IMG/VR virus record: IMGVR_UViG_2778261645_000001 | DNA from: a virus | Taxonomy: Duplodnaviria > Heunggongvirae > Uroviricota > Caudoviricetes | Reading direction: 5' to 3' (one strand) | DNA length: 6,252 nucleotides | In this document: piece by piece, positions 1 through 6,252 of the stretch | Position numbering within the stretch: position 1 is the stretch's first letter | Layout of the letters: each line of letters opens with the position of its first letter | Notes under the pieces: generated by a model | What the model saw: the letters and a program-made list of their open reading frames with translations, nothing else | What the model was told of the DNA's origin: nothing | Database searches by the model: none | Position numbers and translations under genes: made by a program

Positions 1-60
1 GATGATCTGGCAGCCTGAGTTCACAGATAAAACACTCTCCAGGAAACCCGGGGCGGTTCA
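1..60 (+). mobile_element. Right terminus (IRR) of an IS3-family insertion sequence, IS629/IS1203/IS3411-like; the body of the element lies upstream of the window
   Basis: Positions 36-60 (ctccaggaaacccggggcggttca) are the imperfect inverted complement of 6193-6216 (tgaaccgccccggaaatcctggag) at the other end of the window. Ends in the TG...CA dinucleotides typical of IS3-family ends. Matches my recollection of the IS629 right end. GC content is visibly higher than in the flanking cargo. Confidence 0.75.
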
Positions 61-1259
61 GTTAGTGAGTTGTTCCAAGTATTCTTTAAGTTCCCTAACA
101 TCGTCTGCGTAGAGTCCTGAATAGCTTTCCAGCCACCTCTGGAATTAATCTGTGAACCAAGTTCTTTAGCAAACTTAGGGAGTGCATCAGAGGCTTTAAC
201 ATCACCATTTTTCATCTTATCGAAAAGCTGTTTTTCAGTCAGACCTAAAGCCTTTGCAAATGCCTGAGTAGCACCCGGTAAAGCTTCAGATAGTTGCCCC
301 TTAAGCTCTTCAGCCATCACCTGACCCTTAGAAGCCATCTGCGATACTGCGGTTAATGCTCTTTGAATCTGCTCATCTGAACGACCCATTAAACGGGCAT
401 ATCCAGTTAAGTTTTTAAATAATTCCTCTGAGCCTTCAAGACCCATCGTATTTTTTGCAGATGCACCAAATGAAGCAAACTGTGCTTGTGTTTCGGTTGT
501 GTCCATACCAGTAATTTGAGTTAAATCTTGAATGAACTTTTTGACCTGTGTACTTTGGTCACCGAATACGAAATCAATACTTCTTTCCGATGATGCACGT
601 TGAAGGCCAACTTCCATAATCTTCTGATAACTGGCTAATACAGCCTGCATTGAGATAAATGCACCTGCTGTTTTGACTGCTGCCGAAGACAGGTTATCAA
701 GGCTGCTAGCTGCTCTGTCACCATTAATGCTGGTGGATGTATGACCTCTGGCTTTAGCAATTGCTTCTCGTACACTTGAATTTAGTTTAGCAAGGGCTTC
801 ATTAAACTTGGTGTTATCCATCTGACCAGCTTTACTACTTAATGCGTAAAACTGGCTCTTAATGTATTTCTCGACAATTGGGTTAAGACCTTTCAGCTTG
901 GTCATATTAGCTGAATAAGCTGCTGTGATTGCTCTGTTGCCGCTAATTCGTGGCTGTCTCGGTTGTTTTGGAGGATTAATCGCATCATTAACCTGACTTG
1001 TGAAACGGAAAGCTTTAGTATTTTTTGCTCTAGCTTCCAGACGGTCAAAGGTCTTATTAATTTTCCCTTCCATTGACTTCAAAGAACTTGTCAGATTACT
1101 GTCAAGTTGCTTGGTATCGACCTTAAACGCTCTATTCAAATTCCGTTCAATTCTTTGTGCTGATTGCAAAGCTGCCTTTTCAACTCTTTGCAAGCCCTTA
1201 ACAACGTTCTCGCTGAAGCCTAGCTCAACGATAAAACTATCAACTTTAAACTGTGCCAT
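21..1259 (-). CDS. Phage tail tape measure domain protein, N-terminal ~399 codons only; 3' end interrupted by the IS terminus (likely pseudogene or truncated gene)
   Basis: 412-aa ORF with ATG at 1259 and a Shine-Dalgarno-like AGAGGTGA about 11 nt upstream. The segment GLEGSEELFKNLTGYARLMGRSDEQIQRALTAVSQMASKGQVMAEELKGQLSEALPGATQAFAKALGLTEKQLFDKMKNGDVKASDALPKFAKELG resembles the conserved tape-measure domain (TIGR02675/TP901-type core). The last 12 residues (EPPRVSWRVFYL, plus the stop) are translated from IS terminal sequence (21-59), so the native frame is cut at position 60/61. True tape measure proteins are usually much longer than 400 aa. Confidence 0.6.
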   Translation of the reverse strand: MAQFKVDSFIVELGFSENVVKGLQRVEKAALQSAQRIERNLNRAFKVDTKQLDSNLTSSLKSMEGKINKTFDRLEARAKNTKAFRFTSQVNDAINPPKQPRQPRISGNRAITAAYSANMTKLKGLNPIVEKYIKSQFYALSSKAGQMDNTKFNEALAKLNSSVREAIAKARGHTSTSINGDRAASSLDNLSSAAVKTAGAFISMQAVLASYQKIMEVGLQRASSERSIDFVFGDQSTQVKKFIQDLTQITGMDTTETQAQFASFGASAKNTMGLEGSEELFKNLTGYARLMGRSDEQIQRALTAVSQMASKGQVMAEELKGQLSEALPGATQAFAKALGLTEKQLFDKMKNGDVKASDALPKFAKELGSQINSRGGWKAIQDSTQTMLGNLKNTWNNSLTEPPRVSWRVFYL

Positions 1260-1350
1260 TGTTCATATTTCACCTCTTTAAGCGTGAGCTACGTAAAAAA
1301 TAATTTTTGGTGTAGGTATTAGCTTTACAGATTTCACGTAGCACACATAC

Positions 1351-1393
1351 AAAAAAGGAGAGTTACCTAGATTGCCATCCAGATAATCTCTCC
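1351..1393 (-). terminator. Candidate rho-independent terminator downstream of the 71-aa gene
   Basis: On the minus strand: GGAGAG (revcomp of 1388-1393), a 25-nt loop, CTCTCC (revcomp of 1357-1362), then TTTTTT (revcomp of 1351-1356). The stem is short and the loop long, so this is weak to moderate. Confidence 0.3.
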
Positions 1394-1426
1394 CGTTGAT
1401 TTTACCCAACCAATTCTATTCTCAAA

Positions 1427-1642
1427 TTAATGGTAAACGTAAGAATACATCCCATCATCACCTAAAATCTGTGCGTCACATGGTAATTTATCTAAGCACC
1501 ATGAAGGAATCCTTCTAACCTTTGGTTTGTGTGAGGTGATAACTCGATGTTGATTTCCAATTCGTAGCTTTGGTTTGGCTTGTAACTTTAAGTTTTCACA
1601 AGCCGACTTAATAGTTTCATAACGCTGTTGCAAATCAATCAT
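1427..1642 (-). CDS. Hypothetical small basic protein (71 aa)
   Basis: ORF track gives 1427..1648 with a GTG start. The ATG two codons in (1642-1640) is preceded by GAGGTG about 4-5 nt upstream, so I prefer it. It sits directly downstream of the 235-aa gene. No recognisable motif. Confidence 0.55.
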   Translation of the reverse strand: MIDLQQRYETIKSACENLKLQAKPKLRIGNQHRVITSHKPKVRRIPSWCLDKLPCDAQILGDDGMYSYVYH

Positions 1643-1658
1643 TCTCACCTCACTTAAA

Positions 1659-2366
1659 TTAAATCACTTTGCTGTATTTCTGAGGAACCTTCAGTAGCTG
1701 TTCAATGTCACCTTGCAGGGCAACCTTTTTCTGTGCCTCGTATTCGGCTATCAAAGATTTCATGCTATCAAGTTCTTTTTTAAGCTTTTGCTTTAACTTA
1801 TCCAGTTTACCGGAATAATGCTTAGTCAAATTAGCTTCAGCTAACTGAAGAATCTCTTCATCTGTTTTATCACTCATCAGAATAAATTGACCAGAACCCC
1901 TTAATGCTTGTCTGACATCAATTAACCGGAACCCTTCAGGGATACTTTGAAGAACTTTAGGAACGTCTTCAATCGCTGTACCAAAACCATCATTAAAGTT
2001 TCCTTCATAATAGATAAATGGGTTTGACTTAATCTCGTAAGCAATATCATATTCTGAAGGTTTCGAGGTTTCTTCGAAGTTCTTAACATTGTCGTAAGCA
2101 ATATCAAGTCGAATACGCTGTTCTTTTAACTGTGGGTAATATTCACGCTCAAGATTAAATAGTGCTTCACCCTTGCAGATATCTGGCATTTCTTGAGGCT
2201 CAGGAGACACAAAGGTAATTTGCTTCGGTGACATTCGGATTTCTTGCTCAAGTGCAATTCTTTCATCATGTTCTTTACGCTGAATAGTGATAGCTGGATG
2301 TTCAGTCTGTGGCGACCAGTCACCGAAGCTATCAACCTTTCTACCGCTAATATATAGATTTTCCAT
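1659..2366 (-). CDS. Hypothetical protein (235 aa from the preferred ATG), charged, with a Lys/Glu-rich probably helical C-terminus
   Basis: ORF track gives 1659..2411 with a GTG start. The internal ATG at 2366-2364 (MENLYISGRK...) is preceded by GAAGAGGAAAA about 5-8 nt upstream. Long uninterrupted frame. The nested 61-aa and 81-aa ORFs in other frames are treated as artefacts. Confidence 0.7.
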   Translation of the reverse strand: MENLYISGRKVDSFGDWSPQTEHPAITIQRKEHDERIALEQEIRMSPKQITFVSPEPQEMPDICKGEALFNLEREYYPQLKEQRIRLDIAYDNVKNFEETSKPSEYDIAYEIKSNPFIYYEGNFNDGFGTAIEDVPKVLQSIPEGFRLIDVRQALRGSGQFILMSDKTDEEILQLAEANLTKHYSGKLDKLKQKLKKELDSMKSLIAEYEAQKKVALQGDIEQLLKVPQKYSKVI

Positions 2367-2573
2367 TTCATTTTCCTCTTCTAAGTAATACTCAGTTTTT
2401 AAAAAGCACACCTGACATCCTACAAACTTAGAAGAGGCTTAAAAGGCGTTTGCCAAGTATGCTTTTTAAAAGCTGAAAAAGCCCTAGATAACTAAAACGC
2501 TATAAAGGGCTAAGGTGAAGAAATTAAAACATCTAAAGGATTCAATAACGAATGAACAAGAGTACTTTTCGAG

Positions 2574-2602
2574 ATGACCTCTCAGGTTATATAAGAGGTC
2601 AT
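2574..2602. repeat. Perfect 9-bp inverted repeat ATGACCTCT-N11-AGAGGTCAT in the 435-bp gap
   Basis: Arms at 2574-2582 and 2594-2602 are exact reverse complements. No flanking T-run on either strand, so it is more likely a protein-binding palindrome or RNA hairpin than an intrinsic terminator. Confidence 0.4.
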
Positions 2603-2846
2603 GTAGCGAAAAGCATTGCACCTTTCAGAATGTTCGGTATAGAACATACCTCACCAACTCAGAATATCCATCCATCCATCTGATTATTGAAAGAAATATA
2701 AGAGAGAATTACTCTCCCATAATTAAAATTATGTCATGCTTAAGGTTATTTGTCAACAACTTTTTAACAGATTGGTAACATTTATACTTTAATAGATGCA
2801 CCTGCAATCATACCAATCAATACAAAACAGATAATCACCAATTCCA

Positions 2847-3176
2847 TTAATGCACCACCTTCGAATCCGTCACCAAAATATTGTCAGCGTACAAAATTGC
2901 TATAGCTGCCTTGAGATATCTTTCAGGGCTAATGCTGTATTTGTTCGTTTGCTCGATAACCAATCTTTTCATGTTGCTGTCTTTAATTGGTAGCATCATT
3001 CGAGGCTCGTTAAACTCCACCGAGTGAATAAAGTCAGAGATGTTTTCTGCATTATCAGCCATCAAAGCTAACAGCCTGTCAAAGTCAATGCTAATACCTG
3101 CATCAATGAAGCTTTGCACCATCATAGCAGTGTCGGTATCAATAAAAATCTGTAGTGGGAAGTTTAATTCTCTCAT
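2847..3176 (-). CDS. Hypothetical acidic protein (109 aa)
   Basis: ATG at 3176-3174 with a strong Shine-Dalgarno AAGGAG about 9 nt upstream (minus-strand context AAAAGGAGATTTTAAGAAATG). Clean ORF. No recognisable domain. Confidence 0.7.
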   Translation of the reverse strand: MRELNFPLQIFIDTDTAMMVQSFIDAGISIDFDRLLALMADNAENISDFIHSVEFNEPRMMLPIKDSNMKRLVIEQTNKYSISPERYLKAAIAILYADNILVTDSKVVH

Positions 3177-3197
3177 TTCTTAAAATCTCCTTTTTAC

Positions 3198-3318
3198 CAG
3201 ACCTCCTCAATCGCTCTGTAACGAGCTAAACAGTCTTTTTCAGGGGTAGCCTGTAGGGGTGTGCCACATACCCTAAAATAAGATAGTTTTTTGCGTTAGA
3301 ATGCGATTGAGAGCGTCT
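3198..3318. repeat. Copy 1 of a two-copy ~100-120 bp element with conserved inverted termini (repeat A)
   Basis: Shares a ~46-bp left block (cagacctcYtcaatcgctctgtaacgagYtaaac...cagg) and a ~30-bp right block (ttttttgYgtYagaatgcgattgagagcgtct) with 5125-5222; the centre differs. The outer 16 bp of the two blocks are imperfect inverted complements (13 of 16). It lies in the 169-bp spacer between the 69-aa and 109-aa genes. Confidence 0.6.
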
Positions 3319-3345
3319 GAGAGTGGGTAAAACCGTTTTTTGCCT

Positions 3346-3555
3346 TTAGTCTGAGACTATTAACCCCATCTCACTATGAAATTGACTAAACCAGCTTTTT
3401 GTTACTGAGGTTTTTAGTGTGAAAGATGGGGATTGCATAATCAGATAGATGCCATCATTATCAATGTCGCCCCATCCACTATGTACATCAATTAGATTTC
3501 GAAAATATTTAAAGGCTTTGTCTGTTTTAAGTTTGAGGGTGAATACTTTCTTCAT
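3346..3555 (-). CDS. Hypothetical protein (69 aa)
   Basis: ORF track gives 3346..3567 with a TTG start. The ATG at 3555-3553 has GGGGGAAAGA immediately upstream and forms an ATGA start/stop overlap with the upstream 76-aa gene, indicating translational coupling. Confidence 0.55.
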   Translation of the reverse strand: MKKVFTLKLKTDKAFKYFRNLIDVHSGWGDIDNDGIYLIMQSPSFTLKTSVTKSWFSQFHSEMGLIVSD

Positions 3556-3782
3556 TCTTTCCCCCAATTCTTAATGAGTTCATAGGCCCGTTTAAATTGA
3601 GTCGGGTCACTATAATCAAGCTCGATATCCAGTGACTTTAATTCATAGCGTAACTGCTCAATTTGATGTGGCTTTAGTCTTTTCTTGTTACGGTCAAGCG
3701 TAACATCTTCATATTCTTTTGAGCGGGTATCTTGCCTGATTAGATGTGATGCCAGTCTATAAAATTTGTATCTACATAGCAT
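3552..3782 (-). CDS. Hypothetical small basic protein (76 aa)
   Basis: ORF track gives 3552..3815 with a TTG start. The ATG at 3782-3780 is preceded by a consensus Shine-Dalgarno AGGAGG with a 5-nt spacer, and overlaps the stop of the upstream gene by one base (TAATG). Confidence 0.65.
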   Translation of the reverse strand: MLCRYKFYRLASHLIRQDTRSKEYEDVTLDRNKKRLKPHQIEQLRYELKSLDIELDYSDPTQFKRAYELIKNWGKE

Positions 3783-4054
3783 TAAACCTCCTGTAGCAAA
3801 TTGTTTGGGTGGCAATTTCTCTTATTACCATCCCTGAAGATAATCTTTTTAGTTGCCTGAACTTCATGATGCAAAAACCAGATGACATACTTCACATAAT
3901 AATCACGAGTGCCATAACGAATCATTGGATTACCGTAAGCATCATCTCTTGTCTTAACCTCTCCGCCATCAATCCATTCAAGCATTCCTGTTTCGTAATT
4001 AATCATGAAGTAAGTTGCAAAGAACCGTTTAATATCATCTCGCCATTGCTTCAT
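3782..4054 (-). CDS. Small HNH_3-like (phage HNH endonuclease-like) protein, 90 aa, possibly catalytically degenerate
   Basis: ATG at 4054-4052 with GGAGGT about 7 nt upstream. The C-terminal stretch YYVKYVIWFLHHEV...IIFRDGNKRNCHPNNL resembles the HNH_3 signature (h-H-x-D-G-N-K-x-N-N-x-x-x-N-L), but Arg replaces the His that normally precedes DGN. The protein ends right after NNL. Confidence 0.45.
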   Translation of the reverse strand: MKQWRDDIKRFFATYFMINYETGMLEWIDGGEVKTRDDAYGNPMIRYGTRDYYVKYVIWFLHHEVQATKKIIFRDGNKRNCHPNNLLQEV

Positions 4055-4056
4055 AA

Positions 4057-4335
4057 TCAGACCTCCAGAGACAGCTTGCGAATCTTGATGCTCAATAGAC
4101 GGGCAATATCAATTTTAAAGCTGTTAAGTCCCTTCAAAGTATCTAAAGCGTCCTGAGTAATTCGGATGTGTTTACGACCTTTAGAAACTGGATATTTAAG
4201 TAAATCCGACTCAGTGACCTCTTTAGCAATTGCAAGCTGCATAACAGTCTGATGAGGCAAGCTACTAGCTCGTTTAATTCTGGTAAGCTCGTTAAAAGCT
4301 TCCTCTGAAATACGGGTTAATGTGTGTTTATTCAT
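4057..4335 (-). CDS. Putative ribbon-helix-helix (Arc/CopG-like) DNA-binding protein, 92 aa
   Basis: ATG at 4335-4333 directly abuts the stop of the upstream gene (TAAATG), with AGAGGAA about 7 nt upstream. The N-terminus HTLTRISEEAFNELTRIKRASSLPHQTVMQLAIAK fits a beta-strand, helix, helix RHH pattern. Assignment is by pattern only. Confidence 0.4.
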   Translation of the reverse strand: MNKHTLTRISEEAFNELTRIKRASSLPHQTVMQLAIAKEVTESDLLKYPVSKGRKHIRITQDALDTLKGLNSFKIDIARLLSIKIRKLSLEV

Positions 4336-4893
4336 TTAAAATTCCTCTGTAACTAAATACGGGTCAAACTCGAAATCTGGTTGCTCGTTTTCCATTGGCT
4401 CAATATTCCCAACGGCAATATGATGTTCAACAATACCAATTAGCTTTGCACACATTACAGCAAGCAATGCACAATAGGCATCGGTTGGTAATTCGTAGCT
4501 AAGTCTGGTTGCTTGTCGCTGAAGATGATTTGTCACGGTAGCTGAGTTAATTTCATCAAGGTTCTTTAGAAGATAAAATAGTTTTTTGTTGTATTTCGGG
4601 TGGCCTTCACTTCTACAGAATCCAATGAAAATATCATCAAGCTTACTTGGTAGTTGCTCGTAGCTGTCGAAGTTAGCCAAATAATTTTTGATGCTGTTCT
4701 TTGTTGTTTTGCGTACTGACATATAACGACTCCTCGGTGTAATTGCCCGAATTACTTCGTCAATGCCTTTGCGTTCTGCTCTGGTGAATTTGGGTACTTC
4801 GTGGCTGGTGGGGGAGTTTGTGTAAGCGTAGGAGTTGTGCTTGTTGCGTTCTCTCGATGCCTGAAGCATCGCTCTAAATTCTCTGTCGTTCAT
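4336..4893 (-). CDS. Hypothetical protein (185 aa), promoter-proximal first gene of the small-gene operon
   Basis: ATG at 4893-4891 with AAGGA about 12 nt upstream. It sits about 45 bp downstream of the -10 of a near-consensus promoter. Acidic C-terminal tail (ENEQPDFEFDPYLVTEEF). No domain recognised. Confidence 0.7.
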   Translation of the reverse strand: MNDREFRAMLQASRERNKHNSYAYTNSPTSHEVPKFTRAERKGIDEVIRAITPRSRYMSVRKTTKNSIKNYLANFDSYEQLPSKLDDIFIGFCRSEGHPKYNKKLFYLLKNLDEINSATVTNHLQRQATRLSYELPTDAYCALLAVMCAKLIGIVEHHIAVGNIEPMENEQPDFEFDPYLVTEEF

Positions 4894-4942
4894 TCATAAG
4901 CCAGTCCTTATAATTGTTAATTCTCTGTTAACCATATATACA

Positions 4943-4971
4943 ATACTAGCAGTTTCAAAGACTAATGTCAA
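4943..4971 (-). promoter_or_regulatory. Near-consensus sigma70 promoter for the leftward small-gene operon
   Basis: On the minus strand: -35 TTGACA (revcomp of 4966-4971), a 17-bp spacer, -10 TAGTAT (revcomp of 4943-4948). Correctly placed upstream of the 185-aa gene start at 4893. Confidence 0.6.
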
Positions 4972-4978
4972 GCATTTT

Positions 4979-5008
4979 TTAACATTTCATTAACATCTGT
5001 GGTATAAT
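4979..5008 (+). promoter_or_regulatory. Rightward promoter with extended -10, divergent from the operon promoter
   Basis: -35 TTAACA (4979-4984), an 18-bp spacer, extended -10 TGgTATAAT (5000-5008). Back to back with the leftward promoter; the two -35 elements are 7 bp apart. Confidence 0.5.
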
Positions 5009-5124
5009 GGTTCTATGGGGAGAGTAAAATATAAAGGCGTGGCTATGAGGTTTATTCGATAGGGGTTGGTACAAGCCCAACTAACCGAATCAACTATGTA
5101 TGTCACATGGTATTGCATTGCACA

Positions 5125-5222
5125 CAGACCTCTTCAATCGCTCTGTAACGAGTTAAACGGCCTCTTCAGGTCAACTCATAAGGTCAGGTACTTTTTTGTG
5201 TCAGAATGCGATTGAGAGCGTC
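5125..5222. repeat. Copy 2 of repeat A
   Basis: Same conserved left and right blocks as 3198-3318, with a shorter, divergent centre. Lies about 115 bp downstream of the rightward promoter; its right block ends about 5 nt before the AGGA ribosome-binding site of the 5238 ORF. Confidence 0.6.
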
Positions 5223-5237
5223 TTACAAGGAAAACTA

Positions 5238-5414
5238 ATGGTAAATCTCCCTCCTGAACTGGGGTCACCTGATGTATGGGCTGGTGGAGGTATTGGCCTT
5301 ATTTCAGGTCTGCTGCTTCGTTACGTCCTTGTCAGAGTGCTTGTTGTCTTTAAACTGTTCGGTCGTACATGGACGCTTGACCTTAAGGATAATGACCACA
5401 CAGACCCCCGCTAA
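5238..5414 (+). CDS. Candidate small hydrophobic (single-transmembrane) peptide, 58 aa
   Basis: ATG at 5238 preceded by AGGA with a 7-nt spacer. Product MVNLPPELGSPDVWAGGGIGLISGLLLRYVLVRVLVVFKLFGRTWTLDLKDNDHTDPR has one hydrophobic segment of about 23 residues. ORF track reports it as 5196..5414 from a TTG start. Local GC is higher than the surrounding cargo. A weak CCCC/GGGG hairpin (5429-5452) follows the stop. Confidence 0.3.
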   Translation: MVNLPPELGSPDVWAGGGIGLISGLLLRYVLVRVLVVFKLFGRTWTLDLKDNDHTDPR

Positions 5415-5489
5415 ACCCCCTCCAAAACCCCCTGTACGAGATGGTATAGGGGCATCTTTAGCATTTTGTGCTATCTATTAAAAAATAGC

Positions 5490-5519
5490 TTGACAGAACC
5501 GGAAAGCTGTATCTATCAA
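5490..5519 (+). promoter_or_regulatory. Possible promoter reading into the tandem-repeat region
   Basis: TTGACA (5490-5495), an 18-bp spacer, TATCAA (5514-5519). The -35 is consensus but the -10 is weak, and there is no obvious downstream gene. Confidence 0.25.
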
Positions 5520-5534
5520 GCACTCACCTCTCTG

Positions 5535-5724
5535 ACAGTAATTTCTAAAAGTTCTTATTTTTCAATAAGTTGTAATTAGCCATATATAGAGAACTGACAA
5601 GTCTCTTCACAGAGAACTCTGTAACCTTAACAGTAATTTCTAAAAATGCTTATTTTTCAATAAGTTGTAATCACCCAATATAATAGCTGTTCAGCTTCTT
5701 CACAGGGAAACTTCAGAGGCCTTC
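5535..5724. repeat. Two tandem ~95-bp direct repeats (repeat B), each with a CTTATT-N4-AATAAG hairpin
   Basis: Units start at 5535 and 5630. The first 42 bp are 40/42 identical (acagtaatttctaaaaNtNcttatttttcaataagttgtaat); the remainder is recognisably related but diverged. Embedded inverted repeats at 5554-5569 and 5649-5664. Unit 2 contains a perfect TATAAT at 5679-5684. Confidence 0.65.
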
Positions 5725-5985
5725 TTAACCGCCCCACTAATCGGGAGAAGAGCGATAACCACAGAGAGGGAAGCTCCTTTCTTAACCGACTTCTTAAACA
5801 ATCTTTACAGACCCCGTTCACCAGTCTCAATATTTTATTTCTCGCTCTTCGTTTGTTGCTCGTTTCTATTATTGAGGGGGTTTGAAAAACCTCTGTAAAA
5901 TAACCCTTCCAGTAAAAAGCGAATAACCCCAGAAAGGGGAATCGCCTCTTTAACATTCTCGTAATCAGCACTCTATATGAGAATC

Positions 5986-6192
5986 TTAGCTCAACCTTTG
6001 AACAATCTTGTAAGTGGTGCTTAGAGGCATTCTTAGCGATTCTGCGATGCTCTTGATGGGTTGCCCTTGGTCATACATTTTAATCAACCTGTCAAGCGTC
6101 TGTGCATCGTGTATATGAGGTCTTCCACGTAAACCACCCCTATTAACCACGGCAAGTAAAAGCATTGTGTCACCACAATAGATTGTCTGGGT
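5986..6192 (-). pseudogene. 3' fragment (68 codons plus stop) of a small serine recombinase (resolvase/invertase family), truncated at the IS boundary
   Basis: The minus-strand frame open from 6192 to the stop at 5988-5986 translates to TQTIYCGDTMLLLAVVNRGGLRGRPHIHDAQTLDRLIKMYDQGQPIKSIAESLRMPLSTTYKIVQRLS. The GRP followed by ...G-x-x-I-x-x-I-A-x-x-L-x-x-x-x-S/T-T-x-Y-K pattern matches the C-terminal HTH of resolvases such as gamma-delta, Hin and Gin. The catalytic N-terminal part would have lain where the IS now sits. Not in the ORF track because it has no in-window start. Confidence 0.55.
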
Positions 6193-6252
6193 TGAACCGC
6201 CCCGGAAATCCTGGAGACTAAACTCCCTGAGAAAGAGGTAAACAGGATGACT
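6193..6252 (+). mobile_element. Left terminus (IRL) of a second IS629-like element, including the orfA ribosome-binding site and start codon (ATG 6247-6249)
   Basis: TGAACCGCCCCGGAAATCCTGGAGACTAAACTCCCTGAGAAAGAGGTAAACAGGATGACT matches my recollection of the IS629 left end and orfA start (MT...), with one or two differences. It is the inverted complement of 36-60. Same orientation as the copy at the window start. Confidence 0.75.

Follow-up and report, generated by a model that had tools for sequence, protein, structure and literature searches.

Genes and non-coding modules between two IS629 ends

The window analyzed here is the entire 6252-bp short-read contig NLXC01000068.1 of the E. coli draft assembly GCA_002512105.1, and the insertion sequence (IS) stubs at its two ends are therefore assembly break points (Table 1). 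The stubs match the opposite ends of a single annotated 1310-bp copy ('IS3-like element IS1203 family', NZ_AP018488.1 80757-82066), both on its + strand, which identifies them as one IS type in direct orientation and bears out the earlier sequence-only reading, in which the ends had been recognized as same-orientation copies of an IS629-like member of the IS3 family. Shared with IS629/IS1203 are the TG...CA tips, the imperfect 25-nt terminal inverted repeats (36-60 and 6193-6217, 88% complementary) and 100% identity of the ends; the right-end repeat (36-60) finishes with ...GGTTCA, and the start codon of orfA presumably lies at 6247. Of IS629 the window contains just 120 nt; its transposase genes and frameshift site, like the target duplications, lie outside. 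The equal length of the stubs looks like an assembler overlap into a collapsed repeat, and the presence of two IS copies is deduced from the two junctions at the contig ends.

Table 1. Features of the 6252-bp window
Position	Strand	Feature	Remarks
1..60	+	IS629/IS1203 right end, last 60 nt	100% identity to NZ_AP018488.1 82007-82066
61..1259	-	5' part of tape measure gene, codons 1-399 of ~710	PF20155, phrog_4036, TIGR02675
1260..1346	-	Conserved ~75-85-nt leader adjoining the tape measure start on its upstream side	Inverted repeat GCTACGTGAAA...TTTTTTACGTAGC
1427..1642	-	71-aa ORF just ahead of the tape measure gene, where a tail assembly chaperone gene would lie	Called as a gene in L003
1659..2366	-	235-aa island-specific protein	NCBI label 'transposase'
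2367..2846	-	ORF-free space, 480 nt	Sigma-70-like site and hairpin
2847..3176	-	109-aa ORF	Exact sequence alone in its 90%-identity cluster
3198..3318	.	Module A, ~121-nt non-coding hairpin module with 16-nt inverted ends	Repeats D3, D4
3346-3555	-	69-aa ORF in the variable part of the island	Gene call in L003
3552-3782	-	76-aa ORF overlapping the 69-aa ORF	Gene call in L003
3782..4054	-	90-aa HNH endonuclease	PF13392 at 7.6e-5 (below gathering score), phrog_959
4057..4335	-	92-aa ORF	Weak VAPB_antitox match, E 0.08
4336..4893	-	185-aa island-specific protein	First gene of a long minus-strand operon
4894..5237	.	Divergent promoter-like region and module B	Minus 4971-4943, plus 4979-5008; module B ~5125-5232
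5238..5414	+	58-aa ORF, one hydrophobic helix	Kept in E47 (L001 19933-20109)
5415..5985	.	ORF-free space, 571 nt	Duplicated ~95-nt unit (repeat D1)
5986..6192	-	3' fragment (codons 155-222) of a Dam methyltransferase-HTH_7 fusion gene	HTH_7 at 2.5e-6
6193..6252	+	IS629/IS1203 left end, first 60 nt	100% identity to NZ_AP018488.1 80757-80816

The 58-aa ORF is the sole plus-strand gene of the window, and the 235-aa and 185-aa products are its largest island-specific proteins. The 'transposase' label of the 235-aa protein proved unsupported, with no match in Pfam, PHROG, NCBIfam or PDB; a weak PADLOC match was obtained (PDC-M63B, E 2.2e-4), and the protein is found in just 19 clusters among 1.84 billion representatives. 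Its AlphaFold2 model, helical with a C-terminal coiled coil (pLDDT 59.6), and that of the 185-aa protein (pLDDT 43.9) were too poor for use. For the 185-aa protein no family or PDB match was found (Pfam, PHROG, NCBIfam, PADLOC), and 1072 homologues occur in E. coli, Shigella, Salmonella, E. fergusonii and E. albertii. Neither protein was matched by tblastn against 50,697 phage records, and across the window proteins no convincing PADLOC family match was seen. In relatives the 90-aa protein is annotated as an HNH endonuclease, the N-terminal sequence of the 92-aa ORF suggests that it is possibly a ribbon-helix-helix-like DNA binder, and in the region 3346..3782 E47 carries unrelated genes instead.

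The fragment abutting the right IS copy had been attributed to a serine recombinase gene. Its 68 codons show 97% and 95.5% identity to residues 155-222 of 222-aa proteins, which consist of a Dam methyltransferase domain (PF05869) and a C-terminal HTH_7, and the fragment is the C-terminus of such a gene. A serine recombinase parent was rejected, identity to the HTH of the islands' small serine recombinases being 28% (E 0.05). The HTH_7 domain as such had been seen correctly; it was the parent gene that had been wrongly assigned.

The coding share of the segment between the stubs is 71%, with ORF-free spaces of 344-571 nt. In the 480-nt space a strong sigma-70-like site (TTGACA-17-CATAAT, 2756-2728) is followed by a hairpin (2721-2697), and the 18-mer at 2748-2765 is exactly that at 78457-78474 of phage mistaenkt, where it lies within a divergent promoter region. 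Module A, with fold z-scores of -5.1 and -5.9 on its two strands, was found in 319 of the 5426 genomes, about once per genome, unannotated and never on plasmids, and is apparently confined to islands of this family. Module B, a second copy of the hairpin module, is a discrete insertion of ~100 nt, which E47 and PRO_A-1401 lack at this site. The 571-nt space, with its duplication units at 5535-5629 and 5630-5724, is 90.9% identical to E47, which has the same duplication; this conservation equals that of the coding parts. In intact islands the large ORF-free region, which lies outside the window, has 10-mers in common above all with the right end of the mistaenkt record, likewise ORF-free; in scans with three islands this end ranked first among the phage windows, at roughly 5 to 9 sd over the mean.

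Tail genes related to Felix-O1-like phages

As the sequence-only reading had proposed, the left IS629 copy truncates a tape-measure-domain gene (PF20155 at 2.8e-17, phrog_4036 at 3.4e-67). The cut falls at codon 399, intact relatives having 710-726 aa, and the open frame enters the IS for 13 codons up to a stop at 21. The fragment is colinear with the tape measure gene of E47 (L001) from position 15004. Residues 1-72 are 57% identical to the Ounavirinae tape measure, nucleotides 1047-1200 are ~75-82% identical to Ounavirinae tape measure genes, and over residues 1-498 of the island protein identity to Ounavirinae tape measures is 30%. The tail-tube initiator of the islands is 70.5% identical to mistaenkt gp92 over its full length and has homologues in 299 phage records; by the listed best matches and the organism tally, these are Felix-O1-like (Ounavirinae-type) phages. 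In Bas63 it corresponds to gp18, the tube initiator encoded beside the tape measure gp17. In E47, PRO_A-1401 and C236-04A the leader found ahead of the tape measure gene also stands before the tube-initiator gene.

No Pfam or PHROG match was obtained for the 71-aa ORF, and BLASTP against mistaenkt gp94 and gp95 gave no alignment and no likeness to a tail assembly chaperone. Island proteins other than the tape measure and the tube initiator did not match the mistaenkt genome. These two, both with Ounavirinae counterparts, are the only clearly phage-derived genes of the island. The segment between the stubs has a GC content of 39.2%, as against 51.7% in the stubs and 49.0% in the E. coli flanks of a relative, in agreement with the earlier view of AT-richer, foreign and phage-related DNA. 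The GC content of the segment (39%) is that of Felix-O1-like (Ounavirinae) phages; an intact island and phage mistaenkt both have 40.0%.

IS629 junctions within a resident island

E47 and PRO_A-1401 carry intact islands, and positions 58-6192 are colinear with the inner part of these. The intact island measures ~11.4 kb (~11-12 kb across the family), the window holding its central 6.1 kb, and comprises a large serine recombinase (LSR), a Dit-like tube initiator, the tape measure, the same small genes and Dam-HTH and/or a small resolvase. Intact islands lie at tonB|yciI, at wrbA|ymdF and inside yecE. One intact island forms a stand-alone contig of 11,474 bp, in which no overlap indicative of a circle was seen. 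At both junctions homology to the intact genes reaches the exact IS tip, the intact sequence reading ...ATATCC|GTTAGTGAG on the left and ...GTCTGGGT|AACTTCAAC on the right, where the match ends precisely at 6192. The segment is the colinear interior of an older resident island, which would move via its own large serine recombinase, and not transposon cargo.

With classical IS-bounded composite transposons the window shares two copies of one IS around a DNA segment, and the sequence-only reading had spoken of cargo in a composite unit. Two direct IS629 copies would then have captured 6.1 kb of phage-like DNA as a translocatable unit, mobile or excisable as a circle. Homologous recombination can delete or circularize DNA between direct repeats, and deletion of the segment by this route is generically possible. 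However, what lies between the IS ends is part of a different mobile element, which occurs intact elsewhere at serine-recombinase attachment sites, and both junctions lie inside the island and truncate its genes, a pattern expected of insertions into a resident island and not of capture. Unlike a classical composite, the bracketed segment has no second occurrence: the junction-specific products, a 412-aa tape measure::IS fusion and a 59-aa HTH fragment, were found in no other contig of a 153-billion-gene index, so that there is no sign that the unit ever moved. IS3-family composites are uncommon; members of this family move as circles of a single IS, and transposition of long composites is inefficient. 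We consider capture as a composite very improbable. The earlier observations of IS ends in direct orientation, a cut tape measure gene and low GC thus stand, as do the IS type and the foreign, phage-related nature of the DNA, whereas the recombinase gene and the composite unit do not.

The contig would also close on paper, its left end being the IS right end and its right end the IS left end in the same orientation, and a de Bruijn assembler would give the same contig from a single IS copy in a 7.4-kb circle (IS629 plus cargo) or a tandem array. Such circles are transient, however, and no replication function was recognized in the segment (Pfam, PHROG, PADLOC, NCBIfam). Since IS629 is often multi-copy, its ends matching at a median of 2-3 and up to 50 places per genome carrying them, a collapsed repeat explains the assembly graph more simply, and a single copy is the least probable of the alternatives considered.

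We favor, with moderate confidence, a joint reading of two IS629 insertions into a resident island that is satellite-like and would parasitize or block Felix-O1-like phages. Most likely, IS629 would have inserted twice, separately and by copy-out-paste-in, once into the tape measure gene after codon 399 and once into the Dam-methyltransferase/HTH gene before codon 155, inactivating the island. Beyond the left IS, other contigs would then hold the remainder of the tape measure gene together with the genes for the tail-tube initiator and the large serine recombinase, and beyond the right IS the methyltransferase N-terminus and a long ORF-free region. The contig stops 60 nt into IS629 on each side, apparently where the assembler was unable to resolve the repeat. 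With a 3-bp target duplication, the predicted outer junctions are ...ATATCCGTT|TGAACCGCC and GGTTCA|GGTAACTTCAAC.

Alternatively, one or both junctions may have been made by an IS629-mediated rearrangement (adjacent deletion, inversion or inter-copy recombination), the outer parts being gone or elsewhere. Relatives of the island show other IS matches and partial islands, and two reports describe deletions and small structural polymorphisms caused by IS629 in EHEC genomes (PMC9943667, PMC3271280). Nothing in the window counts against such an event, as clean and perfectly colinear inner sides fit either scenario; we regard it as somewhat unlikely. Simple insertions, IS-mediated outer deletion and translocation give the same inner sides, and the outer IS flanks and target-site duplications lie outside the window, from which alone, as had been stated before, independent insertions and rearrangement cannot be told apart.

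A possible phage-satellite family of islands

Island sequence was matched at 554 places, every one of them on a chromosome, in 472 of 5426 complete genomes. With its tail genes, HNH endonuclease, Dam methylase and integrase, the family could be the decaying remnant of an ordinary prophage. Against this, the compact ~11-12-kb layout is repeated at no fewer than three integration sites, where the large serine recombinases differ, and the islands contain no annotated or detected gene for a capsid, portal, terminase, sheath or tube. Moreover, the tail genes come from Ounavirinae, ~86-90-kb myophages with a strictly lytic lifestyle, and the absence, by tblastn, of the 235-aa and 185-aa proteins from the 50,697 phage records likewise speaks against a remnant, which we consider improbable.

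By published descriptions, the closest analogue of the satellite-like island appears to be the PLE of Vibrio cholerae, a satellite whose phage is the lytic myophage ICP1. The genes of PLEs include those for a tape measure, a chaperone and a hub protein, and the tails assembled are chimeric: in them the tape measure and the baseplate/tube-start protein of PLE11 replace those of the phage (PMC12987554). PLE-like elements combine an LSR and an HNH nuclease with ORF-free spaces, and one of them carries numerous ISs (PMC9410903). The island has in common with them integration by an LSR, compact size, a lytic myophage relative, its own tape measure and baseplate/tube-start protein homologous to those of the phage, an HNH nuclease gene, large ORF-free spaces and, as in one PLE-like relative, degradation by insertion sequences. 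It differs in its hosts (Escherichia, Shigella, Salmonella), in its phage group (Ounavirinae) and in the identity of its tube initiator to that of the phage (70%, as against 20-41% in PLEs). In contrast to PLEs, no RepA, chaperone or capsid-remodelling gene was recognized in the island, nor was a replication initiator, a packaging gene or a chaperone homologue identified (Pfam, PHROG; BLASTP against mistaenkt gp94/gp95).

The PICI, cf-PICI and P4-like satellites of E. coli are likewise small integrated islands of Enterobacteria and exploit phages, and some cf-PICIs carry putative tape measure genes according to a figure legend (PMC12987554, Extended Data Fig. 10). Unlike these, the island is without a detected tyrosine integrase, alpA, primase-replicase, capsid or terminase small-subunit/redirecting gene, and its related phage is lytic, not temperate. 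The EPIPs of Mycolicibacterium are also small elements that have a serine integrase and a tape measure gene while most other tail genes are absent (PMC12822802), but their helper is a prophage and their host phylum is unrelated. Among the defences that block tail assembly, Tai and Rta of PLE11, and also the virion-assembly inhibitor of PMC10884400, each consist of one small protein that binds parts of the phage tail and, in contrast to the island proteins, is not a tail-protein homologue.

By analogy to the Vibrio PLEs, the island probably parasitizes or blocks Ounavirinae phages by substituting its own tail-core proteins. Should its tape measure and tube initiator poison the phage tail pathway as decoys, the outcome would be as in the blocking of tail assembly by Tai, Rta and the virion-assembly inhibitor (PMC11364771, PMC12987554). 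The IS bracket itself is routine; the island family, spread widely through Escherichia, Shigella and Salmonella, may constitute an undescribed phage satellite.

IS629 ends and the two truncated genes

The contig NLXC01000068.1 (6252 bp; Escherichia coli assembly GCA_002512105.1) corresponds to the window in full and ends on both sides in a short IS stub. Both stubs matched with 100% identity a single 1310-bp copy in NZ_AP018488.1 that is annotated as "IS3-like element IS1203 family", which bears out the assignment of the termini, made from the sequence alone, to IS3-family, IS629-like elements in the same orientation. The transposase strand of these ends is opposite to the genes between the stubs. 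IS629/IS1203 is about 1310 bp long, harbors orfA and orfB with a programmed -1 frameshift and generates a 3-4-bp target-site duplication per copy. In E. coli draft genomes, IS629 commonly strikes mobile DNA and contigs routinely terminate in IS stubs, and we infer that the equal 60-nt stubs are the output of a de Bruijn assembler where a unique segment enters a collapsed repeat. Because the contig stops inside the IS repeat on both sides, the two IS copies described by the sequence-only reading have to be read as two IS junctions: their direct orientation stands, while copy number and outer context lie beyond the contig.

Homology to intact relatives extends exactly up to both IS tips. At the left junction, the intact sequence runs from GAAAATATCC directly into GTTAGTGAG, whereas in the window GTTAGTGAG is preceded by an IS ending in GGTTCA. 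At the right junction, ATTGTCTGGGT is followed by AACTTCAAC in the intact sequence and by TGAACCGCC in the window. The left IS breaks a tape measure gene after codon 399 of ~710, from where the frame runs 13 codons into the IS. The assignment of this gene, already recognised as a truncated tape measure, is upheld by matches to PF20155, TIGR02675 and phrog_4036, by colinearity with intact relatives and by the Dit-like gene that lies next to it in these relatives, as in Ounavirinae.

The right IS breaks a methyltransferase gene, of which 68 codons are left. They match residues 155-222 of their full-length homologues, proteins with Dam (PF05869) and HTH_7 domains, at 97% and 95.5% identity, whereas identity to the HTH of the islands' small resolvases is 28% (E 0.05). 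The resolvase catalytic domain PF00239 is not present in the parent gene as represented by the full-length homologues. Therefore, the designation of this piece as the 3' fragment of a serine recombinase was wrong; the HTH_7 domain call itself is correct, and the annotation should be corrected to a piece of a Dam methyltransferase-HTH_7 fusion.

Since the segment is part of a different mobile element, both end genes are truncated and the IS-bracketed unit was never seen elsewhere, a composite transposon that captured the cargo, as had been considered earlier, is the least likely origin. Exact look-ups of three window proteins, among them the 412-aa fusion of tape measure and IS and the 59-aa HTH fragment, gave no other contig of the index. 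The same junctions occur in no complete E. coli genome, where the best whole-window matches (~90% identical) stop at 58-61 and 6192. When the complete tape measure was used as query, all of the 120 matches listed were full-length proteins, one of them from strain E24377A, and none was a C-terminal fragment that could be linked to this assembly.

The simplest reading, which is probably correct, is that two IS629 elements inserted into a resident island. Many E. coli lineages carry abundant, active IS629. Disruption and deletion of DNA by this element are documented (PMC9943667, PMC3271280), and its deletions speak for an IS-mediated deletion or rearrangement as the source of the junctions, an alternative that we nevertheless regard as unlikely; that a circle or a tandem array gives the two junctions is highly improbable. 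For two insertions, the junction sequences predict target duplications of GTT (left copy) and GGT (right copy), or 4-bp equivalents, and independent insertions would give outer junctions of GAAAATATCCGTT next to TGAACCGCC and of GGTTCA next to GGTAACTTCAAC. The IS-bracketed low-GC segment is real in sequence and of an ordinary kind, and part of the reading given to it was mistaken: rather than the cargo of a composite transposon, it is a piece of a resident island, disrupted by IS629 and delimited by the assembly.

Coordinates of features in the window and in related records
Feature	Record	Position	Details
IS629/IS1203 right end	window	1-60	60/60 identical to NZ_AP018488.1 82007-82066, + strand
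IS629/IS1203 left end	window	6193-6252	60/60 identical to NZ_AP018488.1 80757-80816, + strand
Terminal inverted repeats, imperfect	window	36-60 with 6193-6217	25 nt, 88% complementary; tips TG...CA
Cargo	window	61-6192	71% coding; ORF-free spaces of 480, 344 and 571 nt
Part of tape measure gene	window	1047-1200	~75-82% identical to Ounavirinae tape measure genes
Leader before tape measure gene	window	1260-1346	also in PRO_A-1401
Leader before tube-initiator gene	E47 (L001)	13968-14055
	PRO_A-1401 (L010)	6699-6772
	C236-04A (L002)	12001-12074
Gene for 235-aa protein	window	1659-2366	minus strand
18-mer ATTTGTCAACAACTTTTT	window	2748-2765	exact match to mistaenkt 78457-78474
Best sigma-70-like site	window	2756-2728	minus strand; TTGACA-17-CATAAT
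Non-coding module, copy A	window	3198-3318
Non-coding module, copy B	window	5125-5232
Back-to-back promoter-like sites	window	4943-5008
Sole plus-strand gene	window	5238-5414	conserved 58-aa ORF, one hydrophobic helix
Duplicated ~95-nt unit	window	5535-5724	in tandem; 48-nt core 92% identical
Methyltransferase fragment	window	5986-6192	68 codons
Large ORF-free region	E47 (L001)	21335-23050
	PRO_A-1401 (L010)	12594-14368
	C236-04A (L002)	19127-20043
Halves of yecE	CE0026f (L021)	3066-3543, 15344-15691	annotated pseudogenes
Other IS3-family element	C236-04A (L002)	10130-11340	in tube-initiator gene
Other IS3-family element	PK8241 (L022)	3872-5085	adjoins recombinase

The resident island and its spread

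The cargo is colinear with the interior of an island that is intact in other E. coli. With 39.2% GC it is AT-rich, as had been noted earlier; the intact island has 40.0% GC, equal to the Escherichia phage mistaenkt (40.0%), and the host 49.0%. Every gene of the cargo except one lies on the minus strand. In strain E47, the island is located between tonB and yciI and encodes, in this order, a large serine recombinase of 506 aa (Resolvase, Recombinase and zinc ribbon), a Dit-like "baseplate" protein of 256 aa, the tape measure protein of 710 aa, an ORF of 67 aa, a "transposase" of 235 aa, small ORFs followed by an HNH endonuclease, ORFs of 93 aa and 185 aa and a Dam methyltransferase of 222 aa with C-terminal HTH_7, after which 1.7 kb without ORFs follow. 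Intact relatives are 11.4-11.8 kb long and carry the large serine recombinase, and in none of the intact copies examined were capsid, portal, terminase, sheath or tube genes found.

The same architecture was observed between wrbA and ymdF in C236-04A, PRO_A-1401 and PK8241. In CE0026f, the island splits yecE (DUF72) into two halves; here a serine recombinase cleanly integrated the island into a coding sequence, which adds a third attachment site for the family. The copies at wrbA/ymdF and yecE have different large serine recombinases, often with a small resolvase at the far end. An IS3-family element different from IS629 is carried by the tube-initiator gene of C236-04A, such an element also adjoins the recombinase in PK8241, and IS21-family elements (ISEc12, IS100) are present in three further strains with island matches.

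The window interior matched 472 of the 5426 complete E. coli genomes (~9%) at 554 places, all of them chromosomal and at most three per genome, with 80-95% identity and mosaic coverage. The 185-aa and 235-aa proteins have named homologues in Shigella sonnei, S. flexneri, S. dysenteriae, Salmonella enterica, E. fergusonii and E. albertii; of two scans of species-representative genomes for the island, the first gave no match and the second E. albertii only. Many contigs of ~11.4 kb encode island proteins, and in ten sequencing runs the complete island assembled on its own into a contig of 11.4 kb, one such contig being the Logan contig SRR33945263_23840 (11,474 bp). A circular episome was rejected for this contig, which lacks a terminal overlap and has just ~20-100 nt of GC-rich flank; on these grounds it was read as a branch in the assembly graph that separates strains carrying the island from strains lacking it. 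In IMG/VR, four matches were obtained, on contigs of 22-26 kb that are longer than the island, and these were not counted in favour of packaging.

No island-specific protein could be assigned to a supported family in Pfam, PHROGs, NCBIfam or PADLOC. For the 235-aa and 185-aa proteins, tblastn against 50,697 phage records gave no match and searches of Pfam, PHROGs, NCBIfam and PDB sequences nothing usable, apart from a weak PADLOC match of the 235-aa protein. AlphaFold2 models from shallow alignments reached a pLDDT of 59.6 (235 aa) and 43.9 (185 aa). At 50% identity, the 235-aa protein belongs to a very small family of ~19 clusters among 1.84 billion representatives. Its RefSeq name "transposase", used in the related genomes examined, is unsupported by any profile library, structure database or phage genome and calls for correction.

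Phage-derived tail genes and non-coding DNA

Only two island proteins are clearly phage-derived, the Dit-like protein and the tape measure, and both point to Ounavirinae; the remaining island proteins gave no match to the mistaenkt genome. Over its full length, the Dit-like protein shares 70.5% identity with gp92 of mistaenkt (Ounavirinae, Suspvirus), whose gene lies directly downstream of the mistaenkt tape measure gene. Homologues were found in 299 phage records, 253 of them at 60-80% identity, and according to the organism tally and the best hits listed these are Felix-O1-like (Ounavirinae-type) phages. In the structure of the Felixounavirus Bas63, the tube initiator gp18 is one of the hub proteins beside the tape measure, gp17 (PMC12609058). 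As the island Dit-like gene directly follows the tape measure gene, like gp18, it was equated with the tube initiator by position and not by direct comparison. Across residues 1-498, the tape measure protein shares 30% identity with its Ounavirinae counterparts (N-terminus 57%); the C-terminal ~210 residues are unrelated to them. Island tape measures have 710-726 aa and that of the phage 746 aa, which predicts slightly shorter tails for the island version. The 71-aa ORF upstream of the tape measure was considered as a tail assembly chaperone and rejected, as pairwise comparison gave no similarity to the mistaenkt chaperones. A leader of ~75-85 nt with the inverted repeat GCTACGTGAAA...TTTTTTACGTAGC recurs before the tape measure gene (window, PRO_A-1401) and before the tube-initiator gene (E47, PRO_A-1401, C236-04A), suggesting a control element shared by the two phage-derived genes.

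Scans of the window with Rfam (E up to 1) and for tRNA, tmRNA and tandem repeats were negative. A non-coding module of ~100-125 nt with 16-nt inverted ends, AGACCTCYTCAATCGC and GCGATTGAGAGCGTCT, is present in two copies. Copy A folds strongly and equally on both strands (z ~ -5 to -6), and copy B is a discrete insertion at a site that is empty in E47 and PRO_A-1401. Of the 5426 genomes, 319 contain the module, which is never annotated and is apparently confined to islands of this family; a retron, MITE or riboswitch was rejected, as the module has no Rfam match and is apparently island-only and not dispersed. The module may act as a regulatory RNA or as a site for protein binding, or it may be a mobile mini-cassette.

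The duplicated ~95-nt unit, situated within the 571-nt ORF-free space and kept in E47 and PRO_A-1401, is a candidate iteron or operator array. The back-to-back promoter-like sites separate the 185-aa gene from the sole plus-strand gene, a layout reminiscent of a small genetic switch. An exact 18-mer shared with a divergent promoter region of mistaenkt (chance expectation ~0.02) overlaps the best sigma-70-like site in the window.

Outside the window, intact islands contain an ORF-free region of 0.9-1.8 kb. It was compared by ranking of 10-mers, which replaced a weakly informative counting of TTAACAR motifs. In all three intact islands, the best match was the right end of the mistaenkt record, an ORF-free stretch of 1.26 kb that harbors arrays of TTAACAG/CTAACAAG-like motifs and ranked first of the phage windows scanned (47 versus 9.4±5.3, 31 versus 9.5±4.3 and 42 versus 3.9±4.3). 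Judged from these k-mers, the resemblance may reflect mimicry of a cis-acting site of the phage, for instance an origin, packaging site or promoter array.

Likeness to PLE satellites

The closest known system is the PLE of Vibrio cholerae. PLEs integrate by a large serine recombinase, parasitize the lytic myophage ICP1 and supply a tape measure, a chaperone and a baseplate hub protein of their own, which replace the phage's versions in chimeric tails (PMC12987554). PLE-like elements further contain an HNH nuclease and ORF-free spaces with an origin and a small RNA, and one relative is "littered with insertion sequences" (PMC9410903). The E. coli islands follow this plan point by point, with some reservations. 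Like PLEs, the intact relatives of the window are compact, integrase-bearing islands devoid of capsid, portal, terminase, sheath and tube genes, with their own homologues of phage tail-core proteins (tape measure 30%, tube initiator 70.5%). In contrast to PLEs, no chaperone homologue was recognised when the 71-aa ORF was compared with mistaenkt chaperones. As to replication, ORF-free spaces with repeats are present and share k-mers with the ORF-free end of the phage, and no initiator protein was recognised in Pfam, PHROGs or NCBIfam. The likeness is one of described features, and the islands may or may not share ancestry with PLEs. For these reasons, and as the work is comparative genomics only, the island is likened to a PLE and not filed as one. 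It differs from PICI and P4-like satellites in that tyrosine integrase, AlpA, Psu/Delta/Sid-type regulators and primase-replicase domains were found neither in the window nor in its relatives.

By this analogy, the island plausibly works like a PLE, via chimeric tails or decoy interference with tail assembly. Its tape measure and tail-tube-initiator proteins would build chimeric tails or poison those of the phage, and its ORF-free arrays would mimic a cis-acting region in the genome of the phage. Insertion sequences repeatedly degrade these islands, and the copy in the window would have been killed by two IS629 insertions. We tentatively propose, as a possibility that falls short of the probable, a family of satellites or satellite-like defence islands of Escherichia, Shigella and Salmonella that exploits the strictly lytic Ounavirinae myophages and would in this sense be the enterobacterial counterpart of Vibrio PLEs, the window holding an IS629-killed copy. 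No description of an Ounavirinae/Felix-O1 satellite or of a tape-measure-encoding E. coli island was found in the open-access literature, and the family is apparently common, PLE-like, tied to Felix-O1-like phages and undescribed.

Felix-O1-like phages are widely used for typing, biocontrol and therapy. The IS bracket as reported matters little, and the identity of the disrupted island is of more interest: near copies of two Felix-O1-like tail-core genes sit in an island family with related sequence in ~9% of the complete genomes of E. coli. Should these islands act as PLEs do, they would constitute a natural factor of resistance against, and parasitism on, Felix-O1-like phages and would make satellite-encoded tape measures and chimeric tails tractable in an E. 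coli model.

Follow-up and report, generated by a model that had tools for sequence, protein, structure and literature searches.

The window, a whole draft contig of 6,252 bp with an IS1203 end at both sides, carries a tape measure gene whose intact form encodes 682-710 amino acids and which is truncated at codon 400 by an IS1203/IS629 element. We are close to certain that the tape measure is truncated and that its product is that of a pseudogene, and we have high confidence that the gene belongs to a chromosomal island and not to a prophage. Our overall explanation, to which we assign a probability of roughly 55%, is that the window contains the IS-truncated tape measure of a mosaic island that is likely satellite-like. 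An IS-truncated gene alone is routine pseudogenisation; the host island is what matters.

The truncated tape measure gene

The features that define the disrupted gene and the two ends of the contig are the following.

1-60, plus strand: right terminus (IRR end) of an IS1203/IS629-type element of the IS3 family, 100% identical to IS1203; the contig ends 60 bp into the element
21-1259, minus strand: chimeric ORF of 412 aa, truncated tape measure plus IS-encoded tail (ORF call, alignment, codon table)
21-59, minus strand: IS-encoded C-terminal tail EPPRVSWRVFYL (codons 401-412), with the TGA stop at 21-23 (codon table)
60-1259, minus strand: native tape measure codons 1-400, codon 400 lying across the junction (alignment, codon table, Nei-Gojobori)
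69-557, minus strand: TMP_3 domain, residues 235-397, enclosing the TIGR02675 match (profile searches)
186-398, minus strand: TIGR02675 match, residues 288-358 (profile search)
6193-6252, plus strand: left terminus (IRL, with the orfA ATG) of an IS1203/IS629-type element, in the same orientation as the copy at 1-60, 100% identity

The 412-aa ORF, which is also called in the source assembly, exceeds the curated cut-offs of both Pfam PF20155 (TMP_3; 66.3 bits against a cut-off of 41 bits, E 3.8e-18, residues 235-397) and TIGR02675 (54.9 bits against 21.35 bits, E 7.9e-15, residues 288-358). It also matches phrog_4036, a tail length tape measure family, with an E value of 7e-68 over profile positions 232-447 of 749. 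The original prediction, made from the sequence, of a tape measure ORF at 21-1259 is therefore upheld by three significant profile matches. Of the 120 closest homologues, almost all have 682 or 696 aa, with the shorter ones mostly flagged as partial, and the phage counterparts have 742-747 aa; about 400 aa is thus not a natural full length for this protein.

Alignment with the intact homologues places the break precisely. One of them, the 682-aa protein P0006, is 99% identical to the native part of the window product, and all similarity is lost exactly past T400. The window product ends at residue 400 of 682 and is short of about 282 residues on its C-terminal side, among them the conserved end motif LLSSSYPEE and the hub-docking tip; intact island relatives are collinear end to end with Bas63 gp017. 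We infer that the truncated protein can no longer nucleate tube assembly and represents the product of a pseudogene.

Positions 1-60 match the right end of the annotated 1310-bp IS1203 at 60 of 60 nucleotides and correspond equally to 12212->12153 of the island relative L004, at the end distal to the transposase start. Positions 6193-6252 match the left end, again at 60 of 60 nucleotides (L004 13462->13403). The terminal inverted repeats are 25 nt long (36-60 and 6193-6217), 88% complementary, and have TG...CA ends. Codon 400 (ACT, Thr, 60-62) straddles the junction and still encodes the conserved threonine. Because the native sequence also reads 'tca' at 58-60, BLAST matches begin at 58 or 61, and the junction is ambiguous by at most 3 nt; with this small latitude, the native frame does end at 60/61 and its last 12 residues and stop are supplied by the IS, as had been predicted. 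The codon table and the alignment with intact homologues likewise bear out the chimeric C-terminus and the disruption of the gene by an IS.

The first two codons of orfA (ATGACT, 6247-6252) are the sole transposase coding sequence in the window, and the matching L004 copy is annotated with a frameshift. The inner flanks of the IS ends are gtt (61-63) and ggt (6190-6192); as these triplets differ, a single IS in a circular 6.1-kb molecule was excluded. In the O157:H7 island relative, IS1203 lies in another island gene with a 3-bp duplication, GTA (GTA/GTA for the L004 copy). At the opposite side of the window, the second IS1203 end cuts a Dam-HTH gene at 6192/6193; neither this end nor the completeness of the contig had been remarked on in the original prediction.

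The whole contig stops exactly 60 bp into a multicopy repeat at each side, as it might if the junction were an artefact of draft assembly and the IS end did not truly lie beside the gene. We find this scarcely credible, since a fixed short extension into a repeat is the normal unique-repeat boundary in short-read assemblies, the identical contig is recorded in two samples, and the point at which homology to intact genes ends is exactly the canonical ...GGTTCA end of the IS. As an insertion, the case is ordinary and no different in kind from other examples of insertional inactivation by IS629/IS1203 in mobile elements of E. coli and Shigella, with which it shares the IS3-family element, the TG...CA ends, the insertion into coding sequence, and the chimeric C-terminus produced by read-through.

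The native 400 codons contain no internal stops and have a dN/dS of 0.08 in comparison with the closest intact relatives (Nei-Gojobori). With the retained codons undecayed and bearing the mark of purifying selection, the disruption is recent. Tape measure genes in other lineages have been interrupted independently by IS elements, near residue 232 and near residues 352-370, compared with 400 here, and the IS families differ; the gene, at about 18% of island length, is also the largest target in the island.

It is quite unlikely that the 412-aa product is itself functional, for example as a selected dominant-negative inhibitor that binds the chaperone, tube or terminator partners of a phage. Such a role would be in keeping with an N-terminus of 40 residues that is about 80% identical to phage TMP, an intact TMP_3 domain, an unchanged ribosome-binding site and upstream region, and the independent interruptions elsewhere. 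Those interruptions nevertheless differ in position and IS family and fall in what is merely the largest target of the island, and this exact product was read on one contig only (recorded in two samples).

A family of chromosomal islands

The intact relatives of the window are islands of 11.5-13.3 kb. Among 5426 complete E. coli genomes, 526 carry such an island, without exception in the chromosome; those examined in E. coli are inserted in yecE or between tonB and yciI. The same compact order occurs in Citrobacter, and homologues of the island proteins, or whole islands, are also present in E. fergusonii, Salmonella, and Citrobacter. Intact copies have a large serine recombinase at their boundary and further encode a tube-initiator protein, the tape measure, and 8-10 small ORFs; they also contain an ORF-less region with iterons. 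The recombinase of the relatives has 506-507 aa with Resolvase, Recombinase, and Zn_ribbon_recom domains; the window contig is without this gene. The family is mosaic in structure, with exchangeable modules, and the tape measure adjoins the tube-initiator gene in all intact relatives. A scan of GTDB representatives recovered two loci only, in Citrobacter and in Escherichia sp., because the peptide patterns used reach close relatives only, and no island-sized or circular contigs were found in a scan of IMG/VR. An assignment of the O157:H7 island copy to SpLE2 of strain Sakai was set aside; one paper puts SpLE2 near sbcB, and the island is in yecE.

Eight relatives were examined, of which L001, L002, L004, and L011-L013 are intact and L005 and L009 are intact save for their IS. 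Among their annotations and called genes there are no capsid, portal, terminase, sheath, tube, or lysis genes, and neither Pfam nor PHROGs identified head, packaging, tail tube or sheath, or lysis genes in the ORFs of the window. The other window genes most relevant to the comparison are these.

1427-1642, minus strand: 71-aa ORF of unassigned function, conserved in all islands at a place directly upstream of the tape measure gene (ORF calls, relatives)
1659-2366, minus strand: 235-aa ORF of unassigned function; its frame is open to 2411, and its homologues have 235-236 aa (ORF calls, homologues)
5986-6192, minus strand: 3' remnant of a 222-aa Dam-methyltransferase/HTH gene, comprising its final 68 codons with the HTH domain, 98% identical to L005 14846-15258

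Searches of the other nine window ORFs against Pfam, PHROGs, NCBIfam, and PADLOC returned only HNH_3 (in a 90-aa ORF), HTH_7/HTH_23 (in the Dam remnant), and a weak PADLOC match of the 235-aa ORF to PDC-M63B (2e-4); no structural or defence families were found in these four collections. PGAP labels the 235-aa ORF a 'transposase', a label without a supporting domain. A 58-aa ORF has a hydrophobic segment, judging by its translation, and the ORF-less region at 5415-5985 contains two 48-nt iterons. Pfam detected no RepA_N or PolI domain in any window ORF, and the window as a whole had no match in Rfam at E <= 1. In its 250-aa form, the 235-aa ORF had no tblastn match among 50,697 phage records, and a PDB sequence search with the 250-aa and 71-aa ORFs returned nothing meaningful and no match to the PLE1 chaperone 5IR0. 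As candidate chaperones, the 71-aa and 235-aa ORFs show no similarity to 5IR0, 2OB9, or the JH2 chaperones. The AlphaFold2 model of the 235-aa protein (pLDDT 58, pTM 0.35), built from a shallow alignment of 22 sequences that are 87-94% identical, is unreliable.

A complete tail that the truncation could have disabled never existed in these islands. The suggestion, made in the original prediction, of a prophage rendered tail-defective and cryptic is not supported by this comparison. The gene does derive from phage, and regions of this kind are marked as phage-like by annotation pipelines and by IMG/VR, but a degraded prophage in which the IS insertion is one step of decay is very unlikely. The same 11.5-13 kb set, which lacks head, sheath, tube, portal, terminase, and lysis genes, recurs in at least eight relatives from two genera and two chromosomal sites; the related phages are strictly virulent Ounavirinae myophages of about 86 kb; and PHASTER reports no prophage at a locus that is most probably this one. 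Moreover, the dN/dS of the tape measure within the island family is 0.08-0.33 over divergences up to dS > 1, purifying selection of a kind not expected of a decaying remnant. Labels such as 'tape measure protein', 'phage baseplate protein', and 'transposase' in islands of this kind are accordingly not evidence of a prophage. In the genome from which the window derives, the damage includes at least a broken tape measure and the separation of the tube-initiator and recombinase genes from what remains of the island.

Relation to Felixounavirus tails and to known satellites

The best phage matches to the island tape measure are full-length and FelixO1-like (E about 1e-55). Island and Felixounavirus tape measures are 28-33% identical, with the full length and both termini retained, and the N-terminal similarity extends to the DNA.

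1107-1260, minus strand: 5' end of the tape measure gene, covering roughly its first 50 codons, with nucleotide similarity to the tape measure genes of Ounavirinae phages (comparison)

Here the nucleotide identity to many Felixounavirus and related phages is 74-82%, and the N-terminus of the protein is identical to the JH2 TMP at 31 of 39 residues and similar to that of Bas63 gp017. Identity between island and phage tape measures is about 80% over the first 40 residues and 70-100% over the last 10, and 15-50% between them. Intact relatives match gp017 of PDB 9NDY with the C-terminal LLSSSYPEE aligned; in the Bas63 baseplate structure no part of the TMP but its last 25 residues is modelled, and they contact the puncture apparatus and the hub (PMC12609058).

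The neighboring island protein, the tube initiator, shares 67-80% identity with JH2 gp087, whose gene immediately follows that of the JH2 TMP, and matches gp018 of PDB 9NDY with an E value of 1e-128. In its gene, 530 nt are 94-95.5% identical to phage DNA, with matches in 213 phage records. Where gene flow at the tube initiator has been discussed, the phage was argued to be the recipient (PMC11069274). The high DNA identity of this gene may reflect gene flow from phage to island or from island to phage without a parasitic life cycle.

Relative to the tail core of Bas63 (gp017 and gp018), the island has the same gene order, tape measure then tube initiator. The tube initiators are almost identical at residues about 15-190, whereas the last 65 or so island residues, which in Bas63 correspond to an extension through the baseplate, have diverged. 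The tape measures are collinear over their full length with conserved N- and C-terminal tips, but the island protein is 32-65 aa shorter than its Felixounavirus counterparts and only 15-50% identical in the middle. In Felixounavirus the two genes lie in an 86-kb virulent genome between chaperone and baseplate genes; no others of that region are present in the island.

The sharply delimited stretch within the tube-initiator gene that is 91-95% identical to phage DNA, together with the mosaic structure of the island, could indicate that both tail genes are passive cargo from recombination with infecting phages, in which case truncation by an IS would be without consequence. We consider this unlikely. 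Across the E. coli, Citrobacter, and Salmonella relatives, no part of the island is as constant as the tape measure and tube-initiator genes, and the dN/dS range given above holds over divergences up to dS > 1. A tape measure that has diverged to about 28% identity and still has its full length and both ends points to selection over a long time in the island lineage.

A precedent for tail proteins in a satellite is found in the PLEs of Vibrio cholerae, which encode a TMP, a chaperone, and a baseplate hub and, with the virulent myophage ICP1, assemble chimeric tails that are shortened by about 10 nm (PMC12987554, Mathur, Boyd et al., Nature 2026). PLE-like elements are marked by a large serine recombinase, genes that are for the most part hypothetical, an origin without ORFs, an HNH nuclease, and a small membrane protein, and one such element, in V. 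casei, is heavily IS-laden (PMC9410903, LeGault et al., NAR 2022). The islands resemble PLEs, especially PLE11, in being chromosomal, in having a large serine recombinase, almost only hypothetical genes, and no capsid genes, and in containing an ORF-less repeat region, a small HNH nuclease gene (the 90-aa HNH_3 ORF), and a small membrane-protein ORF. Both kinds of element encode their own tape measure and a hub-proximal tail protein homologous to that of a virulent myophage, at 20% (TMP) and 41% (BhuB) identity between PLE and ICP1 and at 28-33% (TMP) and 67-80% (tube initiator) between island and Felixounavirus. In both, the tape measure is shorter than the phage's, and IS decay is shared with the V. 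casei element.

The two also differ. The host here is one of the Enterobacteriaceae and the presumed helper one of the Ounavirinae; the island has 11.5-13.3 kb, compared with about 17-18 kb for PLEs. No RepA_N/PolI initiator is recognised in the island, nor is a chaperone, including any similar to PLE1 5IR0. The second tail protein is a tube initiator in the island and a hub in PLEs. A further parallel is provided by the cf-PICIs, satellites outside Vibrio that have a predicted tape measure; these differ in having their own capsid and packaging module, which the island lacks, in another organisation, and in the theft of whole tails.

By analogy with the PLEs, a satellite mechanism for the intact island has, in our estimate, a little under even odds. 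A virulent FelixO1-like myophage would infect a cell carrying an intact island, and the tape measure and tube initiator encoded by the island would then be made available and could plug into the hub and tube of the phage via conserved interfaces. The resulting tails would be chimeric and slightly shorter, and might serve transfer of the island, sabotage of the phage, or both. In the genome studied here, the capacity of the intact island for chimeric tails would now be lost. More tentatively still, the family as a whole may constitute undescribed Enterobacteriaceae satellites of strictly virulent Ounavirinae myophages, replacing the tape measure and tube initiator for shorter chimeric tails and present in about 10% of complete E. 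coli genomes, with the window a copy recently inactivated by IS1203/IS629. We found no literature linking Felixounavirus or Ounavirinae with satellites, and we recognised no replication initiator, packaging, or capsid-redirecting function in the island.

The same homology of tape measure and tube initiator to phage proteins would also be expected of a defence element that interferes with tail assembly, in which the diverged island proteins would poison FelixO1-like tails and so protect the bacterial population, the island itself not being transferred. Tail assembly is a known target of defence, by Tai systems and by Rta of PLE11 (PMC12987554); the lack of recognised packaging and replication functions and of virome-type contigs in IMG/VR points in the same direction. 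Nevertheless, we regard a defence element as somewhat unlikely, given that PADLOC gave no strong matches, only PDC-M63B at 2e-4, and that several features are those of an element mobile between sites and genera: the island has a large serine recombinase and iterons, uses two integration sites, is built of mosaic modules, and occurs in Citrobacter and Salmonella as well. That both ends of the TMP and the initiator's tube-like core are strictly conserved suggests incorporation into tails that is productive and not abortive, a point that is not decisive.

If the islands are satellites or a tail-targeting defence, they would amount to a PLE-type system in E. coli and Salmonella, hosts with easy genetics. 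Candidate helpers would be publicly available (Bas63 of the BASEL set and FelixO1), with a solved baseplate structure for the helper, and the selective entry of a satellite tape measure and tube initiator into tails, left open by the PLE work, would become directly testable. Felixounavirus phages are widely proposed for the control of Salmonella and E. coli, and islands that swap tail-core DNA with them could affect both efficacy and gene flow.

The region upstream of the tape measure gene

Two structures lie between the 71-aa gene and the tape measure gene.

1351-1394, minus strand: intrinsic-terminator-like hairpin, a 17-bp stem with one bulge and a 4-nt loop, followed by U6 (folding, conservation)
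1288-1342, no strand assigned: 11-nt imperfect inverted repeat, gctacgtaaaa (1288-1298) and tttcacgtagc (1332-1342), read from the sequence

The stem of the hairpin runs from 1394 to 1357 and is followed by UUUUUU (1356-1351). Its fold has an energy of -22.6 kcal/mol (z = -6.0), and none of 200 shuffled sequences folded as well. The hairpin is kept in L001 and L002, where the sequence of the inner stem and loop is altered and the pairing and T-tract are preserved. A simple consensus terminator scan missed it. The hairpin proposed at 1351-1393 is thus well substantiated. The repeat that had been noted as an 11-bp imperfect inverted repeat is also present, matching at 10 of 11 positions around a 33-nt spacer just 5' of the tape measure ribosome-binding site, and it pairs in the computed fold. 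It occurs in L001, is deleted in L002, and by a rough estimate would arise by chance in about 10% of intergenic regions of such size, so that it is weak on its own.

These structures had been taken to suggest that the tape measure gene is a separate transcription unit, a proposal that stands in part. The strong, conserved hairpin after the 71-aa gene is consistent with it; a promoter scan found no sigma-70-like promoter between the hairpin and the tape measure start codon, which speaks against it. Regulated read-through, or a promoter of a type outside the scan, would be at least as likely as an independent unit.

Truncation of a tape measure gene by IS1203/IS629

The window is a complete 6252-bp contig of a draft assembly (NLXC01000068.1, GCA_002512105.1). 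Positions 1-60 are 100% identical to the right terminus of an annotated 1310-bp IS1203, and positions 6193-6252 to its left terminus, orfA ATG included. The two IS ends lie in the same orientation and belong to the IS629 type of the IS3 family; we take IS1203 and IS629 to be iso-forms. Multicopy insertion sequences break short-read assemblies in just this manner.

Features of the window
21-1259, minus strand: chimeric tape measure ORF, 412 aa, from translation
36-60 and 6193-6217: terminal inverted repeats of the IS, 25 nt
1394 to 1357, minus strand: terminator-like hairpin, 17-bp stem with one bulge, 4-nt loop, then U6
3198-3318 and 5125-5223: element of about 100-120 nt, present twice
5238-5414, plus strand: 58-aa ORF with a hydrophobic segment (GGGIGLISGLLLRYVLVRVLVVF), divergent from the main operon
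5415-5985: ORF-less stretch, about 570 nt
5535-5582 and 5630-5677: 48-nt direct repeats (iterons), 92% identical, 95 nt apart
within 5986-6252: remnant of a Dam-HTH gene, last 68 codons, HTH_7/HTH_23 tail only
6192/6193: second IS1203/IS629 junction, at the right contig end, cutting the Dam-HTH gene

The left junction falls at codon 400 of a tape measure gene, giving a chimeric, C-terminally truncated product that lacks the hub-docking tip. The gene's identity, proposed in the original prediction, is borne out by Pfam TMP_3 (66.3 bits against a curated threshold of 41; aa 235-397 of the 412-aa ORF), by TIGR02675 (54.9 against 21.35; aa 288-358) and by a PHROG tape-measure family matched at 7e-68 over profile positions 232-447 of 749 only. 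The codon table gives 399 native codons, after which codon 400 (ACT, Thr) straddles 60/61 and is followed by 12 IS-encoded codons (EPPRVSWRVFYL) and the stop TGA at 21-23. The predicted end of the native frame was therefore accurate to the base, the sole nuance being that the "tca" at the IS end also occurs in the native sequence, which leaves the junction formally ambiguous by 3 nt. Disruption of the gene is likewise confirmed by alignment, in which collinearity with intact relatives (679 and 710 aa) extends to T400 and all similarity is gone beyond it.

Nor is a length of about 400 aa natural. The nearest intact protein (P0006) has 682 aa and is 99% identical. The 400 native residues were compared with their 120 best homologues, at 94-99% identity and all from E. 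coli but one from Salmonella: nearly all are 682 or 696 aa long, and a "partial" flag marks most of those that are shorter. By this comparison, about 282 residues are missing. The phage counterparts have 742-747 aa. Neither a stop nor a frameshift interrupts the retained 1200 nt. Compared with the closest intact alleles their dN/dS is 0.08, rising to 0.18-0.32 with more distant ones; purifying selection acts on the gene family, and the copy in the window was broken recently. In the Felixounavirus phage Bas63, the only ordered part of the tape measure is its last 25 residues, docked on the puncture apparatus and hub (PMC12609058). From this structural role of the tip we infer that the truncated protein cannot anchor in the baseplate hub, hence cannot template the tube, and is a pseudogene product.

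Between the two IS ends, 61-6192 is unique DNA. A single IS in a circular molecule of 6.1 kb is ruled out by the triplets flanking the IS ends on their inner sides, gtt and ggt, which differ. The segment is flanked by two IS copies in direct orientation: either each is a simple insertion, or the tube-initiator/recombinase side of the element was deleted or moved. The second junction has removed the N-terminal 154 codons (methyltransferase domain) of the Dam-HTH fusion gene, to whose remnant a 59-aa ORF (5986..6165) belongs.

Insertion sequences have also hit the tape measure gene independently in other lineages: ISEc12 (IS21 family) splits it in E. coli HCM-28C-2 (L005 7500-10090), an IS21-family IstA/IstB element lies at about residue 352-370 in Citrobacter sp. 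ANG330 (L009 11125-13060), and in E. coli Z1323CEC0008 (H46) the gene is annotated as two pieces beside an IS3-family transposase. In an O157:H7 relative, IS1203 lies inside the equivalent of the 58-aa ORF with a 3-bp GTA duplication (L004 12153-13462). Since the cases are few and no target in the island is larger than the tape measure gene, which takes up about 18% of it, this recurrence is not evidence of selection.

A family of chromosomal islands

Of 5426 complete E. coli genomes, 526 contain DNA related to the window, always in the chromosome; it is mosaic and 84-93% identical, and none of it exceeds 95% identity. The intact relatives that we inspected are 11.5-13.3 kb each, with the same gene order in all, and are sited in yecE (L001, L004, L011-L013), between tonB and yciI (L002, L005) or in Citrobacter (L009). 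The window carries only the middle of such an island, cut in the tape measure gene on the left and in the Dam-HTH gene on the right.

Gene order of the intact islands
1: large serine recombinase, 506-507 aa (Resolvase, Recombinase and Zn-ribbon domains)
2: "phage baseplate/Dit-like" protein, 254-259 aa
3: tape measure
4: 71-aa ORF
5: 235-aa ORF
6: about six small ORFs, one a 90-aa HNH_3 protein
7: divergent promoter region
8: small 58-aa ORF with hydrophobic segment
9: ORF-less stretch with 48-nt iterons
10: variable cargo (Dam-HTH methyltransferase, AP2/ERF-type protein or small resolvase)

Capsid, portal, terminase, sheath, tube and lysis genes are absent from the relatives inspected. Against Pfam, PHROG, NCBIfam and PADLOC the remaining ORFs gave no family match, apart from a weak one of the 235-aa ORF to PDC-M63B (2e-4). 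Judged by gene content, the island is neither a prophage nor a decayed prophage, and the suggestion that loss of the tape measure would leave a prophage tail-defective does not apply.

The homologues of the 235-aa ORF (1659-2411, minus strand) are labelled "transposase" by RefSeq/PGAP, a label without support from Pfam, NCBIfam or PHROG models. Since they are 235-236 aa long, translation probably starts at the ATG at 2366 rather than at the GTG at 2411. E. fergusonii and Salmonella enterica, including serovar Typhi, have close homologues too.

Relationship to FelixO1-like phages and possible function

When the intact island tape measure is compared with phage proteins, the best matches span the full length (coverage 100%, identity 26-32%, E ~1e-55) and come from myophages of about 86 kb, nearly all of FelixO1 type from E. 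coli and Salmonella. The first 40 residues are about 80% identical to the phage protein and the last 10 (LLSSSYPEE) 70-100%, with only 15-50% identity in between; the first ~150 nt of the gene retain 74-82% DNA identity. The island protein corresponds to Bas63 gp017 (E 6e-65). The neighbouring Dit-like protein is 67-80% identical to gp087 (265 aa) of the Felixounavirus JH2, whose gene is the immediate 3' neighbour of the JH2 tape measure gene, and equates to the Bas63 tube initiator gp018 (PDB 9NDY; E = 1e-128), with residues ~15-190 almost identical and the C-terminal ~65 aa diverged. In Bas63 a hexamer of the tube initiator serves as adaptor between the three-fold hub and the six-fold tube (PMC12609058). 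About 530 nt of the island gene match 213 records of Felixounavirus and related phages, nearly all at 90-95.5% identity and the best at 94-95.5%. Other island genes have no detectable counterpart in the complete JH2 genome.

At the DNA level, the island tube-initiator gene (L001 7223-7996, minus strand, and equivalents, outside the window) is a sharp mosaic: nt ~30-559 are 94-95.5% identical to Felixounavirus DNA and the last ~215 nt are unrelated, this part coding in Bas63 for an extension that runs through the baseplate. An earlier in-silico study described a 544-bp identity shared by two E. coli chromosomes and the virulent phage vB_EcoM_DE7, found no prophage at the locus, and read the identity as transfer of a tape-measure gene (PMC11069274). 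Very probably, the locus in question is the tube-initiator patch of the present islands.

The closest functional precedent for the intact island is the Vibrio cholerae satellite PLE. PLEs integrate by a large serine recombinase, their genes are nearly all hypothetical, and they have a small membrane protein, an HNH-type nuclease and an origin free of ORFs (PMC9410903). When tails of the virulent myophage ICP1 are assembled, PLE-encoded versions take the place of the phage's tape measure, chaperone and baseplate hub protein, giving chimeric tails about 10 nm shorter (PMC12987554). By the same logic, the E. coli island encodes a tape measure and a tube initiator of its own, both with phage-compatible interfaces, whereas its presumed helpers are FelixO1-like phages rather than ICP1. 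Its tape measure is 32-65 aa shorter than the phage's, which would predict tails shorter by about 5-10 nm. On these grounds of homology and architecture, the most likely function of the intact island would be that of a PLE-like satellite or tail-remodelling parasite of FelixO1-like phages, to which we assign a probability of about 0.45. Against a satellite count the lack of any recognised replication initiator, chaperone or packaging function in the island, and of island-sized viral contigs in IMG/VR. A defence island that poisons tail assembly without being transferred ranks second and seems unlikely; that the tape measure and tube initiator are passive cargo ranks third and is improbable.

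Truncation of a tape measure gene by an IS is an ordinary event, and the interest lies mainly in the island family, for which available phages and strains allow a direct test of the satellite hypothesis. The element appears not to have been described previously as a satellite-like island; full-text searches for Felixounavirus, FelixO1 or Ounavirinae together with satellites or chromosomal islands gave nothing of relevance. According to a 2026 PLE paper, a tape measure had been reported for no other satellites, bar genes predicted in some cf-PICIs and in Vibrio PLE-like elements (PMC12987554).

ORF-less cargo-side regions of several island variants match non-coding JH2 DNA over 27-117 nt at 78-93% identity (78-86% for the longer matches of 63-117 nt), and may share cis-acting sequences with it, such as promoters, packaging or replication signals.

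Sites of the non-coding matches
JH2: ~76760-76820 and 84738-85198
Islands, outside the window: L001 15756-15824 and 16435-16461; L002 15482-15549 and 16081-16194; L005 15781-15843; L012 4171-4438

Non-coding elements of the window

The ORF-less stretch at 5415-5985, whose iterons each contain the palindrome CTTATTTTTCAATAAG, is a candidate replication origin by comparison with the ORF-less origin region of PLEs. The element present at 3198-3318 and 5125-5223 has a variable centre between two conserved arms, one of 42 nt (88% identity) and one of 45 nt (84%), that base-pair with one another (AGACCUCYUCAAUCGC...GCGAUUGAGAGCGUCU). Its RNA fold z-scores on the plus strand are -4.9 (copy 1) and -2.9 (copy 2), and on the minus strand -5.9 and -2.7. 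It has no Rfam match, and homology between island variants breaks at its edges (~3154-3187, 3322, 5127, 5228); it could be a structured RNA or a boundary of module exchange.

Both the hairpin and the 11-nt inverted repeat predicted between the 71-aa gene and the tape measure gene are real. The repeat (10 of 11 positions matching) is common to L001 and the window, is deleted in L002 and, taken alone, is only weakly non-random. The hairpin (-22.6 kcal/mol, z = -6.0) keeps its outer stem and T-tract in two relatives, where the inner stem and loop have changed with pairing retained (-25.7 kcal/mol, z = -6.0 in L002), and is credible as an intrinsic terminator or attenuator. The idea that the tape measure gene forms a separate transcription unit is only half supported: the terminator-like hairpin is conserved, but no sigma-70-like promoter was found between it and the start codon, and conditional read-through into the gene is just as plausible.

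Upstream of the 235-aa gene lie the window's strongest promoter-like site (TTGACA, 17 nt, CATAAT, with extended TG; 11 of 12 positions; within 2697-2756, minus strand) and, within about 10 nt after it, a terminator-like hairpin with a T-tract (2721 to 2697); the pair could specify a short transcript or an attenuator.

Follow-up and report, generated by a model that had tools for sequence, protein, structure and literature searches.

Our analysis of a 6,252-nt stretch of viral DNA (the window) revealed that two repeats within it, at positions 3198-3318 and 5125-5223, belong to an undescribed family of hairpin-forming non-coding DNA modules of ~100-130 bp, located just ahead of gene starts. The family itself, its potential to fold, the positions of its members, their conservation, the mosaic junction at one copy and the polymorphism of the other are established. 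With regard to function, we tentatively favour a cis-acting mRNA hairpin that would immediately precede the ribosome-binding site and, being so well conserved, would double as a crossover point; this reading is a possible one rather than a probable one.

Two copies of the module in the window

Copy 1 (type A, subtype A1; 3198-3318, 121 nt) is an imperfect palindrome by repeat search, alignment and folding, and its sense, defined as the orientation that can be aligned with copy 2, lies on the plus strand. Copy 2 (type B; 5125-5223, 99 nt) is likewise on the plus strand. The repeat search of the window detected two end blocks common to both copies, one of 42 nt (3198-3239 and 5125-5166, 88% identity) and one of 45 nt (3274-3318 and 5179-5223, 84% identity), and cross-matches between the end blocks of the copies reached E = 1e-9 and 2e-8. 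The centres are unrelated in the pairwise alignment, and the lengths of the copies differ by 22 nt. The description of conserved ends around a differing centre, given earlier by a reading of the sequence alone, was thereby borne out, with the end of copy 2 moved by the repeat search from 5222 to 5223. The terminal inverted repeat is a 16-mer (AGACCTCCTCAATCGC / GCGATTGAGAGCGTCT) complementary at 13/16, the very figure obtained in that reading.

Three parts of copy 1, none of them assigned to a strand, can be distinguished: a left arm (AGACCTCCTCAATCGCTCTGTAACG, 3199-3223) delimited by repeat search, folding and motif count, an apical hairpin GGGTGTG-CCA-CATACCC (3255-3275) predicted by folding, and a right arm (GCGTTAGAATGCGATTGAGAGCGTCT, 3292-3318) that is preceded by a T-run and was traced by repeat and homology searches as the block shared most widely across the module family. 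Within the window the arm motifs are confined to the two copies (4 matches vs 0.24 expected from dinucleotide shuffles). Every frame on both strands of both copies contains at least one stop, so the modules are non-coding, as had been concluded before.

The placement of the copies relative to genes agrees with the earlier description. Copy 1 ends 21 nt from the ATG (3176) of a minus-strand gene for a 109-aa protein (2847-3176), which lies directly downstream of it in the direction of transcription and is hypervariable between islands; read in its sense orientation, copy 1 runs antisense to the surrounding minus-strand operon. Copy 2 occupies the 5' leader of the gene for a 58-aa hydrophobic (membrane) peptide (5238-5414, plus strand), is transcribed in the same direction and ends 14 nt before the ATG at 5238. 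Upstream of it lies a strong sigma-70-like promoter (TTAACA-18-TATAAT with TG, 4979-5008, plus strand, 11/12 match), predicted to transcribe both copy 2 and the 58-aa ORF, whose inter-island substitutions are mostly synonymous. No terminator-like site consisting of a hairpin and a U-tract was found at either copy on either strand, and convincing promoters or terminators are absent from the flanks of all copies, with a weak promoter-like site detected inside type C. The element as a promoter or terminator in its own right was unsupported by the promoter and terminator scans, and ARAGORN reported no tRNA or tmRNA.

Predicted folding and variation of the stem

The long-range stem that had been proposed to close from either strand is reproduced by folding, since long rod hairpins are predicted on both strands of the copies (z -3.4 to -5.9), with a stem of 4+3+8 bp and an inner helix. 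The minimum free energy of copy 1 RNA is -45.6 kcal/mol on the plus strand (z -5.3) and -44.9 kcal/mol on the minus strand (z -5.9), and that of copy 2 is -33.0 kcal/mol in sense (z -4.0) and -30.6 kcal/mol on the other strand. In a modelled leader of 255 nt, copy 2 is predicted to form an independent folding domain. Long rods with energies far under those of shuffled controls (z -2.2 to -5.9) are predicted for all types of the family, including types C (-44.7 kcal/mol) and D (-34.4 kcal/mol), and type C from a divergent island is predicted to adopt the same fold.

The types reach their rods by different pairings. Subtype A2 carries the apical hairpin GTGG-TATTAC-CCAC at the very place of that of A1. 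Type C has no TCAATCGC box; its right arm is GCGTTACAGAGC; by a shift of register this arm pairs with GCTCTGTAGCG, and the hairpin persists with changed pairing partners. Because the pairing register differs between types, there is no consensus structure common to types A-D, and consensus folding led us to reject a single one.

Whether differences among homologous copies preserve the stem, a question raised by the sequence-only reading, received a mixed answer. Within types, G-U-compatible variants at paired positions (50 sequences at 17 sites) outnumber A-C variants (17 sequences at 12 sites; Mann-Whitney p = 0.046), and most stem changes are thus compatible with pairing. Full compensation is limited to one change, U-A to C-G, and the covariation support is thin. 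The consensus folding energy of type B is -27.6 in sense vs -14.8 in antisense.

A module family of serine-recombinase islands

The family extends far beyond the window. Homologous copies number in the hundreds, which disposes of the earlier concern that only these two might exist; those recovered amount to 104 copies, 67 of them distinct, and fall into at least four types (A, B, C and D). Type C is inverted relative to A and B and, in this opposite orientation, ~70-75% identical to A with the centre included. Type D was found in 220-kb viral contigs, and its left arm AGACGCTCTCAATCGC is, at 16/16 positions, identical to the A/B right arm read as reverse complement, so the ancestral inverted repeat was probably a perfect 16-mer. 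The remaining contexts are three positions in islands, ColE2-like plasmids and a fragment in the jumbo phage EJP2. No copies outside islands were detected in 5,426 complete E. coli genomes, except for right-block matches in plasmids. No known family was recognised from the sequence originally, and in agreement with this none of the 4,227 Rfam models matched the window at E<=1, nor was there an Rfam match at the element in island L001 or in two plasmids. A literature search for the arm sequences returned an unrelated primer match only.

The window is a piece of an ~11-kb island that is bounded by a serine recombinase and interrupted here by two IS629 copies. Such islands encode a large serine recombinase, tape-measure and baseplate genes, the small-gene operon and the small membrane peptide; long non-coding regions also form part of them, beside which a resolvase-type HTH protein or a small serine recombinase is encoded. 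The island is present in about 8-10% of complete E. coli genomes (526/5,426), its hosts including O157:H7 and O111, and in E. albertii as well. No tyrosine recombinase was found in the islands, and searches of Pfam, NCBIfam and PHROGs revealed no transposase domain in island proteins; the PGAP label 'transposase' of a 235-aa protein was likewise unsupported in these three databases. PADLOC gave one weak match, and PDB sequence searches gave no matches. Identity of the island with SpLE2 of O157 Sakai was considered and rejected, SpLE2 being a CP4-44-like element, and for this reason the Hfq-CRAC sRNA table of Tree et al. is uninformative here.

Each island holds at most three modules, and any combination of A, B and C occurs. 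Paralogues in one island are ~70% identical, orthologues at the same position 95-100%. These figures bear on the suggestion, made from the sequence alone, that the repeats are MITE-like: the modules would then be non-autonomous mobile DNA, or relics of it, moving among islands, plasmids and phages, and their conservation would reflect recent spread. The terminal inverted repeats (13/16 in the window, 16/16 for the D arm), the size of 100-130 bp and the occurrence of members in contexts as unrelated as islands, viral contigs, ColE2-like plasmids and EJP2 are in keeping with such an origin. Nevertheless, distant paralogues beside nearly identical orthologues are the opposite of an active MITE burst, copies per island do not exceed three, and no near-identical copies at unrelated sites were seen in the 5,426 E. 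coli genomes. Furthermore, no transposase with matching ends appeared among the database matches, the arms of 16-25 nt being too short for BLAST alone.

Conservation, mosaic junction and presence/absence

Modules are conserved where their surroundings are not. Nucleotide diversity inside type A is 0.007-0.03 vs 0.3-0.47 in both flanks, with the conservation inflated at 22 of ~120 positions, as most related loci were retrieved by an element-derived pattern. Elements are 91-97% identical where neighbouring proteins are 24-60% identical, the overall figure for each type being ~95-100%. In the divergent island L126, whose 109-aa protein is 24% identical, the module stands at the same position and is 93% identical to type C; both this C-type copy at an A position and the near-100% identity amid diverged flanks could be read in favour of mobile DNA.

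The right end of copy 1 coincides with a mosaic breakpoint (3300-3350, no strand), across which the number of aligning related loci falls from ~74 to 14. Around type A, 16 clusters of left flanks combine freely with 4 clusters of right flanks. An HNH endonuclease gene adjoins A in many islands, B and C having no nuclease neighbour, and in islands without type A its place is taken by a different element (A', ~138 nt), likewise conserved and structured.

Type B is polymorphic: among 50 sampled alleles 31 are filled and 19 are empty, the latter in two forms with clean empty sites. The segment absent from the empty alleles spans 5128-5229 (102 bp, no strand) according to the comparison of filled and empty alleles, with a 2-nt AG ambiguity at the junction. 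Such clean presence and absence would suit a MITE-like element. The comparison of filled with empty alleles disclosed no target-site duplication at B beyond the AG ambiguity, however, and no repeats were seen at the flanks of A, C or D; a duplication was thus found at none of the copies. Lacking target-site duplications and dispersed identical copies, the MITE-like reading is weakened and we consider it unlikely. Type C, the conservation against diverged flanks, the mosaic junction, the copy 2 polymorphism and a cer-like block in plasmids, described below, all lie beyond what the sequence-only reading had noticed.

Possible functions of the module

That reading had left three explanations side by side, a structured cis-regulatory RNA, a MITE-like element and a bipartite protein-binding site. 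The evidence does not cleanly select one, the second having lost ground.

As a cis-acting hairpin, each module would be transcribed within an mRNA, copy 2 in the leader of the 58-aa gene and copy 1 in an intercistronic spacer of the minus-strand operon. The module RNA would fold on itself into a rod-like hairpin ending 14-21 nt before the start codon, directly before the Shine-Dalgarno sequence, and would act in cis on its transcript like the intercistronic hairpins of phage operons, possibly as an RNase III-type processing site, through the stability of the RNA or by insulating the translation start that follows. Since a palindrome folds either way round, the module is proposed to work in either orientation. 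A second role as a homology patch for the exchange of island modules is proposed on the ground that the module is near-invariant while the flanking genes diverge. We infer read-through transcription of copy 1, the cis effect on RNA and the identity of the acting enzyme.

Several observations are at odds with a hairpin of this kind. Loops and unpaired positions are near-invariant, beyond what a simple hairpin needs, as would be expected just as well from recent spread or from a partner that recognises the sequence itself. Copy 1 folds better in the orientation antisense to the operon, hence there is no consistent orientation signal. In addition, copy 2 is dispensable, being absent in 19/50 sampled alleles, the covariation is weak with its one compensatory pair, and the strand asymmetry is marginal.

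A binding site for a protein at the DNA level, suggested by arms that carry CGCTCT-type boxes ~10 bp apart in inverted pairs, would account for arms whose primary sequence is conserved far beyond pairing needs around a centre that varies in sequence and length. The different orientation of A and B on the one hand and C on the other is expected of a dyad-symmetric site, and candidate binders would be a conserved 92-aa protein, a resolvase-type HTH fused to a methylase or recombinase, or a host factor, with regulation, replication, packaging or recombination as suggested roles. The resolvase-type HTH or small serine recombinase encoded next to the non-coding regions of the islands points in the same direction, as does the position of the right block among the accessory sequences of a plasmid Xer site, where proteins bind. 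Yet no further arm-like box was found in the promoter/operator region or elsewhere in the window, and the shifted register of type C preserves the hairpin and not the spacing of boxes. Inspection by eye made no known recognition sequence evident: an ARG box matched at only 8/18, and no IHF, LexA or hix/res-like match was noticed. Such a site appears to us distinctly unlikely.

The module could also act in trans. The type C RNA, complementary to A in the operon mRNA, might form an antisense 'immunity' pair with it in the style of P4/P1, or the modules might be stem-loop RNAs similar to Rcd, released from transcripts. The similarity between C and A, extending through the centre in opposite orientation, the co-directionality of C with the operon and the weak promoter-like site within C are compatible with this, and Rcd of ColE1 also consists of one long stem-loop that its paired ends close (PMC5935869). 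The right block moreover abuts the Xer core in ColE2-like plasmids, where it would be the equivalent of the 3' part of Rcd in ColE1 cer. On the other hand, convincing flanking promoters and terminators are wanting, similarity to ColE1 cer or Rcd is not significant (z -0.1 to 1.6), and Rfam families of the C4/CI type give no match. By inspection, variants of C show no co-variation with those of A in the same island, and any A/B/C combination occurs among islands. A trans-acting RNA is, in our estimate, very unlikely.

The plasmid match raises a further possibility, namely that copy 2 and its right flank represent a cer-type site for Xer multimer resolution, in a degenerate or variant form, the element serving as accessory sequence and being followed by the core GCGTCTTACAA-GGAAAAC-TAATGGTAAAT at 5216-5246 (plus strand; XerD-like arm 10/11, XerC-like arm 7/11, 7-bp spacer). 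A cer-type Xer site has an XerD arm (TTATGGTAAAT) and a GGTGCGTACAA-like XerC arm 6-8 bp apart, with an ArgR box ~100 bp upstream. In small ColE2-like plasmids the cer-like core reads GGTACGTACAA-GGGGAG-TTATGGTAAAT, and the block directly upstream of it is 90% identical to the right block over 39 nt (z 13-14); after copy 2, TACAAGG and the XerD arm follow at compatible spacing. Nonetheless, the XerD-like string coincides with the beginning of the ORF and occurs in empty alleles as well, on account of which the Xer core beside copy 2 is downgraded. The XerC arm lacks GGT, an ARG box is absent (8/18 match by inspection), any core is missing from copy 1 and type C, ColE1 cer shows no significant similarity, and the islands integrate via a serine recombinase. 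We therefore regard an Xer site here as highly improbable. A MAFFT alignment that suggested homology of the whole element to cer/Rcd was rejected, as shuffle tests were significant for the right block only, and for this block against the ColE2-like plasmid, not against ColE1.

Relation to known systems

Palindromic intergenic repeats are known as the Correia elements of Neisseria, the enterobacterial ERIC/IRU sequences and the REPIN-type REP doublets. These are imperfect palindromes of ~100-150 bp with conserved arms and a freer centre, which occupy transcribed intergenic or leader sites, form mRNA hairpins in either orientation and are present or absent according to strain, all of which resembles the present modules. 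No sequence relationship was detected in this comparison with their general features. The modules differ, furthermore, in being confined to one island family and a few plasmids and phages instead of dispersed over the chromosome, in numbering no more than three per island as position-specific paralogues ~70% alike, and in having neither a TA or other target duplication nor any RAYT or transposase partner found.

Comparable to the cis-acting hairpin that we favour are the RNase III processing hairpins of phage operons, such as the R sites of T7 and the N-leader and sib sites of lambda. An RNase III site is an irregular double-stranded stem of about two helical turns within a transcript. As paralogous irregular hairpins that occupy leaders or the spaces between genes and closely precede translation starts, these sites share their layout with the modules, which are longer (100-120 nt, with a branched tip), occur in both orientations and include one dispensable copy.

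Rcd possesses its own Pcer-type promoter with a 15-bp spacer and ends in a U-tract. The modules have the stem-loop itself, but neither a promoter directly upstream nor a hairpin with a U-tract, and they differ from ColE1 cer/Rcd as well by the lack of significant similarity, of an ARG box, of a Pcer-like promoter and, in A and C, of an Xer core. The likeness is with the cer-like site of ColE2-like plasmids (e.g., pSCU-106-6), where the right block TTTTTTGYGTYAGAAWGCGATTGAGAGCGTYT, ~90% identical, lies beside the Xer core; the plasmid copy of this region does not fold as a rod (z -0.3). Integron attC sites, which carry R''/R' core sites (RYYYAAC / GTTRRRY) at their ends and lie near an integron integrase, were also considered and rejected, given that the module termini are AGAC.../...GTCT, that GTTAGAA is internal only and that the islands are without a tyrosine recombinase.

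The modules are the most conserved sequences of a poorly known but common E. coli island, hardly any of whose genes has a known function, and mark where it recombines. They front two notable genes, one for a hypervariable 109-aa protein and one for a membrane peptide whose mRNA layout resembles that of type I toxins. A function of the hairpin would illuminate the regulation and modular evolution of the island and the recurrence of the right block beside plasmid Xer sites; if functionless, the modules would clearly exemplify a family of palindromic repeats restricted to a mobile element instead of a chromosome. A more far-reaching proposal, which we rate as quite improbable, makes them functional parts of an undescribed satellite-like island family, either as joints for swapping cassettes or as an RNA immunity circuit. 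As joints, they would be the points where cassettes are swapped, among them the hypervariable 109-aa gene and the insert present in some leaders of the membrane peptide; as a circuit, the inverted type C would yield an antisense partner for type A within the mRNA of the operon. In both cases the device, regulatory or recombinational, would be new and shared in part (the right block) with the Xer region of ColE2-like plasmids and with large phages.

The junction at copy 1 has its nearest parallel in mosaic phages, in which conserved linker or boundary sequences lie at module junctions and nuclease genes at exchange boundaries (PMC10055350). As in these phages, a short conserved non-coding patch is found exactly at the recombination breakpoint, with an HNH gene adjoining; here, unlike the linkers, the patch forms a palindrome of 120 bp and has paralogues in other parts of the island.

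Two copies of a palindromic non-coding element

A mechanical repeat search of the window returned the two-copy repeat proposed by the sequence-only reading, which is real: copy 1 (3198-3318) and copy 2 (5125-5223) share a left end block of 42 nt (3198-3239 and 5125-5166, 88% identity) and a right end block of 45 nt (3274-3318 and 5179-5223, 84%). The outer 16 nt of the ends form the inverted repeat suggested earlier (AGACCTCCTCAATCGC and GCGATTGAGAGCGTCT, 13 of 16 positions), and the centres are indeed unrelated in pairwise alignment and differ by 22 nt in length. Both copies carry stops in all six frames, in agreement with a non-protein-coding nature. Within the window the arm motifs are confined to the two copies (4 matches, where shuffled sequence would give 0.24). 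The proposal that a stem can form from either strand was borne out by folding, as both copies gave long rods as plus and as minus single strands, with -45.6 and -44.9 kcal/mol on the two strands for copy 1 (z -5.3 and -5.9) and -33.0 and -30.6 kcal/mol for copy 2 (z -4.0 and -3.4); DNA folding parameters produced the same shapes. Copy 1 lies within a minus-strand operon and ends 21 nt ahead of the ATG (3176) of the 109-aa gene, and copy 2 is located downstream of a strong plus-strand promoter (4979-5008), its end 14 nt ahead of the ATG of the gene for a 58-aa membrane peptide (5238-5414). A 15-mer in the 235-aa gene (1963-1977, ACGTCTTCAATCGCT) matches the copy 2 left arm at 14 of 15 positions, which may be chance or a relic.

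The host island and the element family

Ends of IS629/IS1203 were found at both window ends, their inverted repeats spanning 36-60 and 6193-6217. The 6.1 kb between them is ~90% identical to part of a chromosomal island of ~11 kb, which 526 of 5,426 complete E. coli genomes carry. As read from complete islands (L001, L002, L143, L149), the gene order starts with a large serine recombinase, "baseplate" and tape-measure genes and two small genes, followed by a non-coding gap, the 109-aa gene, a small-gene set often including an HNH endonuclease, and 92-aa and 185-aa genes. Beyond a divergent promoter region, the opposite strand carries the 58-aa membrane-peptide gene; next are non-coding DNA containing 48-nt direct repeats, then either a methyltransferase with a resolvase-type HTH or a small serine recombinase, and finally another long non-coding region. 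Among the island proteins Pfam and PHROGs recognise only tape-measure and HNH domains, and NCBIfam, PADLOC and PDB searches added nothing useful. The IS ends (1-60 and 6193-6252) leave the island fragment flanked by two IS copies, the left one truncating the tape-measure gene and the right one the HTH-methylase/recombinase gene, of which a 59-aa ORF (5986-6165) remains.

Searches of the complete E. coli genomes revealed copy 1-like sequences in 421 and copy 2-like sequences in 406 of them. A right-arm 19-mer, searched in a single genome for each species, hit only Escherichia albertii apart from chance matches and small contigs with a plasmid-type right block; pattern scans of metagenomic and viral contigs yielded 77 and 10 loci, respectively. 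The 104 copies extracted in all (67 distinct) were sorted into four types, with paralogues ~70% identical to each other. Type A sits at the position of copy 1 and type B at that of copy 2; A has two subtypes distinguished by the apical hairpin. Type C is found past the methylase, in the long non-coding region, and its orientation is in every case opposite to that of A and B. Type D comes from viral contigs of ~220 kb. Type C is missing from the window because IS629 cut it off, and a family HMM found no further copies in the islands. The type D left arm (AGACGCTCTCAATCGC) is the exact reverse complement of the A/B right arm, and thus a perfect 16-mer probably formed the termini of the ancestor. 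Type C has lost the TCAATC box, and its right arm GCGTTACAGAGC pairs with GCTCTGTAGCG in a shifted register, so that the hairpin is kept though the pairing partners change; for this reason no one consensus structure suits all types. Rfam gave no match, consistent with the sequence-only reading, which did not recognise the element as ERIC, REP or another familiar family, and a literature search for the arm sequences returned solely an unrelated primer. The family thus appears to be undescribed.

Conservation and recombination

Nucleotide diversity was 0.007-0.03 in type A and 0.14 in its apical hairpin, compared with 0.3-0.47 in both flanking coding regions, in a sample biased by the retrieval of most loci with a pattern taken from the element itself; types B and C showed the same contrast, to a smaller extent. 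Loci retrieved via the 185-aa protein agree, the elements being 91-97% and the neighbouring proteins 24-87% identical. In a divergent island (L126), where identity of the 109-aa protein falls to 24%, the corresponding intergenic site is occupied by a module with 93% identity to type C. Across type A, 16 left-flank clusters are freely combined with 4 right-flank clusters, and at its right arm the loci that align to the window thin out from ~74 to only 14, which makes type A a recombination joint beside a hypervariable gene. The acidic 109-aa protein gene (2847-3176), adjoining the almost invariant element, falls into 16 clusters when 47 loci are grouped at 90% nucleotide identity, with 24-90% amino-acid identity between islands. 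Islands lacking type A carry in the same intergenic position another conserved structured element of ~138 nt, A' (L001 9046-9182, L143 11908-12044, also L146), with only a marginal resemblance, in opposite orientation, to the right half of A.

Type B was present in 31 of 50 alleles of the copy 2 site; the other 19 were empty, as CACACAG-GAAATTTA-ATGG (8 alleles) or CACACAG-AAGGTACATTGA-ATGG (11 alleles). The sole difference between filled alleles and the first empty form is a 101-103-bp segment, at which just an AG is ambiguous, and this comparison revealed no target duplication. The islands show A or A', B or the empty site, and C in every combination. The empty sites, together with the inverted termini and the spread to other replicons, speak for selfish MITE-like DNA, yet no target duplications, partner transposase or identical dispersed copies were found, and we regard this origin as doubtful.

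Possible function of the modules

Among paired-position variants within types, read on the sense strand (the orientation in which copies 1 and 2 align), G-U-type changes occurred at 17 sites in 50 sequences and A-C-type changes at 12 sites in 17 sequences; the difference in site counts is not significant (binomial p = 0.46) and that in frequencies is weak (p = 0.046). One full compensation was observed, from U-A to C-G through U-G, and consensus folding energies were better for the sense strand. In type B the sense strand corresponds to the transcribed strand of the 58-aa gene, and in type A it is antisense to the operon around the element; no promoter or terminator was found flanking the elements. 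These data favour a single-stranded, hairpin-forming role, short of proof. A dyad-symmetric protein-binding site is considered unlikely. An antisense or Rcd-like RNA seems very unlikely. The ColE1 Rcd region folds into a single stem-loop, as also described in the literature (PMC5935869).

The right block of the elements (TTTTTTGYGTYAGAAWGCGATTGAGAGCGTYT) has a ~90% match over 34-39 nt in small mobilisable plasmids of a ColE2-like family. There the matching stretch immediately precedes a clear cer-like core, GGTACGTACAA-GGGGAG-TTATGGTAAAT, and a sequence resembling an ARG box lies ~110 bp upstream; this plasmid copy is not in a rod (z -0.3). The right blocks of types A, B and D match the plasmid site with z 10-14; similarity of the left half of the element to that site was not significant, and no type resembled ColE1 cer (z -0.1 to 1.6). 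After copy 2 come TACAAGG and TAATGGTAAAT, at a spacing compatible with an Xer core. The XerC-like arm matches at only 7 of 11 positions, and the XerD-like string, which empty alleles share, forms the beginning of the 58-aa ORF; that copy 2 is a degenerate Xer site is highly improbable. Jumbo phage EJP2 has a 24-nt fragment of the right block as well, located between a terminator and an early promoter.

Tentatively, the modules may be cis-acting hairpins of island mRNAs, their closest functional analogue being the intercistronic processing or stabilising hairpins of phage operons. Placed directly before translation starts, they would act in cis, and their invariance would let them serve as crossover points for module exchange.

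Other features of the island

RefSeq names homologues of the 235-aa protein (1659-2366, minus strand) "transposase", which Pfam, NCBIfam and PHROGs do not support; PADLOC gave only a weak match to the candidate defence protein PDC-M63B (E = 2e-4). The non-coding gap at 2412-2846 contains, on the minus strand of 2697-2756, a near-consensus promoter (TTGACA-17-CATAAT with TG) and, directly 3' of it, a terminator-like hairpin (2721-2697); the pair could yield a very short transcript or attenuate expression of the 235-aa gene beyond it. In the predicted leader of the 58-aa mRNA, the 5' end (5017-5024, GGGGAGAG) pairs with 5246-5253 (CUCCCUCC) just past the start codon, and a hairpin follows the stop codon (~5428-5452); with its own strong promoter, this predicted layout resembles that of type I toxin mRNAs. 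The iteron-like 48-nt direct repeats 3' of this ORF (5535-5582 and 5630-5677; 92% identical, 95 bp apart), with identities of 0.93-0.95 between islands, may mark a replication origin. At the island end, an ORF-free stretch of ~1.7 kb (L001 12332-14000), with no annotated gene and no Rfam match, contains an inverted type C copy. In O111 and O157:H7 strains IS1203/IS629 lies in or adjoins element B or the small ORF (L142 5736-7094; L149 8218-9431), truncating the left arm of B in L142. Three Chi sequences (GCTGGTGG) occur in the window, all on the plus strand (729-736, 4804-4811 and 5280-5287), against 0.09 expected by chance.

Follow-up and report, generated by a model that had tools for sequence, protein, structure and literature searches.

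The window analysed here, by which we mean the whole stretch of 6,252 nucleotides, contains a short gene whose counterpart in sequenced E. coli genomes goes by the name of an endonuclease. The question raised by this locus is whether the encoded protein can still cut DNA and, if it cannot, what the gene may be kept for. A first-pass annotation had singled out this ORF and a finger-like motif within it, FRDGNKRNCHPNNL. Both are present, and the motif occupies residues 73–86 of the 90-aa product (Table 1). The complete protein, MKQWRDDIKRFFATYFMINYETGMLEWIDGGEVKTRDDAYGNPMIRYGTRDYYVKYVIWFLHHEVQATKKIIFRDGNKRNCHPNNLLQEV, is identical to WP_000816067.1, the product of the corresponding gene of E. 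coli E47, which RefSeq names 'HNH endonuclease'.

The gene starts with ATG and is embedded in a tightly packed array of four, orf185-orf92-HNH-like-orf76. The stop codon of orf92 (4057–4059) ends 2 nt ahead of the ATG of the HNH-like gene, and the stop codon of the latter overlaps the ATG of orf76 (TAATG). In the orf92 product the motif (I/L)R(I/V)(S/T)xxAxxxL occurs twice, in what looks like a tandem ribbon-helix-helix arrangement. Searches of PDB sequences with orf185 and orf92 returned nothing, and scans for promoters and terminators gave no signal above shuffled expectation.

Table 1. Positions of the HNH-like gene, its parts and its neighbours in the window
Feature	Position	Strand	Remarks
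IS629, right end	1–59	+	Truncates the island tape measure gene (21–1259, minus strand)
orf76, downstream gene	3552–3782	-	ATG overlaps the stop codon of the HNH-like gene
HNH_3-like ORF, type A allele	3782–4054	-	90 aa plus stop
His-Me finger remnant, residues 69–90, KIIFRDGNKRNCHPNNLLQEV	3785–3850	-	From alignment and AlphaFold2
Asn85 codon, structural Asn (= I-HmuI Asn87)	3800–3802	-	Invariant in 23/23 aligned sequences
Arg74, codon AGG	3833–3835	-	Aligns with I-HmuI Lys76 and the R/K of canonical HNH_3 proteins
Ile72-Phe73, codons ATC-TTC	3836–3841	-	Opposite I-HmuI Asp74 (metal-binding) and His75 (general base)
Residues 1–63: N-terminal helix, four-stranded antiparallel beta-sheet, second helix	3866–4054	-	From AlphaFold2 secondary structure, profile alignment to I-HmuI residues 17–89 and Foldseek
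orf92, upstream gene	4057–4335	-	pI 10; packed tightly against the HNH-like gene
GGAGG ribosome-binding site	4062–4066	-	7 nt upstream of the ATG; read from sequence
orf185, first gene of the packed array	4336–4893	-	No family match
Dam methyltransferase, C-terminal HTH part	5986–6165	-	Cut by the second IS629
Second IS629, left end including the orfA start	6192–6252	+	Direct orientation; truncates the Dam methyltransferase gene

Relationship to HNH_3 proteins and I-HmuI

The resemblance to HNH_3 proteins that had been suggested for this ORF was borne out. The Pfam profile PF13392 (HNH_3) matched the 90-aa protein with E=7.6e-5 and 22.7 bits, residues 52–86 aligning to profile positions 1–36 of 46; this score falls just short of the curated gathering cut-off of 24.8 bits. 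The ortholog P0011, the nearest relative that is clearly distinct, which is 41% identical to the query (E=3e-17) and which we refer to as type B, passes this cut-off with 33.4 bits. So do P0014, P0016, P0018 and P0019, and the scores of the relatives range from 27.6 to 49.8 bits. PHROG HNH families gave weak matches to the 90-aa protein. PF01844, the second profile that had been proposed for this check, gave no match at E<=1, and NCBIfam and PADLOC gave nothing for this protein. A PDB search with the single protein sequence returned chance matches only (antibody light chains and a xylanase). A family profile was needed for I-HmuI (PDB 1U3E), the HNH homing endonuclease from the Bacillus phage SPO1, to surface, and it was then the top match.

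Structure prediction gave the same answer. Using a shallow alignment of 22 rows, canonical HNH_3 proteins among them, AlphaFold2 produced a model with a pLDDT of 95.3 and a pTM of 0.87, which shows, towards the N-terminus, an antiparallel beta-sheet region folded as in I-HmuI. When this model was compared with the PDB by Foldseek, I-HmuI (1u3e_M) was the sole good match (prob 1.00, E=1.5e-3, TMq 0.60). Against BFVD there were 60 matches at E<=1e-3, and those that carry a name are nearly all phage HNH or homing endonucleases; TMq was 0.62–0.88 among the best 50 of the 60. The homology of the 90-aa protein to HNH_3 (I-HmuI-type) proteins is beyond chance.

The window protein and I-HmuI have in common an N-terminal helix, an antiparallel sheet, a second helix and a hairpin of the form x-x-D-G-N-K-x-N...N-L. 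I-HmuI, however, is 174 aa long compared with 90, and it has an alpha-helix bearing a metal-binding Asn followed by C-terminal helical and helix-turn-helix DNA-binding domains, all of which the window protein lacks. No additional C-terminal DNA-binding module (NUMOD, HTH or AP2) was found by Pfam within the 90 residues. We also compared the protein with free-standing phage and prophage homing endonucleases in which an HNH_3 domain is joined to AP2 (P0022–P0031 and a gene of island copy L002), a class that is found in the same type of island as the window protein. They are 14–26% identical to it and share 'YDPxTG...W', 'Y.AHRLAW' and the finger. They keep three things that are all missing from the window protein: D-H-x-[DN]-[GT] (R-H in one of them), the helix start N-L-R-x-A-T-x-x-x-N and a C-terminal AP2 domain.

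Close relatives are few. When 1.84 billion representatives were searched exhaustively with HMMER, no more than 14 proteins reached E<=1e-3, which makes this a small family. A word-index search for homologs recovered near-identical Escherichia and Shigella sequences only, and a scan of a genome collection with a narrow alignment recovered a single locus, in E. albertii.

The active site and the C-terminus

Nucleases of the His-Me finger type depend on a His in the first strand, an Asn or His at the N-terminus of the helix, and an Asp, Glu or His before the strand-1 His (PMC5714182, PMC3384342, PMC2816704). In I-HmuI the general base is His75 and the structural Asn is Asn87 (PMC3384342, PMC2816704). 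The metal in an I-HmuI-type site is held by the Asp before the His together with the Asn at the start of the helix (PMC3384342, PMC2816704, PMC5714182). In our alignment D74-H75-K76-D77-G78-N79 of I-HmuI stand opposite I72-F73-R74-D75-G76-N77 of the window protein, preceded by V73 opposite I71 and followed by N87-L88 opposite N85-L86. The metal ligand D74 has thus become I72 and the general base H75 has become F73, K76 is matched by R74, and the finger turn D77, G78 and N79 is retained as D75, G76 and N77. At the position of I72-F73, 9 of 10 canonical HNH_3 proteins have D-H and the tenth has R-H, the His being kept in all ten. A Phe occupies the general-base column in every type A allele seen, type A being the form of the gene found in the window.

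It had been supposed that the catalytic His is replaced by Arg. This reading is off by one residue, since Phe73 stands in the His column and Arg74 is the consensus R/K, Arg or Lys being usual at this position (7 of 11 canonical sequences aligned). The alignment that had been recommended to score the catalytic position shows the His replaced by Phe73. It had also been suggested that the nearby His of the CHPNN sequence, His82, takes over as general base. His82 lies opposite the consensus Arg of N-N-R-x-x-N-L; this residue is Arg in the sister type B and variable in other relatives, and the adjacent Cys81, the single Cys of the protein, is Phe in the close homolog P0005. As a substitute base His82 was ruled out by its place in this non-conserved column.

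The first-pass annotation had the protein end right after the NNL motif. This is inexact in that four residues (LQEV) follow Leu86, the last of them, Val90, being the C-terminus. It is correct in substance: the canonical metal-binding Asn lies eight residues beyond that Leu, and nothing corresponds to the final 10 positions of the HNH_3 profile, to which the helix and its metal-binding Asn (I-HmuI N96) belong. The model agrees with this. According to DSSP there is no helix after residue 63, only a 3-residue turn at 83–85, and the finger remnant consists of a strand (71–73), a loop and a second strand (86–88). Of the beta-beta-alpha finger, whose prediction had been proposed as a structural check, the strands of the hairpin are modelled and the alpha-helix is missing. 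We searched downstream in all three frames for a frameshifted continuation or a remnant of the HNH helix and found none, and the idea of a split gene was dropped.

All three elements of the active site, the His, the Asp and the helix Asn, are lost, and only the structural Asn85 is retained. With the general base, the metal-binding Asp and the helix carrying the metal-binding Asn all gone, no DNA cutting by the His-Me mechanism is expected. The loss of catalysis in type A is well supported. Moreover, the protein shows the features of a dead His-Me finger in that the catalytic His is lost, no Tyr substitutes for it, and the DNA-binding sheet retains its fold in the predicted structure.

Conservation of the gene and its relatives

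The gene was followed through 5,426 complete E. coli genomes. Type A is full length in all 67 carriers, with 95–99.3% nucleotide identity. The eight distinct DNA alleles differ at 12 polymorphic codons, 8 of them synonymous, giving a pN/pS of 0.14. Two of the four amino-acid replacements lie in the final three residues; V54L and N84D are the only ones within residues 1–86 across the eight alleles. Nucleotide diversity over gene positions 1–240 is 0–0.019, compared with 0.1–0.27 in the upstream genes and 0.3–0.4 downstream, which makes the HNH-like gene the most conserved stretch of its neighbourhood. As sources of the low synonymous diversity we looked for an overlapping RNA or repeat, and found no Rfam match and no meaningful repeats. 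Type B occurs in the same islands in 226 complete E. coli genomes, without exception as a full-length gene, and its pN/pS is 0.14 as well. Types A and B share 41% identity and their synonymous divergence is saturated (pS 0.77), and the short ORF is kept in both. These patterns of substitution argue that the type A gene is under purifying selection and is not a drifting pseudogene. The good ribosome-binding site and the close fit of its start and stop codons with those of the adjacent genes likewise point to a functional gene.

The suggestion that the ORF encodes an inactivated or repurposed HNH fold is consistent with both lines of evidence, the replacement of His by Phe73 and of Asp by Ile72 together with the loss of the helix and its metal-binding Asn on the one hand, and the pN/pS of 0.14 on the other. 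Under purifying selection of this strength repurposing fits better than decay. Decay would mean that the gene is a functionless remnant of a free-standing homing endonuclease, open by chance in the degeneration phase of a cycle of invasion, decay and loss. It is true that nothing is left of the catalytic residues or of the C-terminal half that a normal HNH_3 enzyme has, and a full-length 174-aa HNH_3-AP2 gene still resides in some islands (L002, 4416–4940). Broken variants also exist (P0002–P0004, P0006, P0007, P0009 and P0010), which arose by frameshift, IS insertion or a deletion that fuses the gene to an o71-like gene, and the island in the window is itself cut by IS629 at both sides. The occurrence of broken variants in some genomes indicates that the gene is dispensable for the cell, a point against our main reading. 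However, a remnant open by chance does not account for the low pN/pS of both types, for the near-invariance of residues 1–86 with variation mostly in the last three positions, or for the maintenance of ORF length (90 and 95 aa) in two types that are only 41% identical and have a pS of 0.77. Nor does it account for full-length genes in every carrier of either type, for the position of the gene as the most conserved stretch of the region, or for the lack of helix remains in the other frames. We consider decay improbable.

Type B, as represented by P0011, is 95 aa long, has I-H-R-N-G-N at the finger and ends in NLMQVRDFKRN, its last residue being Asn. It resembles type A in belonging to the same operon and island family and the same length class, in its truncation soon after N-L and in being under purifying selection. 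It differs in that the His at the catalytic position is kept, the Pfam cut-off is passed, and the gene lies on the other side of a gene of the o71/orf73 family; type A precedes this gene and type B follows it in otherwise collinear islands. Within each type identity is 95–99% amid flanks that are mosaic between islands. An optional gene at differing intergenic positions of syntenic islands is a feature of free-standing homing endonuclease genes, and this feature is present here. In type A the missing catalytic residues argue against an active endonuclease that would cut genomes without the gene. Three metagenomic relatives (P0014, P0016 and P0019) have this module without the His twice in tandem, with the motif F/Y-R-D-G-N/D, and the second module ends 3–10 residues past N-L; we count this in favour of the DNA-binding reading given below.

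The features of type B bear on the proposal that the 90-aa protein is still a nuclease or nickase, either through non-canonical residues (His82, His62 or His63) or through a partner protein contributing both base and metal site in trans. Departures from the canonical site can be tolerated in this superfamily, since R.PacI uses a Tyr for the His and the H295A mutant of HpyAV has ~1% activity (PMC5714182, PMC2816704). The His at the catalytic position and the C-terminal Asn of type B would fit such an activity, as would the signature of a mobile cassette, i.e. the very low diversity within types amid mosaic flanks and the different insertion positions of A and B. But type A falls short of three separate catalytic elements, not one, and Phe is unable to serve as a base or a nucleophile. 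Among the candidate substitutes, His82 and its neighbour Cys81 are disqualified by the alignment given above, and His62 and His63 sit in the helix ahead of the finger. The most obvious candidate for a partner, the downstream gene, differs among islands, its slot being occupied by a 76-, 66- or 128-aa gene, whereas the HNH-like gene is constant. Retained nuclease activity in type A is consequently very unlikely in our judgement.

Possible role of the protein and the host island

The explanation we favour, and consider probable, is that the 90-aa protein is a shortened, stand-alone derivative of an I-HmuI-type enzyme which does not cut DNA and serves as a small DNA-binding protein of the island. 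Its ancestor would have been a homing endonuclease of the I-HmuI type (HNH_3, His-Me finger group 2), whose N-terminal half was kept, from the first helix and the small antiparallel beta-sheet through a second helix to the beta-hairpin that holds the structural Asn. The general-base His, the metal-binding Asp, the alpha-helix with its metal-binding Asn and the C-terminal DNA-binding modules would have been shed. The protein would be expressed from the orf185-orf92-HNH-like array, apparently one operon, and may act there in regulation. Since the gene is held intact under purifying selection, its product is most likely a small non-catalytic DNA-binding protein.

A precedent for this route exists in Smad MH1 (His-Me finger group 16), which is catalytically dead and has kept the DNA-binding surface of the beta-sheet that it has in common with I-HmuI and I-PpoI (PMC5714182, PMC3384342). 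By analogy, the dead finger of the window protein may still bind DNA. The likeness is one of evolutionary outcome, as no sequence relationship is detectable (no Pfam MH1 match). Smad MH1 is, in addition, eukaryotic, stabilised by zinc and part of a larger protein, and it acts as a DNA-binding domain where the window protein is a putative one. In I-HmuI the N-terminal beta-sheet reads the major groove of DNA (PMC3384342), and the part retained in the window protein is the region that contains this sequence-reading sheet, which counts in favour of DNA binding. Two observations count against it. The basic residues of the sheet in type A (K34, R36, R46 and R50) are not conserved in type B, and the pI of the protein is only 8.7, i.e. 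it is mildly basic with a modest positive charge. Tight binding by I-HmuI depends on several additional domains, and a piece of only 90 residues might therefore bind weakly or only together with a partner.

The same two observations speak for the fold having been recruited as a protein-binding module, directed for example at a component of Felixounavirus-type phages or at a protein of the island, and used for satellite-like exploitation or for defence. An interaction with Felixounavirus phages is made plausible by two island proteins, the tape measure protein and its neighbour, which have counterparts in these phages (see below). On the other hand, no precedent is known for an HNH_3-type domain in such a role, the part retained is exactly the DNA-reading part of I-HmuI, and a tblastn search of 50,697 phage records found no relative of the 90-aa protein. 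We regard a protein-binding module as unlikely.

The first-pass annotation had further raised the idea that the protein assists a terminase, while remarking that no terminase is visible. The remark is correct. No terminase or portal gene was found in the window (Pfam and PHROG) or in intact copies of the island, and no capsid gene in the island. The idea itself is not supported. Terminase-associated HNH proteins (PF01844, of the GVE2 HNHE type), in the accounts drawn on here, have His-Asn-His and a [CxxC]2 zinc site and are encoded beside cos and terminase genes (PMC3592412, PMC5304195). They are, like the window protein, small phage-related proteins of the HNH superfamily, but they form another His-Me subfamily. 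The window protein belongs to the I-HmuI/HNH_3 lineage and has no match to PF01844, no such zinc site and no terminase neighbour.

These results bear on the naming of the protein. Across about 290 complete E. coli genomes RefSeq lists types A and B as 'HNH endonuclease' or 'HNH endonuclease family protein'. With no catalytic element of the His-Me site left, type A almost certainly does less than such a name says. The window protein lacks the defining functional features of an HNH endonuclease and should not be filed as one. Neither dead His-Me fingers nor decayed homing endonucleases are new; a selected, stand-alone HNH_3 module without the helix, carried on a bacterial island, is modestly new. 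Our search of the literature turned up no account of the 90-aa protein, none of a bacterial HNH_3 module that is dead, and none of a satellite of Felixounavirus. The gene offers a compact bacterial case in which what we infer to be the DNA-recognition module of a homing endonuclease is selected after loss of the nuclease, an evolutionary route like that of Smad MH1. Alleles of the Phe type and the His type in the same islands provide a natural pair for examining the role of the module without catalysis.

What novelty remains belongs mostly to the island, with its two adjacent tail genes common to Felix O1-like lytic phages, and not to the protein. The window corresponds to a 6.1-kb piece of it lying between two directly oriented copies of IS629 (1–59 and 6192–6252); that this copy of the island has been cut in this way counts against our main reading. 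Intact relatives are serine-recombinase islands of ~11 kb; about 5% of complete E. coli genomes contain one. They begin with variable cargo (often Dam), followed by orf185, orf92, the HNH-like gene, small variable genes and orf109. After orf235-250 and a 70-aa gene, the series closes with the genes for the tape measure protein, for a 'Dit-like' protein of 256 aa and for a large serine recombinase. The tape measure proteins of the island and of Felixounavirus share 32% identity. The Dit-like protein shares 73–74% with the protein encoded next after the Felixounavirus tape measure gene; in Felixounavirus phages, too, the two genes are adjacent. The island may represent an undescribed integrative family that is a satellite of virulent Felix O1-like phages or a tail-assembly decoy against them, with the HNH-like alleles serving as DNA-binding modules domesticated from homing endonucleases, which would control the island or, without cutting, target the DNA of the helper phage. 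As a whole this picture is doubtful. If the island were a satellite or a defence element, its small proteins would become candidates for functions in control or interference. Intact copies of the island lie between tonB and yciI in E. coli E47 and Q5 and within a DUF72 gene near cmoA in ARS-C301.

Allelic and tandem relatives of the HNH-like protein

The sister allele of the window's HNH-like gene (type A) is type B, which encodes a 95-aa protein with 41% identity and is about 3-fold more common. In type B the catalytic position is occupied by His, preceded by Ile, and the C-terminal end reads NLMQVRDFKRN. The two alleles lie on opposite sides of a small island gene of the o71/orf73 family. 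Some islands carry, in addition to the HNH-like gene, a canonical HNH_3-AP2 homing endonuclease gene (174 aa) with the motif W-I-D-H-I-D-G-D ... N-L-R-E-V-T-K-E-Q-N; this gene adjoins the Dam gene and is encoded on the other strand.

Three metagenomic relatives, P0014, P0016 and P0019 (290-295 aa; loci L003 and L004), consist of two tandem copies of this HNH_3-like module, which lack the His and contain F/Y-R-D-G-N/D. Their second module stops a few residues past N-L, as does the window protein. These sequences suggest that the helix-less HNH_3-like module is a stable unit recurring outside Escherichia. In the variant homologs P0002 and P0010, found in Logan and NCBI contigs, two neighboring genes have recombined.

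The conserved DNA block and orf92

DNA diversity is 0-0.03 across window positions 3815-4227, compared with 0.1-0.4 in the flanks, and this highly conserved block includes nt 1-240 of the HNH-like gene (3815-4054). The low diversity extends to synonymous sites, with a pS of 0.068 versus 0.24-0.26 in orf92 and orf185. The cassette may have spread horizontally between diverged islands in recent times, or the block may be under constraint at the DNA level; no Rfam match or repeat accounting for it was found.

Directly abutting the HNH-like gene is orf92, whose product (pI 10) contains two motif repeats of the 'T/HxLTRISEEAFxxL' / 'HIRITQDALDTL' type. Based on these repeats, its sequence suggests a putative tandem ribbon-helix-helix DNA-binding protein. 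Database matches were faint only, to VapB antitoxin and DndE models.

The host island and the window's copy

The host island is ∼11 kb long, encodes a large serine recombinase and occupies at least two integration sites. Its tape measure protein shares 32% identity with the counterpart in Felixounavirus phages, which are lytic; for the adjoining 256-aa protein, identity with the Felixounavirus product encoded directly after the tape measure gene is 73-74%. The island lacks genes for a capsid, terminase, sheath or tube. It could be a satellite of Felixounavirus phages or a tail-assembly decoy. A literature search did not find a paper describing it.

Two IS629 copies bound the window. One cuts the tape measure gene at the window edge and the other cuts the Dam methyltransferase gene, of which the C-terminal HTH part remains. 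Since both truncate its genes, this island copy is defective. The 6.1-kb segment between them resembles the interior of a composite transposon.

Features of the window and of other island copies
Feature	Location	Strand	Remark
IS629, right end	window 1-59		direct orientation relative to second copy
Tape measure, N-terminal part	window 21-1259	minus	
250-aa product	window 1659-2411	minus	
orf92	window 4057-4335	minus	
Promoter-like site	window 4931-4971	minus	back-to-back, region 4931-5008
Promoter-like site	window 4979-5008	plus	
Small hydrophobic protein (MVNLPPELGSPDVWAGGGIGLISGLLLRYVLVRVLVVF...)	window 5235-5414	plus	within ORF 5196-5414
Dam, C-terminal HTH part	window 5986-6165	minus	
IS629, second copy, left end	window 6192-6252		includes orfA start; direct orientation relative to first
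HNH_3-AP2 gene	L002 4416-4940	minus	also L018 1947-2468
Type B allele	L002 8001-8288		also L016-L020; 226 complete E. coli genomes
Tail-gene regions	L002 10315-13284; L021 3752-6777		

Other island genes

The 250-aa product had no match in Pfam or PHROG. It weakly matched a single entry, the candidate defence protein PDC-M63B in PADLOC (E = 2.2e-4). In several E. coli genomes, RefSeq annotates homologs of this product as 'transposase'. The small hydrophobic protein is kept across islands (o62 in L002), and its gene is divergent from the orf185 operon. Together with the back-to-back promoter-like sites, this arrangement is akin to a switch region accompanied by a gene for a small membrane protein, for which a role as toxin or in exclusion is conceivable.

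Follow-up and report, generated by a model that had tools for sequence, protein, structure and literature searches.

To our knowledge, the PLE/ICP1 system of Vibrio is so far the only one in which satellites of a virulent phage have been characterised in detail. Between P2 and P4, reciprocal transactivation by Ogr and delta operates through activator sites shared by helper and satellite promoters. Besides a large serine recombinase and ORF-less ori and pac regions, PLEs have genes for a small membrane protein and a nuclease of the HNH family; they also bring a tape measure protein, a tail assembly chaperone and a baseplate hub protein of their own, which give rise to chimeric tails (PMC12987554; 10.1101/2021.07.12.452122). 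That satellites supply their own tape measure protein for chimeric tails is a finding from 2025-2026 (PMC12987554; PMC12822802). The small-gene operon described here belongs to an E. coli island that is similar in logic to the Vibrio PLE satellites and, as judged by domain scans, unrelated to them in sequence.

An integrative island compared with PLE satellites

The window (the whole stretch of DNA analysed, 6,252 nucleotides) is an entire draft contig with IS629 ends on both sides, which truncate an island of ~11.6 kb. From one end, the island comprises a large serine recombinase (507 or 547 aa), a tube-initiator/Dit-like gene, a tape measure gene, genes of ~70 and ~235 aa and the operon, beyond which lie the divergent promoter region, the gene of a 58-aa membrane protein, a stretch without ORFs and a Dam-HTH or resolvase-HTH gene; in PADLOC, the gene in the Dam slot matches an orphan methyltransferase model. 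The island is mobile, with one gene order recurring at three chromosomal sites (tonB-yciI, inside yecE and ymdF-wrbA) where the flanking host genes are intact. Of 5426 complete E. coli genomes, 356 contain the operon core, which is chromosomal in every case and reaches 3 copies at most; island-positive strains include E47, KFu019 and ET82. Copies diverge by 10-40% at the protein level and keep the compact 11.6-kb architecture; the tape measure, 185-aa and 250-aa proteins are strongly diversified between islands, and some islands have acquired IS insertions (L010, L013). The tape measure and Dit-like genes are the only structural genes, and the island contains nothing recognisable as a replication initiator, a terminase subunit or a capsid-remodelling gene. 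RefSeq annotates it with phage-like genes and hypothetical proteins only, and its matches in IMG/VR are contigs of 25-54 kb that resemble prophage calls, with no free island genomes among them. The 11.6-kb island is apparently undescribed, as our literature search returned no account of it or of any Felixounavirus satellite.

In common with the Vibrio PLEs, the E. coli island is compact, has a large serine recombinase, mostly orphan genes and large ORF-less regions, and encodes a small membrane protein, an HNH-family or homing-endonuclease-derived protein, and its own tape measure and baseplate or tube-initiating proteins related to those of a virulent myovirus. The combination of serine recombinase, ORF-less ori region and partial tail module that marks PLE architecture is present, as is the combination of own integrase and incomplete virion gene set that marks satellites in general. 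In contrast to the PLEs (~18 kb), the island measures ~11.6 kb, lacks both a RepA_N initiator and any recognisable tail assembly chaperone, and is hosted by Enterobacterales with Felixounavirus as putative helper. Beyond the generic recombinase and tape measure domains, Pfam domain scans of the E. coli island proteins gave no indication of homology to the PLE core (RepA_N, CapR/T5orf172, NixI, TcaP, LidI), and a T5orf172 gene occurs in a distant Klebsiella relative only. Similarly, the six operon proteins showed no resemblance to PLE, PICI or P4 protein families in the libraries searched.

Operon structure, promoters and repeats shared with Felix O1-like phages

The sequence-only reading had placed a strongly promoted operon of six short genes at 4057-4893, a range that holds the 185- and 92-aa genes alone; the six genes (185, 92, 90, 76, 69 and 109 aa), all of which were recovered as ORFs of the claimed sizes, span 2847-4893 and lie on the minus strand throughout. 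The genes and the elements between and behind them are as follows.

4336 to 4893, minus strand: 185-aa gene; all-helical product with an invariant acidic/aromatic C-terminal tail (PDFEFDPY..EEF)
4057 to 4335, minus strand: 92-aa gene; basic product (pI 10.1), predicted single-chain tandem ribbon-helix-helix (RHH) protein
3782 to 4054, minus strand: 90-aa gene; degenerate HNH_3-like product with the catalytic His replaced and no AP2 domain
3552 to 3782, minus strand: 76-aa gene; basic product, first gene of the cassette
3346 to 3555, minus strand: 69-aa gene; second gene of the cassette, ATGA overlap with the 76-aa gene
3198 to 3320, no strand: palindromic, island-specific element of ~120 nt between the 69- and 109-aa genes, part of the cassette
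2847 to 3176, minus strand: 109-aa gene; acidic product (pI 4.7), own AAGGAG ribosome-binding site
2782 to 2847, minus strand: hydrophobic 21-aa micro-ORF MELVIICFVLIGMIAGASIKV, its ATG overlapping the stop of the 109-aa gene (TAATG)

The claimed junctions (TAAATG, a 2-bp gap, TAATG and ATGA) were confirmed by reading the sequence, and a Shine-Dalgarno-like purine run precedes every operon start. Tight co-translation holds for the first five genes and not for the 109-aa gene, which begins 169 bp downstream of the 69-aa gene. The operon genes are real genes, with low dN/dS across island copies (0.195, 0.18 and 0.017 for the 185-, 92- and 90-aa genes in 14 copies; 0.27 for the 109-aa gene in 4 copies). 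The description as a co-directional, translationally coupled small-gene operon with a conserved, strong-looking promoter upstream is upheld, and the label ‘early’ is plausible. The control elements are listed below.

4979 to 4995, plus strand: right iteron pair TTAACATTTCATTAACA, at about -43 to -59 of P1
4943 to 4971, minus strand: operon promoter P1, TTGACA-17-TAGTAT with a TG extension, scoring 10/12
near 4936, minus strand: predicted transcription start of P1, from the promoter scan
4915 to 4931, minus strand: left iteron pair TTAACAGAGAATTAACA, phased at 11 bp, covering about +5 to +21 counted from the P1 start
2697 to 2756, minus strand: second promoter, TTGACA-17-CATAAT, TG-extended, scoring 11/12, with a hairpin

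P1 is the near-consensus promoter that had been proposed ahead of the operon, and its -35 hexamer and extended -10 frame (TGnTA..AT) are conserved in 12/12 related loci aligned. As the promoter scan overall returned 14 sites against 14.6 expected from shuffles, and hence no enrichment, the case for P1 is made by its score and its conservation. On either side, P1 is flanked by inverted pairs of TTAACA repeats with 11-bp phasing; the arrangement TTAACA-N5-TTAACA occurs 2 times in the window versus 0.00 expected, and at the same place in island loci. The left pair is predicted to be operator-like from its position and is identical at 16 of 17 nucleotides to positions 15206-15222 of phage ASO1A, while the right pair, which is conserved in related loci and overlaps the -35 hexamer and spacer of a divergent rightward promoter (Pr), matches ASO1A 15126-15142 at 15 of 17. 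In this phage the same arrangement is found 6 times against 0.02 expected, a link between island and phage that is based on a 6-bp motif and its phasing, and all six lie inside the only dense TGTTAR array of the genome (33 sites, mostly 11 bp apart, in an ORF-less region at 14.9-16.2 kb), which is conserved in 264 phage records. As with P4 and P2, a short motif in the island control region recurs in the phage genome, and one binder could serve both. Unlike the late-promoter sites of P4 and P2, however, the TTAACA repeats are phased at 11 bp and form an iteron-like array in an ORF-less region of the phage, and the island has no Ogr/delta-like zinc-finger protein.

The second promoter is probably that of the tail-module genes (for the 250-aa, 73-aa and tape measure proteins) and shares 17/17 nucleotides with a phage promoter region. 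The hairpin lies directly 3' of it, and in 5 loci the promoter is conserved while the hairpin arms vary in a compensatory way. Other short identities connect non-coding DNA of the island with promoter and ORF-less regions of the phage.

The tail genes lead to the same phages. The Dit-like protein of the island is 76% identical in amino acid sequence, over 98% of its length, to the product of the gene directly downstream of the Felixounavirus tape measure gene, a position that holds in about 250 Felixounavirus genomes, and at the nucleotide level the identity reaches 93% over 518 bp. The hub complex of phage Bas63 consists of the tape measure protein gp17, the tube initiator gp18, the hub protein gp20 and gp21, and the gene that follows the tape measure gene is taken as the tube initiator on account of this numbering. 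The best phage matches of the island tape measure protein, at 32% identity, come from the same Felixounavirus phages; its length is ~690-726 aa in the islands and 742 aa in ASO1A. The island thus shares genes and motifs with Felixounavirus, a group of virulent Felix O1-like myoviruses that, on these sequence matches, appear to be its partner phages. Together, the shared genes and iterons suggest Felixounavirus as a candidate for helper-dependent induction, replication and packaging of the island.

Core proteins and cassette of the operon

A comparison of gene content between loci identified the 185-, 92- and 90-aa genes as a fixed core, with the 76+69-aa cassette as the only variable part. Searches with tblastn, phmmer and a family HMM found no phage homologues of the operon proteins, and PADLOC gave no match for any of the six. 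The sequence-only reading had recognised no family for four of the proteins, and this stands, as the 185-, 76-, 69- and 109-aa proteins had no significant match in Pfam, PHROGs, NCBIfam or PADLOC.

The 185-aa protein forms an orphan family, for which an exhaustive HMMER search yielded a single cluster with 50% identity, along with fragments and two remote relatives. Homologues with 27-31% identity are encoded in recombinase/tape-measure islands (with or without the Dit-like gene) of Pectobacterium, Klebsiella and Leclercia, in every case adjoining an ORF-less stretch of 0.6-1.7 kb with phased TGTTAR pairs; a scan of species-representative genomes located the 185-aa gene in E. albertii and one Citrobacter only, and no phage homologue was found. 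By this distribution the 185-aa protein is a core hallmark of the island family and no accessory effector, and we infer that it is a candidate iteron/ori-binding protein or master regulator. The single-sequence AF2 model was poor (pLDDT 61), with nothing meaningful from Foldseek against the PDB, and a winged-helix hint on a distant homologue was not significant (RQC, E = 0.025). A role as an excision factor for the serine recombinase is weakened, given that the 185-aa alleles do not follow the recombinase type (507 or 547 aa).

The second gene had been read as an RHH regulator, and the fold, though not that of a simple RHH monomer, is borne out by structure prediction. The AF2 model (pLDDT 90.7, pTM 0.82) has the topology b-a-a-(a)-b-a-a, with elements E4-10, H11-24, H28-36, E54-60, H61-70 and H77-91, and we are confident, on the strength of this model, that the 92-aa protein is a single-chain tandem RHH of two beta-alpha-alpha units. 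Its top Foldseek matches were TraY (9f0x_E), DndE (4lrv) and AvtR (4hv0), with probabilities up to 0.98, TM-scores of 0.5-0.63 and weak PDB E-values (0.06-0.2), and the fold also matches tandem-RHH proteins of archaeal viruses in BFVD. TraY of the F plasmid, AvtR of an archaeal lipothrixvirus and DndE have two RHH units per chain, as predicted for the 92-aa protein, which is also basic like them; in contrast, there is no sequence similarity to the three and no relaxase or dnd context. The sequence had no match in the PDB and only sub-threshold matches to curated RHH families (VAPB_antitox, E = 0.08; DndE TIGR03184, E = 0.03), the VapB-antitoxin-like one falling on the N-terminus. BLASTP of one half against the other was empty, so that the duplication is visible in structure only. 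No toxin family was found among the neighbours of the RHH gene, which, with the tandem single-chain form, does not fit a type II toxin-antitoxin pair.

For the 90-aa protein, the proposed HNH_3 assignment holds as far as an HNH_3-like alignment; the score for PF13392 (22.7 bits) is below the Pfam gathering threshold of 24.8, and both the catalytic His and the AP2 domain are missing. The N-terminal beta-hairpin motif (YETG..W) and the ..DGN...N..NL core align with the HNH_3+AP2 enzymes of Felix O1-like phages at 26-28% identity. However, the catalytic IDHIDGN of Felix01p176, a bona fide HNH_3+AP2 homing endonuclease of Felix O1, corresponds to IIFRDGN in the alignment, neither the catalytic His of the D-H motif nor a complete beta-beta-alpha-metal finger was found, and the protein ends directly after the NL motif, where the AP2 DNA-binding domain is absent. 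The gene is the most conserved of the island, being 99-100% identical in 13 loci.

The 76+69-aa pair is present in 4/13 loci, while the others carry a single 128-aa gene with a weak C-terminal HTH in its place, and the segment of the window at 3155-3774 has no homology in many islands. To judge from this gene content, the pair alone behaves as exchangeable cargo. The 109-aa gene sits behind the palindromic element, and the 21-aa micro-ORF is present in 6/20 island loci. Three identities considered for the palindromic element were rejected: it is not a MITE, as it is confined to these islands and, in the 319/5426 genomes that have it, the median number of places is one; not a conserved RNA, since RNAalifold, applied to 20 copies of three types, gave -3.9 kcal/mol without covariation; and not the crossover site of an invertible switch run by the small resolvase, as the orientation of the 58-aa and Dam/resolvase genes is fixed in the ~20 loci compared, with the single exception of a distant resolvase-like match (41% identity) on the opposite strand of L019. 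Rfam contained no RNA family matching the window or one whole island.

A proposed helper-sensing operon and competing readings

We lean, with slightly better than even confidence, towards a reading in which the operon serves early regulation and DNA transactions in a PLE-like satellite of Felix O1-like phages; that the island is a satellite, what binds the repeats and which parts the proteins play in replication or regulation are what we infer from sequence comparison. The six genes would form the promoter-proximal part of the leftward transcription unit of the island, and P1 output would depend on a protein bound to the two inverted TTAACA pairs around P1, one pair lying at +5 to +21 of P1 and the other over the -35 of the opposing promoter. 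Since the same repeats form the phage array, the binder would be either a phage protein or an island protein acting on the phage array, and if it is a phage protein, the island would sense infection. The conserved trio (185, 92 and 90 aa) may serve in switch control and in starting replication or excision of the island at the neighbouring ORF-less region, with the 185-aa hallmark as the best candidate for an island iteron/ori-binding factor, the tandem RHH protein as a putative autoregulator or TraY-like architectural DNA-bending partner, and the 90-aa protein as a presumed domesticated, non-catalytic homing-endonuclease remnant. The 76+69-aa cassette would be exchangeable cargo, and the 109-aa gene and the micro-ORF would close the unit before the second promoter, which would drive the tail module.

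A bolder version, which we put forward tentatively and consider possible rather than probable, is that the island is the first of a new family of Enterobacterales satellites parasitising virulent Felix O1-like myoviruses, with chimeric tails built from its own tape measure and tube-initiator proteins and the operon as a helper-sensing switch that reads the shared repeats. Here, either a phage iteron-binding protein or the 185-aa factor would read 11-bp-phased TTAACA repeats on both island and phage, which would tie induction and replication of the island to infection and might disturb the phage array. If true, a PLE-analogous element would exist in E. coli (about 6.6% of the complete genomes), Shigella, Salmonella and Citrobacter, and with it a tractable model of satellite biology; it could explain differences between strains in susceptibility to Felix O1-like phages used in typing, biocontrol and therapy, and the TTAACA pairs with three compact proteins (185 aa, tandem RHH and dead HNH) would offer a means of studying how a lytic helper is sensed.

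Among the alternatives, the one that survives best, though we think it unlikely, is that the island is never packaged and acts in defence, blocking Felix O1-like phages through its own tape measure and tube-initiator proteins or through abortive infection by the 58- and 21-aa membrane peptides, with the operon as sensor and regulator or as a toxin-antitoxin-like part. Interference with tail assembly is a known defence strategy (PMC11364771; Rta in PMC12987554), for which the island tail proteins could serve as decoys, and the lack of packaging and replication genes, the diversified tape measure, 185- and 250-aa proteins, the orphan methyltransferase model matched in the Dam slot and the weak VapB-antitoxin-like match of the RHH protein (E = 0.08) are all in keeping with it. 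However, PADLOC matched none of the six operon proteins, and a compact unit with a large serine recombinase that moves between three sites and several genera implies a route of transfer. The recent exchange with the phage at the nucleotide level fits an element that replicates alongside the phage in one cell, as satellites do, but is also compatible with defence, as PLEs do both.

The operon had also been likened to phage early or moron operons, including anti-defence loci. As an acr-aca-like or moron module, its small proteins would inhibit host defences under autoregulation by the RHH protein, which we regard as improbable; nothing in the results supports an anti-defence role for the operon. 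Small orphan proteins behind a strong promoter with an embedded RHH gene would suit such a module, as would the swappable 76+69-aa cassette, swapping being common for accessory cargo, and the 109-aa protein, acidic (pI 4.7) like some DNA-mimic inhibitors. Yet the locus lies in a serine-recombinase integrative island and not in a phage, the leading gene is conserved across genera as a hallmark of this island family, the RHH and HNH-like genes belong to the fixed core and are under strong purifying selection, the RHH gene is in the middle of the operon rather than at its end, and there was no library match, including to any known Acr/Aca or anti-defence family.

Least probable of all, and very unlikely in our view, is a decaying prophage remnant with the operon as a functionless leftover early operon: RefSeq lists phage-like and hypothetical genes only, two IS629 copies cut the element in the window and IS insertions occur in several islands (L010, L013), but the operon genes are in no sequenced phage, the 11.6-kb architecture recurs at three sites despite 10-40% protein divergence, all genes tested are under purifying selection, and related islands with the same core are found in other genera.

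Layout and promoters of the operon

An ORF scan placed all substantial open reading frames of the window on the minus strand. The operon comprises six short genes reading leftward from about position 4936, and the sequence shows a purine-rich ribosome-binding site ahead of each. The six-gene operon proposed by the sequence-only reading held as to its ORFs and junctions, whereas the interval assigned to it, 4057-4893, covers only the 185- and 92-aa genes.

Genes and promoters of the operon region
4979..5008, plus strand: opposing near-consensus promoter, TTAACA-18-TATAAT, TG-extended
4971..4943, minus strand: operon promoter P1, TTGACA-17-TAGTAT, with TG extension
4336-4893, minus strand: 185-aa gene, the first leftward from about 4936
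4057-4335, minus strand: 92-aa gene, TAAATG junction with the 185-aa gene
3782-4054, minus strand: 90-aa gene, 2-bp gap after the 92-aa gene
3552-3782, minus strand: 76-aa gene, TAATG junction with the 90-aa gene
3346-3555, minus strand: 69-aa gene, ATGA overlap with the 76-aa gene
2847-3176, minus strand: 109-aa gene, 169 bp beyond the 69-aa gene
2782-2847, minus strand: 21-aa hydrophobic micro-ORF MELVIICFVLIGMIAGASIKV, its ATG overlapping the 109-aa stop codon

A promoter scan of the window overall gave no enrichment over shuffled sequences, so the case for P1 and the opposing promoter is their conservation, both being kept in 12 related loci. That the operon genes are real follows from their dN/dS across island copies, which is 0.195 for the 185-aa, 0.18 for the 92-aa and 0.017 for the 90-aa gene (14 copies), and 0.27 for the 109-aa gene (four copies). 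Downstream, a second near-consensus, TG-extended island promoter (2697-2756, minus strand) is followed directly by a hairpin whose arms vary compensatorily between islands while the promoter remains constant. Several promoter-then-hairpin cassettes also occur in the annotated early region of the Felixounavirus phage ASO1A (10224-10293, 11275-11344 and 13302-13398 of its genome record, L016).

The mobile island and the operon proteins

Exact copies of the operon proteins were found on one E. coli draft contig of 6252 bp, and this contig is the complete window. IS629/IS1203 termini form its two ends (1-60 and 6193-6252), their inverted repeats lying at 36-60 and 6193-6217, which leaves 61-6192 as native DNA. 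One IS truncates a tape measure gene and the other the Dam-HTH gene of an island, the HTH_7 C-terminal domain of which remains as a 59-aa ORF (5986-6165, minus strand). The intact form in relatives is an island of ~11.6 kb with ~90% nucleotide identity to the window.

Features of the intact island
Large serine recombinase of 507 or 547 aa
Dit_like 'baseplate' (tube-initiator-like) protein, then tape measure protein
Genes of ~70 aa and ~235 aa after the tape measure gene
Genes of 107-109 aa, then a cassette, then genes of 90, 92/93 and 183-185 aa
Divergent promoter region beside the 183-185-aa gene
Gene for a 58-aa membrane protein, on the opposite strand to the operon
ORF-less stretch, then a Dam-HTH or small resolvase-HTH gene
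Far end, a further 1-1.8 kb without genes

The island is mobile, as it occupies three different places (the tonB/yciI interval, inside yecE and the ymdF/wrbA interval) with the flanking host genes intact. Among 5426 complete E. coli genomes, 356 contain the operon core, which is chromosomal in every case and reaches at most three copies; the core is also present in Shigella, Salmonella, Citrobacter, E. albertii and E. fergusonii.

The 185-aa protein falls into one 50%-identity cluster among 1.8 billion representatives, together with fragments and two relatives of 30-32% identity, and no phage homologue was found. Its predicted structure is all-helical, of low confidence and without a fold match, and its acidic/aromatic C-terminal tail (PDFEFDPY..EEF) is invariant across E. 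coli alleles, even those only 56% identical. Distant relatives (27-31% identity, 273-304 aa) occur in islands of Pectobacterium, Klebsiella aerogenes and Leclercia, each of which encodes a large serine recombinase. Two of them, those of Pectobacterium and Leclercia, also encode a homologous tape measure protein, and a Dit_like gene is present in the Pectobacterium island; the Klebsiella island carries T5orf172 and HNH_3 genes and a Phage_TAC_15 chaperone adjoining a 769-aa gene cut by the end of the locus. In phmmer comparisons, the proteins shared with the distant islands were limited to the recombinase, the tape measure protein, Dit and the 185-like protein. As it is common to islands of other genera and always adjoins an ORF-less stretch (0.6-1.7 kb), the 185-aa gene is not cargo but a hallmark of this family of islands.

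The 92-aa protein is basic (pI 10.1), and its AlphaFold2 model (pLDDT 90.7, pTM 0.82; alignment of 24 homologues) has a strand-helix-helix-(helix)-strand-helix-helix topology. The top PDB folds were TraY of the F relaxosome (chain identity confirmed), DndE and AvtR, all single-chain double ribbon-helix-helix (RHH) proteins, with Foldseek probabilities up to 0.98, TM-scores of 0.5-0.63 and E-values of only 0.06-0.2. The nearest viral models were tandem RHH proteins of archaeal viruses (E down to 6.5e-4); no sequence method detected the RHH relationship.

The 90-aa protein had been taken for an HNH_3 protein, and its likeness to that family stands, at a sub-threshold match, while the endonuclease motif is lost. 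Its weak phage matches are HNH_3+AP2 homing endonucleases of Felix O1-like phages, and in the alignment with Felix01p176 it reads IIFRDGN where the endonuclease has IDHIDGN, then ends after NL without an AP2 domain. Its gene is the most conserved of the island (99-100% identity, against differences of 10-40% in its neighbours). Judged from sequence, the protein is functional, and a nuclease role is most likely not its function.

No family was found for the 76-aa (basic), 69-aa or 109-aa (acidic, pI 4.7) proteins. The segment 3155-3774, which holds the 76- and 69-aa genes and a palindromic element, lacks a counterpart in 9 of 13 related loci, where one gene of 128 aa, with a weak HTH at its C-terminus, stands instead; by this comparison it is an exchangeable cassette. 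A second variable spot lies just past the 109-aa gene, where 6 of 20 loci have the micro-ORF (identical peptide in five, a one-residue difference in the sixth). The island-specific palindromic element (~100-123 nt; 3198-3320 and 5125-5225) occurs in up to three copies per island, the third being inverted and beyond the Dam/resolvase gene in intact islands (e.g. 26858-26976 of L001). Copy 1 gives a good hairpin fold (z = -3.7 to -5.9). A conserved RNA was rejected, with consensus structure and covariation absent across 20 copies, as were a MITE (the element is not genome-wide) and an inversion site (no inversion polymorphism was seen).

Links to Felix O1-like phages

The island Dit_like protein shares 76% identity over 98% of its length with a protein in ~250 Felixounavirus genomes, whose homologue in ASO1A (ASO1A_066) directly follows the tape measure gene. 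The hub complex of phage Bas63 consists of the tape measure protein (gp17), tube initiator (gp18), hub protein (gp20) and gp21 (PMC12609058), and this numbering is the ground for taking the gene that follows the tape measure gene as the tube initiator. Part of the island Dit_like gene has 93% nucleotide identity to the phage over 518 bp, which points to recent exchange between the two. The island tape measure protein is also nearest to that of the same phages (32% identity; E = 1e-60 to 1e-78).

The link extends to control DNA. The motif TTAACA-N5-TTAACA occurs twice in the window (4915-4931, minus strand; 4979-4995, plus strand; 0.00 expected) and at the same position in island loci. Relative to P1, the left pair falls at about +5 to +21, within the operon transcript, and the right pair, at about -43 to -59, overlaps the -35 and spacer of the promoter that faces the other way. 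In ASO1A the motif occurs six times (0.02 expected), always within an ORF-less region (14.9-16.2 kb). This ~1.3-kb region (L016 14900-16200) holds 33 TGTTAR sites, mostly 11 bp apart, as the sole dense array of the 87.6-kb genome. The array recurs in conserved form, without annotation, in 264 phage records; it probably acts as an origin or in regulation, and the literature yielded no account of it. Of 17 positions, 16 agree between island TTAACAGAGAATTAACA and phage TTAACAGAGATTTAACA, and phased TGTTAR pairs are also seen in the distant islands of Pectobacterium, Klebsiella and Leclercia, in their control or ORF-less DNA. Short identities further join window 5915-5940 to the edge of the phage array. 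One phage promoter region has such identities to two parts of the island, namely the -35 region of its second promoter (2749-2765) and 49 nt lying upstream of its Dam gene.

A satellite-like reading and its alternatives

PLEs, the Vibrio satellites that parasitise phage ICP1, have a large serine recombinase, ORF-less ori/pac regions, a small membrane protein and an HNH-family protein (PMC12987554; 10.1101/2021.07.12.452122), and were reported in 2026 to build chimeric tails on a lytic myovirus with their own tape measure, tail chaperone and baseplate hub (PMC12987554). The island resembles PLEs in its logic, and on that basis the operon is best read as its module for early regulation and DNA transactions. 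In this reading an iteron-binding protein would act on a switch made up of P1 and the opposing promoter: occupation of the right pair would turn the rightward promoter off and possibly activate P1, and occupation of the left pair would block P1. Were the binder a phage protein, the island could sense infection; equally, the binder may come from the island and act on the phage array as well, in which case the 185-aa hallmark would be the most economical candidate. The tandem RHH protein would be an autoregulator or a TraY-like DNA-bending accessory, and the dead HNH protein a domesticated homing-endonuclease remnant. These roles are inferred from what the analysis does show: the anatomy of the operon and island, the protein folds, the selection, the mobility of the island, and the genes and motifs in common with the phages.

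A serious alternative is a defence island that poisons phage tail assembly and is not itself packaged, although this and a satellite are not mutually exclusive, as PLEs do both. The anti-defence module initially suggested for the operon found no positive support, and the core status of three of its genes speaks against it; the cassette and the acidic 109-aa protein are the sole remaining candidates. A decaying prophage is unlikely given the compact architecture conserved at three sites, the purifying selection on the genes and the relatives in other genera.

In the full-text literature outside subscription titles, no description of the island or of any Felixounavirus satellite was found. A 2025 preprint reports tape measure genes as absent from satellites except PLE11 and its own mycobacterial elements, and a 2026 Nature paper lists putative ones only in PLE-like elements and cf-PICIs (PMC12987554).

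Several further features of the island were observed. The single-pass 58-aa membrane protein (MVNLPPELGSPDVWAGGGIGLISGLLLRYVLVRVLVVF...; 5238-5414, plus strand), encoded behind the 4979-5008 promoter and divergent from the operon, is conserved (dN/dS 0.20) and annotated in some RefSeq genomes; its position recalls that of the small PLE membrane protein LidI. The ORF-less region contains 48-nt direct repeats (5535-5582 and 5630-5677; 92% identical, 95 bp apart), each with a (C)TGACAG/TTAACAG motif and a CTTATT-N4-AATAAG palindrome; related islands retain them, and they may belong to an origin or a packaging signal. The slot adjoining this region is occupied in some loci by a Dam-type N6-adenine methyltransferase and in others by a small serine resolvase (window 5986-6165, minus strand; locus L005, 7599-8261; locus L007, 6838-7386). 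HTH_7 is predicted at the C-terminus of both (E = 1.9e-6 for the window ORF of the Dam-HTH homologue, 5e-6 for the resolvase), but the window ORF has no tblastn match in resolvase-bearing loci, so the two domains are not established as homologous. Homologues of the 250-aa protein (1659-2411, minus strand) are labelled 'transposase' in some RefSeq genomes, and no transposase domain was found in it with any library. Its gene and the tape measure N-terminus (21-1259, minus strand) are the most divergent of the island, at 24-93% and 46-91% identity between copies, which suggests diversifying pressure on both.

Follow-up and report, generated by a model that had tools for sequence, protein, structure and literature searches.

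The closest described counterparts of the locus presented here are the ArcA boxes of the Escherichia coli chromosome, such as those at icdA P1, lpdA and cydA (Park et al. 2013; Park and Kiley 2014). The minimal site of phosphorylated ArcA (ArcA-P) is 5'-ATGTTAAAAA-1-ATGTTAAAAA-3', of which TGTTA is the most conserved part (Park and Kiley, PMC4173790), and an 18-bp ArcA box is found in 158 of 176 ChIP regions (Park et al., PMC3798270). Most of these sites coincide at least in part with sigma-70 promoter elements, and the majority contain three to five repeats, spaced at 11 bp (PMC3798270). Repeats that match the consensus make repression persist in air, and the chromosomal sites are deliberately degenerate, by which oxygen responsiveness is kept (PMC4173790). 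A plasmid precedent is the P_Y promoter of F and R1, where a host ArcA (SfrA) box, TGTTAA-N5-TGTTAA upstream of the main operon promoter, operates together with TraJ; in R1 the box is TGTTAAGTAAATGTTAA at -76..-60, and the ArcA consensus is there written TGTTAA(N5)TGTTAA (PMC7303359). F also encodes TraY, a monomer that holds a whole ribbon-helix-helix (RHH) dimer in one chain and forms a three-protein train on adjacent sites (PMC12117103). In the lambda CI/Cro switch, each of two divergent promoters drives a repressor that acts on shared operators. P22 Arc and Mnt, like CopG and omega, are homodimeric RHH proteins with (pseudo)palindromic operators, and their binding has been demonstrated.

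The window analysed here is a 6,252-nt stretch of a Caudoviricetes record (IMGVR_UViG_2778261645_000001). It is a piece of a phage-derived island of ~11.5 kb, which in its E. coli E47 copy sits between tonB and yciI; in the window, both island ends are cut by IS629/IS1203 termini. On the E47 chromosome (NZ_CP121151) the switch is at about 3,001,530-3,001,650, and Shigella sonnei is another carrier of the island. Literature searches for a tonB/yciI island and for satellites with tape-measure genes found no description of it. The island is ordered as follows:

First part: a large serine recombinase, a Dit-like baseplate protein, a tape-measure protein, and proteins of 73 aa, ~240 aa and ~107 aa
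Second part: a variable slot (HNH here), the 92-aa protein, the 185-aa protein, the switch, and a small ORF
Third part: ~0.6-1.4 kb without an annotated gene, a variable slot, and further variable genes

The second of the variable slots is occupied by a Dam methylase with an HTH_7 tail or by a small resolvase. The regulatory elements considered below are these, the promoters and start sites being predictions from a consensus scan of the window:

4914..4931, + strand: L box (putative left operator), TTGTTAATTCTCTGTTAA, two TGTTA direct repeats 11 bp apart
4979..4996, - strand: R box (putative right operator), ATGTTAATGAAATGTTAA, covering the -35 and spacer of P_R
2764..2781, - strand: M box (putative third operator), ATGTTACCAATCTGTTAA, with a TGTTA pair at 2765-2780
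4979..5008, + strand: P_R (predicted rightward promoter), TTAACA-18-TATAAT with the extended -10 TGgTATAAT, consensus score 11/12, predicted start ~5015
4943..4971, - strand: P_L (predicted leftward promoter), TTGACA at 4971-4966, a 17-bp spacer, TAGTAT at 4948-4943, and TG; consensus score 10/12, predicted start ~4936
2728..2756, - strand: P_M (predicted third promoter), TTGACA-17-CATAAT with TG, consensus score 11/12, predicted start ~2721

In the consensus scan P_R, P_L and P_M rank far above the remainder of the window. Both P_R and P_L lie where the original prediction had placed them and are correctly described as back-to-back and divergent; the accompanying statement that they are about 30 bp apart is imprecise, as the two -35 hexamers are separated by 7 bp and the predicted starts by 79 bp. 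Counted from these starts, the R box is common to two promoters, with its cores at -35..-31 and -24..-20 of P_R and at -59..-55 and -48..-44 of P_L, where a weak third repeat, TGCTT, lies over the -35. The L box cores fall at +7..+11 and +18..+22 of P_L, inside the predicted leftward transcript. At P_M, a promoter absent from the original prediction and located 2.2 kb from the switch, the M box abuts the -35 and its cores occupy -59..-55 and -48..-44; a weaker third repeat, TGTTG at 2758-2754 (-37..-33), overlaps the -35, so that the upstream layout of P_M is the same as that of P_L.

The sequence was re-read for the repeats, and TGTTAA stands at 4915-4920 and 4926-4931 and TTAACA at 4979-4984 and 4990-4995 of the + strand, as first noted. 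The bare hexamer is not rare, with 11 occurrences in the window against 6.2 expected. Exact TGTTA-N6-TGTTA, on the other hand, occurs three times in the window versus 0.03 expected, and none of 200 shuffled windows held three copies. These three copies also recur in a related E. coli chromosome, of which 30 kb contain no others, and essentially no further ones were encountered across ~80 fetched loci. All six main repeats of the L, R and M boxes are exact TGTTA at 11-bp centre-to-centre spacing.

Homologues of the switch were gathered by way of the neighbouring proteins and by a metagenome scan anchored on the 20-mer at 4953-4972, which contains no hexamer, for a total of 65 distinct related sequences. 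Conservation of the hexamers had been named as one of the points on which the proposed switch would stand or fall, and across these 65 regions the hexamer cores and their 11-bp spacing are kept. The conserved cores are TGTTA at 4915-19 and 4926-30 and TAACA at 4980-84 and 4991-95. Nineteen of the 20 core columns are invariant and the remaining one (4917) is changed in a single sequence, as compared to 8 of 12 inter-core columns that are polymorphic (Fisher p = 4.7e-5). Variation is seen at the sixth hexamer base, with A in 39 sequences and T in 26 at position 4920, and T in 52 and G in 13 at position 4990, indicating that the 5-mer TGTTA is the true unit. The promoters are similarly maintained: the -35 of P_L is invariant and its -10 is kept as TAnnAT, and the TG and TATAAT of P_R are essentially invariant. 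The M box and P_M were found in 57 loci, the count of loci that extend over 2.6 kb downstream being 55, and the most divergent complete-genome copy (82% identity) retains all three sites. The helical-turn spacing that had been proposed is always 11 bp within pairs. Strict phasing between the pairs is not preserved, because indels of -1 to +2 bp fall between the left pair and the P_L -10, and another, of 1 bp, in the T-run at 4975. Being statistically unexpected, phylogenetically footprinted and positioned on promoter elements, the hexamers behave as operator sites. Because a third site of the same geometry is found at another promoter 2.2 kb away, the three operators and three promoters are therefore better described as a small regulon than as a single switch.

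The genes nearest to the two divergent promoters are:

4336..4893, - strand: gene for a 185-aa orphan protein, first gene of the leftward operon
4057..4335, - strand: gene for the 92-aa protein, a predicted single-chain double RHH protein and candidate island-encoded DNA-binding regulator
5238..5414, + strand: gene for a 58-aa single-pass membrane peptide (MVNLPPELGSPDVWAGGGIGLISGLLLRYVLVRVLVVFKLFGRTW...), first coding target of P_R

From P_L the operon runs through the 185-aa, 92-aa RHH and HNH genes and onward, and P_M is located upstream of the gene for a protein of 240-250 aa and of the tape-measure and Dit genes. The leader of P_R is 223 nt here and 80-235 nt across island variants. In homologues the membrane peptide measures 58-62 aa and combines a single hydrophobic helix with a charged tail, and it shows no features of a DNA-binding protein; the reading frame is kept, with amino-acid variation, in about 70 loci, and none of the homologues carries a functional name. 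The arrangement had been proposed to be a repressor-controlled genetic switch, a description of which the conserved operators on divergent promoters and the RHH protein survive, but P_R drives the membrane peptide and not a CI/Cro-like regulator. Searches of Pfam, PHROGs, NCBIfam and PADLOC found no CI/Cro-like or HTH repressor next to the switch; the products that they could name were limited to the tape-measure and HNH proteins and the HTH_7 tail. The locus resembles the lambda switch in its divergent promoters, its shared, operator-rich intergenic region and its presence on a phage-derived element. Here, however, no recognisable HTH repressor starts either transcript, the operators are direct repeats rather than palindromes, and there is no evidence of bistability. 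As P_R drives a membrane peptide and not a regulator, the divergent promoters do not each drive a repressor acting on shared operators, and the locus is not a CI/Cro-type switch.

The repeats correspond closely to the box of a host regulator. ChIP-seq ArcA sites average about 15.6 bits on the 18-bp ArcA position weight matrix. This matrix was rebuilt from the 115 ChIP-seq boxes readable in Table S3, which themselves have a mean of 15.8 bits and a maximum of 21.6, and was used to scan the window. The R box scores 23.6 bits, exceeding all 115 training sites, and its second repeat, ATGTTAAAAA, agrees at 10 of 10 positions with the published 10-bp consensus. The L and M boxes score 18.2 and 18.3 bits, at the 78th and 80th percentiles of real ArcA boxes, respectively; scored as a pair, M repeats two and three give 13.2 bits. 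Sites of at least 18 bits are expected at 0.035 per window, and two or more appeared in 0 of 2000 resamples. As a control of specificity, 30 kb of chromosome from E. coli E47 were scanned; just four sites reached at least 13 bits, namely those of the island and the ArcA box already known at ompW. Among the homologues (about 65) the R box scores 17.6-25.1 bits, the L box 15.2-20.2 (11.5 in one TGCTA variant) and the M box mostly 15-22, and their substitutions sit at the low-information matrix positions 7-12. The hosts in which the element was found (Escherichia, Shigella, Salmonella and Citrobacter) all have a conserved ArcA, and Table S3 lists ArcA boxes in prophage regions of K-12 (intF, appY, ybcV). 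Literature searches found nothing that links ArcA to this island.

The island sites thus share with chromosomal ArcA boxes the TGTTA direct repeat, the 11-bp spacing and a matrix score within or above the ChIP-seq range, and likewise have two to three repeats per site, on both strands, over the -35, the spacer or the early transcribed region; they lie on or adjoin sigma-70 elements of promoters that are predicted, not mapped. They differ from the chromosomal boxes in that the six main cores are perfect and evolutionarily fixed, that the R box outscores every chromosomal site, and that they are carried by a mobile element absent from K-12. Taken together, these comparisons suggest, with a probability of roughly 0.6, that the hexamers are ArcA-P boxes gating three promoters of the ~11.5-kb integrative island. 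Since both the sequence and the 11-bp spacing match the ArcA site, the island is probably wired to host respiration and not solely to a repressor of its own.

From this match at the DNA level we infer that ArcA binds the boxes, and a mechanism may be proposed. ArcA, a response regulator of the OmpR/PhoB family supplied by the host, in its phosphorylated form signals a reduced quinone pool (low oxygen) and would bind the boxes as head-to-tail dimers. At P_R, where the box lies on the -35 and spacer, ArcA-P would occlude RNA polymerase and turn off the membrane-peptide transcript; of the effects that binding by ArcA would have, repression at this promoter can be predicted most safely. At P_L the dimers would be placed just upstream of the -35, on the R box, with the weak third repeat over the -35, and also at +7..+22, on the L box. 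The latter position is comparable to that of the footprinted ArcA site of icdA, at -12..+21 (PMC4173790). P_M would be bound in the same upstream arrangement as P_L. The net effect would be that under low oxygen ArcA-P holds the island promoters down, and because the boxes are near-perfect, repression may persist in air; the R box, very strong as it is, may be kept down in most conditions. Whether P_L and P_M would be repressed or activated is less certain. An upstream box at -59..-44 is not in itself repressing, a point that counts somewhat against the ArcA assignment. At P_Y, ArcA co-activates a promoter whose -35 is poor and relieves its silencing, whereas the island promoters have a consensus -35 and an extended -10, and a box placed directly on P_R predicts repression. 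The two systems are alike in encoding a TraY-type RHH protein, F TraY and the modelled island 92-aa protein both being single-chain double RHH proteins; no TraJ, relaxase or oriT was identified in the island. Should ArcA bind, a widespread, little-studied island would be silenced or switched by the respiratory state of its host, and this would help to tell when its genes are expressed. The F-plasmid precedent, in which a mobile element makes use of ArcA, would gain a chromosomal, phage-derived counterpart, and the R box would rank among the strongest natural ArcA sites, useful for relating site strength to oxygen responsiveness.

The foremost alternative is that the boxes are bound by the 92-aa protein of the island itself. 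This protein had been called RHH-like from its sequence, which is right, and more precisely it appears to be a single-chain double RHH: an AlphaFold2 model based on a 25-sequence alignment (pLDDT 90.7) predicts strand-helix-helix, a linker, and strand-helix-helix again. Sequence profiles gave a marginal match to the VapB antitoxin family (E = 0.08), and a profile of the protein had no significant match among PDB sequences. HTLTRIS and RKHIRI, the strands that putatively read the DNA, show no or almost no variation in homologues down to 64% identity. Each monomer, a pseudo-dimer whose two beta-strands differ, would take up one asymmetric TGTTA core, with neighbours binding cooperatively one helical turn apart as in the TraY train on F oriT or in Arc tetramers; P_L would then be autoregulated and P_R and P_M repressed, and the likeness to ArcA sites would be coincidence or mimicry. 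As in RHH operators, an element-encoded RHH protein is accompanied by short subsites about one helical turn apart, and an asymmetric 5-mer direct repeat would suit an asymmetric pseudo-dimer such as the confidently predicted fold; the monomeric double RHH of F TraY does form trains on adjacent direct and inverted sites (PMC12117103). The gene moreover lies in the operon whose promoter the two boxes flank, and the invariance of its beta-strands is matched by that of the cores. These points count against ArcA, as does the finding that the cores are more perfect and invariant than those of typical chromosomal sites, where TGTAA, TGTGA and AGTTA are common; such perfection could reflect selection for maximal ArcA affinity or, equally, a different and stricter protein.

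Nothing ties the 92-aa protein to TGTTA sites specifically, however, and no sequence relatives with known operators were found. The protein comes in two allelic types, A and B, whose helices are strongly different; both types are found with every site variant, and they do not track the variable sixth base; a covariation signal between protein and site is impossible in any case, because the beta-strands and the site cores are both (nearly) invariant. The agreement with the ArcA matrix extends beyond the core, to the 10 of 10 match of ATGTTAAAAA and the A/T-rich spacers, which is unexpected for an unrelated protein. With the P22 Arc and Mnt type of system the locus shares back-to-back divergent promoters, operator subsites separated by about one helical turn, and an operon that includes a gene for a small RHH protein, but unlike the operators of Arc, Mnt, CopG and omega, the island sites are asymmetric direct repeats identical to the box of a host regulator, and the RHH protein is a candidate binder. 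To assign the operators to the neighbouring RHH gene is natural, but probably wrong, and we regard this reading as unlikely.

Combinations of the two regulators may also be envisioned. It is a doubtful proposition that this satellite-like island has fixed near-perfect ArcA boxes on all three promoters while its TraY-like single-chain double-RHH protein reads the same repeats and competes with or substitutes for the host regulator, such that island activity, possibly including excision or a Felix-O1-like phage interference, would be gated by oxygen. A related and quite improbable form would have ArcA-P and the island RHH share the boxes, competing or cooperating so as to combine host redox with the state of the island. 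The evidence given for each single binder applies to this form, and P_Y of F and R1, where an ArcA box and plasmid regulators meet at one promoter and TraY is the first gene of the operon, provides a precedent; the sharing is purely inferential, and the F/R1 proteins occupy different, adjacent sites (PMC7303359).

Among host proteins, some other response regulator of the OmpR/PhoB family could in principle read direct repeats at 11 bp. The PhoP box is (T/G)GTTTA-N5-(T/G)GTTTA and the PhoB box is CTGTCAT-N4-CTGTCAT. Such regulators share the repeat architecture and spacing, and the boxes of ArcA and PhoB in particular have identical spacing and similar composition (PMC3798270). Against PhoP or PhoB, every half-site would have to depart from the box at one conserved position (TGTTA versus GTTTA or TGTCA), and all six cores are the exact ArcA core and belong to the top fifth of real ArcA sites, leaving this reading very improbable. 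The view that there is no dedicated operator, and that the hexamers are by-products of promoter elements and A/T-rich intergenic composition, is effectively refuted: P_R does use one of the four hexamers as its -35 and the single hexamer is only mildly enriched, but the paired unit far exceeds its expected count, two sites of at least 18 bits arose in 0 of 1000 composition-matched 344-nt intergenic resamples, the other three hexamers have no promoter role and yet are invariant while the spacers vary, and the same pair stands at the third promoter in all homologues.

Several other modes of control were considered for the switch region. Formation of an RNA structure by the inverted hexamers is excluded, because the two pairs never share one predicted transcript. 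The P_R leader (5015-5240) folds no better than shuffled sequences (z = -1.28), and in Rfam the window had no match at E up to 1 and a related locus gave only a sub-threshold rhtB, so that no known RNA family lies downstream of P_R. There is no GATC in 4894-5014, making GATC-specific control of the switch by Dam methylation unlikely. Inversion of the DNA between 4966-4980 and 5481-5495 is not supported, all fetched loci being collinear. A shared HTH encoded in the variable slot was dropped as the hexamer binder, as the Dam-HTH_7 protein and the small resolvase have no detectable similarity.

The first gene of the leftward operon is an orphan. The 185-aa protein has no match in Pfam, PHROG, NCBIfam or PADLOC, and a search of 1.8 billion representatives returned nothing beyond fragments and two weak relatives, neither of which has an informative domain. 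Its AlphaFold2 model was unreliable (pLDDT 45.7) and was left unused. At 90% identity the protein forms 1072 clusters, which are confined to the Enterobacteriaceae. Of the 5426 complete E. coli genomes, 367 carry the 121-bp switch region itself, always on the chromosome and in at most three copies per genome, and the region is also found in E. albertii, Citrobacter, Salmonella and Shigella.

In addition to a large serine recombinase, the ~11.5-kb island of which the window is a piece (L001 8644-20148, L001 being one of the homologous loci fetched for comparison) carries just two structural genes, which encode a tape-measure protein and a Dit-like baseplate protein. The tape-measure protein (21-1259) is closest to those of virulent Felix-O1-like myophages, with 32% identity over its full length, and these phages infect E. 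coli, Salmonella and Shigella. This gene layout suggests a phage satellite or an anti-phage island aimed at the Felix-O1-like group. A description of the island was not found in the literature. The copy in the window is degraded, because IS629/IS1203 (IS3 family) elements, whose termini form both window ends (1-57 and 6193-6252), truncate two of its genes: the tape-measure gene at the left, where ORF 21..1259 continues into the IS, and a Dam-HTH_7 methylase gene at the right, of which the last 59 aa remain (5986-6165).

The methylase gene occupies a slot to the right of the divergent-promoter switch that varies among loci (window 5986-6165; L001 17666-18334; L010, a second fetched locus, 3106-3675); it is filled either by a Dam-family adenine methylase whose HTH_7 tail is of the resolvase type or by a small serine recombinase (181-189 aa). 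No similarity was detectable when these two proteins were compared. The following non-coding features lie around the slot, at the switch, and near P_M, a third predicted promoter.

Non-coding features (window coordinates, except where L001 is given)
L001 18334-19890: ~1.5 kb from the methylase gene to yciI, without an annotated gene
5535-5582 and 5630-5677: two 48-nt direct repeats, 92% identical (repeat unit ~95 bp, reaching to ~5710)
4949-4965: 17-bp spacer of the leftward promoter P_L, GCAGTTTCAAAGACTAA
2697-2721, minus strand: hairpin rich in G+C, then a U-rich stretch (TATGGGAGAGTAATTCTCTCTTATA TTTCTTTCAA), just downstream of P_M

That a small invertase-like gene lies beside ~1 kb of non-coding, repeat-rich DNA is a hint that a segment here may invert or recombine, but all fetched loci are collinear. 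The ~1.5-kb stretch before yciI is conserved at 75-88% identity in island copies of different species and has no match in Rfam. The 48-nt repeats lie in a gene-free stretch between the small ORF, a 58-aa membrane peptide gene, and the methylase gene. Each contains a 16-bp palindrome, CTTATTTTTCAATAAG (~5553-5568 and ~5648-5663), and is followed by a second short repeat, TCTTCACAG(A/G)GAA; their role may be that of iterons, of recombinase sites or of sites for protein binding.

At the switch, the leader from the rightward promoter P_R to the small ORF (5015-5237) is modular, measuring ~80, 130, 180 or 215-235 nt in homologs, with the differences arising by insertion or loss of blocks. The window has the longest form, carrying a block (5130-5236) that is absent from most others and ends in GGTACTTTTTTGT. 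The predicted fold of this leader is no better than that of shuffled sequences. The P_L spacer is almost invariant, including in loci fetched via proteins and not via the spacer sequence. This conservation exceeds the needs of a spacer, and the element may be a separate operator, for instance for the island's ribbon-helix-helix (RHH) protein.

The first gene of the leftward operon encodes a 185-aa orphan protein (4336-4893) that is found in Enterobacteriaceae only, ends in an acidic tail (ENEQPDFEFDPYLVTEEF) and, with 1072 clusters at 90% identity, is unusually diversified. The adjoining non-coding switch, by contrast, is 82-98% identical in the sampled E. coli hits.

The hairpin near P_M starts at the predicted start site of this promoter and is kept in homologs, where the stem sequences differ in a mutually compensating manner (GGGAAGAG/CTCTTCC, AGAGAGA/TCTCTCT and GAGGATAG/CTATCC). 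It could act as a terminator or attenuator, or as a 5' stabiliser; a leader of ~300 nt separates it from the 240-250-aa gene downstream.

Follow-up and report, generated by a model that had tools for sequence, protein, structure and literature searches.

A conserved small gene for a predicted membrane protein in the control region of a phage-related enterobacterial island

An open reading frame of 58 codons and a stop, located at positions 5238..5414 on the + strand of the viral DNA analysed here (6,252 nucleotides, IMG/VR record IMGVR_UViG_2778261645_000001; hereafter the window), is almost certainly a genuine protein-coding gene under purifying selection, as judged from the comparison of its relatives. 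Its product, a single-pass membrane peptide by prediction, is best filed as a sequence-novel small membrane protein of phage-related mobile elements, present in databases only under the name 'hypothetical protein'. It could quite possibly, though by no means probably, be an oligomerising, membrane-perturbing kill or lysis-timing effector whose synthesis is limited at the RNA level near the start codon. Annotation systematically overlooks small membrane proteins, and this one belongs to the core of an island present in several hundred complete Escherichia coli genomes.

The ATG of the ORF occupies positions 5238-5240 and its TAA positions 5412-5414, and the 58-codon product reads MVNLPPELGSPDVWAGGGIGLISGLLLRYVLVRVLVVFKLFGRTWTLDLKDNDHTDPR. 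By length alone such an ORF is not above chance, as the window contains 48 ORFs of at least 30 aa; its significance therefore comes from comparison with relatives. The frame is intact in all of the 14 loci compared, from E. coli, E. albertii and Citrobacter; tblastn located it in the first 13 of these, and L014 has it intact as well. It is still open in a Citrobacter relative sharing only 56% amino-acid identity, the lowest value seen by tblastn, and the sole length differences among loci are two indels, of 12 nt and 6 nt, both in frame. Estimates by the Nei-Gojobori method give a dN/dS of 0.08-0.23 in the ORF frame over ten pairs, with dS reaching 1.1-1.5, against 0.5-2.8 and 2.2-8 in the two other forward frames and 0.4-0.6, 0.4-0.6 and >3 in the three reverse frames. 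The synonymous excess is significant in every divergent pair (Fisher p = 2e-5 to 9e-8). A sequence-only reading of the window had proposed this 58-aa ORF, had noted that its GC content is raised and had suggested checking it by tblastn and by synonymous versus non-synonymous substitutions: the comparison of the 14 loci confirms both the placement and the choice of start, and the GC content is indeed 0.46-0.48 across the ORF versus 0.33-0.45 nearby, a difference that is real but modest.

The same frame also appears in the program-made ORF listing as 5196..5414, from an upstream TTG, which would yield a form of 72 aa. We rejected this longer form and take ATG 5238 as the true start, because the TTG lies inside an optional leader element (repeat A, see below) and because minimal leaders have an in-frame TGA abutting the ATG. 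A Shine-Dalgarno sequence, AAGGA, is read directly at 5227..5231 (+), 6 nt 5' of the ATG, which bears out the well-spaced ribosome-binding site described earlier; leaders devoid of repeat A use an AAGG located 9 nt upstream of the ATG instead. That the ORF arose by chance in a region acting as a non-coding signal at the RNA or DNA level, or that the true gene is the alternative frame 5272..5481, is hardly credible. It is true that ORFs of similar size are common in the window, that PGAP leaves many genomes unannotated here and that codons 1-18 are unusually conserved as nucleotides. However, the dN/dS pattern is restricted to the frame of 5238..5414, every indel respects this frame, and the Citrobacter relative keeps it open in spite of its divergence. 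As for ORF 5272..5481, which the sequence-only reading had retained as a competitor, it is refuted by stop codons in seven relatives (L001, L004, L005, L006, L008, L009 and L012), and its dN/dS is ~0.5-2.8.

Members of the family are 58-64 residues long and share the consensus MVNLPPELGSPDVWAGGGIGLIAGLLLRYxIVRVxVVFxLFGRxWxLDLKDxxHTxPR. The top 19-residue Kyte-Doolittle window scores 2.15 (residues 19-37), and AlphaFold2 models one continuous helix over residues 11-51, with a mean pLDDT of 72 and a core above 87; the single long hydrophobic helix that had been read from the sequence is thus recovered by both methods. The peptide carries neither a signal peptide nor a lipobox. Its N-tail contains no Lys or Arg and has a net charge of -1 to -2, while the C-tail contains 3-5 Lys/Arg, a charge distribution that, by the positive-inside rule, predicts an N-out/C-in single-pass protein of the inner membrane. 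A glycine zipper of the form small-xxx-G-xxx-G (G16/G20/G24) is conserved, with Ser at the first zipper position in Citrobacter. Residues G17, G18, G20, R28 and R33 do not vary at all, and G16 and G24 hardly do; R28 and R33 both lie within the hydrophobic stretch, and in the predicted cytoplasmic tail F41, G42, R43, W45, D48, L49, K50 and D51 are invariant in the family alignment (A3). Glycine zippers occur in channel-forming helices and in TMD2 of pinholins, and a glycine zipper together with intramembrane arginines is more typical of self-associating, membrane-active helices. With 58 aa and a hydrophobic transmembrane helix, the peptide is of the size and type of type I toxins (<~60 aa), and it possesses the charged C-terminus and, by prediction, the at least one transmembrane domain that characterize holins and pinholins.

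The family is narrow. A search of 5.8 billion proteins returned 48 protein clusters matching the peptide: clusters of 527, 264, 144 and 127 members hold the intact sequence, and a few small ones are frameshifted. Named entries read 'hypothetical protein' or an equivalent throughout, and PGAP calls the gene in only some genomes, always with this same label. An exhaustive HMM scan of 1.84 billion representative proteins produced only 16 matches, all within the narrow family itself, and no distant relative informative on function. Nothing usable was obtained when the peptide or its alignment was compared with Pfam (E up to 0.1), NCBIfam (E up to 0.01), PADLOC (E up to 0.01), PHROGs and, by profile search, the PDB. 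There was, in particular, no profile match to Hok/Gef, Ldr, TisB, Ibs, Fst or other curated toxin families in Pfam, NCBIfam and PADLOC, nor to the holin families of Pfam and PHROG, and tblastn of the peptide against 50,697 phage and 72,556 plasmid records gave no match.

The genomic context is that of a mobile island. The window starts and finishes with 60 bases of IS629, one end of the element on each side, and between them lies part of a chromosomal island that has lost to IS629 its integrase, its Dit gene, half of its tape-measure gene and the N-terminus of its small recombinase. Intact related islands measure 11-12 kb and are found between tonB and yciI (L001, L002) or inside a DUF72 gene between yecD and yecN (L006-L008). 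Their genes are arranged as follows: a large serine recombinase, an opposite-strand operon, a divergent promoter region, the small rightward ORF, cargo and a small serine recombinase; a variant, L014, has a tyrosine integrase in place of the large serine recombinase. The opposite-strand operon encodes a Dit-like 'baseplate' protein, a tape-measure protein, proteins of ~70, 235 and 109 aa, small proteins that often include an HNH endonuclease, and proteins of 92 and 185 aa. The 0.6-2 kb that follow the small ORF are largely non-coding or contain cargo (Dam methylase, hypothetical genes). In every variant seen, whatever the integrase or cargo, the small ORF adjoins the 185-aa gene, which makes it part of the island core.

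DNA resembling the window interior is present in 526 of the 5,426 complete E. coli genomes and the ORF region in 412-414 of them, always on the chromosome; the frequency of the island is roughly 8-10%, and the best identity of any of these genomes to the window is about 91%. The island also occurs in Shigella, Salmonella, E. albertii, E. fergusonii and Citrobacter. We considered an inversion of the small serine-recombinase segment, whose orientation is opposite in L001 and L002, and rejected it: there are no reverse-complement matches, so that these are different alleles or modules. Homologues of the 185-aa protein reached no distant islands, the matches listed being all at least 87% identical, and the AlphaFold2 model of this protein (pLDDT 41) is unusable.

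Part of the opposite-strand operon has recognizable phage relatives. The Dit-like protein of the island is 70% identical to the product of the gene that immediately follows tape-measure in the Felix-O1-like virulent myoviruses (Ounavirinae: Suspvirus, Felixounavirus), the island tape-measure protein is 32% identical to its Ounavirinae counterpart, and the succession of a small protein, tape-measure and Dit matches the chaperone, tape-measure and Dit of phage mistaenkt. The other island proteins tested had no informative match. Endolysin or spanin genes were found neither in annotated full-length islands nor among the window ORFs. We infer from these similarities that the island may live as a satellite of Felix-O1-like phages or serve in defence against them. 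In the library of papers searched, neither the island, nor the peptide sequence, nor Felixounavirus combined with satellites led to anything relevant beyond LidI, a satellite protein discussed below, and this ~11-kb mobile island is apparently undescribed.

A rightward promoter, P_R (4979..5008, +), which a promoter scan matched at 11 of 12 positions (TTAACA-18-TGgTATAAT, with an extended -10), has the ORF as its first and apparently sole gene. From the distance to the -10 element, transcription is predicted to start near A5015. P_R stands back to back with a leftward promoter, P_L (4943..4971, -; TTGACA-17-TAGTAT, 10 of 12 positions), which serves the operon beginning with the 185-aa gene, and the same arrangement is repeated in L006. 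A pair of direct TAACA repeats with an 11-bp spacing overlaps the -35 element and spacer of P_R; GGTATAATGG and both repeats are kept in 13 of the 14 loci, and the repeats look like operators. The predicted direction of transcription of the gene is away from the structural operon. A consensus scan of the window and L006, of a type that weak promoters could escape, detected no antisense promoter close to the ORF.

Assuming a start at A5015, the predicted 5' untranslated leader is ~223 nt long (5015..5237, +; fold z = -2.2) and folds into two hairpin domains, the second of which is repeat A. The sequence-only reading was right in describing a structured leader of ~220 nt containing repeat A, with the qualification that repeat A and the inner hairpin are optional and the ORF independent of them. 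This modular organization emerges from an alignment of the 260 nt that precede the ATG in the 14 loci, whose conserved core comprises the promoter with its TAACA repeats, a 5' purine tract, a short stem, TGCATTGCACACAG and the Shine-Dalgarno. In the conserved stem, GTGGCTAT pairs with GTCAC (GGTCAC in the core alignment), and the loop that it closes accommodates an optional hairpin, H1 (5047..5097, +), whose presence or absence among loci is precise: some loci differ by the whole hairpin, others by its inner part only. The leader of L006 contains a hairpin and U-run flagged as terminator-like, an observation suggestive of an attenuator; the U-run ranges from 0 to 6 U between loci. An Rfam scan of the whole window, with E up to 1, returned no match, and the leader and repeat A thus correspond to no described RNA family. 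On the other side of the ORF, a conserved 3'-flank hairpin, CCCCUGUAC-GAGAUG-GUAUAGGGG (5429..5452, +; fold z = -3.0), must be non-coding, since the reading frame differs among loci where the nucleotides are conserved; it was not called by a terminator scan.

The copy of repeat A found in the leader (copy 2; 5125..5223, +) is a 99-nt imperfect palindrome with a fold z of -4.0 versus shuffles, and the inserted block that carries it spans ~5129-5227. It is cleanly missing from the leader in 6 of the 14 loci (L004-L008 and L012), where the ORF is kept and the leader measures 75-121 nt. Being absent from many relatives that keep the ORF, repeat A is not an essential part of the small gene. Copy 1 (3198..3318, +; fold z = -5.3 and -5.9) has the same orientation as copy 2, and its reverse complement, carried by the leftward mRNA, stops shortly before the site where ribosomes would bind for the 109-aa ORF. 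Seven loci have both copies, two have copy 1 alone and four (L004, L006, L008 and L014) have neither; among the complete loci, copy 2 never occurs without copy 1 (7 of 7). Both copies form rod-like hairpins with conserved ends and divergent interiors, and a copy at 69.5% identity is found elsewhere in one island, L015. Repeat A was also considered as a genome-wide repeat of the MITE or ERIC kind, and this was rejected, as the 421 genomes with repeat A are about as many as those with the ORF region. Because the copies are direct repeats amid divergent genes, the rightward leader is complementary to the leftward mRNA at repeat A. The complementarity consists of two ~33-nt arms with ~94% identity, and the duplex between leader and leftward mRNA has a predicted energy of -147 kcal/mol versus -70 +/- 7 for shuffles. 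Two possibilities are that repeat A mediates an optional antisense cross-talk or that it acts as an orientation-independent processing hairpin, for example an RNase III site.

Signals of another kind surround the start codon. Synonymous variation falls sharply over codons 1-18, which show 6 extra synonymous codon types against 32 for codons 19-41 and 17 for the rest of the ORF; amino-acid variation is alike across the three blocks. The low-synonymous block contains a CU tract, CTCCCTCC (5247-5254), and a second element, GGTGGAGG (5283-5290), which together span 5247..5290 (+) and for which alternative pairings are predicted. In most variants the 5' purine tract of the leader (GGGGAGAG or GAGAGGGRA; 5017-5024) can pair with the CU tract at codons 4-6; alternatively, this tract pairs with GGTGGAGG at codons 16-18. 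These CU/purine pairings are of low complexity and show no clean covariation, and when 8 loci were searched for an RNA that would pair consistently with the start region, only low-complexity G-rich/C-rich pairings came out, none of them convincing.

The main ATG is also preceded by a short upstream ORF (uORF) of 10 codons (MRLRASYKEN; 5206..5238, +), whose TAA overlaps the start codon as TAATG. A uORF initiated by ATG and ending at the main ATG (UGAAUG or UAAUG) is present in 13 of the 14 loci and in 4 of the 5 leader architectures. It has 10 codons in leaders with repeat A and 19 in minimal leaders, where the purine tract is predicted to act as its Shine-Dalgarno. As shuffles yield a comparable uORF in ~22% of cases (~0.22 per architecture) and the architectures are not fully independent, this pattern is suggestive only as a sign of translational coupling. 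In the predicted folds of 13 leaders, the mean unpaired probability is 0.23-0.85 for the Shine-Dalgarno and mostly 0.6-0.9 for the AUG, and the repeat A hairpin stops 15 nt before the ATG, leaving the Shine-Dalgarno free. Depressed synonymous variation and the uORF are nevertheless hints that point to control at the RNA level.

In the reading we prefer, the peptide would self-associate through its glycine zipper, perturb the inner membrane and serve either to kill the cell or to time its lysis, in the manner of a type I toxin, a pinholin or the satellite protein LidI. The peptide would be made upon derepression of the island control region, for which infection by a Felix-O1-like phage is the most plausible occasion. 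Peptide synthesis would probably be limited at the RNA level, in view of the low synonymous change in codons 1-18, the purine/CU pairing at codons 4-6 and the uORF at the ATG, which would permit translational coupling. The repeat-A hairpin would be an optional add-on, either as a processing site of the RNase III type or as a trans-antisense partner of its sister copy. The conservation of the TAACA repeats over P_R fits a regulated promoter, and LidI in PLE satellites provides a precedent (PMC7182436). On the other hand, a near-consensus P_R equally fits a harmless protein made constitutively, and purifying selection and core status would suit a non-lethal membrane role just as well. The effector reading is further weakened by the lack of any antisense promoter near the ORF in our scan, by a Shine-Dalgarno and AUG that are mostly unpaired in the predicted folds, by the absence of lysis genes nearby and of matches to holin or toxin families, and by the chance level of the uORF, ~0.2 per architecture for architectures that are not fully independent. 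The type I toxin, holin-like or host-kill peptide imagined in the sequence-only reading survives as a small single-helix membrane peptide, but no antisense promoter, lysis gene or family match came to support these particular classes; a toxin, holin or host-kill activity would be a plausible reading.

Three other functions have to be weighed against that of an effector. The strong promoter, with a lone gene behind it in a control region of the immunity type, would also suit superinfection exclusion or immunity, that is, a non-lethal inner-membrane protein blocking DNA entry or another membrane step of phages, including the helper or related islands. By its position and its predicted membrane helix, the peptide is a membrane protein of a resident element encoded beside the control region, as expected of such a factor; its N-tail, predicted to be periplasmic, is short and conserved, the gene is under purifying selection and almost never disrupted, and the tape-measure and Dit genes of the island are phage parts of genome delivery. 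We nonetheless find exclusion doubtful: known exclusion proteins are usually larger and accessory whereas the present gene belongs to the island core, no PHROG or PADLOC family shows similarity to it, the operator-like repeats over P_R suggest that expression is not simply constitutive, and the RNA-level constraint on the start region is left unexplained. The peptide could otherwise have a role in the island life cycle that is neither toxic nor excluding, as an anchor or sensor for infection-linked derepression or as an assembly or transfer factor. Its core status, the conserved cytoplasmic tail (F41 to D51, as listed above) and the lack of ties to any known toxin or exclusion family are compatible with such a role, which we judge unlikely: this is a residual category with no nameable partner or domain, and the zipper with its intramembrane arginines would be less typical of it than of self-associating, membrane-active helices.

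A canonical type I toxin-antitoxin system, where the repeat-A leader would be the antisense target and the leftward mRNA, with the reverse complement of copy 1, the antitoxin, is highly unlikely. The peptide is small and hydrophobic, the window has a 223-nt leader, the complementary arms form a duplex far stronger than shuffles do, and copy 2 was always accompanied by copy 1 in complete loci. Against this, the ORF is kept in the six loci (L004-L008 and L012) whose leader has no repeat A, and also in L004, L006, L008 and L014, which have no copy at all; the consensus scan found no dedicated antisense promoter; the hairpin ends 15 nt short of the ATG with the Shine-Dalgarno free; and the Hok, Ldr, TisB, Ibs and Fst families are unmatched. 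A more ambitious version of the effector reading would present the peptide as a LidI-like lysis-timing or abortive-kill effector of new enterobacterial islands that parasitise or counter Felix-O1-like myoviruses through their own tape-measure/Dit module, its expression being gated by a modular leader with a coupled uORF, an optional repeat A and a possible cross-talk with the leftward operon. Taken as a whole, this combination is decidedly unlikely.

The interest of the gene depends on which function holds. Felix-O1-like phages serve in phage typing and therapy, and a product that acts in killing or lysis, or else in exclusion, would offer an experimental handle on the interplay between the island and these phages; in either role the peptide would be a sequence-novel addition to the membrane mini-proteins of satellites and prophages with a known role. 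Interest would rise further if the island were a Felix-O1-specific satellite and the peptide its effector. If the peptide is an ordinary membrane anchor, the gain is a corrected annotation only.

Comparison with known systems places the peptide near several classes of small membrane proteins. With N-out/C-in mini-proteins of the Pf3-coat type, which are YidC substrates, it shares a short acidic N-tail, the lack of a signal peptide, one helix and a basic C-tail, a likeness that covers insertion and topology only and says nothing on function. Exclusion proteins such as HK97 gp15, T4 Imm and lactococcal Sie2009 are likewise small membrane proteins encoded beside an immunity or control region and transcribed alone; they differ in being usually larger and accessory rather than core, and have no sequence similarity to the peptide. 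Holins and pinholins (S21 68) resemble it by a transmembrane helix of the glycine-zipper type, a charged cytoplasmic C-terminus and their origin in phage-related elements. However, the peptide has one transmembrane helix where pinholins have two, and lacks a dual-start motif; its gene sits in a control region, not in a late lysis cassette, with no adjacent endolysin or spanin and no Pfam or PHROG match.

Type I toxins (Hok/Gef, TisB, Ldr, ZorO, DinQ) are similar in size (<60 aa), in their single hydrophobic helix and polar C-terminus and in their narrow taxonomy. The signs of RNA-level control at the start of the present gene extend this likeness, and the uORF at its ATG recalls the mok-hok coupling. 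The gene departs from them in several ways: our scan detected neither an antitoxin RNA nor an antisense promoter, relatives can do without the long structured leader, predicted folds do not consistently sequester the ribosome-binding site, no family model matches and the promoter is strong, with operator-like repeats. LidI, encoded by the PLE satellites of Vibrio cholerae, is an initially unannotated transmembrane protein of 66 aa in PLE 1 and 2, without detectable homologues, which is expressed upon infection and acts at the membrane to speed up lysis (PMC7182436). No sequence relationship is expected between the two proteins; LidI has been shown to be induced by infection, and the satellite nature of the present island is itself inferred. 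Both are nonetheless small, initially unannotated transmembrane proteins, encoded by core genes of integrative islands that are linked to a virulent myovirus.

The window is one part of an integrative island of about 11-12 kb, carried by 526 of 5,426 complete Escherichia coli genomes. Its loci (including L001, L002, L006-L008 and L014) represent no fewer than three insertion sites or integrase types, and no literature on the element was found. Both ends of the window lie in IS629: the right end of the insertion sequence occupies positions 1-60 and the left end positions 6193-6252, and a 25-nt inverted repeat (36-60 and 6193-6217) belongs to these termini. The IS629 copies cut two minus-strand genes: the tape-measure gene (21-1259) and that of a small serine recombinase (5986-6165), of which the C-terminal HTH_7 part is the sole remnant.

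In 13 of 14 loci, the leader of the small membrane protein gene (the main ORF, 58 codons, 5238-5414) contains a short upstream ORF that ends at the main start codon, as UAAUG or UGAAUG; the copy in the window spans 5206-5238. In the minimal leaders, which lack the repeat A module (L005-L008 and L012), this upstream ORF has 19 codons and covers nearly the entire leader, with the 5' purine tract serving as its Shine-Dalgarno sequence. At the other end of the gene, a C-rich unit of 11 nt, ACCCCCGCCAA, is repeated 2.5 times across the ORF end and the 3' flank (5404-5431), and both 3' flank classes have the motif CCUCCA after the stop codon. The main ORF mRNA carries several Shine-Dalgarno-like and anti-Shine-Dalgarno-like motifs, counting the upstream tracts and the C-rich 3' motifs.

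Short repeats also mark the control region. At the rightward promoter P_R, TAACA direct repeats (4979-4996) spaced 11 bp apart cover the -35 element and spacer, GTTAAT and GTTAAC (4914-4931) lie directly downstream of the start of the divergent leftward promoter P_L, and TTAAC-containing motifs recur through the non-coding right arm (5500-5960). A candidate regulator acting on such TAACA/TTAAC-type repeats is a 92-aa protein (4057-4335, minus strand) whose sequence reads like a tandem ribbon-helix-helix protein, the one hit behind this reading being a weak Pfam match to VapB_antitox (E = 0.08).

The palindromic repeat A (3198-3318 and 5125-5223) is present in island-bearing genomes only. Its ends, of about 33 nt, are conserved while the interior is variable, and its insertion or absence at one site is independent of the other; strain JB2 has a copy at a third site (L015, 7001-7128), with 69.5% identity. 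Repeat A could act as a processing hairpin of the RNase III type or as an antisense pair that connects the two divergent transcripts; it could also be a small mobile insertion.

A hydrophobic mini-ORF of 21 codons, MELVIICFVLIGMIAGASIKV (2782-2847, minus strand), probably encodes a genuine membrane mini-protein, the second one in the island. Its ATG overlaps the stop codon of a 109-aa ORF (2847-3176) as TAATG. Other loci have a counterpart at this position, with two widely differing alleles, of which the second reads MGLIIAWTALGLFVGCWVGNTVNKN. Further left lies the gene for a protein of 235-250 aa (1659-2411, minus strand), which PGAP annotates as "transposase" in some genomes. At the cut-offs used, it matched nothing in Pfam, PHROG or NCBIfam apart from a weak, sub-threshold hit to Pfam Mod_r (E = 0.025); the only other hit, also weak, was to PDC-M63B, a PADLOC candidate (E = 2e-4), and no phage homologue was found.

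In the right arm, at 5498-5700, a conserved promoter-like TTGACA-18-TATCAA (5498-5527) precedes a pair of 95-bp tandem repeats (5535-5582, 5630-5677), a single copy of the unit being seen in L006. Each repeat contains a 26-bp imperfect palindrome, TTCTAAAAGTTCTTATTTTTCAATAA, which resembles hix/gix-type sites. These elements may serve as res or recombination sites or be bound by the small serine recombinase; they may also belong to an origin. The recombinase itself is oriented oppositely in different strains (L001 13889-14458 versus L002 7954-8502). No reverse-complement similarity was found between these two regions, which indicates that a module was replaced and not simply inverted.

The tail module of the island, comprising a small protein, the tape-measure protein and a Dit-like protein, is of the Felix-O1/Ounavirinae type, with identical gene order and with 70% identity for the Dit-like protein and 32% for the tape-measure protein. 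The island may be a satellite of Felix-O1-like virulent phages, or a defence island against them.

Follow-up and report, generated by a model that had tools for sequence, protein, structure and literature searches.

Positions 5490-5975 of the window, namely the entire 6,252-nucleotide stretch of DNA analyzed here, may quite plausibly comprise part of a cis-acting DNA hub for packaging or replication by a helper phage, carried on an island that resembles a satellite of virulent Felix O1-like phages. Such a role would be analogous to the mimicry of a phage pac site by the Vibrio satellite PLE. That the region is an array of protein sites acting in cis is suggested by its conservation in the absence of an ORF or of RNA covariation, by a 95-bp spacing that is fixed despite sequence divergence, and by variation in the copy number of both the 95-bp unit (one to three) and a 13-bp repeat (one to four). 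Packaging or replication is favored because a portion of it shows a relationship to the non-coding sequence next to the Felixounavirus terminal repeat. An earlier, sequence-only reading of the same DNA had pictured such an array on a mobile element, serving as an origin, a partition or packaging site or a recombination site. The general idea is supported, whereas the recombination site which that reading singled out is not.

Judging from sequence comparison, an 11-13 kb E. coli island is present in the window as a decayed copy, interrupted by two IS629 elements. The window interior shares 87-95% identity with islands located between tonB and yciI, yecD and yecE, and wrbA and ymdF, with the island being found at three or more chromosomal sites. 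The island family is present in 411-420 of 5,426 complete E. coli genomes (~8%). Its cargo includes a large serine integrase and two Felixounavirus-related genes, one for a tape measure and one for a Dit-like tail protein, while the gene order common to islands at the three sites is large serine recombinase, Dit-like protein, tape measure protein, small hypothetical proteins, HNH, the non-coding region, sometimes a Dam-HTH protein, and a small serine recombinase. One contig of 11,233 bp (L036), with a 55-nt terminal overlap, contains the entire island and no chromosomal flank, and represents the circular form of the island (~11.2 kb), assembled once. The integrase, the three integration sites, this circular contig and the Felixounavirus-like tape measure and Dit genes would all be in keeping with a mobile island, possibly one dependent on a phage of that group. 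Because the island in the present window is broken by two IS629 copies, the site considered here is probably out of use. An inverted repeat found at both ends of the window (36-60 and 6193-6217) was considered as an invertase site and rejected, as it is the terminal repeat of the two IS629 copies. A search of the literature found nothing on this island or on any E. coli satellite of Felixounavirus. The features of the region and of its immediate surroundings are listed in Table 1.

Table 1. Features of the non-coding region and adjoining sequence, in window coordinates.
Feature	Position	Strand	Description
Sigma-70-like promoter P2 (predicted, read from the sequence)	5490-5518	+	TTGACA 5490-5495, 17-nt spacer, CTATCA 5513-5518 (or 18-nt spacer and TATCAA); faces the repeat units
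Promoter-like sequence overlapping unit 1 core	5532-5537 and 5556-5561	+	CTGACA, 18-nt spacer, TATTTT
95-bp unit 1	5535-5629	+	Conserved 48-nt core, then second half with small hairpin AGAGA-ACTGACAAG-TCTCT and TTCACAG
Unit 1 core, IHF-like	5544-5576	+	TCTAAAA (A-tract), 9 nt, TTTCAA-TAAG-TTG (5560-5572), TAAT
Promoter-like sequence overlapping unit 2 core	5627-5632 and 5651-5656	+	TTAACA, 18-nt spacer, TATTTT
95-bp unit 2 (last unit)	5630-5729 (end approximate)	+	Core as in unit 1; divergent second half ending in CCTTCTTAAC
Unit 2 core, IHF-like	5639-5671	+	TCTAAAA, 9 nt, TTTCAA-TAAG-TTG (5655-5667), TAAT
Phage-like element, copy A	5744-5815	+	GCGATAACCACAGAGAGGGA (hairpin degraded in the window), then 12-13-bp repeats TTTCTTAACCGA (5777-5788) and CTTCTTAAACAA (5790-5801)
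T-rich spacer between copies A and B	5816-5910	+	Promoter-like TTGAGG-18-TAAAAT (5872-5901); CTCTGTAAA (5891-5899)
Phage-like element, copy B	5911-5975	+	AAGCGAATAACCCCAGAAAGGGGAATCGCCTCTTTAACATTCTCGTAATCAGCACTCTA; hairpin CCCC-AGAAA-GGGG at 5927-5939
Last 68 codons (HTH_7) of Dam-like methyltransferase-HTH gene	5986-6192 (ORF 5986-6165)	-	Cut by IS629 at 6193
End of IS629/IS1203 copy	6193-6252	.	Inverted partner at 1-60; the pair forms the terminal inverted repeats of the window

The repeats of the region are real. The two tandem ~95-bp units originally described are indeed present, with starts 95 nt apart and with 40 of the first 42 nt being identical (92% over the first 48 nt). As the second halves of the two window units are only loosely alike, the array was not called when Tandem Repeats Finder was applied to the window. 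The comparison of unit copy number among related genomes that had been proposed earlier was carried out over 73 places (72 loci and the window), revealing a single copy at 20, two copies at 52 and three copies at one. Unit spacing was 95 nt everywhere save for two intervals of 94 nt, although the second halves have diverged. In 40 distinct two-unit loci, the whole of unit 1, including its second half, is nearly invariant, while the second half of the last unit assumes at least three sequence types across loci. The promoter and the unit core constitute the most conserved part of the alignment, above the flanking sequence, with the apparent invariance of some core positions being inflated, given how most loci were gathered using a search pattern drawn from those same positions. 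No counterpart of the unit core was found in the phage at up to 9 substitutions, with only scattered 11-mers being shared.

The absence of a convincing ORF from the region, as had been noted earlier, was also confirmed. A 104-aa ORF on the minus strand (5657-5971) is kept in 2 of 70 related loci, the longest ORF shifts in strand, frame and size among the others, and indels of 95, 49 and 23 nt disrupt every reading frame. With no ORF being conserved, a protein-coding region was rejected. Rfam, searched at E-values of up to 1, yielded no match, and ARAGORN detected neither tRNA nor tmRNA. The consensus RNA fold has little stability (-10 kcal/mol over 232 columns), and compensatory change was seen at none of the 28 consensus pairs in 40 distinct sequences, a negative result that is itself weak in light of the limited divergence. 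The CTTATT-N4-AATAAG hairpin assigned to each unit is found in both (as CTTATT-TTTC-AATAAG) but its structure is not conserved, with the 3' arm falling among the most variable spots of the core; as DNA, this hairpin is of low stability (-2.6 kcal/mol). A conserved RNA or DNA hairpin was accordingly rejected, as the 3' arm varies without compensation and not a single pair covaries. Nor is the region a CRISPR array, in agreement with the earlier reading, since it consists of two to three 95-bp units that lack spacers and present related second halves.

The invariant unit core is IHF-like and, on the basis of its motif, a candidate site for IHF. The IHF consensus, WATCAR-N4-TTR, may be accompanied by an A-tract in the second half-site (10.1101/382655). 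The motif of the unit cores is conserved across units and departs from this consensus by one mismatch (TTTCAA vs WATCAR, with T replacing A at position 2), and chance alone would yield 1.6 matches per window to the relaxed pattern WWTCAA-N4-TTR. The strict consensus is absent from the phage non-coding region. As in H'-type IHF sites of phage lambda, the core combines an A4 tract, ~9 nt and TTTCAA-N4-TTG, and the most variable core positions include two of the four N. Unlike those sites, the core bears a consensus mismatch, two of its four N are invariant, and the conserved block of 42-48 nt exceeds what an IHF footprint would need.

A sigma-70 promoter fits the same core equally well, raising the alternative of a tandem-promoter or regulatory leader. 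Here, P2 and a promoter in each 95-bp unit would drive rightward transcription that yields a non-coding RNA or runs antisense into the methyltransferase gene, with either the RNA or the act of transcription regulating an island switch. The P4 CI RNA and the transcriptional activation of an origin offer comparable cases. The P2 sequence (TTGACA-17-CTATCA at 5490-5518), which was not listed by a consensus scan, is almost invariant, being unchanged or nearly so in 10 BLAST-selected loci and conserved at 85% or more per column in 65 distinct loci. In each unit, both hexamers of (T/C)T(G/A)ACA-18-TATTTT are invariant, with variation falling in the spacer or around the predicted start, while unit 2 also contains a perfect TATAAT (5679-5684). 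Promoter-like sites number 8, as compared to 2.6 in shuffled sequences (~three times as many), and the G/A variation in the 3' arm of the hairpin could be accommodated by G-U pairing, but solely in plus-strand RNA. At the same time, neither a terminator-like site nor an ORF lies downstream, and the lack of an Rfam match, the weak consensus fold and the absence of compensatory pairs described above all speak against such a leader. Moreover, with so many invariant positions lying outside the hexamers, a promoter alone is insufficient to account for the 42-48-nt core, and both the fixed 95-bp spacing and the phage-like elements are left unexplained. A regulatory leader is thus considered unlikely, although it and a packaging or replication hub are mutually compatible.

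Downstream of the units, the related pair of ~40-bp sequences (5748-5787 and 5915-5954) that had been pointed out previously was recovered at ~75% identity with small gaps, as was the small GC hairpin CCCCagaaaGGGG at 5927-5939. A CTT(C)TTAAC(C)-like motif does recur as described, but the positions first given for it were off by up to ~10 nt and the strict form, CYTYTTAAC, matches only once in the region. Exact CTTAAC is found on the plus strand at 5626, 5724 and 5781, where 0.26 copies would be expected and where three were reached in none of 2,000 shuffles; looser copies are seen at 5790-5799 (CTTCTTAAAC) and 5945-5954 (CTCTTTAAC). The 13-bp CCTTCTTAACCGA repeat, arranged in one to four tandem copies across islands, is represented in the window by two copies, one of which is degenerate. 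In a second island type (L006-L010), the spacer between the two phage-like elements (5816-5910) is swapped for other sequence, with only TATTGAGGG..TTTGAAA..CTGTAA being kept.

The ~55-bp elements of the island are, as far as alignment can tell, related to a conserved sequence beside the Felixounavirus terminal repeat. Window positions 5923-5940 match positions 68886-68903 of phage OQ845957 at 18 of 18 nt, and no local alignment of copy B elsewhere in the 86-kb phage genome scores higher (38, as compared to a window mean of 15.3, sd 2.6). The equivalents of copy A in three related islands (L004, L009 and L001) align with OQ845957 68870-68941 over 42-59 nt at 83% identity, and the match of these relatives to the phage element reached E = 3e-7 against a phage collection of 2.3 Gb. 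All but one of the hits listed correspond to 85-90-kb Escherichia or Shigella phage records, the exception being a 147-kb record labelled Staphylococcus phage SA1. Similarity in non-coding DNA between the putative satellite and the terminus of its putative helper, of the sort expected where a satellite mimics a helper packaging signal (P4, SaPIbov5, PLE), thus amounts to the 18/18 identity in the window and to 54-59 nt at 83% in its relatives. In addition, 11-mers common to the island non-coding region and the phage are 5-9 fold enriched in the phage bins at 68-70 kb, and other pieces of island non-coding DNA match inside the phage terminal repeat, at its right boundary and in the sequence just beyond. 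Turning to coding sequences, the Dit-like protein shares 68% identity with the product encoded after the tape measure gene in OQ845957, and the N-terminus of the tape measure protein shares 58% identity with its phage counterpart (75-81% at the DNA level).

The phage element itself is conserved in four phages, namely, FelixO1, allfine, E9 and OQ845957. It lies ~260-280 bp upstream of the start of the terminal repeat in E9 and OQ845957, the two phages measured, with the direct terminal repeat of E9 being 580 bp long, and ~260-320 bp upstream in CRP22, if the repeat of CRP22 is also 580 bp. The matching element is near the terminal repeat and not at the cut site. PhageTerm results place this phage group among those that package by terminal repeats (PMC11737134, PMC8303462). 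A further likeness, between the CTTCTTAAC repeats of the island and the CTTAAC repeats that open the phage terminal repeat (first 45 nt), was convincing by eye but was rejected as not significant, since it scored 25 while chance matches elsewhere in the phage scored up to 32.

Repeats of this sort could also form an iteron-type origin served by an island-encoded initiator, with a Rep protein binding the 13-bp CCTTCTTAACCGA repeats or the 95-bp units, an IHF bend and melting of AT-rich DNA. The variable copy number of the direct repeats, the IHF-like sites, a GC content that drops to 30-33% at 5500-5700 and the existence of a circular island form would all suit such an origin, as would the comparable PLE origin, where iterons are found in a non-coding region beside a pac-like site. 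However, no Rep initiator, primase, helicase or small terminase was recognized among the island proteins in Pfam, PHROGs, NCBIfam, PADLOC and PDB sequence/profile searches, and the DnaA box TTWTNCACA is absent from the whole window. A period of 13 bp is, furthermore, unusual for Rep iterons and the low copy number is atypical, with some islands containing only one or two 13-bp copies, while the sequence relationship detected is to the phage terminal region, which has no established role in replication. Several small island proteins have no family match and may include an unrecognized initiator. The adjacent 185-aa protein has 1,072 homologs, all annotated as 'hypothetical', and its AlphaFold2 model (pLDDT 53) is of too low confidence for a fold search. 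Overall, an iteron-type origin with its own initiator appears improbable.

The recombination site highlighted in the sequence-only reading had been tied to what was taken to be a recombinase fragment adjoining the region. That ORF is, instead, the C-terminal HTH_7 portion of a 220-aa Dam-like methyltransferase-HTH protein, sharing 65% identity with residues 153-220 of the intact Dam-HTH protein of a related island (L002). A multi-subsite recombination site (res-, att- or hix-like) for an island serine recombinase could still be imagined, given that the island encodes two serine recombinases, that an HTH_7 domain is encoded beside the region, and that accessory arms in certain recombination systems characteristically contain IHF-like sites and direct repeats. 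Against this, not only is the neighboring ORF a methyltransferase-HTH tail, but the island integrase is a large serine recombinase, a family whose att sites are short, simple and devoid of accessory arms. The circular contig has its att junction elsewhere, between the integrase and small recombinase genes, 1-2 kb from the region and more than 1 kb from the units. The core contains no conserved dyad-symmetric pair of half-sites that could define a crossover site, its sole inverted repeat being the weak AT hairpin, and no inversions or deletions bounded by the 95-bp units were seen among the island variants. A recombination site is, therefore, very unlikely. Inversion by the small recombinase was likewise rejected, as the opposite orientation seen in some islands reflects different genes.

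The region could, alternatively, be functionless intergenic DNA, born of local duplication and littered with debris of recombination with phages. The window copy of the island has, after all, already decayed by way of IS629, and small palindromic insertions appear and vanish in the region across loci. Yet the promoter and core are more conserved than their flanks, the 95-bp spacing has been held while the second halves diverged, and islands at three chromosomal sites preserve the architecture of the non-coding region, which is also seen in E. albertii. A lack of function is, as such, highly improbable.

In the packaging or replication hub favored here, phage infection would lead to excision of the island by its large serine integrase, yielding a circle. 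Host IHF or a similar bending protein would then occupy the invariant core of every 95-bp unit and, because the units are 95 bp (~nine helical turns) apart, the resulting bends would be in phase. The DNA so bent would join the conserved promoter to the downstream phage-like elements, namely, the two ATAACCCC-AGAAA-GGGG copies and the 13-bp CCTTCTTAAC repeats, which may be recognized by proteins of the helper phage (or of the island) whose normal site of action is the phage terminal region. Island DNA would subsequently be replicated and/or cut and packaged into helper capsids. A more far-reaching version would see the window as a decayed member of an undescribed E. coli/Shigella/E. albertii satellite family that parasitizes virulent Felix O1-like phages, i.e., an enterobacterial counterpart of PLE, with positions 5490-5975 serving as a packaging and replication hub, in which in-phase IHF bends and copies of the helper terminal region would let a terminal-repeat packaging machinery accept an 11-13 kb genome. 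This fuller version is offered tentatively, as a possibility on the doubtful side.

In PLE, an 89-bp stretch similar to the ICP1 pac site includes 14 bp of exact identity, lies next to the PLE origin and is required for transduction (10.1101/2024.04.22.590561), while the PLE origin itself is a non-coding region with iterons (PMC8263062). Like PLE, the present element is a small island that has a large serine recombinase as integrase and is apparently linked to a virulent myovirus, contains a long, repeat-filled non-coding region, and presents a short stretch of exact identity within a longer region of similarity to non-coding DNA of the actual or putative helper (18 bp in ~55-60 bp, as compared to 14 bp in 89 bp). 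Unlike PLE, to which it bears no sequence relationship, the island offers no recognized RepA-like initiator and carries tail genes (tape measure and Dit-like), and its putative helper group packages by direct terminal repeats rather than by the headful mechanism. Moreover, the phage sequence that is matched sits alongside the terminal repeat and is not tied to any known function.

Other satellite and phage systems provide partial parallels. The satellite P4 mimics the cos site of P2 and combines ori with crr (two direct ~120-bp repeats with short iterons). P4 also encodes a tyrosine integrase and its own primase-helicase (alpha), which binds the iterons, and possesses a true cos identical to that of P2. 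The island resembles P4 in being an ~11-kb E. coli element with a pair of long direct repeats containing shorter motifs and in its proposed reuse of helper packaging signals, but differs in that a tyrosine integrase, an alpha primase-helicase and a helper-identical cos are all unseen. In lambda cosB, the IHF site I1 lies between terminase-binding R sites, an arrangement in which an IHF-type bend sits among repeated protein sites beside a packaging cut site, as may be the case in the island. Lambda cosB and the island, however, share no sequence similarity, the packaging chemistry differs, with cohesive ends in the former and terminal repeats in the putative helper of the latter, and in the island it is the IHF-like sites themselves that are arranged in tandem, at 95 bp.

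To our knowledge, detailed understanding of satellites of virulent phages comes mainly from the Vibrio PLE-ICP1 pair. Felix O1-like phages are widely used in the typing and biocontrol of Salmonella and E. coli. If the island exploits these phages, then both gene transfer and the outcomes of phage therapy would be affected. Such an island would also serve as a tractable model, in E. coli, of how a small element is recognized by a terminal-repeat packaging system, with the repeat region, being short and offering defined motifs and natural copy-number variants, representing the obvious test site.

Chromosomal islands 87-95% identical to the interior of the window are present in 411-420 of 5,426 complete E. 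coli genomes (~8%). Intact relatives measure 11-13 kb, occupy three or more chromosomal sites and present a single gene order, namely, a large serine recombinase (integrase), a Dit-like 'baseplate' protein, a tape measure protein, several small proteins without assigned function, an HNH protein, a 173-185-residue protein, a 1.1-3.3-kb stretch without annotated genes, in some islands only a Dam-like methyltransferase with a C-terminal HTH_7 domain and, lastly, a small serine recombinase. A metagenomic contig, L036 (11,233 bp; ~15x coverage; 55-nt terminal overlap), has every gene of this set, the integrase being a divergent one. Its sequence is a circular permutation of that of the chromosomal islands, has no chromosomal flank and represents a circular form of the island. 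This circular contig, together with the three integration sites, indicates that the island is an active small element. A published description of the family was not found in the literature searched, which need not mean that there is none.

The window itself is bounded by the ends of two inverted IS629/IS1203 copies, which are all that thousands of records from plasmids and Stx phages share with it. The 25-nt inverted repeat found there is accordingly the terminal repeat of IS629 itself. Through IS629, the tape measure gene lost its 3' portion and the methyltransferase (Dam-HTH) gene its 5' portion, and this disrupted copy of the island is probably inactive. What the sequence-only reading had taken for a recombinase fragment next to the repeats is actually the last 68 residues of the Dam-like methyltransferase-HTH protein. 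That the repeats form a recombination site, an idea raised by that assignment, is very improbable; in the L036 circle, the integrase and small recombinase genes flank the att junction, which is over 1 kb away from the repeat units.

Coordinates of features of the window, related islands and Felixounavirus genomes
Feature	Window	Other sequences
IS629/IS1203 ends	1-60 and 6193-6252	
25-nt inverted repeat	36-60 / 6193-6217	
Tape measure ORF (window); tape measure and Dit-like coding stretches (L002)	21-1259 (-)	L002 2026-2799 and 2963-5095
~104-120-bp element	5125-5228 and 3198-3318	
Divergent promoter-like pair	4943-5008	
58-residue ORF	5238-5414	
Hairpin after 58-residue ORF	5429-5452	
TTGACA-17-CTATCA (P2)	5490-5518	
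95-bp units (starts)	5535 and 5630	
Phage-like element, copy A	5744-5815	
Phage-like element, copy B	5911-5975	
Methyltransferase-HTH C-terminus	5986-6165 (-)	
Palindromic insertion CTAATTGGTATTGTTA...TACCAATCC		L001 ~12680-12730; L004 ~9285-9335; L009 ~3325-3350; OQ845957 68908-68930
Match inside phage terminal repeat		OQ845957 69408-69446
Match at right boundary of terminal repeat (97 nt, 72%)		OQ845957 69650-69743
Match just beyond terminal repeat		OQ845957 69786-69825
ORF-poor right arm		L006 2940-5610; L001 13603-14460; L004 10212-11114
Island site between tonB and yciI		L001, L002
Island site inside yecE, beside yecD		L003
Island site between wrbA and ymdF		L004

Examination of the repeat region bore out much of its earlier description. 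The first 48 nt of the two tandem units are 92% identical, while their second halves are only loosely related. The second pair of ~40-bp repeats and the CCCC-AGAAA-GGGG hairpin were likewise confirmed in the window, as was the lack of a conserved ORF, a 104-residue minus-strand ORF being kept in 2 of 70 loci. The recurring CTTAAC motif proved real, with three exact plus-strand copies (0.26 expected) and two looser ones, at positions a few bases from those first assigned.

To compare this region among relatives, 72 related loci were gathered by pattern searches and BLAST from E. coli genomes, E. albertii, IMG/VR and metagenomes. The relatives differ here by indels of 95, 49 and 23 nt, and the copy number of the 95-bp unit, proposed earlier for comparison, indeed varies (one in 20 places, two in 52 and three in 1). 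The start-to-start distance is 95 nt throughout, except for two intervals of 94. In two-unit loci, the entire first unit is nearly invariant, and the second half of the last unit comes in several sequence types. Such fixed spacing of diverging sequence, 95 bp being about nine helical turns, is an argument that distance is under selection. Across the whole alignment, conservation is highest at the predicted promoter P2 and its surroundings, directly upstream of the units. Within the core, variation is limited to a few positions (8, 17-19, 32-33, 43 and 45), an invariance inflated at those positions used in the core-derived pattern with which most loci were found; ten BLAST-selected loci give the same conservation picture. 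That the repeats have no function is scarcely credible beside this conservation.

The CTTATT-N4-AATAAG hairpin of the units, previously considered conserved, is present but weak (-2.6 kcal/mol). Its 3' arm (core positions 32-34) varies without compensation, and RNAalifold, applied to 40 distinct sequences, yielded a weak fold and no compensatory pair; the hairpin is thus not what is conserved. In L031, a locus with three units, the small hairpin GAGAACTGACAAGTCTC of unit 2 is swapped for its exact reverse complement, the same kind of flip as seen at 5429-5452 in L001.

The core follows the pattern TCTAAAA - 9 nt - TTTCAA-NNNN-TTG-TAAT. For IHF, the consensus is WATCAR-N4-TTR, and the other half-site often holds an A-tract of 4-6 adenines (10.1101/382655). 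The core differs from this consensus by one mismatch, and variability is highest at two of its four N positions; chance matches to the relaxed pattern searched, WWTCAA-N4-TTR, are not rare. A sigma-70-like promoter, (T/C)T(G/A)ACA-18-TATTTT, whose hexamers are both invariant, fits the same DNA. Judging from sequence, neither reading alone would account for the 42-48-nt invariant block, and a predicted IHF-type site overlapping a predicted promoter is a reasonable description of the core. The invariant hexamers could also reflect tandem promoters with a transcriptional or RNA role, possible but rather unlikely, and compatible with the replication and/or packaging role proposed below; a structured RNA is without positive evidence, given the lack of compensatory pairs and of an Rfam match to the region. 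The direct repeats also recall an iteron origin of the classical type whose initiator escaped recognition, an unlikely reading; neither an initiator nor a small terminase was recognised among island proteins in Pfam, PHROGs, NCBIfam, PADLOC and PDB profile searches.

Other small repeats and palindromes were seen in the island. An element of ~104-120 bp with 16-bp terminal inverted repeats, AGACCTCYTCAATCGC ... GCGATTGAGAGCGTCT, occurs twice in the window. The copy at 5125-5228 is precisely missing from L002, L004, L005, L007 and L008; the copy upstream of a 109-residue gene is found in nearly all relatives examined and was not detected in L001, L003 and L009. The element has no Rfam match and resembles either a small palindromic insertion that is mobile or a 5' leader. 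Of the divergent promoter-like pair, TTGACA-17-TAGTAT points leftward and TTAACA-18-TATAAT rightward, the latter preceding a conserved 58-residue ORF that encodes a single hydrophobic segment and is labelled hypothetical in relatives. After this ORF comes a hairpin, CCCCTGTAC-N6-GTATAGGGG, the inner part of which is exactly inverted in L001 and L003. Finally, all five occurrences of CTCTGTAA(C/A) are on the plus strand (3214, 4345, 5141, 5617 and 5891), against 0.18 expected, a count reached in 0 of 200 shuffles; the motif is found throughout related islands, and phage E9 has two copies within its 580-bp terminal repeat.

When the window interior was compared with phage genomes by BLAST, only Felixounavirus (Felix O1-like phages) was matched, at the start of the tape measure gene (75-81% DNA identity). 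The N-terminus of the island tape measure protein is 58% identical to its counterpart in the Felixounavirus OQ845957, and the Dit-like protein shares 68-70% protein identity with the product of the following phage gene (68% for OQ845957), the two being homologues of consecutive Felixounavirus tail genes. OQ845957 also contains a 1.6-kb repeat-dense non-coding region (~68.7-70.35 kb), where 11-mers common to island non-coding DNA are 5-9 times more frequent than elsewhere in the phage. Window positions 5923-5940 (AATAACCCCAGAAAGGGG) are identical to OQ845957 68886-68903, the best local alignment of copy B across that entire genome. In relatives, the match to this phage element spans 54-59 nt at 83% identity, with E = 3e-7 against a 2.3-Gb phage collection; all but one of the matches listed are 85-90-kb Escherichia/Shigella phage records, the exception being a 147-kb record labelled Staphylococcus phage SA1. 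Given these matches, the second ~40-bp repeat pair corresponds to two copies of a phage-related element. Islands and Felixounavirus genomes alike either have or lack, at one and the same position, a small palindromic insertion (CTAATTGGTATTGTTA...TACCAATCC, 23 or 49 bp) with 100% identity over 32 nt to phage NBEco004; this points to ongoing island-phage exchange or a mobile mini-palindrome.

Packaging in Felixounaviruses is reported to use direct terminal repeats (PMC8303462, 581 bp; PMC11737134). The phage E9 record (PP886229) begins and ends with an identical 580-bp repeat, corresponding to OQ845957 69145-69713. The shared element lies ~260-280 bp upstream of this repeat in E9 and OQ845957 and, if the CRP22 repeat is also 580 bp, ~260-320 bp upstream in that phage; it is also conserved in FelixO1 and allfine, the hairpin being CCCC-AGAAA-GGGG or CCC-GAAA-GGG. 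Pieces of island non-coding DNA matching further parts of the phage non-coding region lie past the IS629 break of the window, and one more matches the intergenic sequence that follows the DNA ligase gene in the phage. In intact islands, the right arm, where pieces matching the terminal-repeat inside and right boundary and the post-ligase region are found, comprises up to 2.7 kb without an ORF of more than 61 residues and contains internal repeats. The islands also carry one to four tandem copies of a 13-bp repeat, CCTTCTTAACCGA, whose resemblance to the three CTTAAC repeats opening the phage terminal repeat is striking by eye, yet not significant genome-wide, and is therefore a lead only.

The best-supported reading, though a tentative one, is that the stretch 5490-5975 is part of a cis-acting hub of the island for replication and/or packaging of the excised element. 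Such a hub would consist of a promoter, one to three in-phase bend/promoter modules and copies of helper terminal-region sequence; for this stretch, the analysis shows anatomy, conservation and homology, and we infer IHF binding, promoter use, dependence on a Felixounavirus and whether packaging or replication is served. As a precedent, PLE comes closest, the Vibrio cholerae satellite of helper phage ICP1, the non-coding region of which holds an iteron origin and, beside it, a 14-bp identity within 89 bp of similarity to the ICP1 pac site that is required for transduction. In the island, host, island and/or helper proteins would assemble at the hub, such that the excised island would be replicated and/or packaged.
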